A stretch of 64,000 nucleotides of DNA, from the NCBI GenBank assembly GCA_038087875.1, contig CM075988.1, positions 8,434,001 through 8,498,000 on the forward strand. The letters run 5' to 3'. The notes beneath the pieces are model-generated. The model saw only the letters and a list, made by a program, of their open reading frames with translations, was not told the origin of the DNA and did no database searches. Below, piece by piece: positions 1 through 64,000 of the stretch. The position numbers and the translations under genes are program-made. The stretch comes from Malacoraja senta (Eukaryota). The number at the start of each line of letters is the position of its first letter. Positions within the stretch are counted from its first letter, which is position 1.

Positions 1-796
1 CATCAGGTACTTGGTTTTCTCCCACATCCCAAAGACGTGCGGAATTGATCTCTTTAAATTGCGGGATTGGATGAGAAAGTGAGATAACATGGAACTAGTG
101 TGACTGAGTGATTGATGGTCAGTGCAAACTGGCTTGGCTGAAAGGCCTGTTTCCATGCTGTATCTAACATGGTGCGATCTACTCTGCCCTGGAAGTCTAA
201 GAACAGGACAAGATCATCTAGCCCTTCCAACCAGTTCCACCAATGAATGAAAGCATGGACAATCTTGCCTTCCTCAAACACTAATCCATTGGTATTCAAG
301 ACTAGAAAAATAAAAGATTTGAAACAAAAGCCCATTGAGCTGATATGTTAATTCTGTTTCTATTTCTCAAATGCTGCCTGACCTGTTGAGTGATCTTAGC
401 ATTTTCCGTTTACCTGGCTGATTCGAGTTGTAACTGAGGTTGCATCCATTACATTTTGCAGGCAAGTTCAGTTCTTCGACTGGCTTTGTGTGAAGCAGGG
501 TTTCTTAACTTCCTACCTGCCTTTGATTAGACTGTTGCATGTACAGGTCCCCCACCAGCAATTCCACAGCTACCATACAAACTCCTGAACACTTCAATCA
601 ACTTACAGGGAATGTAAGCCAAGCTCGTATGATTGCAATTTTCACCCCAGAGCTCTGTCAATCCACGAGACTTGCAAAAACGGGCTACTGTTTTACGGTA
701 TCAGAATAAGTCAGATTTTCCGTTGCAAAGAAGTCCAAACATGCAAACATGCATGCATAAACAGAGAATAAGAGGTGGTGGGTTTCTTAAATGTGT

Positions 797-3700
797 GAGC
801 AGAGAGACAGAGGGGTGTAAAATGAGGGTAGAAGCAATAGGTAGCAAGGTGAAAAGTAAAAGTGGCAGGCAGACAAATCCAGGGTAAAAATCAAAAAGGG
901 ACACTTTTCAACATAATTGTATAAGGGGTAAGAGCGTTGTAAAAACAAGCCTGAAGGCTTTGTGTCTTAATGCAAGGAGCATTCGTAATAAGGTAGATGA
1001 GTTGAATGTGCAGATAGCTATTAATGATTATGATATGGTTGGGATCACGGAGACATGGCTCGAGGGTGACCAAGGCTTGGAGCTGAACATCCAGGAATAT
1101 TCAATATTCAGGAGGGATAGACAGAAAGGAAAAGGAGGTGGGGTAGCGTTGCTGGTTAGAGAGGAGATTAACGCAATAGAAAGGAAGGACATTAGCTTGG
1201 AGGATGTGCAATCGATATGGGTAGAGCTGCAAAACACTAAGGGGCAGAAAACGTTAGTAGGTGTTGTGTACAGGCCTCCTAACAGTAGTAGTGGAGTTGG
1301 GGATGGCATCAAACAGGAAATTAGAAATGCGTGCAACAAAGGTAAAACAGTTATAATGGGTTACTTCAATCTACATATAGATTGGGTGAATCAAATTGGC
1401 AGGGGTGCTGAGGAAGAGGATTTCTTGGAATGTTTGCGGGATAGTTTTCTAAACCAACATGTAGAGGAACCAACGAGAGAGCAGGCTATTCTAGACTGGG
1501 TATTGAGTAATGAGGAAGGGTTAGTTAGCAGTCTTGTTGTGCGTGGCCCCTTGGGCAAGAGTGACCATAATATGGTTGAGTTCTTCATTAGGATGGAGAG
1601 TGACATTGTTAATTCAGAAACAAGGGTTCTGAACTTAAAGAAAGGTAACTTTGAGGGTAGGAGACGTGAATTGGCCAAGATTGACTGGCAATTGATTCTT
1701 AATGGGTTGACGGTTGATATACAATGGAAGGCATTTAAAGACTGCATGGATGAACTACAACAATTGTTCATCCCAGTTTGGTAAAAGAATAAATCAGGGA
1801 AGGTATTGCATCCGTGGATAACAAGGGAAATCAGGGATAGTATCAAAACAAAAGATGAAGCGTACAAATTAGCCAGAAAAAGCAGCCTACCAGAGGACTG
1901 GGAGAAATTCAGAGTCCAGCAGAGGAGGACAAAGGGCTTAATTAGGAAAGGGAAAATAGATTATGAAAGAAAACTGGCAGAGAACAAAAAAACTGACTGC
2001 AAAAGTTTTTATAGATATGTGAAGAGAAAAAGATTAGTTAAAACAAATGTAGGTCCCTTGCAGTCAGAAACAGGTGAATTGATCATGGGGAACAAGGACA
2101 TGGCAGACCAATTGAATAACTACTTTGGTTCTGTCTTCAATAAGGAAGACATAAATAATCTGCCGGAAATAGCAGGGGACCGCAGGTCAAATGAGATGGA
2201 GGAACTGAGTGAAATCCAGGTTAGCCGGGAAGTGGTGTTAGGTAAATTGAATGGATTAAAGGCCGATAAATCCCCAGGGCCAGATAGGCTGCATCCTAGA
2301 GTACTTAAGGAAGTAGCCCCAGAAATAGTGGATGCATTGGTGATAATTTTTCAAAACTCCTTAGATTCTGGATTAGTTCCTGAGGATTGGAGGGTAGCTA
2401 ATGTAACCCCACTTTTTAGAAAGGGAGGGAGAGAGAAAATGGGAAATTACAGACCAGTTAGTCTAACATCGGTAGTGGGAAAACTGCTAGTCAGTTATTA
2501 AAGATGGGATAGCAGCACATTTGTAAAGTCGTGAAATCATTGGACAAAGTCAGCATGGATTTACGAAAGGTAAATCATGTCTGATGAATCTTACAGAATT
2601 TTTCGAGGATGTAACTAGTAGAGTGGATAAGGGAGAACCAGTGGATATGTTATATCTGGACTTTCAGAAGGCTTTTGACAAGGTCCCACATAAGAGATTA
2701 GTATACAAACTTAAAGCACACGGTATTGGGGGTTCAGTATTGATGTGGATAGAGAACTGGCTGGCAAACATGAAGCAAAGAGTAGGAGTAAACGGGTCCT
2801 TTTCAGAATGGCAGGCAGTGACTAGTGGGGTACCGCAAGGCTCAGTGCTTGGACCCCAGCTATTTACAATATATATTAATGATTTGGACGAGGGAATTGA
2901 ATGCAACATCTCCAAGTTTGCGGATGACACAAAGCTGGGGGGCAGTGTTAGCTGTGAGGAGGATGCTAGGAAGCTGCAAGGTGACTTGGATAGGCTGGGT
3001 GAGTGGGCAAATGCATGGCAGATGCAGTATAATGTGGATAAATGTGAGGTTATCCACTTTGGTGGCAAAAACAGGAAAGTAGACTATTATCTGAATGGTG
3101 GCCGATTAGGAAAAGGGGAGATGCAACGAGACCTGGGTGTCATGGTACACCAGTCATTGAAAGTAGGCATGCAGGTGCAGCAGGCAGTGAAGAAAGCGAA
3201 TGGTATGTTAGCATTCATAGCAAAAGGATTTGAGTATAGGAGCAGGGAGGTTCTACTGCAGTTGTACAGGGTCTTGGTGAGACCACACCTGGAGTATTGC
3301 GTACAGTTTTGGTCTCCAAATCTGAGGAAAGACATTCTTGCCATAGGGGGAGTACAGAGAAGGTTCACCAGACTGATTCCTGGGATGTCAGGACTTTCAT
3401 ATGAAGAAAGACTGGATAGACTCGGCTTGTACTCGCTAGAATTTAGAAGATTGAGGTGGGATCTTATAGAAACTTACAAAATTCTTAAGGGGTTGGACAG
3501 GCTAGATGCAGGAAGATTGTTCCCGATGTTGGGGAAGTCCAGGACAAGGGGTTACAGTTTAAGGATAAAGGGGAAATCTTTTAGGACCGAGATGAGAAAA
3601 ACATTTTTCACACAGAGAGTGGTGAATTTCTGGAACTGCCTGTAGTTGAGGCCAGTTCATTGGCTATATTTAAGAGGGAGTTAGATGTGGCCCTTGTGGC

Positions 3701-3847
3701 TAAAGGGATCAGGGGGTATGGAGAGAAGGCAGGTACAGGATACTGAGTTGGATGATCAGCCATGATCATATTGAATGGCGGTGCAGGCTCGAAGGGCCGA
3801 ATGGCCTACTCCTGCACCTATTTTCTATGTTTCTATGTTTCTATGTT
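797..3847 (+). mobile_element. CR1-clade LINE (HER1-like), 5'-truncated, covering ORF2 and 3' UTR
   Basis: Contains APE and RT ORFs (next feature) and ends in a (TTTCTATG)n microsatellite tail at ~3822-3847; 5' boundary approximate. Confidence 0.93.
960..3645 (+). pseudogene. CR1 ORF2 (apurinic endonuclease + reverse transcriptase), disrupted
   Basis: APE motifs CLNARSIRNK, ITETWL, VYRPP, SDHN; RT motifs NYRPVSLTS, YLDFQKAFDKVPH, GVPQGSVLGP, FADD. Premature TAA at 1782-1784, frameshifts at ~2490-2530, small deletion near 3640. Confidence 0.95.
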
Positions 3848-4290
3848 GTTCGTGGGTATTGTGGTTCTATTTGTACTTGAGAGGGTGCAGAGGAGATTCA
3901 GTGGGATTTGGCTTGGGGGTGAAATGTCCGAGAAGAGACTAGATAGGCTGGGTTTGTTTTCGTTGGAGTTATGGAGGGTGAGAGGAGATAGAAATATGCA
4001 TTTATATATGCATAATCAGCATAGATAATAAGAAACCTTTCAACAGCGTGAACAATATAACAACGTGTAATCTTCTCAAAAACATCTGGGTTTGCAATAT
4101 AATTTATTTTATTATGGTTTTTGTTGAGAGTTTGGGCATCAATTTGTGCTTCATTTACTTTTCCAGGATACCCAACAGTCAGGAAACTCGGTCATGTTTA
4201 GCCGGCTTTCCCAGTGTTAGTCAATTGAAAATGATTTCCTGCTGCAGTGAAATGAGGAAATGACCATTTCCAGATCATGTCACATACTCT

Positions 4291-4436
4291 TGGGGTTGGA
4301 GATTGCAACCTTCACGTGGTCCGCCCTGTTTCGACGAATGCCATCAACCCGGTGTGCGCAATCAAATAAGATCAAATAGAACAAGTTGTCCTACAACTTT
4401 AGGCTGTGCACGCCATACGCAAGAAGAAGAAGAAGG
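4291..4436 (+). mobile_element. Short (~145 bp) ribozyme-headed non-autonomous retroposon, copy 1
   Basis: 10-bp TSD CACATACTCT (4281-4290 / 4437-4446); 3' end GCACGCCATACGC(AAG)n; colinear end-to-end with the copy at 45852-45990. Confidence 0.9.
4292..4345 (+). ncRNA. Predicted minimal HDV-like self-cleaving ribozyme (copy 1)
   Basis: P1 GGGGTTG/CCGCCCT (1 mismatch), P2 GATTGCA/TGCCATC (1 mismatch), P3 ACC/GGT, L3 TTCACGT, J4/2 CGAA; folded by eye. Confidence 0.7.
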
Positions 4437-4461
4437 CACATACTCTGGAAACAGACACTCA

Positions 4462-4823
4462 TAATTTCATAAATTCCAGGAGCAGAAATATGCCATTCGG
4501 CCCATCAAGACTACTCCACCACTCAATCATGGCTGAACTTTGTTTCCCTCTCAACGCCATTCTCCTGCCTTCTCCCCATTACCCCTGGCACTCTTACTAA
4601 TCAAGAATCTGTCAATCTCCGCCATAAAAATATCCATTGACGTCCTCCACAGTCGTCTACAGCAATGAATTCCACAGATTCACCACCCTCTGACTAAAGA
4701 AATTCCTCCTCATCTCCTTTCTGAAGGTACGTCCTTTTATTCTGAGGCTATGGCCTCTGGTCCTAGACTTTCCCCCTAGTGGAATAATCCTCTCCATGTC
4801 CACTCTATCCAAGCCATTCACTA
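4462..4823 (-). mobile_element. CR1 LINE 3' fragment
   Basis: Reverse complement matches the CR1 3' end seen at 3520-3847 (AGGGTGGTGAATCTGTGGAATTC...GCCATGATTGAGTGGTGGAG). Confidence 0.8.
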
Positions 4824-4912
4824 CACTCCCTATCATGAGAGGGCTAAAGAATTTGTTGCATCAAGGTCTCGTGTGATGCCATTTCCTATACATAGCAGCT
4901 TCTCAAGCAGTG

Positions 4913-5071
4913 AAGGAAGGAACTGCAGATGCTGGTTTACACCATAGGTAGACACAAGATGCTAGAGTGGGTGATGTTTTAGGTCGAGTCTGATGAAGGG
5001 TCCTGACCCGAAACGTCACGCATTCCTTCTCTCCGGTGATGCTGCCTGTTACTCCAGCTTTTTGTGTCTCC
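4913..5071. mobile_element. Penelope-like pLTR-derived unit (inverted pair) with hammerhead motif
   Basis: CTGATGA-A-GGGTC CT GACCC-GAAACGTC at 4990-5017; flanked by direct repeat TT(C/T)TCAAGCAGTG. Confidence 0.75.
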
Positions 5072-5224
5072 ATTTTCAAGCAGTGTTGGAGTTCTGCAAC
5101 TCCACCCCCACCCTCCATTTACCAAAGCAAAGGCGGGTATCACATGTTAGTCACAAACCCATATTCAAACCCCACATGCAATACTCAAAGTCATGACCTT
5201 TCCCCCCCAATGTCACAGCCTTAA

Positions 5225-5548
5225 AGCCCTGTCCCACGGTACGAGTTCATTCCAAGAGCTCTCCCGAGTTTGCCCTGATTCGAACTCGGAGATTTACGGT
5301 AATGGCCACTAGTCGGCACTCGGGGCTCTCGTGGACATTTTTCAACATGTTGAAAAATCTTCACAAGTCTTCCCGTGCTTACCTGCCGTTAGCGAGTCTT
5401 CCCGAGTACCTGCCGTTAGCGTTACGAGCCGCTAAGAGACGTCCCCGAGCTCCGACGTACCCGCTACGTTCATTCTCCATGCTTACCACGAGTTTGATTT
5501 TTTTAAAACTCGGGAGAGCTCTTGGAATGAACTCGTACCGTGGGACAG
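5225..5548. mobile_element. PIF/Harbinger-type MITE
   Basis: ~43-bp TIR CTGTCCCACGGTACGAGTTCATTCCAAGAGCTCTCCCGAGTTT; outermost bases of the right TIR are missing; internal palindrome TTTTTCAACATGTTGAAAAA. Confidence 0.8.
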
Positions 5549-5592
5549 ATATTAGATACGCTGCAATTTCCAGCTTAATGCATGCACTAGAT

Positions 5593-5793
5593 CTGGGGTT
5601 CCCAACCCTTTGTCGTCCCGTTTACCCCTGGCAACTTTAATAGCACATAACAATGTTAATTCACTTATTTATGAACAACTAATGATGAACAGAACCAAAC
5701 ACAGTCAGTCAATGAGAACAAATATGTACAAATCCAGAATCAACAAATTTACCCCCTGGGTAGGTGAAATTTACCCCAGGTTGGGAACCCTTG
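5593..5793. mobile_element. hAT (Charlie-like) MITE
   Basis: TIRs CTGGGGTTCCCAACC / GGTTGGGAACCCTTG; perfect 8-bp TSD CACTAGAT (5585-5592 / 5794-5801). Confidence 0.9.
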
Positions 5794-6186
5794 CACTAGA
5801 TATTTGGCTGCACAAAACCCCCTTTGGAGAAGTTCTCCATGGTGCTGTGGAGAAAGAGGGAGGATGGGGTGGAATTTACACCCATTCCTTCATCTTCCAC
5901 AACTTGAGCTAATCAAGAATGCAAATGAGAGTTTTCAGCCTTGCCAGAAACATTCCTCTTGCTGGATAGTATAAATATATGTACATACATCTATGTCTAA
6001 AGATGTATAGAGTTACAACATATGCAGTCAGTGGATTTTGCCATAAAATCCCACAAATTCCCTCCATTGCAACAGAGATTACTATAAAGTAAACGTTAAA
6101 GTTATGGTTTGAGAAAGGCACTGTTCAGTCCTCGAGTCATAAAATGTATGGGCACAGGAGGTCATTTGTCCGTGATAGCCAGACCG

Positions 6187-6495
6187 TTTAAACTTGTTTA
6201 GAGATACAGTGAGGAAACAGGCCCTTCGGCCCAACAAGTCCGCGCCGACCAGCGATCCCCACATTTTAGCACTATCCTACACACACGAGGGGCAATTTAC
6301 ACATACACCAAGCCAATTCACCTACAAACCTGTATGTCTTTGTAGTGTGGGAGTAAACTGAACATCTCGGAGAAAACCCACGTGGTTATGGGGAGAACGT
6401 TCAAACTCCGTACAGACTGCGCCAGTAGTCAGGATCGAACCCAGGTCTCCGGCGCTTGCAAGCGCTGTAAGGCAGCAACTCTACCGCTGTGCCAC
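6187..6495 (-). mobile_element. HE1/V-SINE-type tRNA-derived SINE
   Basis: tRNA-like head with A/B boxes, central GGTTTNCTCCCACA domain, CR1-like tail GGGCCGAAGGGCCTGTTTCC...(TAAAC)n. Confidence 0.85.
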
Positions 6496-6703
6496 TTCAT
6501 CAGATGGTCTGCTGCCCTGGAGGTTATGGCCAATTCAGGGACAGGTGACCCTCACGTTATGGCCAGAGAGGGGGAGGGTGGCCTGTGCATTCTCAGAAAA
6601 CTCTCCATACATGTTTTGTAGTGTGAAGCCCAATCATCTGTGCTTGTATCAAGGAAAGTGAGTTGACAAAAAAACATGATGCATTTACTGACTTTTTCTC
6701 ACA

Positions 6704-7006
6704 GGATGGCACAGAGCTACTGCCTTATAGCGGAAGGGACCCGGGTCCGATCCTAACTACGGGGGCTTGTCTGTGCAGAGTTTTTACTTTCTCCCCGTGA
6801 CCTGCGTTGGTTTTCACTGAGATCTTCGGTTTCCTCCCACGCTCCAAAGACGTACAGGTTTGTAGGTTAATTGGCTTGGTACAAATGTAAAATCGAGCCC
6901 AGTTTGTGTCGGGTAGTGCTAATGTGTGGGGATTGCTGGTCGGAGTGGACTCGGTGGGCCGAAGGGCCTGTTTCTGTGCTGTATCTCTAAACTAAACTAA
7001 ACTAAA
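6704..7006 (+). mobile_element. HE1/V-SINE-type SINE
   Basis: Same family consensus; (TAAAC)n tail. Confidence 0.85.
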
Positions 7007-7009
7007 GTT

Positions 7010-7365
7010 CTGTAAGGATAGAACGTAGACCAGTGCCGCACAAGAACAGCCCCTACGGCCGAACATGATGCCAAGACCAATTGTTATCTGCCTGCACATA
7101 ATTCATGACACAACCTGCCATGTACAAAGCCATGCTGACTGTACCAAATTAACTCATTCTCTTGCAAAGGGGAGTAAATCCTAAACCGAAAAATCTTCTC
7201 CAATAGATTTCCTACCACTGATGTGAGTATCACCAGCTGAGAATTCCTTGGATTCTCTCTATTTCCTTTCTTAAATAAAGGAACAATAGTTGCTACTCTC
7301 CTGTCCTCTGGGACCTCACCTGTGGCCAGAGAAGATGCAAAGATCTTTGTCACAGTTCCTGCAAT
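7010..7365 (-). mobile_element. CR1 RT fragment plus 3' tail
   Basis: Minus-strand ORF FASSLATGEVPED..VATIVPLFKKG...SQHGFV. Confidence 0.8.
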
Positions 7366-7834
7366 CTAAAGCAACTCAGTGGGTCAGGCTGCATCTCTGG
7401 AGGACAAGAATGGGCGACGTTTTGTGTCGCGACCACTCTTCAGATTCATTGTGGTGGAGGGTAGAAGGCTGGAAAAGAGATGGAGGCGGGACAAAGTCTG
7501 GCAATTGATAGGTGGATAGAGGTGAGGAGGGTGTAGGATGGAACCGAATATAAACGCAAAATGCAGGAGTGACTCAGCGGGTCAGGCAGCATCTCCGGAG
7601 AAAAGGAATAGGTGACATTCCTCCAGCATTTTGTGTCTATCACAGGTGAGGAGGGAAGTTGAAATCTTCCTCTAATGCCACCCTAATATTTTTACAGGTG
7701 AGGATGGGTCCAAAGGCTGGAGATGAAAAGGAGACAAAATGAGACAAAAAGGAGATAAGGAGACAAAAAGGTATCGGGTAAAGAGAGAAAAGTCAGGGGG
7801 AGAGATAATGGTGAAAAGGGCAGGGTTAGGGAAG

Positions 7835-8640
7835 AAATGGGACAAGGCTTGTCCTTCACCCTACCACGAACATGCTCTTCCAGTACACCTGCCATTTCAT
7901 TTTTGAAAGCTTCCCACTTGCCAGTCGTCCCTTTATCTGCAAACAGACTCCCAATCGACCTCTGGCCTCCAAAATTGGCCTTGCCCCAAGTGAAGATCTC
8001 ATCGTGTGGGATCTTCTCCATAACTACTTTAAAATCAATAGAATTATTATGGTCGCTTGTCCCAAACGTGCTCCCCCACTGATAATTCAGTCACTTGCCC
8101 CACTTCGTTCCCAAGATGAAGTCCTGGACGTTTATAGATTTAAGGTGAGAGGGGCAAAGTTTAAAGTAGACGTGCGGACAAGTTTTCTTACACAGAAGGT
8201 GGTGGGTGCCTGGAATGTGCTGCCGGGTGTGATGGTGATGGAGGCAGATACCATAGTGGCATTCAAGAGGCTTTTAGATAGACACGTGCATTTGCAGAGA
8301 ATGGAAGGATTTGGATCATATGGAGGCAGATGAGATGAGTTAGTCTTGGCAGGAATATTGTGGTGAAGAACCTGTTCCTGTGCTGTACTGCTCCATGTTG
8401 TATCCTCTCTACTAGGGCCCTCTATAAACTGATGAGGGAAACGTCCTTGGACACATTTAACAAATTCCAACCCGTCTTATGGGATGCCCAGTCGGTATTT
8501 GGGAAGTTCAAATCTTCCACTAATGCTACCATAATATTTTTACAGCTGCCAGCAAATCTCCCTGCACATTGCTCCTCCAATTCCAACTGACTATTGGGAG
8601 GCCTACAATCCAGTCCCGATAAACTGATCATTCCCTTGAA
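7835..8640. mobile_element. Patchwork of old CR1 fragments on both strands
   Basis: Minus-strand ORF2-like peptides (WGKANF..WEAFKNEM; DLNFPNTDW) around a plus-strand CR1 3' end at 8130-8400 (FLTQKVVGAWN). Confidence 0.7.
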
Positions 8641-9065
8641 AGACACAAAATTCTCGACTAACTCAGCAAACATTTCTGGAGAAAAATGATAGGTTATTTT
8701 TCGGGTCGGAACCCTTTTTCAGACTGGTGGGGGGGGGGGGGGGGGAAATAAACTGGAGGTGAGAAAATGCCAGAACAGATCAGGGTCAGCAACAGATGAC
8801 CTCAGGAAGGATGGAGCCCATGATGGCCCATTGTTGGCTTGGGAAGGTGTGATAACAAGAGGGATACAAGGATGTGAACAGTGGAACTGGAGAGAGAGGA
8901 GGGGAGGGAATGCAGGAGTTACTTGAAATGAGAGAAACCAACATTTATACCACTGGGTTGTAAGCCACCCCAGCAAACTATAATATGCTGGTCCTTCAAT
9001 TTGCGTGTAGCCTCGCTCTGGTGGTGGAGGAGCCCCAGGAAAGAAAGGTCAGTCTGGGAATGGGA
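8641..9065 (-). mobile_element. Penelope-like element 3' fragment (GIY-YIG C-terminus + pLTR)
   Basis: Peptide FPSHSQTDLSFLGLLHHQSEATRKLKDQH...LQPSGINV is homologous to the 17923-18170 ORF. Confidence 0.8.
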
Positions 9066-9849
9066 AGGGAAGTTCCTGTTATTAAGTTCGAGCCACCAGA
9101 GAAGGCCGCCAGGTTTAATGCCAGGTACATCTCTGGGCTCTAAAGGGTTAACCTTGGCGTCTGACGTGATAGGCCCTGGCATTTCTCAATGCTTTGCCTG
9201 TTCTCCTTGAGGCTGTGAAGACGAAGAGTGTGCGAGGAAGTTAACTCAGAGAAACGGTATGTATCCAGCGGATGGTTTATTGATTTAACAGGAACGGATT
9301 GTGTGACATATGGAAACAGAGACATGTGGATATGTGACTTTAGTTCTCCACTTTAATGGTCAGAAATCCCCAGCTTTAAGAAAATAGTGCAACTGAAGGA
9401 AGCCTCAGATACAAACACCTCGCTGAGCCGTCACCTGAAACCCTGCTCTCACCCTGCAGCTGGAGAGTGGAACGTGACAAATGAGAAGGAAAGGCTTCGT
9501 CGACAAGGGAGGAAGAAATGACAACATATGTAGAGACTTACTCCAGACGTTAGGCCTGAATTGTGCCCGCACTGTGCAGAAAGGAGCTGCAGATGCTGGT
9601 ATATACCGAAGAAAGACACAAAATGTTGGAGTAGCCCAGCAGGTCTGGAGAAAAAGGATGGGTGATGTTTTGGGTCGGCACCCTTCTTCAGACTGTGACC
9701 CCCTGGCACCCTGCCCTGACGAACCCTCACCTTTAGCCTCCTCTGTCCCTCTCTCTTTCGACAGATCAGTGAAGGTGGTGCCATTGTCTAACTCTGCAGA
9801 ATTCCTCTCCAGAATTGTCTGCGTTTTTCCTAACCCTGCAATCGCTCCA

Positions 9850-10370
9850 TAGAAAGTATCACATCCGGGTGCATCCGAATGGCAAATGCTCTGTCAAGGA
9901 ATCTCAGAGGGTTGCGAACACAGCCCAGTCCATCACACAAACTAGCCTCCCTCCCACTGACTCCATCTTTACTTCACGCTGCCTCGAGAAAGCAGCCAAC
10001 GCAATCCAGAAACACTGTCACTCTGGTCATTCTCTCTTCTCCCCTCTCCCATCAGGCAAAAGAAACAAAAACTTCAAAACACCTACCATCAAATACTAGA
10101 ACAGCTTCTTCCCCACTTTCATCAGACTTGAATGGACCTCTCGTATGTTAAGCATGAATTTCTCAATCTTCCAATCTATCCTGTTGCTGCTCCTGCACTT
10201 TTTCTATTTGCACGTTCTCAGAAGCTGTAACACTGTATATTATGGACTCTGTTTATTTTCTCTTTTGCACGACCTGATGTACTGATGTATAGTGTGATTT
10301 GCCGAGATAACGTGCAAAAGTAAAGATTTTCCACGGTATCTCGGTACCCGTGACAATAATAAACCAACAC
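9850..10370 (+). mobile_element. Rex1/Babar-type LINE 3' fragment
   Basis: Peptide AQSIT..LP...SRCLEKAA..I....HSGHSLFSPLPSGKR, then AACAGCTTCTTCCCC (NSFFP); tail CTCGGTACCCGTGACAATAATAAACC. Confidence 0.75.
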
Positions 10371-10456
10371 CAGTACCTTCATCAACCCAACCAGTTCACC
10401 GCGCTCTCCCATGTTCCGTGTTACCCACTTTGGAATACATCTCGTCTTACAGATTA

Positions 10457-10893
10457 TTTAGTTTGGTTTAGAAGTACAGTGTGGAAACACCGTGTCCACG
10501 CCGACCATCGATCACCCGTACACTAGTTCTACATTATCCCACTTCCGCATCCTGCACACTAAGAGCAACATATAGAAGCCAATTAACCTACAAATCTGCA
10601 CGTCCTTCGAATGTGGGAGGAGACCGGAGCACCCAGAGAAAACCCACGTGGACACGGTGAGTACATGCAAACTCCACACAGACAGCACCCGAGGTCAGGG
10701 TCTCCGGCACTGGAGGCACCACTGTGCTGCCCCTGTTTTACATTTGTGTTGACACTCAGCATCCGATCATGAGTATGACAAATCATACAAGAGCACATCA
10801 TGAGAACTCCGCACAGACAGCACCCGTAGTCAGGATCGAACGCTGGTCTTTGGGGCTGTGAGGTAGCAGCTCTACCGCTGTGCCACTGTGCCA
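10457..10893 (-). mobile_element. HE1/V-SINE-type SINEs (one near-complete copy plus a separate head)
   Basis: Family consensus on the minus strand. Confidence 0.75.
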
Positions 10894-11148
10894 CACTAGT
10901 GATAAGATTGAACAAACTAATCAATGGAGGCAGCCGGTGTGGGTAGCAAACGGATGGAGCAATGATCTTGCAAATCAGCAAGTGTGTGCTAGAACTCCCA
11001 GCAAGTTATTCAACAATCAGCCATCTCAGCCCTAGTGAGGGTGGAACACTGAACACCTGAGCTCAGGGACCCCTCTAGTGGCTGAGAGGAAGAGTAACGT
11101 CAGTCACCTGGTGCAAAAGCTGCAGCTTCCGGAGGCTTATGCACTGAG

Positions 11149-11245
11149 CCTCCAGAAGGGTCTCGACCCGAAACGTCACCCAATCCTTTCCTCCAGGGAT
11201 GCTGCCTGCCCCGCTCAGTTACTCCAGCTTTTTGTGTCTATCTTC
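11149..11245 (+). mobile_element. Short PLE pLTR-derived insert
   Basis: 15-bp TSD GGCTTATGCACTGAG (11134-11148 / 11246-11260); contains GAAGGGTCTCGACCCGAAACGTCACC. Confidence 0.85.
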
Positions 11246-11520
11246 GGCTTATGCACTGAGGTCCTTGTTTCATTTCAGGACATTGCTTCTGCCTTTCTCA
11301 ATTAACCCAAATACACAAAGAACTTTTCTGCCAGACAGCAATAAGAAAACTCTTGGCATACACTGGAGAATGTGGCCTTCAGCCCTAGAAGAGATTAATG
11401 TTGACCATCGGAGTGGAGCAGCAGGTAGAGCTGCTGCCTCGCAGCGCCAGAGACCCGGATTCTACCCTGACCTCAGGTGCAGTCGGTGTGGAGTTTCCAC
11501 GTGGTCCCAGCGACTGCATG

Positions 11521-11831
11521 GAGCGGCACAGTAGCGCAGCGGTAGCATTGCTGCCATACTGCGCCAGAGATCCCGGTTCGATCCTGACTTCGGGTGCTGT
11601 CTGTAAGCAGTTTGTACATTCTCCCTGTGACCGCGTGGGTTTTCTCCGGGTGCTCCTGTTTCCTCCTGCACACCGAAGACGTACCTGTTTGTAGGTTGAT
11701 ACGCTCCTGTAAATTGTAAATTGTCCCTAGTGTGTAGGATGCTGTTAATGTACGGGGTGATCCCTGGTCAGCGTGGACTCAGTGGGCCGAAGGGCCTGCT
11801 TCCACGTTGTATGTCTAAAGCAAAATCTAAA
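11521..11831 (+). mobile_element. HE1/V-SINE-type SINE
   Basis: Full head (TAGCGCAGCGG...GGTTCGATCC), body and tail. Confidence 0.85.
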
Positions 11832-12114
11832 CGTTAAAAGGGTTTCCTCCCACATGCCAGAGACGTGTGGGTTTGTAGGTTAATTGGCCTCTGTAAATTG
11901 CTCCGATTGGGTGGGAAAGTGGGATAACATGAAACAAGTGCGAATGGGTGATCGATGGTCAGCCTGGACTCGGCTGGGCTGAAGGTGTAGGAAGGAACTG
12001 CAGATACCGAAGATAGACACAAAATGTTGGAGTAACTCAGCGGGACAGGCAGCATCTCTGGAGAGAAGCAATGTGTGACGTTTCAGGTCGAGAAATCCTC
12101 TCCCCCGACTCTCA

Positions 12115-12412
12115 AGCCCCTGTCCCACTTTCCCGAGTTACTCACGAATTCTCCCGAGTTTTCCCCTTGATTCAAACTCGGAGACGCCAGCCGTAGGTAC
12201 TCGGGGCTATTTTTTTTACTCGTGGACATTTTTCAACAAGCTGAAAAAAACGTCCCGACTTACCTGATGCCCCGAGTACCTACGGCTGGCATAACAAGCC
12301 GCTACGAAATATCTACGGACGCCTACGGCCTCCTACGGACATTTTCCGAGTTTGAATCAAGGGGAAAACTCGGGGGAATTCGTGAGTAACTCGGGAAAGT
12401 GGGACAGGGGCT
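12115..12412. mobile_element. PIF/Harbinger-type MITE inside a PLE inverted pair
   Basis: ~65-bp TIR AGCCCCTGTCCCACTTTCCCGAGTTACTCACGAATT...; 3-bp flanks TCA/TTA. Confidence 0.85.
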
Positions 12413-12983
12413 TTAGTCTGAAGAAGGGTCTTGACCCGAAACATCACCCATTACTTCTCTCCAGAGATGCTGCCTGTCCTGCTGAGTTACTCCAGCATTT
12501 TGTGTCTCTTTTTGGTGGACTGAAGGGCCCGTTTCAATGCTGTATCGCAAAAACTAAAACTATAATCAGAAAGCTTCTAGTCAACTTTCCTCAGATAATT
12601 TATTTGATCATACTCGGATGAAGTCCCCTGGTACCCTTTACCACAGTGCTATATAAATGTAAGTTGTTGCTTCTTGGTGCATCGAGCAGCCTGGCTTCAG
12701 AGTGGCCTCAGGAGACATCGGCCTGGGTGCGGTGCTGACCTTTCTCTTGGCAGCCATTCCACTTTCAAGTTCTTTTGACACAGATGATCTTTAGCTTCTG
12801 TGCTGCACGTGCAGTACATCTGATACTGCACTCGCTCCACCGTTGAAAATGTTTGAACTTGCCATAAGAGCCAACAAAATTTGATAGTGATCCCAGGATA
12901 ATAAACAGGGAGCCTTTCCTCATATTACATTCAGAATTTGCACTGTTGAATTAACCCTTTCCGTTGCTTTAGTTTAGTTTGGA

Positions 12984-13294
12984 GGGGCGGCATGGTGGCG
13001 CAGCGGTAGAGTTGCTGCCTCACAGCGCCAGAGACCCGGGTTCAAACTTGACTACGGGTGCTTTCTGTACACAGTTTGTACGTTCTCCCCGTGACCTGCG
13101 TGGGTTTTCTGCGGGTGCTCCGGTTTCCTCCCACACTCCAAAAACATACAGGTTTGTTGGCTAATCGGCTTGGTATCAATGTAAGTTGTCCCTAGTGTGT
13201 GCAGAATAGTGTTAATGTGCAGGGATCGCTGGTCGCCGTGGACTTGGCGGGCCGAAGGGTCTGTTTCCACGCTGTATCTCTAAACTAAACTAAA
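12984..13294 (+). mobile_element. HE1/V-SINE-type SINE nested in an oppositely oriented SINE (12968-12983 + 13296-13572)
   Basis: Full-length consensus match; the host SINE tail is split around it. Confidence 0.85.
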
Positions 13295-13927
13295 AATACA
13301 GCAAGGAGACAGACCCTTCCACCCATCAAGTCCATGCCGACCATCGATCATCCGTTCACACTAATACTATACTATCCCACTTTCATGTCCACTCTCTGCA
13401 CACTAGGGGCAATTTACATAGGCCAATTAACCTACAATCCCGCACGTCTTTGGGATGAGGGAGGAAACCAAAGCACCAGGAGAAAACCCACGCGGTCACA
13501 AGGAGGACGTGTAAACGCCACAAGGCAGCACCTGAGGTCAGGATCGAACCCGGGTCTCTGGCGCTGTGAGGCACTGTGTTGTCATTCCTTGTGTCATCAG
13601 CAAACTGATAGCATCAGATAATGTTTAAGGCTTATCAATAAATTATTTGATGAAGCAATAAACCTGCAGGCAAAAAAAAGGCAGATCATCAAACTTGCAT
13701 TTATGTTTGGTGAAAGGTTACCTGTTTTTGTTTCCTCACATGCTGACTGTTTCCAGCAGTTCGAGTCTCAGTTGCATTTATTTCCATTGCAATTGCTCTA
13801 AGCTTTGAACATGAGGCACCTTCATCATTGTTTTCCTGGAAGGAGGTGATGAACGAATGTTCTGTGGATCTGGGCAACATTGCTTTGCTAATGTGTGCCC
13901 AACTTTATGTTTTACTCCAAAACTCAC

Positions 13928-14255
13928 TTTAGACTTTAGACTTTAGACTTTGGGGGAACAGGCCTATGAGCCCAGTGAGTCCGCGCCGACTTGCATACTT
14001 GCAAGTTGCATACACTTCATACACTGGCACTATCTTACACACAAGGGCAAATTCTGTAATTGCAAATTACAGAAGCCAATTAACCTACAAACTTGCACGT
14101 CCTTGGAATGTGGGAGGAAACCAGTGCACCTGGAGGAAACCCACGTGGCCATTGGGAGAATGTACAAACTTTGTGCAGAGAGCACCCGTAGTCAGGATCG
14201 AACCAGGGCTTCAGGCGCTGTAAGGCAGCAACTCTACCGCTGCACCACTGTGCCC
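13928..14255 (-). mobile_element. HE1/V-SINE-type SINE
   Basis: Family consensus; (TTTAGAC)n tail on the plus strand. Confidence 0.85.
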
Positions 14256-16453
14256 ACTGCACTTAGTAAACCGTATGTACATTGTGTACTTCAGAAGATG
14301 TGATTGCTGTGCTTGGCATGTCACCCCTGTTTGGGCACCACAAGCGTCGAGCGGTTTTGAACATCTTCACTCAGAGTGGCTTCACACTGAGGGAATGGGG
14401 CCTGAACCAGACAGTGCTAGCTCACTGGACAGGGCCAGTTATTGGCACTGTGACGCAGCTGCCTCACAGCTCCAGCCATCCAGTTTCAATCCTTACCTCG
14501 CATGCTGCCTGCCTGGAGTTTGCATGTCCTCCCTGCGACTGCCTGGGTTCTCCCCAAATGCTCTGGTTCGTCCCACCCCTGAAGACGTGCAGAAACAAGG
14601 AACTGCAGGTGCTCTTTTGCCAAGGAAAGACACAAAATGCTGAAGAGCCATGCATTCTGCAAAAGTGAGACCCCCCTTCATCCAGTGAGAAACAGAGCTA
14701 AAGCCCCTCCAAGAACTCAACAATGACTGGGTGGGGACAAATGAAAGGAGGTGCAAGTATTCGCTGGCAGACATGGTAGGCGGGGATGTCCCTGAGGCAG
14801 AGACCCTGCACAATGCTACACCTGAGCTTTAATCTGACGCCAGCCACCACAGAGCATCAGGAACCTCCTCAATCTCTTTAGCCTCCATGCTCACCATGAG
14901 AACAGCCCCATTACAGGTCTTTGGAGTGTGGGCGTAAACTGGAGCACCCAGAGAAAACCCACACGGTCACGGGGAGAACGTATAAACTCCGTGCAGACAG
15001 CAGCTGCATAGTCAGGATGGAATCCGGGTCTCTGGCGCTGTAAGGCAGCAACTCTACCACTGCACCACCGGTTAATTGTGTTGCTGCAGGGTGAACATAT
15101 CCAAGAAGATTATTTGTCTGAAACATTGAGGAAATGTTCCTCTGTGCAACTGAAAAAGAATAATAATCCAGGTCTGGTGTTGATCCCTATGGCTGGTCCT
15201 GCTCCATTGTTCCGATTGAGTTCCTGCCTGGTGCCACAGCTCCACCTGCTGGCTTATTTTGGAATAATTACACGTCAGAGTTGTGACAATTCATAGAGTC
15301 ATAGAGAGACATACAACAAAGGCCTTTCGGCCCAACTTGGCCATGCTAATCATGTATTATAAATGAGCTGGTCCTATTTGCCTGCATTTCACCCATATCC
15401 CTCTGAACCATTCCTGTCCATGTACCTGTCCAAATGTGTTTTAAACATTACCTTGGTGCCTGCCTTTTCAGCTTCGTCTGCAATTGACCACTCTCGCCTG
15501 TTTTAAAGACATGTAACTCGTGCCAATATATCGAGAACGCCATTAAAATTTGAGCATGCCCAATGAAAGGGTCCTTCTGAAGCAAGGAGTGGAACAACAT
15601 CATTGGTCAACCAATGAGGAAAATGGCTGACTGAGTAAGTGTGAGTTGTGACAGGAGGCTGCAATTCTATTCCTGAAGACGCATGATTCAATCAACTCAT
15701 CTAGCGTAATCCCAGGAAGAAGTTATTTCCATGCAAAGTAGTACTGCAGCAAAATGCCATGCAATTAAATTAAAAAGCCAGATTGATCGATTGATTGATA
15801 CAGCTTGGTAAAAGGCCCTTGGCCCACCAAGTCAATGCCAACCAATCACCAGTGCACCAGTCTAAAGATGGGTCTCGCTCCAAAATGTCACCTGTTCCTT
15901 TTATCCAGTGATGCTGCTTGGAGAACTCCAGGGTTACGCCAGCATTTTGTGTCCAACGTTGTGTTCACGTTCGTTCTGCAATATCCCATTTTGACATCCA
16001 CTCCATACACACCAGGGGGCAATTTACAGATGCCAATTAACTTGCAATCCCGCACATCTTTGGGATGTGTGAGGAAACTGGAGCAGCGGAGGGAACCTAC
16101 GTGATCACAGGGGGGACGTGCAAGCTCTACACAAGGTGAGGATGTGACCCGGGTGTCTGGTGCTATGAGGCAGCAGCTCTCTTACCACACTCCTTAAACT
16201 TAACAATTTACATTCAGCTCACTCCTGTAAACTCTATTTGATCAACAATTCAATTCTTGCTTGCAGCGTGCCTGGCCACACTCCTGCAGGTGAGTGCTGG
16301 ATCACCTTGTGGACCAATCTTCAATTCTCAAAACCAGATTCGGAAATCCAGGAATACTGTTGATCTGAAATACTGGGAAGAAAAAAAGTATTTTGGAAAA
16401 CTGCAAAGATGTTGGGATAGAGTAGGCTTGGCACAGAGGTGAACGTCCTGTGT

Positions 16454-16728
16454 AGGGTGGTCAAGGTGGCGCAGCGGTAGAGTTGCTGCCTTACAGCGAA
16501 TGCAGCGCTGGCGATCCGGGTTCGATCCCAACTCTGGGTGCTGTCTTGTTTGTACGTTCTCCCGTTTTCTCCGAGAACATCGGTTTCCTCCCACACTCCG
16601 AAGACGTACAGGTTTGTAGGTTAATTGGCTTGGTAAATGTAAAAATCGCTGGTCGGCGTGGACCCGGTGGGCCGAAGGGCCTGTTTCCACTCTGTATCAC
16701 TAAACTAAACTAAAAACTAAAACTAAAC
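16454..16728 (+). mobile_element. HE1/V-SINE-type SINE
   Basis: Family consensus; followed by a PLE inverted unit at ~16726-16905. Confidence 0.85.
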
Positions 16729-16961
16729 TGCAGATGCTGATTTACACCGAAGATAGACACAAAATGCTGGAGTAACTCAGCGGGACAGGCAGCATATCTG
16801 GAGAAAAGGAATAGGTGACATTTTGGGTTAGACTGTCTGAAGAAGGGTCTCAACCCAAAACATCACTGACCCACTGAGTTACTCCAGCATTGTGTGTCGA
16901 CCTTCGAGATAAACTTCCTACTTTGTTTGGACAAAGATCCTGTGCAGTCACTGCAGTGCCT

Positions 16962-16980
16962 TACTGCCACCTGCTGGCGT
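16962..16980 (-). promoter_or_regulatory. Candidate CTCF motif
   Basis: Minus strand ACGCCAGCAGGTGGCAGTA matches CCASYAGRKGGCRS in non-repetitive sequence; motif match only. Confidence 0.45.
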
Positions 16981-17509
16981 ATTGCTGAATGACAACCAGC
17001 CACAGGTATGATGAATTAATTCCACCACACACTCGCAACTTACCACTGTGTTATAAACACAGGGCTCTGTCCAATAAATTAATGATTAAGCACAGGGACA
17101 GGCAGTGTTCCCAATGGATTTTCCTGCGTCGTTTTTATCTGCTTTTGCTTTTCATCCCCGTTGATCAAATCTTGTTGAGGCCACTGTGTCCCTCGAGTCC
17201 TTTTTCTATTCAATTAGATCTCAGCTGACCTGAGCGATTTTTGCCAGCCTTGAAATGAGAACATGCACTCACAGACCCCAACAATATAAAGCCACACTCT
17301 CCATGACCCCCTGTAAATAACGATACACTCTCAGGAACCACTTGCAAATATTTGTCCACCCACCTGCCAAACAAAACTCCCACTCACTTGAATCCAACTA
17401 TCACTTCAAGATGTTAAAGAAGGAACTGCAGATGCTGGAAAATCGAAGGTACACAAAAATGCTGGAGAAACTCAGCGGGTGCAGCAGCATCTATGGAGCG
17501 AAGGAAATA

Positions 17510-17543
17510 GGTAACGTTTCGGGCCGAAACCCTTCTTCAGACT
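17510..17543 (-). ncRNA. Predicted minimal hammerhead ribozyme motif (PLE pLTR)
   Basis: Minus strand AGT-CTGAAGA-A-GGGTTTCGGCCC-GAAACGTT-AC. Confidence 0.6.
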
Positions 17544-18284
17544 GATAGGGGGTGGGGAGAAGAAAGGAAAAAAGGAAAAAGGCGGAGGAGGAGCCGAGGG
17601 CTGGGGGAGGGGAGGAGACAACCAGATGGCTGATGAAGGGGAGGGGACAGCAAGGGCTAGCAGAATTGGGAGAATTCAATGTTCAAGCCCCCAGGATGTA
17701 GACTGCCCAAGCGGAATATGAGGTGCATTTCCTCCAATTTACGGTGTTGCTCGCTGTGGCCATGGAGGAGACCCAGGACAGAGAGGTCAGATACGGAATG
17801 GGAGGGGGAGTTGAAGTGCTGAGCCACCGGGAGTTCAGGTTGGTTATTGCGGACCGACCGGAGGTGTTCGGCGAAACGATCGCCAAGCCTCCGCTTGGTC
17901 TCACCCGCTTGGTCTCCGCTCGGTGAGACCAAGCGGAGGCTTGGCGATCGTTTCGCCAAACACCTCCGGTCGGTCCGCAATAGCCAACCTGAACTCCCGG
18001 TGGCTCAGCACTTCAACTCCCCCTCCCATTCCGTATCTGACCTCTCTGTCCTGGGTCTCCTCCATGGCCACAGCGAGCAACACCGTAAATTGGAGGAAAT
18101 GCACCTCATATTCCGCTTGGGCAGTCTACATCCTGGGGGCATGAACATTGAATTCTCCCAATTCTGCTAGCCCTTGCTATCCCCTCCCCTTCATCAGCCA
18201 TCTGGTTGTCTCCTCCCCTTCCCCAGCCCTCGGGCTCCTCCTCCGCCTTTTTCCTTTTTTCCTTTCTTCTCCCCACCCCCTATC

Positions 18285-18319
18285 AATCTGAAGAAGGGTT
18301 TTCGGCCCGAAACGTTACC
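18285..18319 (+). ncRNA. Predicted minimal hammerhead ribozyme motif (PLE pLTR)
   Basis: CTGAAGA (18288-18294)-A-GGGTTTTCGGCCC-GAAACGTT (18309-18316); palindromic ACGT as helix III. Confidence 0.6.
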
Positions 18320-18518
18320 TATTTCCTTCGCTCCATAGATGCTGCTGCACCCGCTGAGTTTCTCCAGCATTTTTGTGTACCTATCACTTCAAGATTCAAG
18401 ATTCAAGAGAGTTTATTGTCATGTGTCCCAGATAGGACAATGACCTTCAGCACAACAGAATATTGTAGGCATAAATAAATACAGAACAGATCAGTGTGTC
18501 CATACACCATTGAATATA

Positions 18519-20132
18519 CAGTGGCTTGCAAAAGTTTTCATACCACTTGAACTTTTCCACATTTTGTCACGTTACAACCACAAACGTAAATGTATTTTAT
18601 TGGGATTTTATGTGATAGACCAATACAAAGTGGTGCATAATTGTGAAGTGGAAGGAAAATGATACATGATTTTCAAATTTTTTTACAAATAAAAACTGAA
18701 AAGTGTCGCGTGCAAAAGTATTCAGCCCCCTGAGTCAATACTTTGTAGAACCACCTTTCGCTGCAATTACAGCTGCAAGTCTTTTGGGGTATGTCTCTAC
18801 CAGCTTTGCATATCTTGAGACTGAAATTTTTGCCCATTCTTCTTTGCAAAATAGCTCAAGCTCAGTCAGATTGGATGGAGAGCGTCTGTGAACAGCAATT
18901 TTCAAGTCTTGCCAGAGATTCTCAATTGGATTTAGGTCTGGACTTTGACTGGGCCATTCTAACACATGAATATGCTTTGATCTAAACCATTCCATTGTAG
19001 CTCTAGCTGTATGTTTAGGGTTGTTGTCCTGCTGGAAGGTGAACCTCCGCCCCAGTCTCAAGTCTTTTGCAGACTCTAACAGATTTTCTTCCAAGATTGC
19101 CCTGTATTTGGCTCCATCCATCTTCCCATCAACTCTGACCAGCTTCCCTGTCCCTGCTGAAGAAAAGCATCCCCACAGCATGATGCTGCCACCACCATGT
19201 TTCACAGTGGGGATGGTGTGTTCAGGGTGATGTGCAGTGTTAGGTTCCGCCACACATAGCGTTTTGCATTTAGGCCGAAAACGTCAATTTTGGTCTCATC
19301 TGAACAGAGCACCGGTCTCCACATGTTTGCTGTGTGCCCCACATGGCTTGTGGCAAACTGCAAACGGGACTTCTCATGGCTTTTTTTCAACAATGGCTTT
19401 CTTCTTGCCACTCTTCCATAAAGGCCCGATTTGTGGAGTGCACAATTAATAGTTGTCCTGTGGACAGATTCTCCCACCTGAGCTGTGGATCTCTGCAGCT
19501 CCTCCAGAGTTACCATGGGCCTCTTGGCTGCTTCTCTGATCAATGCTCTCCTTGCCCGGCCTGTCAGTTTAGGTGGACGGCCATGTCTTGGTAGGTTTGC
19601 AGTTGTGCCATACTCTTTCCATTTTCGGATGATGGATTGAACAGTGCTCCGTGAGATGTTCAAAGCTTGGGATATTTTTTTATAACCTAACCCTGCTTTA
19701 AACTTCTCCACAACTTTATCCCTGACCTGTCTGATGTGTTCCTTGGGCTTCCATGATGCTGTTTGTTCACTAATATTCTCTAACAAACCTCTGAGGCCTT
19801 CACAGAACAGCTGTATTTATACTGAGATTAGATTACACACAAGTGGACTCTATTTACTAATTAGGTGACTTCTGAAGGCAATTGGTTGCACTGGATTTTA
19901 TTTAGGGGTATCAGAGTAAAGGGGGCTGAATACTTTTGCACGCGACACTTTTCAGTTTTTATTTGTAAAAAAATTTGAAAACCATGTATCATTTTCCTTC
20001 CACTTCACAATTATGCGCCACTTTGTGTTGGTCTATCACATAAAATCCCAATAAAATACATTTACGTTTGTGGTTGTAACGTGACAAAATGTGGAAAAGT
20101 TCAAGGGATATGAATACTTTTGCAAGCCACTG
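18519..20132 (-). mobile_element. Full-length Tc1 DNA transposon (IR/DR type)
   Basis: ~212-bp TIRs (18519-18730, 19921-20132) beginning CAGTGGCTTGCAAAAGT with an inner repeat TGCAAAAGTATTCAGCCCC; TA TSDs; 1614 bp. Confidence 0.96.
18735..19754 (-). pseudogene. Tc1 transposase (DD34E), frameshifted
   Basis: HTH region KPKEH..VRDKVVEKFK, GRPPK, ARRKPLL; catalytic SDETK, QQDN(34 aa)E in SPDLNPIENLW; frameshifts just after the ATG (19752-19754) and near 19250. Confidence 0.93.
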
Positions 20133-20957
20133 TATATATACACACATAAATAAGCATTTGGTATAGAAACAAATAACTGCAGATGCTGGTTTTATACCAA
20201 AGATAGACACAACGTGCTGGAGTAACTCAGCGGGTCATGCTGCCTGACCCGCTGAGTTACTCCAGCACTTTGGTTCCATCTATCACTTGCCAGGCTTTGT
20301 CCTGCTCCTACCTCTATTCCAACTGTATCTGCCTGACTACAATCAGTCTGGAGAAGTGTCCCGACCCGGAACGTCGCCTATCCATGCCCTCCCGAGATGC
20401 TGCCTGATTGGCTCAGTTACTCCAGCATTTTAGTTCAATCCAAATAGTTATACACAATCAGGAACTCCTCAGAAATCCTGACATGCCCTCAGGAAATCCC
20501 TGCAAATAAATACGGATGCATCCTCGGTGACTCTGTGCGAATGTGACATACTTTCCAAAGCAGAACCTCTCCAAAGGTTAAAGATAGACACATATTGATA
20601 GAGTAACTCAACGGGTCCGGCCGCATCTCTGGAGAGAAACGTTTCTGGTGACGTTTCGGGTCGGGACCGTTATTCCCAAACTTCCCAGTACTCTCAGTGG
20701 ACCCCTGAAGTTATAGAGCCAGGTTGCGGTTAAAAAGAATGGAATGCCTCGGAAGGATAGCAAAACCAGGCAAACTCCCAGCAAACTCCCAATAAGAAGG
20801 GTCTCAATCCAAAACGTCACCTATTCTGTTTCTCCAAAGATGCTGGCTGTCCCGTTGAGTTACTCTAGCATTTTGTGTCTATCTTTGAAACTACCGATAG
20901 ATACTTCTACACACCACCAAGGAGTTTCAGCCAACAATGACACATAATCCCAGAAGA

Positions 20958-21267
20958 GCAATGGTGGTGCAATGGTAGTCGCTGTCTTCCAGCGCCAGAT
21001 ACCCGGGTTTGATCCTCACTATGGATGCTGTCTGTATGGTGCTTGTACGTTCTCCCCGTGACCTGCGTAGATTTTCTCTGGGATCTCCTGTTTCTTCCCA
21101 CACTCCAAAGACGTACAGGTTTGTAGGTTAATTGGCTTGGAGTAATTGTAAATCCTTCTTTTGTGTGTGTAGGATAGTGTTAGTGCACGGGGATCGCTGG
21201 TCGCCGCAGACTCGGTGGGATGAAGGGCCTGTTTCCACATTGTATCTCTAAACTAAACTAAACTAAA
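20958..21267 (+). mobile_element. HE1/V-SINE-type SINE
   Basis: Family consensus; (TAAAC)n tail. Confidence 0.85.
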
Positions 21268-21570
21268 AGAGCCCTCTGAACATGAAAGTGTTGTCAGCAA
21301 ACAATTAACAATTGCCAAAACCAATCGCAGGCACTCCCAGTCACAGAAAGCAGAGGGAGTCCCATGAAAACAGACTTACTACTATGGATCTACTGACAAC
21401 ACTTGCTCGGATTAAACTCCATCTGCCATTTCTCTGCCCATTTCTGCAGCTCAATTTCTGGCTTCTAATAGACTTCCTCTGTCTGCAATTTCTCCAACTT
21501 TGGTGTCATCAGCAAACTTACCAACCCATCTACATTTACATCCATGTTATTTAAATATATTCTCAAGTCT

Positions 21571-22170
21571 TTCAATGGTTCAATGGTGTTTTTATTGTCA
21601 CATGTACGAAGTGCTAACACAGTGACATTTGTTTTCATACAAACAGCCCAGTAGATATTGCCATGCCCCTGATGCTAGCTTTACAAGTGTACAGCAATAC
21701 ACTGAGCCCACAAGCAACAGTGGGCTTTTGTCACCATATCTACCCTCCAGTTCTTATGAGCGGTGCCTGCTCTGGGCAAGTCCAGACTGTTGCGGGCCAC
21801 CAGCCATCTCCTCCCTTTGACTGCCACATCCCTCTCGTGGCCCATCCACCTTTGTTGTGCCTACCGCAGCCGACCTCGAGAACATGGTAAACCAGACCCC
21901 GGCTACCTCTCCTCTCCTACCGGCCTTGCTCCTCACCTGTCGCGTCCGTCATCTCTGGCTCCATCCTCCTGGTCTCTGGTCTTCCTGGATGAACAGGGGC
22001 CAGCACGGAGGCTTCACCCTCCCAGGCCGGTGTACCGCCGGGTCCAATGAGCAGGGGATGGGCTTGGCAGCTTCCTCCAGCATCCCGCCGGGTCTTCCAT
22101 TCGGCATCGTGGGACCGGCTCGGCGGGCTCCCCCTGAAGCCACATAAGGGCCGCGGTCTCCATGGCATTA
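21571..22170 (-). mobile_element. GC-rich unclassified retroposon with Rex1/L2-like 3' tail
   Basis: Minus-strand end CATGTGACAATAAAAACA(CCATTGAA)n; GC-rich body with no recognisable ORF. Confidence 0.5.
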
Positions 22171-22768
22171 TTGCCCTGGGGGGAAGTTTTTACTGTCTAC
22201 CCTATCTATGCCTCTCATAATGTTGATGCATTCTCATGCGCCAACTAAAAATATTGGAGCGCTCTGGAAAAGTGGCAAACATGTTGCATTCCCAGCAAAC
22301 ACCCTGTAAAATGAACATGCACAGCAAGGAACTCACAACCAACTATGGCACACGGTTCCTGGCATAATGTTGCAGTCATTGTGATGTGACTACTGGCACG
22401 CTCCCAGATATTTCCAGTGGAATTGGTCACACTTAGGCAATCACCTGAAAATAAACACAAACTGCCAAGGATCTCTGCCAACAGTGACATACGTCCCAGC
22501 AATGTTTGACACGCAGCCAAGGAAATATCCACATCATCCCAGTGGCAACTTTGCAAATATTGACCCACTCCCAGAGCCCAACAAACATCGCACATAACCT
22601 GAGGGATTTGTGCAATGTTGATATATTCCCAGAGAACTCTGCAACTTTAACACAAACCTAGCAGATGCCTCAAATATTGATGCACTCCTGGATAACACTT
22701 CCAATATCAACACAGTCAAACTCTTATTTGCCTAAAATTCAAGGGAACCCTTGATACATTGACATGAA

Positions 22769-23304
22769 GGCTTCCCGACGGGCCGCACGGCCAGAAGGCT
22801 TGCTGACAGGCCGCAGCTGTGGACTGGGAACGCGGCCAGAGGCCCTTATCGAGGCGCCGCGTTCTCGATGCCTCCCGGATCGGCGCGTAGAAGCCCGGGT
22901 CGTGGCCCGGCCAGGGCCTCGCGGGTAGAAGCCCGGGTCGGGCGAAGCGGCTGACAGAGCCCACGGCTGGGGCCCGGCTCAGCACCACGGAGGCGAAGTG
23001 GGGCGTCGACAGCAGTGATGCCTCAGCGGCGGCAGCGGTGAAGCCTTGCAGCGGCGACGATGTCGACGAGAGCATGGAGGACCACAGTGAGGGGGCGAGG
23101 GGAAGAACAATGGAGGACCCGGCATGGTGGGACTGCCGTGAGGGGAGTAGGGGGGAGGGGGGGGGGACACAAAATAGGGAGCCGGCGTGCTTTGTAACTT
23201 TGTCAGAGCCGTAGGTGGCTGCTATTTGTATAGATTGTGTACGCAAGCAAAGAATCTCACTGTGCCTTGTCACATGTGACAATAAAAGATTCCGATTCAA
23301 ATTC
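22769..23304 (+). mobile_element. GC/CpG-rich unclassified retroposon with Rex1/L2-like 3' tail
   Basis: CpG-rich body ending AAGAATCTCACTGTGCCTTGTCACATGTGACAATAAA(GATTC)n. Confidence 0.55.
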
Positions 23305-23948
23305 CTATCAGGGCATAGAAGACTATCCCAACGTGAGTAAATGGGGCTAGTACAGTGGAGTGCAATGTCCAGCATGGACATGATGGGCCAAAGAGCCTGT
23401 TGACTTGATTACTCCATAAAACTAGCAACACTGATGCACTCCAAGGGCTCCCTTTAACTTTTCAGGAACTGTGCAAATATGTTCACACTCCTTATCAAAA
23501 GTGCAAACACTGACACACTAATGGGGAAACACAGCAATAATGCCACTGCCAACAAATAATAGAACCAGCCGGCAGGTTTACTGCAAGTATTTACATGTGT
23601 GCTTCAGGAACTGCTAAACATCAACACAGTTCCAGGCAACCCTACAGATATTGAACAAGCCCCAGGGTGCCCAGGCATGATGTCACACATAGAAGGCAGG
23701 TTCCAAATCGTGGCAGATTCCTTGGAAACTCCACCACTGTTGACACTCTGCCACGGGAACTCAAATGAATATTTTCATACACGTAAGAAAACTGCAAAAA
23801 GGACCACAAGCTCACGGAACACCAGACATACGCTTGTGTGCTGTGTAAAATATTCACACTGGTTGGACAAGCTTAAAATATTAATACCAATTGCAGGGCA
23901 TATGACACATGCCAGCAGATATTTGCAAATTTTAAAGAAATATATTTT

Positions 23949-24232
23949 TTAGATACGGCACGGAAACACGCCCTTCGGCCCACCGGGTCCGCGCCGACCA
24001 GTGATCCCTGCTATCGTGGTTCAACACTATCCTACACACACTAGGGACAATTTACATTTATGCCAAGTCAATTAACCTACAAACCTGCACGTCTTTGGAG
24101 TGTGGGAGGAAACCAAAATCTCGGCGAAAACCCACGCAGTCCATGGGGAGAACGTACAAACTCCGTACAGACAGCACCCGTAGTCGGGTCTCCGGTGCTG
24201 CACTCACTGTAAGGCAGCAACTCTACCGCTGC
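23949..24232 (-). mobile_element. HE1/V-SINE-type SINE
   Basis: Family consensus. Confidence 0.85.
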
Positions 24233-25827
24233 GAGATATTGACTGGTTTCAAGGGAAATCTGCAACATCTCCAGTCCCCAGGAGCGGCAAGGAATTTCCA
24301 CACTCAAGAGTGAATGCTTCAAATAGTTACCCACTCCCCAGCAACCTCACTAACATGGACAACCCTCCCAAGAAACCCACAATTACTTAGACAGTCTAGA
24401 GATCGGCACTTGCCTACTTTCCATGCTGGTGGTGTGTAGGGTACGCTGTATAACAAGGTTGCCTGGGTACTCCCCAACCTTGATGAGTCAAAGAGTCACA
24501 CACCAGCCCACTGGGTCTACCCAGGCCACCAAGCAGCAACTTACACAAAACCCCACCTTTTATTGTCCCCACATTCCCATCAACTCCCCCCGATTCTACT
24601 ACTCGTCTTCACATAGAGTCAGTAAGGCACAAAGCAGACAAACCTTCAGCCCATGGGGACTATGACCCATGTACAGTGATCCTACTTGATTACCATTTCT
24701 TTTAGATTCCACCCCCCCCCCCCCCCCACACACCCCATATTCTCCCACTCACCGACACATTAGGACAGTGTACAGCAGCCAATTAACCTAATAACCCAGA
24801 CATCGTTAGGATGTGGGAGGAGACCAAGCATCCGGGGGAAATTGGTGCAGTCACAGGAAAAACATGCAGACTCCACGCAGGCAGCACCCGAGGTCAGAAT
24901 TGAACCTGGTCCTCGTGTGCTGTGAGGCAGCGACTCTTGTAGCTGCCTCTGTTTCTCCACCACCTGACATTCGGGCAGTGAGCTCCACAAACTTGGCAAA
25001 TGTTTCCCTCCACAGATGCTCCCCAGCCCACTGAGTTCCTCCAGCAGTTTGTTTTTTGTGCTCCTGATTCCAGCTTCAGCAGTCTCTTGTGCTCCACATG
25101 TAGATCTGGATGGGCAGTCTAGAATGGACAACGGTCAGCATGGACATCGTGGGAACAAAGTACCTGTTTATATGCTGCGTGGCTCGACAACTCTCGGGGC
25201 CACCACCTGTGCCCCTGTGATGGAAGATTAGGTTCCTCAACATCATATGGACACGAGGAAAATTTGCCCAGCTCCCCAGGGCAATAGGTAACCCTCAATT
25301 CATAGCTCACAAGCTCGATGAATTCAGAATCATACAGCAGGAAACAGACCATTCAGCCCACTAAGTCCATGCTGGCCTGTCGGCACACATCTGCATTAGT
25401 TATACATTGTAGCAATTGGTTCATAGCCTTCCATGTCTATACGATTCAAGTGCTTGCCTAGACAAGGCAACAAAACACTCTTGACTGTTGACTCCTCTTA
25501 AACAAGGGTCTTAACCCGAAACGGCACCCATTCCTTCTATCCAGAGATGTTGCCTGTCCCGATGAGTTACTCCAGCATTTTGTGTCTATCTTCGGTTTAA
25601 TCCAGCACCTGCAGTTCCTTTCGTCCTCCTTTCACGGTACAAAACCAGAAGGAGATCGCGGCTTGAATGTTGTGGTCTGCTGTGAAATAACTGCTCTCTA
25701 CTCACCCCGAGAGAATCTGCCTGCAGAGTGCTAACAATCTCTATGCTTTGGACCTGGCCTCTCCCCACAACAGTCGCTGTCAGCTCTCAGTTCCACAGGG
25801 CTCTTGTGGACCATCAACCTGTTGTGA

Positions 25828-26040
25828 GAGACACAAAATGCTGGAGTAATTCAGCAGGACAGGCAGCATGTCTGGTGAGAAGGAATGGGTGACGTTTCGG
25901 GTTGAAATCCATCTTCAGACGTCTCGACCCGAAACATCACCCATTCCTTCTCCATAGAGATGCTGCCTGTCCTGCCTGAGTTACTCCAGCATTTTGTGTC
26001 TATCTTCGAATTAAACCAGCATCTGCAGTTCTTTCCTACA
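25828..26040. mobile_element. PLE pLTR inverted pair
   Basis: GACACAAAATGCTGGAGTAA...GACGTTTCGGG followed by CCCGAAACATCACC...CTCCAGCATTTTGTGTC. Confidence 0.8.
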
Positions 26041-26244
26041 TCAACCTGCTGTGAATGCCCACAGTCAGGAAAAGCAGAAAGGAAAAACACGTTTCGTTTT
26101 AACCTGTGTTTTAAATATCTTACCAAATATGAATTAAAGGTTGGAGCTTACTTGTACAACTAGTAGAATGAAAACACATACCTCCAGATTCGCTCCATAG
26201 ATGCCGCCTCACCCGGTGAGTTTCTCCAGCATTTTTGTCTATTA

Positions 26245-26510
26245 CCAGATTCAAGAACAGTTTTTTCCAAGCTGTTTTCAGGCAACTGAACCATCCTATA
26301 ACCAACACTTGAACTACCATCTACCTCATTAGACATTGTTTAATCTGACTTTTGTGGACATTATCTTGATCTAAACATTATCCCCTTCATTCTCTATCTG
26401 TACACTGTGGGTGGCTTGATTGTAATCCTATACAGCCTTTCCGCTGACTGGATAGCACACAACAAAAAAGCCTTGCACTATACCTCAGTATACAGGGCAA
26501 TAAACTGAAC
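26245..26510 (+). mobile_element. Rex1/Babar-type LINE 3' end
   Basis: ACCAGATTCAAGAACAGTTTTTTCC (TRFKNSFF) and tail CAATAAACTGAAC. Confidence 0.7.
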
Positions 26511-26569
26511 AATTCCCCACCGACCAGCAAATCTTTGGGATGTGGGAGAAAAACAGATTACCAAGGAGG

Positions 26570-26872
26570 AGGGTGGCACAGCTGGTAGAGCTAAAGCCTC
26601 ACAGCACCAGAGACCGGGTTCAATTCTGACCTCAAGTGATGTGGAGTTTGTACGTTCTCCTTGTGACTATGTGGGTTTTCTCCGGGTGCTCCGGTTTCCT
26701 CCCACATCCCAAAGACGTACAGGTTTGTAGGTTAACTTGTCTCTGTAAATTGCCCCTAATGTGTCAGGAGTGGATGTGAAATTGGGATAACATAGAACTA
26801 GTGTGAATGGGTGATCGATGGTTGGCGTGGAATCGGTGGGCTGAAGGGCCTGCTTCCACACTACATCTCGAA
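26570..26872 (+). mobile_element. HE1/V-SINE-type SINE
   Basis: Family consensus. Confidence 0.8.
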
Positions 26873-27240
26873 AGTCCACCCAGTCACAAGAAGAACATAT
26901 AAACTATCCACACAGACGGCACCGCAGGTTGAGATCGAACCCGGGTTACTGGAGCTGGAAGGCAGCAATGCCATCTTCTTTGACACCAGCTAATTTGGGA
27001 GTAGGGAGAAAACTGTTGGAATATCATGCGTCAGATACTTCACACAGAATAATTAAACTCAAGGTTGTTTCTTATGAGGGGACTCACCTCTTCTCACAAT
27101 TCAGCTTGCTGCAGTTTTCATAATCAAAGTTGCAGCAGCAACACAGTCAAACTCAACACCTCATCCATGACACACGTCCATTGCAAGAGCTTCCACATTG
27201 CAAGCAGAACTTTGCAACATTGGTTCCAAACTGTAACACC

Positions 27241-27540
27241 TTTAGTTTAGTTTAGTGATACAGCGTGGAAACAGGCCCTTCGGCCCACTGACTCAGCACC
27301 GACCAATGATCACCCATTCACTAGTTCTACCCTACACACGAGAGACAATTCACAGAAGTCAATTAACCTACAAGCCTGCACGACTTTGGAACGTGGGAGG
27401 AAACCGGAGCACCCAGAGAAAACCACACCGTCACAGGGTGAACATATAAACTCCGTACAGACAGCACCCGCAGTCAGGATCGAACCCTGATCTCTGGCAC
27501 TGTAAGGCAGCAACTCTACCGCTGCGCCACTGTGCCACCC
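27241..27540 (-). mobile_element. HE1/V-SINE-type SINE
   Basis: Family consensus, full length. Confidence 0.85.
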
Positions 27541-27915
27541 TTGCATGAACTCCCGTGCATGAACTTCTGCCATGTTTAATGCTGCTTAAATTCTGAAAAC
27601 AAAAAGTCATAATTTGTCGTACCAGAACATCTATACGTCAACTTAATTAACCTTTCACCGGCAGTCTCTGTAATAATCTATTGTCTCAAAGCTGTGAGTT
27701 TAGGCACATCTGTTATTGCACTAAATTAGCCTGTTTGTGTAAAAAATCCACCATGTGTTATTTCAATACATTAGTTTCAAAATCATAATAGCACCCAAAG
27801 GGACATTCCATGAATGGGTTAATTAGTGCACCATCAGGGGAAATAAATCTGTCTGGGATCAGTCTGGTCACTAAACCTGGACCTGGACCTAAACACTTCA
27901 TTGCTGTCACTGTAG

Positions 27916-27949
27916 TGTAGTGACATTGGGAGGCCACCAGAGGGTGCAT
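27916..27949 (+). promoter_or_regulatory. Candidate CTCF site with upstream (U) motif
   Basis: TGTAGTGAC-ATTGGG-AGGCCACCAGAGGGTGCAT: core-like motif plus a TGCAGTNCC-like upstream module at typical spacing; motif match only. Confidence 0.45.
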
Positions 27950-28170
27950 CTCTCACACGCCACCATTTAGTCTGCTCACAAAGACAGCCACCCAGACAGC
28001 AACACAACTTGCACACAATCTGTAAGGTGGCAGATCAGTCCTTCAAATGCAGAATGCTCATTTTACAAATAAGCAGGATAAATTCATTGGGGCCTCTTTT
28101 GAATGTTCATTTACAGACGGTGCCCAAGCCAGGCCACTCTCTGTGTGTTGGTCCCAGAAGAGGATCTGCA

Positions 28171-28521
28171 ATCATTCTCCCCCTCCCATTCCGAATCCGA
28201 CCTTTCTGTCCTGGGCCTCCTCCATGGCCAGAGTGAGGAGCACTGTAAATTGGAGGAGCAGCACCTCATATTTCGCTTGGGCAGTTTGCACCCCAGCGGT
28301 ATGAACATTGACTTCTCTAATTTCAGGTAGTCCCTACTTTCTCCTCCCCTTCTCAGCTCTCCCTCAGCCCACTGTCTCCACCTCTTCCTTTCTTCTTCCC
28401 ACCCCCCCCCCCCACCCTCACATCAGTCTGAAGAAGGGTTTTGACCCGAAACGTTGCCTATTTCCTTCGCTCCATAGATGCTGCCTCACCCGCTGAGTTT
28501 CTCCAGCATTTTTGTCTACCT
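28171..28521 (+). mobile_element. Penelope-like 3' fragment with hammerhead motif
   Basis: Peptide SPSHSESDLSVLGLLHGQSEEHCKLEEQHLIFRLGSLHPSGMNIDFSNFR; CTGAAGA...GAAACGTT at 28428-28455. Confidence 0.88.
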
Positions 28522-29376
28522 GCAATCATTCATTACAATTGCTCCACTCTTTTAAACTGCTCCAACAGCATCATTTCTTACTATATCTACACTGTGGACG
28601 GCTCGACTGTAATCATGTATACTCTTTTCGCTAACTGCATGGAAGCTTTTCACTGTACCTCAGTACACGCAACAATAAACTAAACTAAACAAACATGATC
28701 AGTCTAATAGGCCTTTATTGAAGTGCAGAATTCAGATAATCTGATCAACAACCTTGTGGCCTGCTCACCCACACTTCCCCTCCCCCAGTTCACACATTGT
28801 CTCTCTAATCTCTCAACCACCTATTGTTTTTGGCTCACATTTGGGGATTTAGTTCAACAGATGGCCTCAATCTCCCACCATCTCGTCCAGCATACCTGAT
28901 TTAGACAGAGAGGGGAACATTTTATCTGTCGAGGATCGTGATGATGTCTGTCTCATCTCTCCAATGTCTCTGTCATCTCTCCATTCTCCTTTGATTTCAA
29001 TCAATGGGAGTAAACAGGTGGAGTGATCCATAACCAATATCTACACTCCAAGGAGCTAAATAGAGAATCTCTGAAGAATCAGTGATTCTAAATGTAATGT
29101 GCAGGAACCCTTTACTTATCACCTCTTCCACAGCCAACAATGGACTATCGTGGGCTACACCTTTCCACAGTGTACAGATAATAAGAAATGATGCTGTTGC
29201 ACTCTTATACTCATGGCTTCCTGTCTAGAACTCTTGGTCACAATCTCTGGAGAACAAGAGTAGGGGAAGTTTTGAGTCAGAACCCTTCCTTATAGATTTA
29301 CTACCGTCTAGGTGACGAAATGGCCAATCTCTAATTTTGAGATTGTGACTAAGAGTTCAAGACTTACCTTTTAACA

Positions 29377-29571
29377 GACTTCTGACCGACATCTACTACA
29401 AACCCACTGACTCCCACGGCTATCTGGACTACACTTCTTCCCACCCTGCTTCCTGTAAGGACTCTATCGCCTACTTTCCCTACCCTTGCCAGCTCTCCGA
29501 CAGCCCACTGTCTCCGCCTCTTCCTTTCTTCTTCCCGCCCCCCCCCCCCACATCAGTCTGAAGAAGGGTCT
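29377..29571 (+). mobile_element. Internally deleted Penelope-like fragment (RT thumb joined to pLTR)
   Basis: Translates LLTDIYYKPTDSHGYLDYTSSHPASCKDSI, then jumps to the 3' polypyrimidine tract and CAGTCTGAAGAAGGGTC. Confidence 0.75.
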
Positions 29572-30000
29572 GAAGCAAAGTAACTGCGATATTCACTTGT
29601 TCCTCAATACATTGATCTCAAAACCTATTTCTTACACATGTAAACCATTAGGTACAGGAGGAGGTTATTCAGCCCTCTTGAACCTCCTACCCCATTCAAT
29701 AATATCATGGCTGTGCCAACATTCGTCAGGTCTATTTTCCTATCGCTCATGATTAAAAATCCGTCTATCGTAACTTTAAACATTTTAAAGGATTTATTCT
29801 CCACAGCTCTCGGGGTCAAAGAACTGCAAAACCCCTTTAAAAGCTCTTTAAAAGAAGAAATTCTTACTTACCTCAGCATTAAGTGGGCATCCCTTTATTC
29901 TGACTATCCCATGATAGGAAATAACGTTCAATTAGAATTGGGAGCTGAACAGAGCTTATTGAAATATATGTATCGTAAGGTCAGCTCCCATACTTCAAAA

Positions 30001-30316
30001 TGGATGGCACAGTGTCACAGCTGGTGGAGCTGCTGCCTTCTAGTGCCAGAGACCTAGAATCGATCCTGATCTTGAGTGCTGCCTGAGTGGAGCTTGCACG
30101 TTCTCCCTGCAACCGCATAGATTTCCTCTGGGCGCTCCGGTTTCCTCCAATACACCAAAGGCATATGGGCCTGTAAGTTAATTGGCCTCAGTAAATCGCC
30201 TTTAATGTGTAGGCAAAGTGGGATAACATAGAATAAGTGTGAACGGGTGATCAATGGTTGGTATGGACTCGGTGGGCCTAAGGGCCTGGTTCCATCCTGT
30301 ATATCTAAACTAAACT
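30001..30316 (+). mobile_element. HE1/V-SINE-type SINE
   Basis: Family consensus, more diverged. Confidence 0.8.
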
Positions 30317-30734
30317 CCAAGAGGCAAACTGGTCAATATTACCTCAGAAGACAATTAATTAGCCAGGATCTTCTCAGTGAATCTTGTCAGAATTGTTTCT
30401 AATAAATATATCTTTTTATTTTGTTGGTTCACTGCTTGATCAATGGTGTTTTATCATTAATGTATTATTATTATTAATGTTTAGTGTTTTTTGAATCATT
30501 CGTAACTGTCACTGTATGTCATGTTGTTACTTGTGGGCGGAGCACCAAGGCAAATTCCTTGTATGTGAATACTTGGCCAATAAACTTACTCACTTACTTA
30601 TATATTTCCTAAAATAAGAGGAACAGTACTGTGCAGGTACTCAAGATGTCTTCTCACTAATGCCCTAAACAAGAGCAGCAATACTTTGCAAGTTTTATAC
30701 TTCAACTCCCTTGAAATACATTGATACATAAAAC

Positions 30735-32220
30735 ACTACAGCACAGGAATAGGAATAGCACACAATGTTTGTGCTGAACATGATGTCTGTTCTCCTCTGC
30801 CTTGCAACCCATATCCCTCCATTCCCTGCATATCCATGTGCCCATCCAAAAGCCTCTTAAATGTCACTACTGTACCTGCCTCCAACACCACCACTAGGCA
30901 TCTGCCACTGTGTAAAAACTTGTTCCACACATCATATCATATACTTATTAAAAGTCTGATCTTGTATGTGCGTATATGTATGTGTACATGTGTGTGTATA
31001 TGTGTATGTATATGTGGTTGTCTTTACATCTTCGCAAAAACACTCTGCAGTAACGATTACATTTTTACATATTCCGATTGACATTTTTCCCGTCGAGGCC
31101 GGGAACACCTTATCTGAACATTTTATGCTTTATTTCTCGACTTATACTCGACTCATTACTGATTAAAAGTCTAAAAAACTCAAAAGAATTTGAAATTAAA
31201 ACCACCAGCTACAACTGATGACATCACAATGGCTCAGCTAGCAGAGATCAGCCTCAATGAAGATTTCATCCTATATTTGACATGTTATTCGCGATTAAAG
31301 CTTTAAAAATGCCAACTTTCACAAGATTTTTACGTATTCTGATTCACATTTTACCCCTCTAAGCAGAGATCACTTTCACTGCACATTTTATGCTTTATTT
31401 CTCGACATTACTGACATCACAATGGATAGACTAGCAGGGGGAGGGCGAATTGTTATTGCAACACACAGGACAAGTGCAATTGGATTTTTTTTTTAAAGAG
31501 CGCTGCTGAGGGAGGCAAGGCAGTGCTGGAATCTTACATTCGGGAACAGCTTGAGTTGGAGGACCATGCCTCCCATGGGGGCTACGGATAGGGAACGGGT
31601 GCGTTGGGGGAGCAGACCCAACGGGTCTGCACTTGGTCTAGTTACCTTTAAATGTTGCACCTCTCAACTTAAAGCTATGCCCTTTAGTTTTTGACATTTC
31701 TACCCTGGGATAATGATTCTGACTATCCACCCTATCTATGCCTCTCAACATTTTATATAGTTCGATCAGGTCTCCCCTCAACCTCTGAGACTCCAGAGAA
31801 AACAATACAAGTTTGTCCAACCTCTCCCTATAACTAGTACCTTCTAATCCAGGCAGCATTTTGCTAAACCTCTTCTGCACCCTCTCCAAAGCCTCCACAT
31901 CCTTCCTGTAATGGGGTGATCCAAATTGCACGCACTACTCTTAAATGCATCCTAACCAAAGATAGACACGAAAAGCTGGAGTTACTCAGTGGGTCAGACA
32001 GCATCTCTGGACATTTCGGGTTGAGACCCTTCTTCAGAGCCTAACCATAGTCCTCTAAATCTGCATGATGATTTCCTGACACTTATACTCATGGCTTCCT
32101 GACTCTGATACTTAATACCCCGACCGACAAAGGCAAACATATCATACAACTTCTATACCATTCATGTTGCCACTTTCAGAGAGTTATGGACTTGAACTCC
32201 AACATCCCTCTGCACATCAA
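30735..32220 (-). mobile_element. CR1 3' fragment interrupted by a Helitron-like element and a PLE unit
   Basis: ORF 31638-31931 QFGSPHYRKDVEALERVQKRFSKMLPG...; the CR1 continues at 30931 after the insert is removed. Confidence 0.85.
30932..31641 (+). mobile_element. Non-autonomous Helitron-like element
   Basis: A|TC start, CTAG|T end, subterminal hairpin GCAGACCC-AAC-GGGTCTGC (31612-31630), no TSD, splits a CR1 fragment. Confidence 0.8.
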
Positions 32221-32809
32221 ATAAAAGTCAGCATTTCAAATTACTACCTAGCACCTAGCTTTATCTGCCTCATGTGCAGGGGCCTCTACATTTCTTTGTG
32301 TTGCGAATTTCTGAATTCGCTCTCAAGGGTCAAGAGTCAAGAGTCAAGAGTGTTTTATTGTCATATGTTCCAGATAGAACAATGAAATTATTACTTGCTA
32401 CAGCACAACATAATATGTAATCGTGATGAATAATATAACAAAAACTCCCCATTTTCTTTAATATTCTTCCCTTCAAAGTGAACAATTCACATATTTCTAC
32501 ACTAACCCATTTGACAATTGTCCACTTACTCACTCTGTCTATATCTCTCCATTTACATTCCCCTCACATCTTGCATTCTCACCTTCCGCAATTTTGTACC
32601 ATCAGCAAATTAGGCCGCAGTACATTTGCCTGAACGATTAATATATATTGTAAACAGCTGCATTCCCAATACCGAATCTTGTGGTACTCAACAGTTTCAT
32701 GTATTCAACCTGAAAATTACTCCCTTTTCCCAACATTGCTTTTTGGTAGTTAGCTAATCCTCTGTCCATGCTAATTTATTACCTCCAACATCTTTAATAA
32801 TATTTCATA

Positions 32810-33168
32810 TAATAATAATAATAATGGATTGGATTTATATAGCGCCTTTCTAATACTCAAGGCGCTTTACATCGCATTATTCATTCACTCCTCAGTCACA
32901 CTCGGTGGTGGTGAGCTACTTCTGTAGCCACAGCTGCCCTGGGGCAGACTGACGGAAGCGTGGCTGCTAATCTGCGCCTACGGCCCCTCCGACCACCACC
33001 AATCACTCACACACATTCACACACATTCACACACATTCACACGCAGGCAAAGGTGGGTGAAGTGTCTTGCCCAAGGACACAACGACAGTATGCACTCCAA
33101 GCGGGATTCGAACCGGCTACCTTCCGGTTGCCAGCCGACCACTTAGCCCATTGCGCCATCTGTCGTCC
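32810..33168 (-). mobile_element. Young tRNA-derived CORE-type SINE with L2-like tail
   Basis: Head TGGCGCAATGG...GGTTCGAATCCC, CORE-like GTGTCCTTGGGCAAGACACTT, (TGTGAATG)n, tail GTAAAGCGCC...AGGCGCTATATAAAT + (ATT)n; CpGs intact. Confidence 0.85.
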
Positions 33169-33479
33169 ATATGGCACCTTGTCAAACATATTTTTAAAAT
33201 ACATCTACCTGTTCCCCACTATCTGCTCTGGTTGATACTTATTCAAAGCATAATATATTTGCCAAACATGTTTTTCCTTTCATGAACCAAGCTGACTTTG
33301 CTTAATCAGGTTATTGCTTTCCAAAGGTTCTTCTATTATCTCCTTAATAATTGATGCAAACAATTTTGCAATAATAGACATTAAGTTACTCTTTATATAT
33401 TAATCTTCCGCACAAGAACACAAGCAGATAGGTTCAGGAGCAGACCACCTGGCTCCTCAAGCTGCCCTGACATCCCACA

Positions 33480-33843
33480 TGAATTATGAGAGGAATAGGT
33501 CGGGTAAACGCACAGAATCTCTTGCCCAGAGCAGGGGAATCGAGAACCAGGGGTCATAGGTATAAGGTGAGGGTGGAATGATTTAATAGGAACCTGAGGG
33601 GTAACTTTTTTTTCCACAAGGGATGGTGGGTGTATGAAACGAGCTGCCAGAAAAGGTAGTTGAGTCAGGTACTATTGCAATGTTTAAGAAACATTTAGAC
33701 AGTTACATGGATTGGATAGGTTTACAAGGATATGGACCGAACACAGGCAGGTAGGACTAGTGCAGATGGGACATTTTGGTTGGTGTGGGCAAGTTGGGCC
33801 GAAGGGCCTGTTTCCACACTGTATCACTCTATGACTCTATGAT
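33480..33843 (+). mobile_element. CR1 LINE 3' end
   Basis: GGGGAATCGAGAACCAGGGGTCATAGG...GGGCCGAAGGGCCTGTTTCC...(CTCTATGA)n. Confidence 0.8.
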
Positions 33844-34355
33844 CACGGCTGATCTCTGCTGGTCTCATCACCTCGTCTGTGTCATTTACGCATGCACTCA
33901 CCCCCCCCACACCCCGGTCTAATCTTCACAACCCTTTGTTTAAAAGATCTTAACATCTTCCTTGTCATGCCTCCTTAGGATCTTGTATGTCTCAGTAAGA
34001 TCACTCCTCGTTCTTCTAATGTCCAAAAAATACAGACCCAAGCCGTTTGACCTCTTGGGTTAAAACAATTCTCTCATCTCAGCAATTAGCCTAATGAATC
34101 TTGCCTCTAATGCTATTAAATCCTTTCATGCGTAAATAGACCAAAACTGTGCACAGTACTGTAGGTGTGGCCTCACCAATGGTATCAAAACTTCCCTATT
34201 TCTAAACTCCAAACCCTTTGCCAGCTTACTGTTAATTTGTTTCCTTGTTTGATTTGTTTACATAGATTACAATTCCCCCTCAAAATGATATTATGCTAGG
34301 TACATGGACCTGCCTTACTTGTACTATGCCCTATAGTAATCCTATATACAATCCT

Positions 34356-34745
34356 GTGGCAGCACAGTGGCAGAGTTGTTGCCAGAGACCCAGGTTCCAT
34401 CCTGACAATAGATGGTACACAAAAATGCTGGAGAAACTCAGCGTCTATGGGGCGAAGGAAATAGGTAACGTTTTGGGCCGAAACCCTTCTTCAGACTCTG
34501 ACAATAGATGCTGTCTGTACGGAATTTGTACGTCCTCCTCGCGATCGCATGGGTTTTACCCGGGTGTTCTGGTTTCCACTCACATTCCAAAGATGTACAG
34601 GTTTGTAGGTTAATTGGCTTGGGTAAAAATTGTAAATTGTCCCTAGTGTGTAGGATAATGCTGGTGTATGAGGTGATCGCCGGTTAGCGCAGACTCGGAG
34701 GGCCAAAGGGCCAGTTTGGCTCTGTGTTTCTAAACTATACTAAAC
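34356..34745 (+). mobile_element. HE1/V-SINE-type SINE interrupted by an 83-bp PLE unit
   Basis: SINE consensus resumes after the TSD at 34498-34510. Confidence 0.85.
34415..34497 (-). mobile_element. 83-bp hammerhead-headed PLE pLTR unit
   Basis: 13-bp TSD CTGACAATAGATG (34402-34414 / 34498-34510); minus strand starts AGTCTGAAGAAGGGTTTCGGCCC. Confidence 0.88.
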
Positions 34746-36265
34746 TCCCTCTAAACCAACGCTTTTATTGCACCAGGGGCGAAGCTTCCAAAGAAGCCGG
34801 ATGCATTTTGTAATGAGCTGTGTGTGTGAAAGGCTCCATATAAAATGTTAGTCTTCTGTAATTTACAATAAGATAATTAGAATCAATCAAAGCGTGAGAG
34901 ATTTGAACAAACAACCCTGTGTGCTATTTCCTACTCTGATTTTATTTGAGAATATTGCACTCCGTGCTCCAGGGGAATAAATTCCACACAAACAGTTTAA
35001 TTTGGAAATTGTTATCATTTTTGTTGGGTCTAATCTCTCCCCCTGAGGAAAATGCAATTAGTCTAAATTGACTTTCGATCCGCCAACTATATAATTATGT
35101 TGTGAAATGCTAATCCAGTTGGGAGAATTCCCAAGCCTTGCTTGGTTCGTAATTACACAGCACCCTTCCCATCCTCCAAGTAGTAAAACAACTCCATCCT
35201 CACTCCTCCAACCTGGGATATCTGTTGGGAGGACTTGATACATAGAACTTAGAACCATATAGTACAGGATCAGACCCTTCGGCCCACAATGATTGTGTAG
35301 AACATGATACCAAGTTATTCCGGTCTGCCTCCATCTGATTCATATCCCTCCTTGCATTGCATGTCCACGTACCTATCTTTTAAAAACCATGCACCTATCT
35401 TTTATCATATCTGCCTCCACCACACTCCATGTAAAAAATGTGTCCAGCACATCCTTAAACTTTCCGCTGCTCATTAAATCTATGACCTCTATCTTTGACA
35501 TTCCTATCCTGGGGAAAAGGTTCTGATTGTCTACTCTCTCTCTGCCTCTCATAAATGTATATACTTCCATCATGTCCCCCCAGCTAATATTGGGTATTTT
35601 TATGGCGGAGATTGACAGATTCTTCATCAGTAAGGGTATCAAGGGTTATGGGGAAAAGGCAGGAGAATGGGGTTGAGAGGGAAAGATAGATCAGTCATGA
35701 TTGAATGGCGGAGTAGACTCGATGGGCCGAATGGCCTAATTCTGCTTCTATGATTTATAAACTATCCCTAATGGATATTAGATGAGATACTTAGGAGCGA
35801 TGATGTAACTGTTACTCTCAGAACATTTCTTTGGAATAATTAATCACCATAAATATTCACCATAAATATTCATCTTAAATATTTGCAAACTCTTCCATCT
35901 CCCTCTTTTCATAACCTTGGATACCCCAAGCCAAGACTGCTGTCTGATCAAGATCAACAATAATCATAGAACTGATTAGTTATATACATATATATATATT
36001 AGTTACATGAAGCAAAACATCAAGGTGAGGCTGGACTGACTGCCCTTGATATCAGGCAGCATTTGACCACGCAGGAGATCAAGGAGCCATGGGAATATGA
36101 AGTTAATGGGGGTTGAAGAGAAAACAATATTTCATACAAACAAAGACCGAAGATGCAAAAGATCTACTGAATCTGGAATCGTGAGCAAAAAAACAACGCT
36201 GGAGGCACAGCAGGTCAGGCAGCATCTGTGGAGGGAAAGGGGTGGACAACAATTCAGGTCGGGAT

Positions 36266-36388
36266 GTTTAAGAAGAAACTGCAGAAGCTGGAAAATTGAA
36301 GGTAGACAAAAATGCTGGAGAAACTCAGCGGGTGAGGCAGCATCTATGGAGCGAAGGAAATAGGCGACGTTTCGGGTCGAACCCCTTC
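36266..36388 (-). mobile_element. PLE pLTR unit nested in an older PLE pLTR pair (~36140-36500)
   Basis: 13-bp direct repeat TTCAGGTCGGGAT (36253-36265 / 36389-36401). Confidence 0.75.
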
Positions 36389-37660
36389 TTCAGGTCGGGA
36401 TACTTCTTCAGTCTGAAGAAGGGTCTCACCAGAAATGTATTGTGTCCATTTTCCTCCACAGTTGCTGCCTGGCCCATTGATTCCTCCAGCATCGTGTTGC
36501 TCCATCACTTTGTATGTTTCATACCAAAAAAAACAGATTCTGGTTATTAGAGGTCAATTACCATTACCAAGTCGTTCTGTAATCCACATCTTAGTTTCAT
36601 CATTGACCAGAGATTTAACCAGACCAGTCCCGTGGAAACAGTGGCTAAAAGAGCAGCCCCAGTATTCATGTGGCCACCGTAACATGAGGATTGGTAACCT
36701 ATGGTGGGTGACTAATGTCTGATATCCCAAGGCCTGTCCACCATTCACAAAGCACAATTCAGGAGTAGTGAACAGATCCTCTCCACTCACCCGGTTAAAT
36801 GAAGCTGCAAAAACTCTCAAGAAGCCTGAAACTAGCCAGGACGAAGCAGCCTATTTGATTGGTATCACGCCAACGACCCTAAACATTCCCCTCCTCCTCC
36901 GTCAGTGGATACAGTCTTTACCTTCTACAAAATGTGTAAATCTAACAGTAACGTCCACTGCTGTCACCAAGACAGTCAAGACCTGGAAGCCTCATCACCT
37001 CCTGGCTCCCAGTCTTCACTGGTAAGTATATTGCCATTCCTTCATCATTACTGGGTCGGGTAACACCAGGCGTTTCCTAATCAATAGCATTGTGGGAATG
37101 CCTCGCCAATGTAATGCCCATTCTCTGGGACAATTAGAAATAGGTAATAAATGCTGGTCTTGCTAACATTACAATAATCCCCCCCAAAGTAAAAACACGT
37201 TATTTTCCTACCTCAAGATAAGAAGCCTGACCCTGGGTCTATACCTATAAAGTATTGTAGAAACACAACTTAATGACCCTGAGTGATGAATCCAGCTCCC
37301 TTCTCATGGAAAAGAAAAATCCTAATTGCCATCTTTGGTCTCTGGATTTCCTGGTACAATGTAAATTAACACCATCAACAAGGTGACCTCTACTGGACGT
37401 GAGTGAGCGTGTGACTGTGTGCATATGCGTGTGTGTGCACACGTGGTTGTGTGTGTATGCGGGTGTGTATGTGTGCAGGATTATTAAGCTTTGACAGCAT
37501 TAAGTTTATTTTCCAATGCCAGTCCATCTAATGGCATAGAGCAAAGTTCAGCAATGGTGAACTGTCGCATCGGTACCTGGTACACCAGGGAGGAAATTAG
37601 TGCCATCTGGGTGTCAGGAATAAAAACAAAGTCCATCAGGGATTTGCCAAGACAAAGACA

Positions 37661-37971
37661 GGGCAGCATGATGGTGCAGCGATCGTGCTGCCTTGCAGGG
37701 CCAGAGACCCGGGTATGATCCTGACTATGGTGCTGTCTGTACGGAGATTGTATGTTCTCCCAGTGACCCCATGGGTTTTCCACGGTGCTCCGGTTTTCCC
37801 CCCACACTCCAAAGATGTACAGGTTTGTAGGTTAATTGGCTTCGGCAAAAATTATAAACTGTCCTTTGTGTGTAGGATAATGCTAGTATATGGCGATCGC
37901 CGGTTGGTATGGACTCAATGGGCCAAAGGGCCTGTTTCCGTGCTGTATCTCTAAACTACACTAAACTAAAC
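37661..37971 (+). mobile_element. HE1/V-SINE-type SINE
   Basis: Family consensus, full length. Confidence 0.85.
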
Positions 37972-38987
37972 CGTCTGAAGTGGATGAATAGGCCGTGGAA
38001 GGTGATTGCCCAGGTATACACTCATCAGTTTTTTTCTCAGCTTTGTGGAATACCATTACTTGACCTGGCATTTAAATGCTCATAATATCTTCAAATACAG
38101 TTAGTTGCTCTTTCAAATACTTTACAGAAGTAAGTAGAATGGCTTGATATAACACAAAATGTTGGAGTAACTCAGCGGGACAGGCAGCATCTCTCGAGAG
38201 AAGGAATGGGTGACGCTTCAGTTCAAGACCCTTCTTCAGTCTGAGAGTCCGGGGAGAGGGAATCCAGAGATATGGAAGGATACAAAGAGCACGTAAGGTG
38301 TGAAAAGGACTGATCAAAGCAGATGATGATCAAGGAAATGTACAATGGTTCATTGTTGTCTGAGGGGAAGGTGACAAATGGTTAAATATACATTGTGATG
38401 TGCAACTCCTCTACGTAGAGCGAAAAAGAAAGAAATTGCAATATTGAGCAGTTTTCACAAACTCAGGATGTGCTGAAATGCTCCAAATAAATTATGCAGT
38501 TGTGAGATGGGTTCCATGGTGAGGCAGCATTCCTTCTACACCTCTAATTGCCCTTGAGAAGATGCTATTCAATCATCTTCTTGGAGGGCTGGTCTCTTTT
38601 GTAAAGGTACTTCCTTAGTGCTATTAGATAGTGAGCTCTAAGATTCTGTTTCAACTAAGTCAAAGAAACATGACCCGGAGATGGCAATATTCCCATATGT
38701 CTGAATGAATGGAGGCCTTAGGTTTGGGAGGTATTGTTGGAGAAGTCTTGGCAAGTTGCTGCAGTGGATTTTCCAAATGATATTTCTTCTTTCTTGGTCT
38801 CTCAGGATTGAGGATGCCGACCAACTGAGCCCAACAGAGGGCCTTAATTGCTTCCCATGGACATTTTGGAATGGACAAACTCTAATTGGTAGTGTTAGTT
38901 CCAAAGGCATTTACCTCCAGCCAAACAATGCCTCCATTTTAAAATGACCAGATAACTAGCCTTGTGCTCAACACTCCTTCCGTCATT

Positions 38988-39315
38988 GTGGCGGCACAGT
39001 GGCAGCTGGTAGAGCTGCTGCCTCACCGTGCCAGAGACCTGGGTTCGACCCTCACCTCAGGTGCTGTCTGTGCGGAGTTTGCAAGTCCACCCTGTGACCA
39101 TGTGGGTTTCCTCCGGGTGCTCCAGGTTCCCCCCACATTTCAAAGACGTGCGAGTTTGTAGAACATTGTCCTCTGTAAATTGCCCCCGTTGTGTAGGGAG
39201 TGGATGAGGAAAGTGGGATAACTAGCATGGATGGGTGACCGACAGTCAGTGTGGATTTGGTGGGGCAATGGGCCTGTTCCTCTAAGCTAAAATTAAACTA
39301 AAACCTAAACTAAAC
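38988..39315 (+). mobile_element. HE1/V-SINE-type SINE
   Basis: Family consensus, full length. Confidence 0.85.
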
Positions 39316-40349
39316 CTCGCATAGCCCAACAATCCTCTGAAAACTCTGTTTCCTTCCAATTCTCATTCCCCTCTCACTTCCTTCACTTGATTGGCAGTTC
39401 TTTTTGCTGAAAGTTCTCCTTCGAAAATATCCTTGATTTTCTATCTCTTCCTTTGAAACTCTACACTTGCCAACAGGTATATGATTCCCATTGCAAGAGA
39501 CAAATTCCAATCCAGAAACCTGACATGTCACGCCATCTTTTGATGCAAGTCTTTCAGGAGTGAACTTTTACCCTGACATTTCCTTTTATGCGCCTCAGTG
39601 CAGCCGCCCGACTTCCAAATGCAAAGCACACACCAGCCTCTTTGAACTGAAAGGCCTGGTGATATTGTTTGTTTCTCCCCCCCCACCATAGCTGAACTAA
39701 TTAGGAGGAAAGGCACGTTCTAGCTCAGCTGAAGTCTCGGGTTGGAATATCTTAAGGAAGTCGGGGAGTGAGGTGAAAATTTCCAGCTGTAGTTTTGACA
39801 GAATTTTTTTTTTTAAGTCCTCCTACGTAATGTGTTTAATTATGTTTAATGGAAAGGCTGAACAATCTTTTTTAAATCTTACTTTTGAATTTTGATAATG
39901 TCTTTCAACTTGAGCCTCATCTGAATCAGGTCTCTTGTTCACCTCTCCTGTTTAAATGTGTACTGAAAGAATTGGCAATTGCACTGGTCGGACTCATACG
40001 TGCGCCTGCCTGTGTGTGCCCACTCATCTATTGCTGTATTTATGTCGTATATAAATGAGGTGACGGAGAGATACACTGTGGGTAGCAGCAAACAATATCA
40101 GTGCAGAATGCTGCAGAATGTCAATTCTTCTTGCCAGTTTTATCTGTTCATTCTTTATATTACTAGTCCACATCAACTATCAAACTAAAATCAAAATCTA
40201 TCAGCAAAGTTAGAACAGAATCCTTCACAACCCCTAACCAGACTTTCTCGTCTACTTTTTACTGCAACCATTTCATATCACTGATATTTATCCTTTTTTT
40301 AACTGTCTAGCTGTAAACTCAATCCATCAGATTGTATCCATATTGCTTG

Positions 40350-40620
40350 AATGTCTGTATGTGTTTATCTCTGTGTCTATAAATATGTAAGTGTAAGTGC
40401 GTGTGCGTGTGAGTGTGCATGCGAGCGTGTATGCGTGCATGTGTATGTACTTGTGTGTGTTAGACTATGAGCAAGTGTCTATGGATGCGAAAATGTGTCT
40501 GTGTGAGTGTGAACGTGTGCTTACCTCTGTCTGCCTTTACATCAGTGTGCATGTCTGTGCATGTGCACTTGTGAGTGACATCGAGTGTAGGTGTGCCTGT
40601 GGTTGTGGAAGTGTGCATTT
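40350..40620. repeat. Degenerate (TG)n-rich low-complexity tract
   Basis: Visible GTGTG/ATGT repeats. Confidence 0.7.
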
Positions 40621-41619
40621 GCTGGATTACTATGTTGTGCATTTCCACAATATAAATGAACTCTTTGAACAAATCATTGATGTTGAGATAAAAGCAGCTA
40701 CAATTCGTACAGTAACTCAGAGAGGACTGAAAATAAAGGTGATTTAATACTCATATTTAACCCAGAGTTTAGATTTCACCCAGTACATGGATGCTGCATA
40801 AAGGGAGAGCGCTGACAAACACAGATCTAGTGTAAAGGAGCCAATGGTCATTGGTGGTCAGAAGACGACAGCACAGCCATGTCTAGCCTAGGCACCCCAC
40901 TCCACCCCACATCTACACATGCACACACTCCATATTCTCCATTTCTGCCCCATCCATTCAATGGGAGGAGCGGAGATCCCTATGCACTGGTCCAGATCCT
41001 GGCATTGCATGTAGCTGAAGGTTGTTTGGAGGCAGGATCTGCCAGGCATTGAGGAAGAGTGACAGTCAAGCATGCCAAGGAGAAAGGGGTGCCCAAGTGT
41101 CAGCTCCCAGGAGGGTGAGGTTTCACTTTGTCTTCCTCTGAAGTCCCTAGTGTGTGTAGGATAGTGTTAATGTGCGGGGATCACTGGTCGGTGCGGACTT
41201 GGTGGGACGAAGGGCCTGTTTCCGCACTGTATCTCTAAACTAAACTAAACCTACCTCATTGAGCCTTTTGCACTTTTTTTCATCTGCACTTTCTCTGCAA
41301 CTGTGACACTATTCTGCACAGTTTACTTTCTGTTTCTGCAGATGTGCAAAACTGTTTTACAGAGTTAATGAAGTACTTTTTAAAATTGCAAAGTAGGAAA
41401 GAAATGAATGTATTAGTATTCAAAGCATGGACTGCAAATCTATGCAATAGATTTAGTATCCTCAGACTCAACATCTTTCTTGTAATCAGTAACCTTGTGG
41501 TTTTTTTGTTCATTGGGTGTCTGCAGATATCGTTATCCAAGCCAATGTTTAATATGTTGTTTTAATTGTACTTGAGAAGGTGGCGGAGAACCACTGCCAT
41601 GAATGGCCATAATAATCAA

Positions 41620-41885
41620 GGACCAGTCTCACCCTGGTCACTCCCTCTTCTCCCCTCTCCCTTCAGGCAAGAGGTACAGAAGTGTGAAAATGCACACCTC
41701 CAGATTCAGGAACAGTTTCTTCCCAGCTGTGATCAGGCAACTGAACCATCCTCTCACCAGTTAGAGCTTGGTCCTGACTAATCTACTGTACCTCATTGGG
41801 GACATTTGAACTATCTTTAATCAGACTTTATCTTGCACTAAATATCATGCAACATAAGTCTTTATTCTTTATCTGTACACTGTAT
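41620..41885 (+). mobile_element. Rex1/Babar-type LINE 3' fragment
   Basis: CACCCTGGTCACTCCCTCTTCTCCCCTCTCCCTTCAGGCAAGAGGTAC...AGGAACAGTTTCTTCCC. Confidence 0.75.
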
Positions 41886-44589
41886 ACATGGGAAATGTAA
41901 AGGACATCCCATCTGACCAGCGCAACAGAATGCTGTTACGTTGTTATTTAGCAGTCAGGTCATTTTTCTTTTCGCCCCTCAGCTACACTTGTACAATCTA
42001 TAATTATGCTCAAAACATGGTAAATATATTTATACAGTGTAAGCCTTGTTATTTTTTGAAAAACTTTGATATACTTAAGATGGAAAAGGCATTGACTACA
42101 ATGCCACTGACTGTGCAGTGCTGAGTTCAATTCTCTCGTGTGGCCTTAACACTGCTGCGCAAAGCTGAACTATGCCCCCATTATCTCTCGGCTAAACACG
42201 TTGTATCACAAAGCAGAATTCATCACAAGAGGATGAAATGATCATTTGTAAAATGTACATTTGGTAGTAAATATACTTAGCTAGCATTTTAAACCAAAGA
42301 CAGAAGCAAAGGTAGGCACATGGATATGGAGGGAATGGATCACGAGGAAGCAGTGGAGATTAGTTTAACTTGGCATCATGTTTAGCAGGAATATTTTGGG
42401 CTGAAGGGCCTGTTCCTGTCCTTGTTCTATGTTTTATTTCACTCCCTCCAAGTCTTTCTAATAGCATCCCATATTTCATGTTTTGCATACTGTATTATGA
42501 CACAGATACAGGCTATTCAACCTCTCAAATCTGTACCAGCATGTTGATTCATCCCATTATCCCTCTAGCTTTCCGTTAAACTGTTCTACTTGCATCTGCA
42601 CGCACAGCTCCCAGATTCTACTCCTCACCTGCACATTCGGGGTAAGGCTGAGGGATCAATTAACCTTCCCACTCACTCATCTTCAGGATGTGAAAGGAAA
42701 CCTGAGCACCTTGAGGAACCAGACACAGTCACAGGGAGAACGTACAAACTCCACGCAGCACCTGAGGTCAGGATTACATACACATCCCTGGTACTATCAG
42801 GGTCCGCGCCATCGTGCCACCCTGACACAACTTGAACCCTAACAAAAGGGACTGGCCTAAGGGATGTCTATTCAGTACTGCAAGCATTCTCTGTCTCTCA
42901 CACTTCACTTGACCAGGACTTAACACAGTGCTCAAAGTGTGTGTGGTCCGACTAAAACAATCCACTTGCTCTAACCTTTATTCAACTGTGTCGACTCTGT
43001 TAGTTCAGTATTCAATTGGCTTTGTTGAATGTTGTTCTGCATTCGTGTTCAGCCCCACACCTGAGACAGAACTAATTTATTTTTAAGATCTCCGTGAAAA
43101 ATCCAGCACACATTGTTATGAGAACGTGCCGAGAATTGCTGTACAAATATGATGTTATGATTCCATGAATATCACTGACAGTAATTTATAGGCAACTGCA
43201 CCTCCGGCTGACCGCTAATGTAATGCAAACAGGGAGAGAAATGCTGAATGTAAATCTAAAGATCAGGAGATAAAGCCCAGTACGGATTATAACAAAATGA
43301 AATACATTGTTGTAGTTGCTCTTGGATCACGCTCAGTTCCAGCAGCTTGAATTGAGTACATTGCGGGGTTAGGCTTCCATTCACCCCATCTATCTGTGTC
43401 CTGTTTCCATGGCGATGTGTTTGCCAGGGCAGAGGCCTAACAGAGACGTTGGTCAACCTGTGGTGAAAATGAAGGCCAACCTCACAGGGCAGGTTGAGGA
43501 CGCACGAACTGGCTGTGATTTTTTTTTCACTAGGTTTGTGACTCCGAAATAATTTTTCAGATCAGACAGCTGCTGGCTGCTTGGAGACCCACTACAGGGA
43601 TATTCAGTAGGCCGGAGAGCCTGCTAGGTTTAAGAGCACTGCTCTCTTGCAGTTCCTGATAACACTTGCCTACTAATTTTGAATGATGGTGTGCGTCGCA
43701 AGCCAATGTGAAGAGAAACAGCCTTCCTAAGTGGCTATTCTTGTAAAGTGCTTCAGATTCCAAAAAAAATAGGTTAGGATCTGAAGGGCTATTGACTCCA
43801 TTAGGGCAGATGCAGCAGCGGGTCGAGGCGTGGTAATGTGCACTGCAGCACACCGTGAGTGAGTTGCACAGGCTTGCGTCTCTATCTGCTGGAGATTAGG
43901 CCGCTAATTAATAAGCTCTTGGGCTCCTCACAGCCGGAATCGAGTATTAATTCAGCTCCTTCGACAGCCGGAGCTGAAATGGGCAGCCGTGATGGGCCTG
44001 TGAACATGCAGTCAGGGGATAGTAATCCACTTAATGCCACAACCATGGAAACCAAAACTCAGAGCGAGGGACACCACAGGAGGTTTCTTTTAAGTCAAAT
44101 AGCACCTTCCCGTTTCCCTCAACTCTTTTCACTGTACCTCAGTACACGTGACAATAAACTAAACTGAAACTGAACTGAACTCCTTCAAATAACCTTTTGA
44201 AGTTGATGAGGAAAACAGATAGGTGCTATTTGACATAAAATAATTTATTTTTGTTACCTTCCCTCAATTCCTCCAAACTTTTTTTCATAATATTTTTTGA
44301 TAACCTTTTTTTCATAATATTTCTCGACCAATCTCAAATCAGCCACCCATGTTGCCATCTACTTTGCTTATTAATCTCTTTATTACTTGTTGCTGGCGAG
44401 ATTCATTTGATGTACTCCTCCACCTTCCTCTCATTATCTAATTCCATATTCTTTCTTTCTAATTCCTGTGCATTTATTTATTTCTTTATTTCCTATGATC
44501 TTTCACAACAAATTCTCCCTCCATTTTCACTAAAAAATATATACTTTTCATCCATCCGCCCGAGTTTTCTCCTGTATCAAGGATGCTAA

Positions 44590-44845
44590 AGGGCCTGTCC
44601 CACTTGGCAATTTTTTTTCGGCAACTGCCGGCATCATATCAGTGTTGCCAAAAGATTTTGAACATTTCAAAATCCAGTAGTGACAATAAAAAGTAGGGAC
44701 ACTTGAAAAAACACCGTGCGTCATACATCATCACGCCACATCACGCCACATCACGTCCCATCATGCCGCAAATTTTTCGGTGACCTGATACATCAGTCAA
44801 TGATGCCGACAATCGCTGAAAAAATCACCAAGTGGGACAGGCCCG
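44590..44845. mobile_element. PIF/Harbinger-type MITE
   Basis: TIR GGGCCTGTCCCACTTGG; TAA TSD (44587-44589 / 44846-44848). Confidence 0.85.
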
Positions 44846-45317
44846 TAACTCTGTTGGTGATCTGGTCCTAGGGGCGGTAGCAGGATTCTGGCCCTTTGTT
44901 CCCCGTGTGAGGCTAACTTCTATTTTCTCCAATACCGATGGTTTAGATTCTGTGGACCCTTTATAATGGTACAACTTGATATCTACAACACTGCTTCCCA
45001 TTTCTCATTCTGGTCCATACATCTCCTTGAATGCTTTTCTATCAGTGACTGAATCAATAGCTGGAAAGGTCACCCTTTTTATACCAATAATTAGTTGAAT
45101 CCAGGATGTCTTACTGAAGGAAATTCAAGGAACTGCAGATGGCCTGAGTCTTGAACGTAACACAAAGTGCTGGAAGAACTCAACTGGTCAGGCAGCATCT
45201 GTGGAGGGAAAGGACAAGATACATTTTGGGACAGGGACCATTCTTCAGACTTCAGTGAACCGAGACGTCGTCTGTCCATTCCCTCCACAGGTGGTGCCTG
45301 ATCTGCTGAGTTCCTAG

Positions 45318-45730
45318 GTATTGACATCCCCACCATCAAAGGGATCTATCGGAGGCAGTGCCTCAAAAAGGCAGCCAGCATGAGCAAGGACCCTGAACAT
45401 GCTCTCATTTCACTCCTGCCATCGGAAAGAAGGCATACGAGTCTGAAACTGTGACGTCCAGATCTAGGAACAGCTTCTTCCCAACAACCATCAGGCCCCT
45501 GAACACTACGAATACTAAATAAGCTCTGAACGACAAACTGTCTTGGTTGTACTAGGGACTTTGGGCTTTGTTTTGCTTTGCACTATGTTTTTTTTTTTTT
45601 TAATGTATTTAACTTATTTTTTGTTTATTACTTTATCTATTGATTACAGTGTTTACAAACCTGTTGAGCTGCTGCAAGTAATAATTTCATTGTTACCATT
45701 TGATATATGACAATAGAACACTCTTGACTT
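45318..45730 (+). mobile_element. Rex1/Babar-type LINE 3' fragment
   Basis: CCTCAAAAAGGCAGCCAGCAT...GGAACAGCTTCTTCCC...TGACAATAGAACACTCTTGAC. Confidence 0.7.
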
Positions 45731-45851
45731 CAGTACCCTGTGTCTAATTGAAGGCCTTCTTTAGGTAAATCTGTTGGGTAAGTAATCTACCTGGAGACTA
45801 GACTATATGCATTGGGTTCAGGTCAGATCTGGCAGTGAATAAGATAGTCAC

Positions 45852-45990
45852 CGGGGTGGAAGACTGCAACCTTCACGTGGTCCGCCCTGTTTCAACGAAT
45901 GCAATCAACCTGGCGTGCACAATCAAATAAGATCAAATAGAACAAGCTGTCCCACAACTTTAGGCTGTGCACGCCATACGCAAGAAGAAG
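45852..45990 (+). mobile_element. Short (~140 bp) ribozyme-headed non-autonomous retroposon, copy 2
   Basis: TSD AAGATAGTCAC (45841-45851 / 45991-46001); 3' end GCACGCCATACGC(AAG)n; same 5' start as copy 1. Confidence 0.9.
45853..45906 (+). ncRNA. Predicted minimal HDV-like self-cleaving ribozyme (copy 2)
   Basis: P1 GGGGTGG(45853-59)/CCGCCCT(45882-88) with G1.U wobble; P2 GACTGCA/TGCAATC; P3 ACC/GGT; L3 TTCACGT; candidate catalytic C45896 in CGAA; essentially no P4. Confidence 0.75.
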
Positions 45991-46240
45991 AAGATAGTCA
46001 CTAAGTCAGGTTTGAACGTCATACGTTCTGTCAGAAGGCTTGCTTCATAATAATTGACCCAAACTGGACCATAGCTTTTATCACCCTTAAAATGGTACAA
46101 CAGGTCCAAGTTTCATCCTTTTAAAATGTCCACCAGTGGAGTTCGCTTGAGGTGCTCAATGGCATACTCTTATTCCTATTTATTTTGTTGTAGTCTTTGA
46201 GAGCTAGTCCATGGCAAGAATATGAAAAGGTAACAGCTCC

Positions 46241-46540
46241 TTTAGACTTTAGAGATACAATGTAGAAACAGGACTTTCGGCCCACTGAGTCCACGCCAAC
46301 CAGCGATCATCACGTACACTAACACTATCCTACACACTAGGGACAATTTACAATTTTCACCAAAGCCAATTAACCTATAAACCTGTACGTCTTTGGAGTG
46401 TGGGAGGAAACCAGAGCACCCAGAGAAAACTCATGTGGTCACATGGAGAAGGTGCAAACTCCGTACAGATAAGACTCCTAGTCGGAGTCCTAGTCGAACC
46501 TGGGTCTCTGGCACTGCAAGTTACCATTGTGCCCACTGTG
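46241..46540 (-). mobile_element. HE1/V-SINE-type SINE
   Basis: Family consensus. Confidence 0.8.
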
Positions 46541-47682
46541 CCTCTCCTGTCCATTTAAAAGATACATTCATAATCTATCTGCACTGAGTTTGGCCTCAAT
46601 ATGCATTTGTAATTACTGATTAATGAATGATTATAATGAGATATTAAATGCACATTTTCATAACTTCCCTTTATTATTTTGAAAGCACGTCTAGTTGATG
46701 ATAAGGTTTTTGACCCCCCGTACACTGTCCCTGCTGATAACAGCATGGCTCTGAGAGACTGATGCAGTTGTTAGAAGCATTACAATTAGTCTCTATGTCT
46801 CTGAGTTGCGGCAGTGAAAGTTTAAATCTCGGTTACTGTCCCGTGCCGTGTGGTGGGGTTGCCAAAACGATGGAGCCTTTCCTAGAGTTTGTCACATAGG
46901 GACAGTACACTGGCACAGCTAATGGAGCTGCTGCCTCACAGCTCCAGCGGCCTGGGTTCAATCCCGACTTCGGGAACAGTTTGTGGTGTTTACGTATTAT
47001 TCCTTGGACAAGCTGGGCTTTCTCAGGTGACCAGCCTCTTCCCACATACTACAGACATCAAAGTGGTAGGCTATTTGGCCACTGTAGATGTCCTGGGTAT
47101 GTAGGTGAGAGGTAGAATCTGGGGGTGAGTTGGTGGGGAATGTGGTGAGAATATAATTGATCAGGGTAGAATTAGTGTAAAAGTGTGGTGTTGATAATTG
47201 GCATGGACCAAGGGCAGCACAGTGGTGCAGCGGTAGAGTTGCTGCCTTACAGCGACAGAGACACCTCCCCGCACATCTAATTTTCTCCCACTGCCCCTCT
47301 ATGTATATTTGCCTAGTTTTGTGTTTTTCTCCTCAGGAAGATCATCGGGGATTAACAACCATTATTGTCCTTTCATCACCATGCGTCATTGAATTTACAT
47401 TTACAAAAGGCAGGTACTCTTACATTCTTTGCAAAGTGTCCGGATGATCTCCTGGATCAGCAAGGACAAACTTGTTAGGGATCAGGTCTTGGTTAATGGA
47501 ATGAATATAAATGGGAAATAGATGGGCTACATAGACAAGGTGGGCCAAAGGGCCTTTTTCCCACAATGCATCCCTTTGTTCTCCAACTCCTCTTTCTTCA
47601 ATATTAGAGCCTTAGAATCAGGCCTTAGAGATACAGGGCGGAAACTGTACCCACGAGTCTGTGCCGACCAGCGATCACCCAG

Positions 47683-49050
47683 AATATCAGTGGTGGGGAA
47701 GATGTACATCTGCGCACATTTGGATAGCAGTAACAGGATCGGTCCGAGTCAGCATGGATTTACGAAGGGGAAATCATGCTTGACTAATCTTCTGGAAATT
47801 TTTTGAGGATGTAACTAGGAAAATGGACAAGGGGAGAACCAGTGCATGCAGTGTACCTGGACTTTCAGAAAGCATTTGATAAGGTCCCACATAGGAGATT
47901 AGTGGGCAAAATTAGGGCACATGTTATTGGGGGTAGAGTGCTGACATGGATAGAGAAGTGGTTGGCAGACAGGAAACAAAGAGTAGGGATTAACGGGTCC
48001 CTTTCAGAATGGCAGGCAGTGACTAGTGGGGTACCGCAAGGCTCCGGTGCTGGGACCACAGCTATTTACAATATACATCAATGATTTGGATGAAAGGATT
48101 CAAAGTAACATTAGCAAATTTGCAGATGACACAAAGCTGGGTGGCAGTGTGAACTGTGAGGAGGATGCTATGAGAATGCAGGGTGACTTGGACAGGTTGG
48201 GGGAGTGGGCAGATGCATGGCAGATGAAGTTTAATGTGGATAAATGTGAGGTTATCCACTTTGGTATCAAAACAGGAAGGCAGATTACTATCTAAATGGC
48301 GTCAAATTGGGAAAAGGGGGAAGTATAACGGGATCTGGGGTCCTTGTTCATCAGTCGATGAAAGTAAGCATACAGGTAGAGCAGGCAGTGAAGAAAGCGA
48401 ATGGCATATTGGCCTTTATAACAAGAGGAGTCGAGTATAGGAGCAAAGAGGTCCTTCTGCAGTTGTACAGAGCCCTAGTGAGACCACACCTGGAGTATTG
48501 TGTGCAGTTTTGGTCCCCTAATTTGAGGGAGGATATTCTTGCTATTGAGGGAGTGCAGCGTAGGTTTACAAGGTCAATTCCCGTGATGGCGGGACTGTCA
48601 TATGCTGAGAGAATGGAGCGGCTGGGCTCGTACACTCTGGAGTTTAGAAGGATGAGAGGGTATCTTATTGAAACATAAAAGATTGTTAAGGGTTTGGACA
48701 CGCTAGAGGCAGGAAACATGTTCCTGATGTTGGGGGAGTCCAGAACCAGGGGCCACAGTTTAAGAATAAGGGGTAAGCCATTTAGAACAGAGACGAGGAA
48801 ACACTTTTTCTCACAGAGAGTTGTGAGTCTGTGGAATTCTCTGCCTCAGAGGGTGGTGGAGGCTGGTTCTCTGGATACTTTCAAGAGAGAGCTAGATAGG
48901 GCTCTTAAAGATAGCGGAGTCAGGGGATATGGGGAGAAGGCAGGAACGGGGTACTGATTGGGGATAATCAGCCATGATCACATTGAATGGCGGTGCTGGC
49001 TCGAAGGGCCGAATGGCCTACTCCTGCACCTATTGTCTATTGTCTATTGT
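47683..49050 (+). mobile_element. CR1 LINE, 5'-truncated RT pseudogene + 3' UTR, inserted into a minus-strand SINE (47624-47680 + 49049-49265)
   Basis: Frameshifted ORFs QHGFTKGKSCLTNL, YLDFQKAFDKVPH, FADD, RPHLEYCVQFWSP; (TATTGTC)n tail. Confidence 0.93.
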
Positions 49051-50098
49051 ATACTAACACTATCCTACACACTAGGGACAATTTTACAACTTGCCAAAGG
49101 CAATTAACCTACAAACATGTACGTCTTTGGAATGTGGGAGGAAACCTGAGCACCCGGAGAAAGCCCACGTGGTTATGGGACGAATGTACAAACTCCATAC
49201 AGGCAGCACACATTGTCAGGATTGAACCCGGGTCTCTGGCAGCAACTCTACCGCTGCGCCACTGTCATACAGCACAGAAACAGGTCCTTTGGCCCAACTC
49301 CCTCATGCCGTCCCATCCAAGCTTTTTCCATGTGCCTGCGTTTGGCTGATAACTCTTTAAACCTTTCCACTAAAATTCTAACATTTTCTCAGCGCTGCCG
49401 AAAAGTGTCTGCCTTGAAATGCTAATTCTGTTTTTCTCTCCCCGGAAACTGGCTGACCTGCTGAGATTTCCTCTTTTTATTGCAGATTTCTAGCTCCTGG
49501 GCTATTAATCCCTTCCCCTCTGTCAGCGGTGCTTCAAAGCTTTGCAGCTCCACTCTGCAGGCAGGTCAAGGATATCGCAGTGTGCCCCTGATTGAAATGC
49601 AGGAGCTAATGCGACCTCAAGGAAGAAGAAATCCAAAGATTTATGCACAGGCCTGTTCAGAAAAGAATATCCGGATTAAGGAACTGAGGCAGGTAGCATG
49701 AGCCAGGATAGAGCTCAGCCCTGATCTAACTGAATGATAGAACACACAATGAGGGTGCTCCTGAGCAGAATGACAATAACCTCATGATTACTGTAACTGC
49801 TTGCCTTCACCCATGCCAAACATAGCCCAGATGCCATTACAACTTTTGCATCCAGTGGCATCTGTCACTCTGTTTTCCACACACGTAAATTAATTTCAGC
49901 AGCTAAAGCATACACTTCTACCCTGCTCACTCACAATTACAAGTTTGACAGGTTCACACATTCCGGGAACGTGCTTCAATACCGATTATGCTGTATCTGT
50001 ATAAAAATAATTACCTTCCGATGTAAACAGGTTATGCGTACTTGATCACGGTTGGAGTCCCTCGAAACCGGAATTCCAACTTTGACTGGGTCACACAA

Positions 50099-50385
50099 GG
50101 GAGGTACGGTGGTGCAGCAGTAGAGCTGTCTTACAGCGCCAGAGACCCGGGTTCGATTTTAACTACGGGTGCTTGTCGGTACGGAGTTTGTACCTTCTCC
50201 CCGTGACCAGCGTGGGTTTTCTCGGAGATTTTTTGGTTTCCTCCCACGCTCCAAATACGTACAGGTTTCTTGGTTAATTGGCTTGGTATCCATGTAAAAA
50301 ACTGTCTCGCTGGTCGGTCGGTCGGACTGGGTGGGCTGAAGAGCCTGTTTCTGCGCTGTATCTCTAAACTAAACTAAACCTAAAT
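50099..50385 (+). mobile_element. HE1/V-SINE-type SINE
   Basis: Family consensus, (TAAAC)n tail. Confidence 0.85.
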
Positions 50386-50659
50386 AAGGTTCGAGGAGAG
50401 AAATTTAAAAAAAAACAGCCTGAAAATCTCAATGAGCAAGATTGTTAGAACACTTGCTGTGGTCCGGATCATAGCATTAGTCTGGGAATGCTGGCAATCT
50501 CTTGCAATGATCCAGTCCTCCATGCTGAATCAACCAATTCTGTTGCAATTGTTATTCTTAAGAAGGCTTGGTCAAGCTGTAGAACTGAACAAGAAGATCA
50601 ATCATCTGTTTATTTCTGCAGAATATGAAGATTAAAGGCTGACCCAGTGAAGGATAGTG

Positions 50660-50980
50660 TAAAACACAAAGTGCTGGAGTAACACAGCGGGACAGGCAGC
50701 ATTTCTGGAGGACATTTATAGGTGACCCTTCGGGTTGGAACCCTTCTTCAGACTGAGTATAGTACGCGTGGGGGGGGGGGGGGTTGAGGAAAAAGCTGGA
50801 TATGCGGTGAGGACGGGACAAAGCCTGGCAAGTGAAAGGTGGGTACAGATGAGGGGTGTCAGAAGTAACTGCAGATGTTGGTTTAAACCGAAGAGACACA
50901 AAAAGCTGGAGTAACTCAGCGGGACTGGCAGCATCTCTAGAGAGAATGGGTGACGTTTTGGGTCGAGACCCTTCTTCAGC
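50660..50980 (-). mobile_element. Two tandem PLE pLTR units
   Basis: Two copies of GCTGGAGTAAC..CAGCGGGAC.GGCAGCAT...CCCTTCTTCAG. Confidence 0.75.
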
Positions 50981-53900
50981 AGATGGGGTGGACAAGGGAT
51001 TTGCAAGTTGTTCCCAAGTGTATGTCATTATTTACAGGGAATCTTTGAGAGTCTGCCTTTGTACTGTTGGGGGTTTGTGAGTGTGCCTGTATTTGTAAGT
51101 TATCTGTGAGAATGTCCCAGTGTAAGGAATGCCTCTGAATGTCAGCATTTACAGGGCAAGTCTCAGTATCTATAGGGAGTCCCTGAGAGCACTGTAGTAT
51201 TTGTACGTGGTGTCTGTGTGTCTGGACAAAGGCTAGAGATGAAAAGAAGACAAAAGTGTGTTATGCAAGGCAAGGCATGTCTTCCAGAGATTGTCCCTAG
51301 TGTGTAGGATACGAAACTGGGATAACATAGAACTAGTGTACGGGTGATCATTGGCCAGTGTGGCTTTGGTGGGCTGAAGGGCCTGTTTCCACGCTGCATC
51401 TCTTCCAGAGATGTTGTCTGACCCACTGAGTTACTCCAGAAATTTGTGTTTTACTAGAGATTCCACCATCTGCAGTTCCTCCTGAATCCATTTTGCTGAA
51501 GGATGCTGGGAGTTAATGGATATAACCAGCTGCTCATGCCAACCCTCTCAGAACAAGTCTTACCAACCTACATAGGGGAACTGAACGTGGCTGTAGCTAG
51601 TGCATCAGGTGAAGATGAGCATGAAGCGGTGAATAGCACACCACAGAGAGAGGCCCTTCGACCCACACTGTCTGTACCCAATATCATGCCAAGACCAACT
51701 CATACAATCAAACCTTTGGGCGACTAAGCGGCGCAGTGGTGAGATGTTGCCTTACAGCACCAGAGACCCAGGGCGCTGACTGTATGGAGTTTGCACGTTC
51801 TCCCTGTGACCGCGTGGATGGAGCTACATTGTAACTCTAAAGGGAACTAACTGTCTATTTTATGGAAACCTATTGTCTCCCTCAAAGCTCCCCCTTCCAG
51901 TCTAGCATCAAAGTACATTTTGCTCCTTGCGCCACATTAATATCAGGCTAATGCAAGGTTGCCATGGAGATATGAATGCCAAATCCGTTGATTATTAGTG
52001 AACTCCCACCTCTGGAAATTAATTTTCCTTTTAATAGGCATGTTTAACTGGGCAGATTCAGCTAACATCAAATGAGGAGCTAAATGGCAAATATATTATT
52101 TAAGCAGAATTATTTCAAATAAACATATTTCAATCCTATTTTAATGAGCTGCCGACTGGAGCTGAGGTGTACACACAGTACGTGTCCTGCCACCGGAAAC
52201 CAATGATCTCCTCTGCAGACCCATCTTGTGGAGATCCTACTGCGATTAAGCACCACCCATGGGATGCAAGTACTGTCTGAGCTTTCCATTAGGACGTTTT
52301 CCCCACTGTACATCTCAATTTAGAGCTGGCATGACTCAATGTAATCTTCCCCCTTAATAGCTTTTAAAAGATCTGTTTCGATGTTCTTGTCAGGTCAGAC
52401 CTGCTGATATTTAGAACGATGATATTCTTCAACTGCTCTTCTCACGGTTCCTCTCCTCTCCATCCCCTCCCCAACCACCGCCAAGAACAAAGGGGAACCT
52501 CGCCGGGGGGGGGGGGGGGGGGACTGCCAAGATTGAAGGGGGACAGACACAAAAAGCTGGAGTAACTCTGCGGGACAGGCAGCATCTCTGGAGAGGAGGA
52601 ATGGATGACGTTTCGGCTCGAGGCCCATCTTCAGACTAGTTAAGGATAAGGGAAGCGAGAGATATAGACGATGATGTGGAGAGATAAAGAACAATGAATG
52701 AAAGATATGGCCAGAGGGGGAGCAGCGAGAGAGGGTGGTGCAGAACTCTCGTCGGAGAGAGGAGGAGAACTTCTTCGAAGTAGACATATCTTGAGGAGAT
52801 TTTGCAGTGGAGCAGACGAAATGTGTAGGAAGGAACTGCAGCAAGGGGGACCTGGTGTGAAGGGCCACCTGTAGCTACGTGCAACCTCTGACATGGTTCG
52901 TCACTACGCCAGAAACATGGCGACTCTTTGTGTACTGCCTAGGTGAGGTCTGTTGTATGATTTCACCGGATTGCATGTAAAATAAAGTATTTCACTGAAC
53001 GCAGACACATGCGACAATGAAGTGTCATTAAATCATTGAACCTTCCTTTCAGAGACATGCACCAAGCATTATGGATCAGCTTATTGTCTGTTGGAAAGCC
53101 AATGATTAATCAAAGGCAAGAATCTTTCTCAGTGACTAACTATCAATGAATGAATGAATGATACTTTAACACAAGTGACATGTCACAATGGAATTCTTTG
53201 TTTTGCATGCCATACACAAGTAGGGACAGATTTGCCACGTACAGTTCGCTGGCAAAGTTACAAAGTGTTCAATGCGGTCCCAATGATCCCTCTTCATTCT
53301 TGGCGGAACAAGAACAGAAGCCAATTAACTTACAAACCAACACGTTTTCGGGATGTGGGAGGAAACAGGAGACCCGAATGAAGCCCATGCCCTCTCAGGG
53401 AGATCATGCAAACACCACACAGACCGCACCGGAGGTCACGATCGAACCCAGGTCTTTTGTGCTGTGAGGCAGTTCTACCAGCTACACCACCTATCACTTT
53501 TTCATTTTCACTAGTCCAATTTGGATCCGTACTTAAAACATTTCCATCAATTTTATTTAGATATTTTCAGTCAGCTAGTCTCAAATGTCGATGGGTCTAT
53601 CTTCGTACTGTATGTGTCTCGCAGCCTTTCTGTTTGCTTTTATATCTGTCTGTATCTGCCCTTCTCTTTATTTAGCATTGCTTGGGTTGCTTGTCTTCTC
53701 TCTTTAACTGTTCACGTGTTTGCCTTTGTATCTGTCTCTCTTCGATCTCCCTATAGGGTAAATAGACCAAAGTGTTCCCAGTGGACAGCCCCAAGACAGC
53801 TCAGGTCAAGGAGTCGTCACTGCGGTATTGTGGCCTTATCTACGGCCTGCACGCCATTGAAATGTGCCTGCCTGCTGGGAGCACAGAATCTGTGGCTTTA

Positions 53901-55196
53901 CTTTCATATCTCCCACTTCTTCTGTCTCAGTCCCTCCTATTCTCTGTTCCTGTCGGTATCTCACTCCCTTTGCGCTTCCTACATTTCCTCTTCTACCTTT
54001 TGTATTCTCTGCGGAGATGACTGTCAGTTCCAATTGCTCTGATAATTGCAAACAGAGGACAAAATGCCCCCTTTCCTCCAACAGAGGGAAGTCCATAGAC
54101 CCAGCGCTATCTGCCACAAAATTAGTACTCAAATGAGCACACAGGACTGTTTCCCCACACAAATAAAATCATGGTTTAAAATCACTGCCTCTCAACCCGA
54201 TTGTATTTTTTGTCTCTCCGACTCCAGTCACCTTATTCATCCTTGCTAGTTAAAACATGAAACAGGGCTGCCTCCTCATTAGAATACTGTGCGTGTGGTG
54301 TTTTGTGAGGGATGGCAGGGGTTCGAGAGGGGGGGGGGGGTAGGGGGAAGAGGGAGGTGGGTGAAAACAGAAGTAAAGGGGATGGTGGCTCAACCTCCCC
54401 AGCAGGGCTCGCTGGTATTGGCTGCTTCCCGCAAACTGCCCGCCGGTGGGAAGCTAATTGTTTCCACGGCGACAGAAGCGACCCCAAATGCTCGCAGGTG
54501 GGATAACACAGAATAAATAATATCCACTCTTTACACCATGTAATTAGCACCTTAACAATGCCACCAGTTAATGCTCTTTCTTGGAAGGTTCGAGCCAGCA
54601 CAGTCATTGTCAACAGTGACTGGAGCTCATGTGGGCTGCATAGAGACAGGGAATATTCCTCCCTGGACAAGTGTTAATGGTGCTGTCACATCTCATTAAG
54701 AAAATGATCCATTTTCTTTGAAACATTACCTAATTATCAGGAATATTTACCTAATGCATTCAGGTGTGGATGTTTTTCAGGCCTGTGTTTAGTCAGGTCA
54801 GTTATTCCCCTTCCCCCCCCCCCCCCCCCCCAACCTTTTTCTCTTCATTCTATCATAACCCCGTCATTGCTGTAAGGAGACTTGTGCTTGTGCTAAATAA
54901 AAGTTGAGTCCAATTGCTCTTCCTCTACTCACTGTAGGATTGATAATCCCTCCATAAGGGTAGCTGATCCATTTCTACCATAGGGCTTTCACAGCATACA
55001 TTATTGATATCAATAAACGAAAGGGTCAAGGCTAATGCAGGAGCACTTGTCAGAATTCTGCAGCACAGGACAGAGGCCAATCTGCCCATTATATCTGTTC
55101 TAACTCCTAGCTTTCCAATTAACTCTTCTGTCCTTCTCTTTCCCTGTGTAAGATGGTCTTGCAACATTTCGATTCTTCAAGCAATTCTTGAATCTC

Positions 55197-55410
55197 GACA
55201 CAAACTGCTGGAGTAACTCAGCGGGACAGACAGCATCTCTGGAGAGAATGAATGGGTGACGTTTTGGGTTGAGACCCTTCTTCTGAAGAAGGATCTCGAC
55301 CCGAAACATCACCCATTTATTCTATCCAGTGACGCTGCCTAACCCACTGAGTTACTCCAGCAGTTTGTGTCTATCTTCAGTGTAAACCAGCAACTACAGT
55401 TCCTCCCTAT
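55197..55410. mobile_element. PLE pLTR inverted pair
   Basis: Inverted arms meet at CCCTTCTTCTGAAGAAGG. Confidence 0.8.
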
Positions 55411-57736
55411 ACATTCCATTCTCTTTTGTGGGTCGATGGCTGGATGAGCTCTCTTTCCATCCCTGTTAGACACTTCTACACAATGCCAGCTGAATAAAAT
55501 TGCCTACAGGTGCAAAAACATATCAAGAGGTGCCACCATGTTACAAGCTATGGAAGGGATGGTGTATGGCTGATTTACCAAAAGGAGATATTGAATAGTC
55601 TCTGTTCTAGGAGTAAGTGGTCAGCGCTGTATATATCAGTAAAATCACTTGATCACAAAATGCTGGAGTAACTCAGCAGGACAGGCAGCGTCTCTGGAGA
55701 GAAGGAATGGGTGACATTTTGGGTCAATTCCCATCCTCAGGGTCACCCGTTCCTTCTCTCCAGAGATGTTGCCTGTCCTGCTGAGTTACTCCAGCATTTT
55801 GTGTCTATCTTTGGTGTAAACCAGCATCTGCAGTTCCGTCCTACAGATCACGTGATCATCTATTTACATGTTGCAGCTCAGGTTTGCTCATTGTAACTCA
55901 TTCATAGAATCATTACAAAATAAAATGAGCTCAATCACCCCCACTTCTCCCTCCATTGGCCCAACAATTATATACCATTAAGCACTTGCACTTTAAAACT
56001 ATCTCCAGATCATTACCACTTCTGCATAAACATTTCGATATCTTTTGGTCACTACATTGCTTTGAAGACTTGCATTGTTTAAGTTAATGTGCTGTGATTA
56101 GAATTCCATCAGGAGGAAACTCTGACCAATACTCCTGGAGAACTCATCACAATGTCTATGTCACAGTAGCATCTAGCACCATTTTGCCTCCTTTTCATCT
56201 CTCGCCTGTGTCACTTACTCCACACAACTGTCAAGTAAAGCCCCCGTCACTTGTATCCACCTATCATTTGTCAGGCTTTGTCCTGCATTCCCCACCACTT
56301 ATTTATAGCTTTCTCCCCCACTGCAATCAGTCGGAAGCATCGCCTGTTTATTCCCGCCACAGATGCTGCCTGACCCATTGAGTTCCTCCAACACATTGTG
56401 TTTTACCAATAATCTATTTGTGCGCACTTTCTCACCCCGACTCAACATCACCCTGCAACAATTCTGCTACATCTGTTTTACAATCCATTATGTTTCTCTT
56501 TTCCAGTGTTTAGGATGTCACTGCCCTGAATGCCACAGTACTAAGTACTTTTCTAAAAGTCTCAGCTATTTTCTCTCCAACTCTCCCTCTCAGCAGCGCC
56601 TGAAAACCTAATTAGCTCCACTTTGAGTCGCAGCTAAAGTAATGACAGAAATGCAGCAACAATCAATACCTTAAACATTGGTCCACCACCTACAGTGCTT
56701 CCCATGCTGGGAAAAGAATGGGGTGGACCTTTGCGCACAAAGGTTAGTGATCCCTGCAAGATTCCAAAGAGGAATAGACAGGGATTGTGCCGGCACAGTG
56801 ATTTCTGATCAATGTTCCTGAAATGTGACACTGATGGGCAAAGCTCAACAGTGGGAACCCAAATCCATAAATGTTACCCTGATGAGCTCAAGCCTTGCTA
56901 AACCTTTACTGTCCCCCTCAGCACACCCACCAATGTACACTAAATATTTTTTATTTCCATTATTCAACCATTGGCAATCATGTTTTCAGCTCCATCAACT
57001 CTGAAATTCCCTCCATGAATATGCCTCTGCATCTCTTAAGGTGCTCCTGAAAACTGGATCTTTTCAATAAACTTTTGATATGGCCTTACTGTATATGTTT
57101 AATTTTGAATGGTGGAGCTTCTATGGAATGGTCTGTAACATTACTGCTATGTTATCAATGCAGGCACTTGGATTGGACCTTCAATTCTCCAAGACATCAG
57201 GCAGCTAGCTCATAATTGATAAGGACTTACAAACACCATTCTGGTGAATGACCACAAGGCCTGAACTATAAAAGTTGGCCTCTGCTCTTAATCCACAAAC
57301 CCTTTACATTATTCAAAAAATGGTAGACATATTCAAAACACAAGCCAACAGTCAGCCTGGACTAGGGTTAGGTTTTGGTTCTTTCCATGTGTTGGCTTGC
57401 TTTTCCATGTGTATTTGACGAGTAGACTCCAAATTCTTAGAGCCATACCAAAAGTCAAGGGGGGGTCCCATGTGTGGTGGTATATTAAAACAAGACACAC
57501 AAAGTGATGGAATAACTCAGCAGGCCAGGCAGCTTCTCTGGAGAACAGGAATAGGTGACATTTCAGGTCGGGACCCAAACTATCATCATCCAGGTTCTCC
57601 AGAGATGCTGCCTGACCCACTGCTACTCCAGCATTTTGTGTCTTTATGTGTAAACAACCATCTGTTGGTCCTTGTTGCTGCTTTTATAATATAATTGTTC
57701 AAAGACGCTTTGAGATCACCTTTGAATTGGTTACTC

Positions 57737-57936
57737 NNNNNNNNNNNNNNNNNNNNNNNNNNNNNNNNNNNNNNNNNNNNNNNNNNNNNNNNNNNNNNNN
57801 NNNNNNNNNNNNNNNNNNNNNNNNNNNNNNNNNNNNNNNNNNNNNNNNNNNNNNNNNNNNNNNNNNNNNNNNNNNNNNNNNNNNNNNNNNNNNNNNNNNN
57901 NNNNNNNNNNNNNNNNNNNNNNNNNNNNNNNNNNNN
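57737..57936. other. Assembly gap (200 N)
   Basis: Run of N; true distance across the gap is unknown. Confidence 0.99.
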
Positions 57937-58398
57937 AACACTCACAAAAAGTCTGCGATGCTCCCAAATGCATTGCCATTTCCAGTTTGCTCCTGATGAC
58001 AATGCAGTAATGTATTAATCTTCCGTTGACTGACAGAACTACACATCGCAGCGGCAGGAGGCACTTTGTCGAAACATATGCATATAATTTTAATATTTAT
58101 CTTTGGATTGTTTGCTGCATAATCACCCAGAAACAGTTTATGTTAATGCTTCTGTCAGACCACAAGTGTCTTGTCAATCTTAATGTACTCATTATAAAAT
58201 CTTCAGTAGAGCACAGAACATATTCACAAAGGGTTGAGCACTGTAAAATATCGATCTGACAATTATTCATTCCATCTCAACTGCAATTTCACTTCTGCAT
58301 TTGATCCATCTGTTTCCTTTTTTCTCTCCGAGCATTGAATGCCTCTTTAATCTCCCTCCCCCATCCCTGTCCGCCATCACCAATTTTCCAATCCAAAG

Positions 58399-58485
58399 TT
58401 AGACACAAAAAGCTGGAGTAACTCAGCGGGTCAGACAGCATATCTGGAGAAAATGAATAGGTGATGTTTCGGGTCGGGACCCTTC
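58399..58485 (-). mobile_element. Short PLE pLTR unit
   Basis: 13-bp TSD TTCCAATCCAAAG (58386-58398 / 58486-58498). Confidence 0.82.
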
Positions 58486-58547
58486 TTCCAATCCAAAGGC
58501 CCACTTTTGACTGGATGTACTTTCTCTGGGTAATGCTATGGGCATAA

Positions 58548-58830
58548 TACACTACAGCACAAGAATAGGCACCTTTGGCCCACAATGCCTGTGCCAAACA
58601 TGATGCTAGGACCATCTCTTATCTCTTATCCACATGCACGTAATCCATATCCCTCCATTCCATGCAATATCCAAATGCCTACCAAAAGACCCTCTAAAAC
58701 CACTATCGTATCTGTGTCAACCATCAACCCTGGCAGTGCGTTCCAGGGACTCAGCACCCTCTGTTTAAAAAAAGTTGCCTTGCATATCTCCTTTAATCCT
58801 TGCCCCCCCCCCCCCACCTTAAAGCTATGA
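58548..58830 (-). mobile_element. CR1 LINE 3' end
   Basis: Minus-strand peptide FFKQRVLSPWNALPG; CR1-like tail. Confidence 0.75.
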
Positions 58831-60067
58831 AGGTGCGTTAAAGTTAATGCAGAGATTAACTTGGCACTCCATTCAGAATTAACTTGTCAGATTATAATAA
58901 TGCAAGGAGTATCTTGTTGGCAAGTGAGAAATTTGTAGTAGTGTCAGACATTTGAAATACGTGCATTGTGAATAACAATAAGGAGATTTGCATATTGGGG
59001 ATGATACAATAAAAGCCAATAGGTTTCACTGCCATCTGCATTTTCTAAAGAGGAAGGATCTCCAGCATTGTTGTCTACCTTGCATTTTCTAAAAGTGAGT
59101 TTGGTCTCACACCAATCTTAGTTCTGTTCAGTTTAGTTTATTGTCACGTGTACCGAGTTACAGTGAAAAGCTTTTGTTGTGTGCTATCCAGTCAGCAGAA
59201 AGATAACATATGATTATAATCAAGCCATTTACAGTGTTGAGATTTAAAAGAGTGTGAAAAAATTGTAATATGTGATTGTAGATCTGCTTCTGTGGCTAGC
59301 ACTCAAATAGTCTCCTGGCTTGAACATAGTGAGTGAGAGAGGCAGAGAGACCTGCTCAGGCCGCTCGAATAACCAGCGACTGTAGTTGCCATAGAGCAGA
59401 GTGAGGTGAATTGTTCATCAGTGTCCCTTTTAATCTGGAAGGGAACCACCTGCTTCCCAGCTGATGCCTCCGGCCTTCTCCCTCGATCCCAAGCAGCAGC
59501 TTTGTCGGCAGAAAGTTTACCATAATTACATGTTATTGACTTTACCATTCCTGGCACAGAGTGTCGGAGGTCAGGAGCACATATTAGGAACTAAGGCAAT
59601 GACTGAAATAAGGCAATCACCCAGTTTAAGCAGCGCGATTTTCCACCCATTAACGTGAACAATGGAAGATTGTGGGCTCACAAATGGGGCAGGTGGTCGC
59701 AGAATTATGATCGCACGGATAGAAGCTGCTCATTTGACCCATTAGGTCCAGGTCAATATTCCATACACGCCGCCTCCCACCCTCCTCATTTCATCTAATC
59801 AGTTTATCATATTCCTTTCTGCTTCCTCCATCCTCCCTTGAAATGCATCCGTATCATTTACGTTAAGATTCACATTCTAGCTGAAGAGGCCGCTCCCACA
59901 TTCCCTTCCGAGTGTATTAGTGCCTTTTGAACCACTCCTTTCACATAAGTAGAGACATTTTCTTTCTGTCAATACTATTAAATACCTCCATAATTTACAA
60001 GGCTTCTCTGAGGTCAATTCTGAAGAAAGATTATTTACTTTTCCCAAGTGTTTATAATCCCAAAGGA

Positions 60068-60335
60068 GGGCGGCACAGTGGCGCAGCGGTAGAGTTGTTG
60101 CCTCACAGCGCCAGAGACCCTGGTCTAATCCTGACTATGGGTGCTGTCTGTATGGAGTTTATACATTCTCGCTGTGACCGCGTGGGTTTTCCTTGGGTGC
60201 TCTGGTTTCCCCCCACACTCCAAAGACGGACAGGTTTGCAGGTAAAAAGGCTTTGACAGTGCTAGTGTAGGGAGAATCACTGGTCAGCGTGGACTTGGTG
60301 GGCCGAAGGGCTTGTTTCCTCACTGTATCACTAAA
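60068..60335 (+). mobile_element. HE1/V-SINE-type SINE
   Basis: Head GGGCGGCACAGTGGCGCAGCGGTAGAG, family body and tail. Confidence 0.85.
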
Positions 60336-60344
60336 CAAACCTAT

Positions 60345-60582
60345 TGTTTAAGAAGGAACTGCAGATGCTGGTTTACACCCAAGATAGACACAAAATGCCG
60401 GAGTAACTCAGAGGGACAGGCAGCATCTCTGGGAAAAGGGAATAGGTGACATTTCAGGTCGAGACCCTTCATCAGATTGTGACTGGTGTCTGATGAATGG
60501 TCGCGACCTGAAACTTCACCTATTCCTTTTCTCCAGAGATGCTGCCTGATCCGCTGAGTTACTCCAGCATTTTGTGTCTATC
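60345..60582. mobile_element. PLE pLTR inverted pair with two degenerate hammerhead motifs
   Basis: ~100-bp inverted arms around CCTTCATCAGA-spacer-TCTGATGAATGG. Confidence 0.82.
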
Positions 60583-60670
60583 TAAACTAAATGTTTTTGA
60601 ATCTTCTCCAGTTCCCACATTGGTATCTTTTTTATAATTTAAAAAAAACAGAATTGTTCACCATAGTGGG

Positions 60671-60824
60671 GTAGACACACTCAGAGCACGTTGTAGACAC
60701 ACTCAGAGCACGTTGTAGACACACTCAGAGCACGTTGTAGACACACTCAGAGCACGTTGTAGACACACTCAGAGCACGTTGTAGACACACTCAGAGCACG
60801 TTGTAGACACACTCAGAGCACGTT
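60671..60824. repeat. Perfect minisatellite, 7 x 22 bp (GTAGACACACTCAGAGCACGTT)
   Basis: Seven identical head-to-tail units, no spacers. Confidence 0.97.
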
Positions 60825-61496
60825 GCCAGTTCAAACAAAACTGCTCCAAATTCCGATAACATTTTACTCCATCATGTAGCATCCAGCCATGGACAAATGC
60901 AAACTGCAAATGGAATTGGTCTGTCGCAGTGAAGACTTTGAGGTCACGGATTATAGATTTAATTGGAGAATGTATTCACTTTCGATCCCAGTGAATGAAA
61001 GCACAGACAGTAAACATAAGGGACTGCAGATGCTAGTTTAAAAAAAAAATCAGAGTGCTGGAGTAACTCAGCCATTCAGGCAGAAAGTGGGATAGCATAG
61101 AACTCACGTTAACGGGTGGGCTGAAGGGCCTGTTCCCATGCCGTGTCTATTTTTCAATCAATCAAACCACAGCCAGCCTGAAGAAGGTTTCTGACCCAAA
61201 ACGTCGCCCGTCCACATTCTCCAGAGTAAAAGAACGGGTTGGGAATGGAGAAAGCAACACTAAGATGTTATCAGAGTAGATTCAGTTAGTGCATAGACGG
61301 GCTGTAAAAGTCATTCACCTTTGTCACATCTTCAGAAATGAAGTGAAAAGTTTTCAATGCCATTACTTGAACAAGACTACAAGGTAGAAATTCAGCAATA
61401 TCAGGCACACAATGGGACTTGGCTCAGAGTTCATAACTGATCACAGTTCACCCAAAGATATTTTCCTTGATTCTCCAAATGTCTGGAAATGTCTTA

Positions 61497-61650
61497 AGGG
61501 CCAGTCCCACTTGGGCGTCATTTGCGCTTCATGCAGAGATTTTGTACATCCCAAAATCCTGGGGCGCCACGCGCGACACAGCCTACGCCACCACGCACCA
61601 TGCGTGCGTAAATGATGTCGCGCAAATGACGCCCAAGTGGGACAGGCCCT
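61497..61650. mobile_element. PIF/Harbinger-type MITE (154 bp)
   Basis: TIR AGGGCC(A/T)GTCCCACTTGGGCGTCATTTGCGC; flanks TTA/ATA. Confidence 0.85.
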
Positions 61651-61789
61651 ATATTTGCCGACAAGGAACACGAGACACTTAAGGGTCATAAAAGGGGAAC
61701 TGTTAGCGAGCACATTATTCTAAGTTGCAGATCAATGGAGGGGAATGGGACTTTGATTTAGGTCTTAGATATATGATCGGTTATAGCTC

Positions 61790-62135
61790 ACTACTGAACT
61801 GAAAGGTACAGGGTTCATCTTACTCCAGAGACTTGAATAAGAGAGTTTAGCTATGCCCCAGAGAAGTATTTAGGGAGGACTGCACTCTCAGAGATACTGC
61901 TTTTCAGGTGAATTATTACACTGTGCACTCAATCACTCTCTCAGAGCCCAGGGCGCTGTTTGAAAGGGGAGAGTAAACGTGGCTGTTGTCCCAGCAAATA
62001 TTTACCCCCAATTCAACATTACCAAAAAGCAGATGGTATGGTTATTATCCCCGAGATATTGATGGGGCATCGAGTGGACACATTTCCCACACGGAACAGT
62101 GACTACATTTCAAAAGTATTCTTTGACTGTAAATC
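61790..62135 (+). mobile_element. Old DeuSINE (SacSINE1-like)
   Basis: Degenerate match, from memory of the consensus: ACTCCAGAGACTTGA..., CAAATATTTA..CCC..TCAACAT.AC.AAAA.CAGAT, ACAGTGACTACA.TTCAAAAGTA.T. Confidence 0.6.
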
Positions 62136-62845
62136 TCTCTACAGAAAGGAATTCATTAAGGTGAGAAGGAAAAGATTTTAAAAGGATGCGAGGGGTGAAT
62201 TTTTCCACACAAAGGGTGGTGCCTATATGGAATGAGCTGCCAGGGGAAGTGGTACAGACAGGAACAATTACATGAACATTTTAATTTAGAAGGGTCTCGA
62301 CCCGAAACGTCACCTATTCCTTTTCTCCATTGATGCTGTCTGACCCGCTGTTCCTCCAGCTATGTGTCGTTCAAACCAGCATCTGCAGTTCTTTCCTACA
62401 AATTTAAAAACCTGTTGGACATGTGCATGGATGCAAAATGTTTGGAGTGATATATGGGCCAGGCATGGGTAAGTGGGACTACCTCAGTTGGCAACTTGGT
62501 CGGCAGGGATAAATTAAGCCGAAGGGAACTCTATGAATATGAAATGTCTAACATGTCTTTCTTTACATTCTGTTTAGCACTACTGCTGTGAAGCAGTCCT
62601 TCTGTGTCTCACAGGTTACACGTGAGTTGACCAAGCCAGCTGAGCACAGCAGAAAGTTGAGGATGGATTGGTAGATGAAGAATCAAGGAAGAATCAGACA
62701 ACTTTATAGTTTCCGATACAAATGACAGGCAGGCAAAATATTTGTCAGTGTTGCAAATGCGTTTTAAATTGTAAACAAAAACTGCAGTTACTGGAAGTCA
62801 GAAATAAAACACAAATGATGATAAATGCACAAAGTGCTGGAGTAA

Positions 62846-63621
62846 TGGGCCTGTCCCACGTAGGCGACTTTTTAGGGGACTGCAGGAGACTATGCAGTCG
62901 CCACATGTTCGCGGGTGGTTGCCCGGGAGTCGCCTTCATGGTCGTGAGGAATTCCTGCATTCTGGGAACTGGTCGCAGCCTCATTATGGTCGCCGCAAAT
63001 TTTTCAACATGTTGAAAAATTAGCGGGGACCAGCATGAAGCCGCCATGGAGAGTCGCGAGATTTCTCGTGCCGTAGGTGGGTCGCCAGGAGGTCGAAGGT
63101 TCTCGTAGGTTGTAGCCGGTGCTGACCGGTGAATTTCATTGGCTCATTGGGAAATAAATATGTAAGCAGTAGTTTTCAGAACCAAGGATAACCGACCGGT
63201 AATGTTAAATGTCCGACGAGGTTCATAGCCGTTTATCTCTGGCTTCTTAAAAGACACCCCCCCCTTCTGCCCCCTTTTCCCCCACTCCTTCCCCCTTCTG
63301 CCCCCTCTCCCCCCTTCTTTTAAAGGACTTACCGTACACTGTGCTTTAGCTGTACGGTACTCTTAATTACAGCGCCAACTTCCTGTTCATCGCGGTGTGT
63401 GTCTGTATCACCTTGGCTTTGAACCGTGTGAATTTCACTCAGACAGCGCTCCCCCCGCTTGCTGTGTCCCCCGCCTGCATAACGAGCTGGTGAAGGAAGC
63501 GATGTGTGTGTGTGTTCCAATCTGACAGTCTCCGTTCCAGTTGCCGGTTTATCAGGCAACTGCCGTCAACTTGACAGTCGCTGGCAGTCGCCTGAAAAAT
63601 CGCCGAAGTGGGACAGGGCCA
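62846..63621. mobile_element. PIF/Harbinger-type non-autonomous element (776 bp) inserted in a PLE pLTR
   Basis: TIR TGGGCCTGTCCCAC; TAA TSD; removing it restores the host repeat consensus TGCTGGAGTAA|CTCAGC. Confidence 0.9.
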
Positions 63622-64000
63622 TAACTCAGCAGGCCAGGCAGCATCTCTGGAGGGAATGGATAGGCAATGTTTTGGGTCAGTCTGAAGAAGGATCCCGACC
63701 CAAAATGTCACCTATCCATTCCCTCCCCAAATGCTGTTTGACCCACCAAGTTACTCCAGCACTTTGTAGTTTTGCTCAGGATTTCGACACCTGCAGTTCC
63801 TGCAAAACGATGAGGACACTCAACAGATCAGACTGCATCTGTGAAGCTAGAAAAAAATAGTTAACAATTCAGGTGACCAACCTTTCATCAGAACAGACAC
63901 ACTATGGTGCCTGACCTGCTAAGTATTCCCAGCAAAGATTGACACAAAAAGCTGGAGTAACTCCGCGGAACAGGCAGCATCTCTGGAGAGAAGGAATGTG

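Follow-up and report, generated by a model that had tools for sequence, protein, structure and literature searches.

A high-copy, ~140-nt retroposon of Malacoraja senta headed by a predicted P4-less HDV-like ribozyme

The window analysed here is a stretch of 64,000 nucleotides from Malacoraja senta (assembly GCA_038087875.1, contig CM075988.1, positions 8,434,001 to 8,498,000, forward strand). It is rich in SINE-like repeats and also contains CR1-like LINE and Tc1 fragments. A nearly full CR1-like LINE ORF2 (endonuclease and RT), interrupted by a few stops, occupies 888-3645, with a second 3' fragment at 48250-48678, and the nearest Atlas clusters of the CR1-like protein are mostly chordate. 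The repeat families suggest a cartilaginous fish as host. A 358-nt inverted repeat at 17548-18279 (93% complementary, 16 nt between arms) is followed at 18514-20137 by a Tc1/mariner element whose terminal inverted repeats are 218 nt long (97%) and whose transposase, on the minus strand, is frameshifted. The SINE-like family D1-D4, D9 and D10 is spread across the window on both strands, often as fold-back or head-to-head pieces (for example 7351-7643, 20190-20278 and 55181-55411). A Pfam scan of 294 of the 359 unmasked stop-to-stop frames of at least 45 aa (without six ORFs in overlapping frames, and with two variants of one ORF in addition) found no host exon, with only LINE endonuclease and Tc1 transposase domains above the curated cut-off. 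A weak match to the cobra-type toxin family at 3982-4260 (E 0.005; 17.4 bits against a cut-off of 25.3) is most likely noise.

Our analysis showed that the same window holds two independent insertions of one ~140-nt non-coding retroposon (Table 1), which align over 142 nt at 93% identity (E 1e-57, pairwise comparison). Both combine a target-site duplication with a simple-repeat 3' tail and the absence of an ORF. The preliminary description of this DNA had taken the feature at 4281-4446 for a second insertion of the same element, with a duplication of its own and an (AAG)n end. Our analysis confirmed it as such: the duplications differ between the copies in sequence and length, the flanks are unrelated (best similarity E 0.017, 500 nt per side), and the tail is present as claimed. 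The start had been placed 1 nt before GGGG, which did not hold, the extra base being T in copy 1 and C in copy 2. This base is thus not element sequence, and the family starts at the first G (G1). It is likely an untemplated addition by the reverse transcriptase, and such additions at 5' junctions are described in PMC11331408. Searches of the window for a third copy or a lone element end returned only the two known matches each (chance means 0.00 and 0.05).

Table 1. Coordinates of the two insertions and of their predicted parts, numbered from the first letter of the window
Feature	Copy	Position	Strand	Remarks
Left target-site duplication	1	4281-4290	+	10 bp, CACATACTCT
Single base T	1	4291	+	separates duplication from G1
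Element	1	4292-4436	+	GGGG at 4292; tail (AAG)5+G at 4421-4436
Ribozyme fold (predicted)	1	4292-4345	+	minimal, P4-less, HDV-like
P1	1	4292-4298/4321-4327	+	7 bp, G1.U wobble, mismatch at 4297
J1/2	1	4299-4300	+	2 nt
P2	1	4301-4307/4339-4345	+	7 bp, mismatch at 4342
P3	1	4308-4310/4318-4320	+	3 bp
L3	1	4311-4317	+	TTCACGT
P1.1	1	C4313-G4328	+	one pair
L4	1	4329-4334	+	6 nt
Catalytic-C position	1	4335	+	
J4/2	1	4335-4338	+	CGAA
Long hairpin	1	4350-4415	+	11-bp stem 4350-4360/4405-4415, A-rich spacer inside
Inner hairpin	1	4383-4389/4393-4399	+	7 bp, enclosed by the 11-bp stem
3' module common with a longer family	1	4393-4436	+	X1 and X3: loose ends ahead of 45954
Stop codon TAG	1	4400-4402	+	followed by short 3' UTR and (AAG)5 tail
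Right target-site duplication	1	4437-4446	+	10 bp
Left target-site duplication	2	45841-45851	+	11 bp, AAGATAGTCAC
Single base C	2	45852	+	before GGGG
Element	2	45853-45990	+	GGGG at 45853
Ribozyme fold (predicted)	2	45853-45906	+	P1 intact; P2 mismatch 45864; L4 change 45894
Right target-site duplication	2	45991-46001	+	first letters overlap tail of copy 2

The first 54 nt of the element are predicted to fit an HDV-like double pseudoknot without the P4 helix. P1, P2 and P3 nest with a G1.Y wobble, each pair being formed in at least one copy and the family majority completing the set. The core bases, namely U, C and G of L3, the catalytic C and C-R-R-A of J4/2, are present and identical in both copies. 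The descriptor of PMC6326823 comprises G1-Y, these three L3 bases and C-R-R-A of J4/2, and all its fixed bases occur in the element except one P1.1 pair. Here P1.1 is a single C-G pair followed by U.U, and PMC4908430 allows "one or two base-pairs" in HDV-like ribozymes. The absence of P4 and the 6 nt separating the P1.1 G from the catalytic C correspond to the minimal form. With a relaxed HDV-like descriptor the two copies were the sole sites in the window on both strands, against a chance expectation per 64 kb of 0.02 with a short L4 and 0.11 with an L4 of up to 30 nt (100 trials on random sequence of matching composition). The proposed fold pairs 69 of 74 cells (93.2%) versus 27-41% in slid controls, a score for a structure derived from the same two sequences that were scored. 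As described earlier, P3, L3, the 3' strand of P1 and CGAA are identical in the copies and the P2 mismatches lie on opposite strands; the majority base restores P2 (T at 45864 in 99%, three DNA runs). Copy 1 carries an additional P1 mismatch at 4297 that the preliminary description lacked.

Several observations weigh on the fold. Both copies in the window are imperfect, copy 1 with mismatches in P1 and P2 and copy 2 with one in P2, and no compensatory change was seen between them, two sequences being uninformative in this respect. The minimum-energy fold of copy 1 is an alternative to the proposed pseudoknot, which such folding cannot represent (z +1.3 and -0.2). Rfam returned nothing at the gathering score for either copy and no match to copy 1 even at E up to 10; the best for copy 2 was a weak HDV match to RF02682 (12.7 bits versus a cut-off of 44, E 6.3), a covariance model that includes the P4 region. 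J1/2 is only 2 nt long, which counts against activity; in PMC4908430, little activity was seen when this spacer was 1 nt, in a ribozyme whose P2 was longer. The P1.1 G could also mispair with the catalytic C, just U-UUCG-A lying between them, a misfold designed against in PMC6326823. The limits on J1/2 and the protective role of the fold are taken from PMC4908430, PMC11331408 and PMC6326823. The string GT-TTCG-AC of copy 1, initially read as a P4 remnant, was rejected as such: its hairpin scores +1.7 kcal/mol and needs G4328, the P1.1 partner of L3, and C4335, the catalytic-C position, and so it cannot be P4 in an active fold.

The element or part of it was found in 20 of the 23 public runs listed, from 12 studies and five organisms. 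Two of these runs may come from the source of the window. DNA runs X1 (a possible source) and X3 and X5 (other organisms), representing three species, and one raw single-cell RNA run, X22, were aligned to 45750-46090, whereas run X20, with 15% of the words, was left out. The depth in this interval is confined to the element. Among the best-supported sites, the top 5'-side loose-end position is 45853 in all three DNA runs (210, 177 and 213 contigs, respectively); this ranking gives the mode of the 5' ends, and listed pieces also start at 45852-45857. The consensus agreement of these loose ends is near 0.35, and the flanks are thus unrelated. On the 3' side, at least 865, 668 and 894 contigs exit into unrelated flanks. 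The matching 5' ends, from which a defined end had been proposed, were thereby borne out family-wide, together with the RNA reads described below; upstream sequence in common among copies was looked for, and none appeared. The proposed high copy number likewise stood, with a rough depth ratio giving 66,000-99,000 copies, a figure calculated from rounded plateau depths with four pieces of outlying depth left out and flagged by the tool as no true copy number. Two copies per 64 kb is of the same order as this estimate for a genome of a few gigabases.

The variation within the family fits the predicted fold. In all three species P1, P2, P3, L3 and the catalytic C are unbroken in the majority sequence. 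The commonest change in P1 converts U5.G32 to U-A, which keeps the pair, and makes up 19-21% of the DNA depth. Variation is greatest at the base following the catalytic C, with G>T at 14-17% and G>A at 10-17%; the catalytic C itself is altered in about 5%. We also asked about selection on the catalytic C in the RNA run and set the result aside: C>T is at 3.2% in sense versus 7.1% in antisense reads (p 2e-4, a statistic on non-independent reads), but a CpG site in P1 shows the reverse (p 0.013).

Of 17.6 million records of the RNA run, which are about 1% of that run, 4,462 fall on the element, about 4:1 in favour of sense. At 45853, 1,836 reads have a loose 5' part, and the depth at 45860 is 1,812 on the plus and 412 on the minus strand. 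The consensus of the loose part (agreement only 0.75), which we take to be the template-switch oligo, is joined directly to G1. The GGG of this oligo is additional to the GGGG of the element, lying outside it, which differs from the overlap that strand invasion would give. These junction reads thus place the start of short sense RNAs at the predicted cleavage site, in a single run and by a count that favours short cDNAs; the read-start table for the run lists no pile-up. With RNAs starting at G1, the element likely cuts itself out of host transcripts before being copied by a LINE. Runs of A follow 45983 (329 reads) and 45976 (188 reads), which may reflect oligo-dT priming on the tail. According to PMC6280765, template switching takes place whether or not an end is capped, and false ends can arise from strand invasion or from stalling of the RT.

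The 3' half of the element forms a long hairpin (element positions 59-124) of marked stability (z -3.4 and -3.6; in each copy, 0 of 200 shuffles as stable). A longer family has only the last 40 nt in common with the element, in 102 contigs of X1 and 69 of X3. These contigs partly have upstream sequence in common, with a 30-letter loose-end consensus at an agreement of about 0.5. Read by hand, the frame of the longer family ends Leu-Asp-Leu-Gln-Leu-stop (TAG at 45961-45963), which we take to be a C-terminal motif and used toward the Vingi assignment below. The distance from the stop codon to the tail is only about 20 nt. By this sequence evidence, the longer family is the probable 3' end of a partner LINE. 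Positions 4350-4389 are, with interruptions, the reverse complement of the initial 23 nt of the 3' module (4393-4415), and the join between the middle and this presumably LINE-derived module is in the inner-hairpin loop. The element could have arisen through 5'-3' pairing over a long range in the parent LINE or through a fold-back when the deletion occurred.

The element itself contains no Pol III boxes (the best A box has 3 mismatches), TTTT, tRNA head or ORF; it thus lacks the A and B boxes and the tRNA-, 5S- or 7SL-type head that characterise a Pol III SINE. ARAGORN called no tRNA in the window at 90% of its threshold or above. An antisense tRNA origin was considered for a minus-strand call at 80-85% of threshold and rejected as chance (29 of 200 random stretches). 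A sigma-70 promoter scan, of no relevance to a eukaryote, found nothing. A search for the partner LINE in viral contigs, with the 5' core as query and with the 3'-end pattern, gave 0 matches, and the sole metagenome-contig match (L001), a 19-mer in coding DNA of bacteria, was dismissed as chance. Querying the PDB with the CR1-like RT of the window returned R2, L1 and group II intron enzymes and no Vingi entry.

Bipartite elements have been reported only from RTE, Ingi, Vingi and R2 (Kojima 2018). Vingi and Ingi LINEs have a single ORF with APE-RT, with RNase H present in Ingi and absent in Vingi (PMC13708176). The four Vingi 5' ends printed in the PMC5786205 supplement, compared by eye, start with GGGG and have an HDV fold with GT after P1; three of the four have L3 TTC[A/T]CGT and CGAA as in the element, and a one-pair P1.1 can be read in both. 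In this mostly-RTE supplement, these L3 words occur four times, always in Vingi rows. In contrast, all four printed ends have a P4 helix and other letters in P1, P2 and P3, and the likeness is a by-eye signature, of which sequence identity to a named Vingi family is not part. The internal-deletion layout recalls the non-autonomous Vingi-1_EE family of hedgehog.

The closest functional parallels are NARTc and RIME of trypanosomes (from L1Tc/ingi), short non-coding 5'+3' derivatives of Ingi-group LINEs with dispersed insertions and an HDV-like ribozyme cleaving 5' of nucleotide +1 (PMC3383444, PMC4035085). They differ in their 77-nt Pr77 with P4 and a poly(A) tail, whereas the element has a 54-nt predicted fold without P4, (AAG)n and an animal host. 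The R2 SIDEs of Drosophila (PMC3414825) likewise consist of a ribozyme and 3' end only, with the RNA released from a host co-transcript, and are SIDEs rather than SINEs because R2-type elements are not Pol III-transcribed; they are about 0.5 kb or more, specific to rDNA and of low copy number, unlike the 140-nt, dispersed and very abundant element. For NARTc/RIME and the R2 SIDEs, cleavage was shown in vitro, and Pr77 is also a promoter (PMC3383444, PMC4035085, PMC3414825).

By size and letters, the head most resembles the theta ribozymes of Caudoviricetes (PMC10879173), which at 54-55 nt also lack P4 and have a 2-nt J1/2 (1-3 nt in the class) and a 7-bp P2. Their P3/L3 ACC TTCACGT GGT, with 410 occurrences in supplementary file 5 of that paper, and L4 TTTCGA are identical in the element. 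However, all theta rows compared have a two-pair P1.1 (GA), whereas the element has G then TTTCGA without that A; theta ribozymes are of phage origin and often directly behind a tRNA, whereas the element is an animal repeat with no upstream tRNA. A search with the theta form gave five phage loci, four of them directly behind a tRNA. In these the element's P3, L3 and L4 letters are flanked by P1/P2 arms that differ completely in sequence and pair completely or almost completely. These loci (L002-L006) are theta-type ribozymes behind tRNA-His or tRNA-Gln, with L002, L004 and L006 between two tRNAs. The exact ribozyme variant of the element had 0 matches in viral contigs. With the same size, P3, L3 and L4 but a one-pair P1.1 and no phage match, the head is, in its predicted design, minimal HDV-like and not a theta ribozyme. 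Horizontal transfer from phage was considered but found no support: the letters in common belong to a core under constraint and to a UUCG loop, the viral contigs lack the exact variant, and the P1.1 is Vingi-like. A Vingi ribozyme that converged on this form by losing P4 is the simpler account.

We favour, at a rough probability of 0.62, the reading that the element is a high-copy ~140-nt retroposon produced by internal deletion of a Vingi/Ingi-type LINE, which cuts itself from read-through transcripts and is copied by the protein of that LINE. This reading starts from observed features, namely the duplications, the tail, the fixed 5' boundary, the sense RNAs at G1, the 3' hairpin and a sequence that agrees with the HDV core. 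Host RNA polymerase II would read through a genomic copy, and the 54-nt pseudoknot would then fold and cleave 5' of G1; the folded structure would shield the resulting 5'-OH end. The partner LINE protein would bind the 3' hairpin and (AAG)n tail and prime reverse transcription at a genomic nick; the enzyme would run off at G1, add one untemplated base, and second-strand synthesis would complete the 10-11-bp duplication. Since reverse transcription would run to G1, each new copy would carry the whole ribozyme and need no promoter. The pairing of the 5' half with the last 23 nt of the LINE may be the reason why Ingi/Vingi-type LINEs yield internally deleted derivatives. That the lineage carries tens of thousands of active theta-like minimal HDV ribozymes, maturing a ~135-nt uncapped RNA in vivo, is a bolder claim, to which we give slightly less than even odds.

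This reading and its three rivals are not fully exclusive. The head might be an internal RNA polymerase II promoter giving a capped start, with the ribozyme fold a relic or a reserve, much as in the dual-function Pr77 system of L1Tc/NARTc. The related Ingi/L1Tc clade has such a combination of promoter and ribozyme in Pr77 (PMC3383444), capped ends are also substrates for template switching (PMC6280765), Kojima 2018 assumes Pol II transcription of bipartite LINEs, and since a DNA-rare subfamily supplies about 20-28% of the sense reads, a few loci may dominate. Yet we consider this unlikely: the RNA start and the predicted cleavage site agree to the nucleotide, and the majority junction lacks an extra untemplated G, although capped ends show that G in only a minority of reads (PMC6280765). 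Moreover, each of the two genomic copies has exactly four Gs preceded by a pyrimidine at -1, and hence no cap-derived G.

An artefact of the library, with the oligo invading at GGGG or the RT falling off the pseudoknot, the fixed genomic 5' end reflecting no more than the copying of one short master, and the ribozyme dead, would exploit the G-runs known as strand-invasion sites (PMC6280765), and the junction count is indeed biased, the oligo being seen in reads of short cDNAs of one RNA run. However, the oligo GGG sits on top of the four Gs of the element, RT stalling is expected inside or 3' of the fold and not at its 5'-most base, and a master copy would still need a means of making RNA end at G1. 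As P1, P2, P3, L3 and the catalytic C are also intact in the majority bases of three species, we regard an artefact as very improbable. Finally, the ribozyme mechanism may be right with the LINE being of the RTE or another clade rather than Vingi/Ingi. Most known bipartite elements come from RTE, several RTE families have HDV-like ribozymes, and microsatellite tails are typical of RTE-derived SINEs, with GAT-repeat tails in the PMC5786205 supplement. On the other side, L3 and J1/4 match the Vingi and not the RTE rows of that supplement, the string AAGAAGAAG is absent from it (though line breaks could hide some occurrences), and the tail begins only about 20 nt after the stop codon; a non-Vingi/Ingi partner seems quite unlikely, and the Vingi/Ingi-type LINE remains our preferred source.

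Among the matches listed in searches of the full-text literature, no account of the element family appeared, nor one of an animal retroposon carrying a ribozyme without P4. The family may already be deposited in Repbase or Dfam, and Vingi-type ribozymes may already have been described. Vingi-type ribozymes of sea urchin and amphioxus are reported to have been assayed. The excerpts of PMC5753468, PMC4494074, PMC3391268, PMC3747384, PMC5499810 and PMC13708176 contain nothing on the element. The general strategy is known, with NARTc, RIME and the R2 SIDEs being the same kind of element, and this limits the surprise. Nevertheless, the origin and function of minimal HDV-like ribozymes are stated to be open in PMC10879173, where nearly 99% of them come from tailed phages and the eukaryote set consists of human, mouse and protists. 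Descriptions of this smallest type have so far come almost entirely from gut phages. A P4-less ribozyme heading an abundant animal retroposon would, if true, extend the class to animals with a clear job and, if active in vivo, would be the first eukaryotic home and function for minimal HDV ribozymes. Active copies would also seed co-transcriptional cut sites in host introns, and their abundance makes the purging of sense-strand intronic ribozymes directly testable. Thousands of naturally mutated copies, read in RNA with their own 5' end, would amount to a ready-made in vivo mutational scan. Further, a 140-nt unit of ribozyme and 3' hairpin is close to a minimal template for the Vingi-type gene-insertion systems of PMC13708176.

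Two minor observations concern related forms. A subfamily differs at element positions 58-76 and 125 (window 45910-45928 and 45977): its 5' stem arm is changed, two nucleotides are missing at 45923, and the sequence just ahead of the A-run ends differently. It makes up <3% of the DNA depth but about 17-28% of the sense RNA reads and may be a young active subfamily or reflect a few strong loci. In the alligator SINE2-1_AMi of the PMC5786205 supplement, an HDV-like fold can still be made out by eye in the Vingi-derived middle, which follows a tRNA head.

Follow-up and report, generated by a model that had tools for sequence, protein, structure and literature searches.

The 138-nt insert described here, which lies in a window of 64,000 nt (the whole stretch of DNA analysed), is by its sequence an internally deleted LINE derivative (a SIDE, a class already described) and not a SINE. 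Its head is predicted to be a minimal, self-cleaving HDV-like ribozyme without a real P4, and it carries two complementary arms that derive from opposite ends of the parent LINE, 3 kb apart. We consider it quite probable that the element descends from a Vingi LINE, that the ribozyme frees its RNA at G1 and that the paired ends are recognised by the LINE protein before copying. The parts of the element, together with a second copy in the window, are as follows.

45853-45990, + strand: insert, the whole element (138 nt), between exact 11-nt target duplications
45841..45851, + strand: left target-site duplication (exact 11-mer), separated from G1 by an additional C at 45852
45991..46001, + strand: right target-site duplication, 11 nt, exact match to the left copy
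45853..45906, + strand: HDV-like (CPEB3-type) ribozyme fold without a real P4 (descriptor, covariation and Rfam; cleavage predicted)
45853-59 / 45882-88, + strand: P1, with the G1.U wobble and a further U.G at pair 5
45860-61, + strand: J1/2
45862-68 / 45900-06, + strand: P2, with the private mismatch C45864
45869-71 / 45879-81, + strand: P3
45872-78, + strand: L3
C45874-G45889, + strand: P1.1
45890-95, + strand: 6-nt linker in place of P4
45896-99, + strand: J4/2, with the candidate catalytic C45896
45853..45934, + strand: stretch inherited from the parent LINE's 5' end (82 nt, 86.6% identical to the LINE copy L152 at its head)
45911..45921, + strand: 5' arm, 11 nt complementary to the 3' arm
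45935..45953, + strand: short middle at the deletion joint (direct reading), holding the 5' half of a 7-bp hairpin that is damaged here
45954..45981, + strand: stretch inherited from the parent LINE's 3' end (final ORF codons, stop, 3' arm, terminal motif)
45966-45976, + strand: 3' arm
45976-45981, + strand: terminal motif
45982..45990, + strand: (AAG)n tail
4292..4433, + strand: second family copy in the window, 93% identical, with a 10-nt target duplication and mismatches in P1 and P2

An earlier, sequence-only reading of this DNA had assigned P1, J1/2, P2, P3, L3, G45889, the linker and C45896, all of which are present where it placed them. The insert, described there as flanked by target duplications and devoid of a tRNA head and Pol III boxes, is bounded by exact 11-mers and contains no tRNA and no A- or B-box match (45853-45990), and the cleavage site predicted within 1 nt of the left duplication is separated from it by the single C45852. 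Without a tRNA-, 5S- or 7SL-derived head with Pol III boxes, the element falls outside the strict definition of a SINE. The P1 of this copy had also been ranked as the best preserved; however, better ribozymes than this one exist in the family. C45864 breaks one P2 pair, and C45947 and C45953 weaken the internal hairpin. C45864 is private to the window copy, and reads from a related organism have T at this position in 196 of 197 and 121 of 121 cases. Judged from this private P2 mismatch, the ribozyme of the window copy is probably impaired. The short middle (45935..45953) resembles a local duplication produced where the deletion was joined. Elsewhere in the window, two inverted repeats were observed, one of 358 nt (17548-18279, 93% complementary, arms 16 nt apart) and one of 218 nt (18514-20137, 97%), which are probably DNA-transposon or fold-back elements.

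The parent LINE was reached with a pattern that excludes in-register heads and exposes tails downstream of an ORF end (550 matches). The tail of the exposed copies follows the end of an ORF with a CCHC-type motif, and a walk upstream was then made. A near-full parent copy (L186:3375-6460) is ~3.1 kb long, broken, and contains APE and RT. Comparison of the short element with the LINE showed 86.6% identity over the first 82 nt and up to 100% over the last 38 nt, which, tail included, are 100% identical to those of three LINE copies. The parent is a compact single ORF with APE and RT, as in the Vingi clade, whose elements were originally named Ingi. The best of the relatives listed for L186 is an intact protein of 1019 aa (P0001, 72%). 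No RNase H was found in four pieces of L186, three scanned relatives or the 120 listed homologues; RNase H does occur in two outgroup elements. In an RT tree that omits fragments shorter than 140 aa and contains no named Vingi, Ingi or RTE proteins, 14 rows, in which the parent joins other elements devoid of RNase H, form one clade (100/99) separate from the Nimb, L2-like, CR1-like and RNase-H-bearing rows. The compact APE and RT organisation without RNase H fits a Vingi-type LINE as defined in the available part of PMC13708176, and by eye the sister heads look like the 5' ends of published Vingi elements, which favours Vingi over RTE.

Since the parent LINE shares both ends with the short element, the latter is a SIDE. 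The independent SINE-like family with a LINE-like tail proposed in the sequence-only reading thus gives way to a derivation of both ribozyme and tail from one LINE through internal deletion. Its suggestion that an Ingi/Vingi-group LINE mobilises the element agrees with the presence in the genome of a Vingi-type LINE with both ends, and the 3.1-kb L186-type LINE (first ~82 and last ~40 nt shared) is the autonomous element that it had proposed to search for. Several distinct deletion joints were found among the copies, which points to multiple origins; the short derivatives likely arose more than once. Nimb LINEs of the same genome offer another explanation, in which a SINE-like RNA of independent origin is mobilised by them, and Nimb copies indeed have a stem followed by an (AAG)n end. 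However, although the (AAG)n tail is shared, the similarity to Nimb does not extend past this microsatellite, and a different LINE, apart from Nimb in the tree, has both ends, which refutes Nimb as the origin; we regard this explanation as very improbable. A parent search via PF14529 gave Nimb, L2-like and CR1-like elements, not the parent. At least three Nimb-type LINE families were observed (L080, L067, L069, L078), with open frames of up to 1277 aa and a stem followed by an (AAG)n tail.

Searches of the genome with the CPEB3 ribozyme model (RF00622) gave at least 60 matches; 39 of the 60 listed lie above the 35-bit cut-off, with scores of up to 64.2. The 30 matches fetched represent five further families (A-E), which, like the arm pairing and the inverted head captures described below, were absent from the sequence-only reading. 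Family A (L236-L244) is a young full-length Vingi-type LINE of 3.1 kb, ~97% identical, with a P4-bearing head that scores up to 64 bits; the nine fetched copies are broken or have a frame of unchecked intactness. The heads of families B, C and D carry P4. Family E (L226, L228, L232-L235, L359-L370) is a second short P4-less element of ~170 nt with a 12-nt end stem and an (AAG)n tail. It has 939 exact motif matches, and 11 of 12 unselected copies are of its commoner form, in which P1 is 6 bp long.

An HDV descriptor, composed after the fold was known, matched the window once, at 45853, and matched nothing in 300 dinucleotide shuffles (38.4 Mb). The descriptor is blind to family E, to atypical heads (e.g. 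L283) and to mutated copies, and descriptor heads occur in only 3 of 80 metagenome loci, further heads being recognised by eye. Among the 4,227 families of Rfam, only CPEB3_ribozyme (24.5 bits, E 1.2e-4) and HDV-F-prausnitzii (12.7 bits) matched the window copy, both in the same register as the fold proposed earlier. For the undamaged copy L003, HDV_ribozyme (21.7 bits) and HDV-F-prausnitzii are the top two of three matches, also in register. The search with HDV models suggested in the sequence-only reading thus supports the register, but all scores are below the gathering cut-offs (24.5 vs. 35 for CPEB3_ribozyme, 21.7 vs. 50 for HDV_ribozyme and 12.7-14.4 vs. 44 for HDV-F-prausnitzii). The ribozyme matches need short stretches as query, and Rfam gave only chance microRNA and snoRNA matches over 40000-52000 of the window. 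Rfam returned no ribozyme for 11 metagenome loci, one of which, L297, is matched by the descriptor. The absence of P4 claimed earlier holds in that a 6-nt linker is present without a real P4; however, the Rfam model pairs U45891 with A45895, leaving a one-pair vestige. In a pseudoknot-free model, the 54-nt head alone folds no better than shuffles (z -0.35).

Covariation was analysed in 17 distinct heads from the six families of the genome and one metagenome locus (L209 in, L297 out); the rows are related, and those of families A-E were chosen by the CPEB3 model. In this set, 92.5% of the cells are paired, and 11 of the 18 pairs change on both sides across families. The double-changed cells number 61 vs. 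17.5 in shuffles (none of 500 reaches the observed count) and at most 8 when the alignment is slid, in support of the proposed HDV-like fold with covariation in P1, P2 and P3; two of five covariation measures are no better than shuffles (55/500 and 332/500). The G1.U wobble is present in 11 of the 17 rows, and the other six include E rows and 5'-truncated copies. The conserved L3 is present, and the C-G pair of P1.1 occurs in all 17 rows and, being invariant, gives no covariation signal. The catalytic C at the start of J4/2 (C45896) is at least 90% conserved in the alignment. In the metagenome relatives L293:3117 and L297:3296, a second P1.1 pair C-G was observed where the genome heads have U.U. 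An HDV-like head with an atypical L3 was also observed at L283:290-361, ~300 nt from the contig start, where both Rfam and the descriptor missed it.

Cleavage at G1 in vivo is likely for the source copies and less so for the window copy. Transcription would occur by read-through, which we hold slightly more probable than other routes together. In one poly(A) RNA run from a related organism, 201 reads cross G1 into the flanks; the same run shows no pile of read starts, a weak negative given the mixed orientation and age of the copies. A 1.5-2-fold strand excess was observed in this run, from a library of unstated strandedness. Reads across G1 would also be produced if the ribozyme had decayed after the loss of P4 and no longer cut, the 5' end being set by an internal Pol II promoter at G1. 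A precedent is Pr77 of trypanosomes, a 5' stretch that serves as internal promoter and ribozyme (PMC4035085, in the part available), and the single Watson-Crick pair of P1.1, the absence of P4 and the scores below the Rfam cut-offs point in the same direction. However, all the helices and the catalytic C are kept although the sequences of P2 and P3 are replaced relative to the sister families, and family E is likewise P4-less with its core kept. Moreover, P4-less forms cleave in vitro, as described in PMC10879173, and a promoter role is compatible with cleavage. We consider a decayed ribozyme improbable.

The 5' ends of the family coincide with the predicted cleavage site. In a sample of 30 copies chosen by the tail alone (two of them with common flanks), 22 start at position 1 and five at positions 2-4 (27 of 30 at 1-4). 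Of the remaining copies, one has an internal deletion but by eye still extends to G1, and two are truncated. Target duplications of 7-14 nt flank 26 of the 30 copies and end no more than one base from G1 in 21 of the 26. Loose read ends stack at 45853 in four of four runs (three organisms), and the 3' ends are scattered. The check for stacking at G1 put forward in the sequence-only reading is thus positive in both data sets. The marks of target-primed reverse transcription are present (target duplications, a repeat tail and many copies).

A DNA search of the genome gave 1,992 candidates, and the 40 that were scored are 93-100% identical. A 22-nt tail motif has 3,106 exact matches genome-wide and a 35-place core motif has 3,129, all with the catalytic C of J4/2. 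Over the initial 60 Mb of contig 1, 25 of 88 tail matches overlap with core matches, which suggests a family of ~11,000 copies, a rough figure that assumes that tail and core matches are independent. At 45977 and 45981, about one-quarter to one-third of the reads differ (T>C and C>A), giving the motif of families A, B and D; read from its sequence, this variant terminal motif is a subfamily outside the tail-pattern count. Subfamily differences are confined to unpaired or tolerant sites (J1/2, the linker, the second base of J4/2 and A/G opposite U in P1). At L109 and L022, two or three family copies are nested or head-to-tail within 1.5 kb.

The 3' 84 nt of the window copy fold into a stem between 45911-45921 and 45966-45976 (z -3.2, and z -4.3 for L003). 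In all ten end pairs analysed, an arm of 8-12 nt just 3' of the ribozyme complements an arm just 5' of the tail, and nine of the ten, full-length LINEs included, beat shuffles. The same layout occurs with unrelated arm sequences in families A-E and the metagenome relatives. The shuffles that reach the observed duplex energy number 31, 0, 2, 1, 133, 15, 3, 0 and 5 of 2000 for nine end pairs, and 0 of 2000 for the tenth (L283), which was examined afterwards and pairs in the same register. The end pair of family C is no better than shuffles (133/2000, 289/5000). Five end pairs combine ends from different copies of one family, and the families are related and hence not independent trials. L279, full-length by protein match with an unrecognised head and its 3' end cut off, was left out.

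Pair counts in the fixed register are 9-12 on the diagonal vs. 1-5 against the 3' ends of F, A and B, 4-9 against the GU-rich 3' ends of C and E and at most 7 against D. In the energy matrix, a foreign 3' end out-pairs the family's own in three of nine rows. Internal windows that pair as well as the true end number 6/245, 4/249 and 1/247 in three full-length elements. A constant 5-7 nt separates the 3' arm from the tail in the six families of the genome. All five parsed LINE-linked heads have C59 and A61, and the short copies have C59/G61 and then T59/G61; C59T and A61G each add a stem pair. We moderately favour a role of the end stem in template recognition by the LINE protein. In the supplement of PMC5786205, SINE2-1_AMi, whose 3' part bears the label 'unknown', shows by eye a ribozyme, a short spacer and the arms as a hairpin, and its terminal motif is by eye that of families A, B and D. 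In the literature searched, a scope outside which Repbase, Dfam and patents lie, no paper on end pairing in Vingi was listed.

Heads are also found at the junctions of LINE copies. Among 29 distinct copies, two are near full length and most are simply 5'-truncated. One of the 29 shows a direct junction, at position 80, between the head and an internal point, and in four an inverted head adjoins a 3' part that starts 340-1,500 nt further on. The other rearranged copies comprise two contiguous twin-priming inversions, one inversion short of the head and one otherwise rearranged copy. Two more inverted heads and another direct join come from a further set of 30 loci, duplicates included. The non-contiguous inverted heads total six, and five of these start at positions 75-83, directly after the arm. 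Target duplications surround at least four inverted heads, and three have 2-4 nt of microhomology by eye. Several heads of families B, C, D and A and two metagenome loci likewise have a head opposite an RT fragment. These samples were chosen by similarity, some with only 1.5 kb of flank. No account of truncated LINE copies with an inverted head at the junction was found in the literature searched.

The explanation that we prefer rests on the observed sharing of the LINE ends, target duplications, stacking at G1, covariation and end complementarity. A read-through transcript of a source copy would be cut at G1. The arms would pair, and the Vingi protein would bind the stem and the terminal motif, with the (AAG)n tail as its priming site. 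Stacked 5' ends and target duplications, both of which are observed, would then result from copying that runs as far as the cut end. The stem would keep the head beside the priming site, where the second DNA strand could prime on the held head just past the arm, giving the inverted heads, and a jump of the enzyme to the held head could give the direct joins and the short families.

The same element could be a Vingi SIDE with an active ribozyme whose protein reads the 3' end only, the arms serving RNA stability, control of LINE translation or avoidance of ribozyme misfolding. The plain 5' truncation of most LINE copies, which makes the head needless at the insertion site, and the cross-family pairing that is sometimes as strong as own-family pairing are consistent with such a protein. 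R2/R1 hybrid SIDEs need just a ribozyme and a 3' end and move with an unrelated one, as described in PMC3414825, so end pairing is no general need. However, the stem is improved in a short non-coding family, in which there is no translation to control, the captured heads have breakpoints just past the arm, and the distance of the 3' arm from the tail is fixed in six families. Recognition of the 3' end only is thus possible but rather unlikely, and recognition of the paired ends remains the preferred explanation.

If this panhandle is real, it would account for the internally deleted derivatives of Vingi, for the capture of heads, often inverted, and for the presence of both UTRs on gene-writing templates. 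According to PMC5786205, internally deleted non-autonomous derivatives arise from no clades other than RTE, Ingi, Vingi and R2, 'for unknown reasons', and a conserved 5'-3' stem would be a concrete and cheaply testable answer to this clade bias in Vingi. Vingi-1 of Anolis is in use for gene insertion from two RNAs, in which the template carries both UTRs and ~25% of the insertions are truncated (PMC13708176, in the part available). A natural minimal template of 138 nt and a predicted head-inversion by-product would be relevant to the design of this system and to the analysis of its junctions. The origin and function of P4-less HDV-like ribozymes are called undetermined in PMC10879173, and the two P4-less families, for which exact motif matches number at least 3,129 and 939, would provide cases from an animal in which such ribozymes have a role. 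Host transcripts, too, could be affected by inserts that potentially cut themselves and number in the thousands. The joint reading, that the panhandle of Vingi RNA is a protein-bound signal, that P4-less ribozymes have a eukaryotic home with a job and that the CPEB3 ribozyme is a domesticated Vingi head, seems to us evenly balanced between true and false.

Elements of this kind have been described before. HDV-like ribozyme heads on internally deleted elements are reported for R2 (PMC3414825) and L1Tc/ingi (PMC4035085), some non-autonomous SINEs use HDV-like ribozymes (PMC6765202), and non-autonomous Vingi derivatives are known, such as those of Vingi-1_EE (PMC5786205). In the available parts of these sources, SIDEs and bipartite non-autonomous LINEs (R2 SIDE, NARTc, RIME, SIDER and the Vingi-1_EE derivatives) likewise have joined LINE ends, no Pol III head and target duplications, and the R2 and L1Tc/ingi SIDEs share the 5' HDV-like ribozyme with the 138-nt element. 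The latter differs in its length of only 138 nt, its thousands of dispersed copies, its P4-less head and its complementary arms, which those parts do not mention for the known SIDEs. The parent LINE resembles Vingi clade LINEs, which encode APE and RT in a compact single ORF and lack RNase H, as described in PMC13708176. The 5' ends of Vingi-2_Gav, Vingi-4_Crp, Vingi-2_SPur and Vingi-1_BF in the supplement of PMC5786205 show by eye the same HDV-like fold, and the L3 of three of these four is by eye that of the 138-nt element or of family C.

In the literature searched, which leaves Repbase, Dfam and patents outside its scope, no paper was listed on a P4-less HDV-like head in an animal retroelement or on a Vingi origin of CPEB3, and the available parts of PMC5753468, PMC10919898 and PMC3391268 contain no link between Vingi and a ribozyme or between Vingi and CPEB3. 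Minimal HDV-like ribozymes are ~99% phage and often lie at tRNA 3' ends according to PMC10879173, whose search, including human, mouse and protist genomes, gave hits only in bacteria in the part available. The drz-Mtgn-1 and theta ribozymes described there lack P4 and have the catalytic C first in J4/2, as here. The present element shares the absence of P4 with theta ribozymes, but it contains no tRNA and lies in a 1.94-Gb genome, whereas theta ribozymes cleave at the 3' end of a phage tRNA. The CPEB3-type sister heads with P4 suggest that P4 was lost here separately from the theta ribozymes. The mammalian CPEB3 ribozyme (Rfam RF00622) has the same L3, single P1.1 pair and J4/2 pattern as the 138-nt element; however, it is a single-copy intronic RNA with P4, whereas the 138-nt family is a mobile-element head without P4. 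That RF00622 fits Vingi-type heads with scores far over its threshold suggests a possible origin of the CPEB3 intron ribozyme as a domesticated Vingi 5' end.
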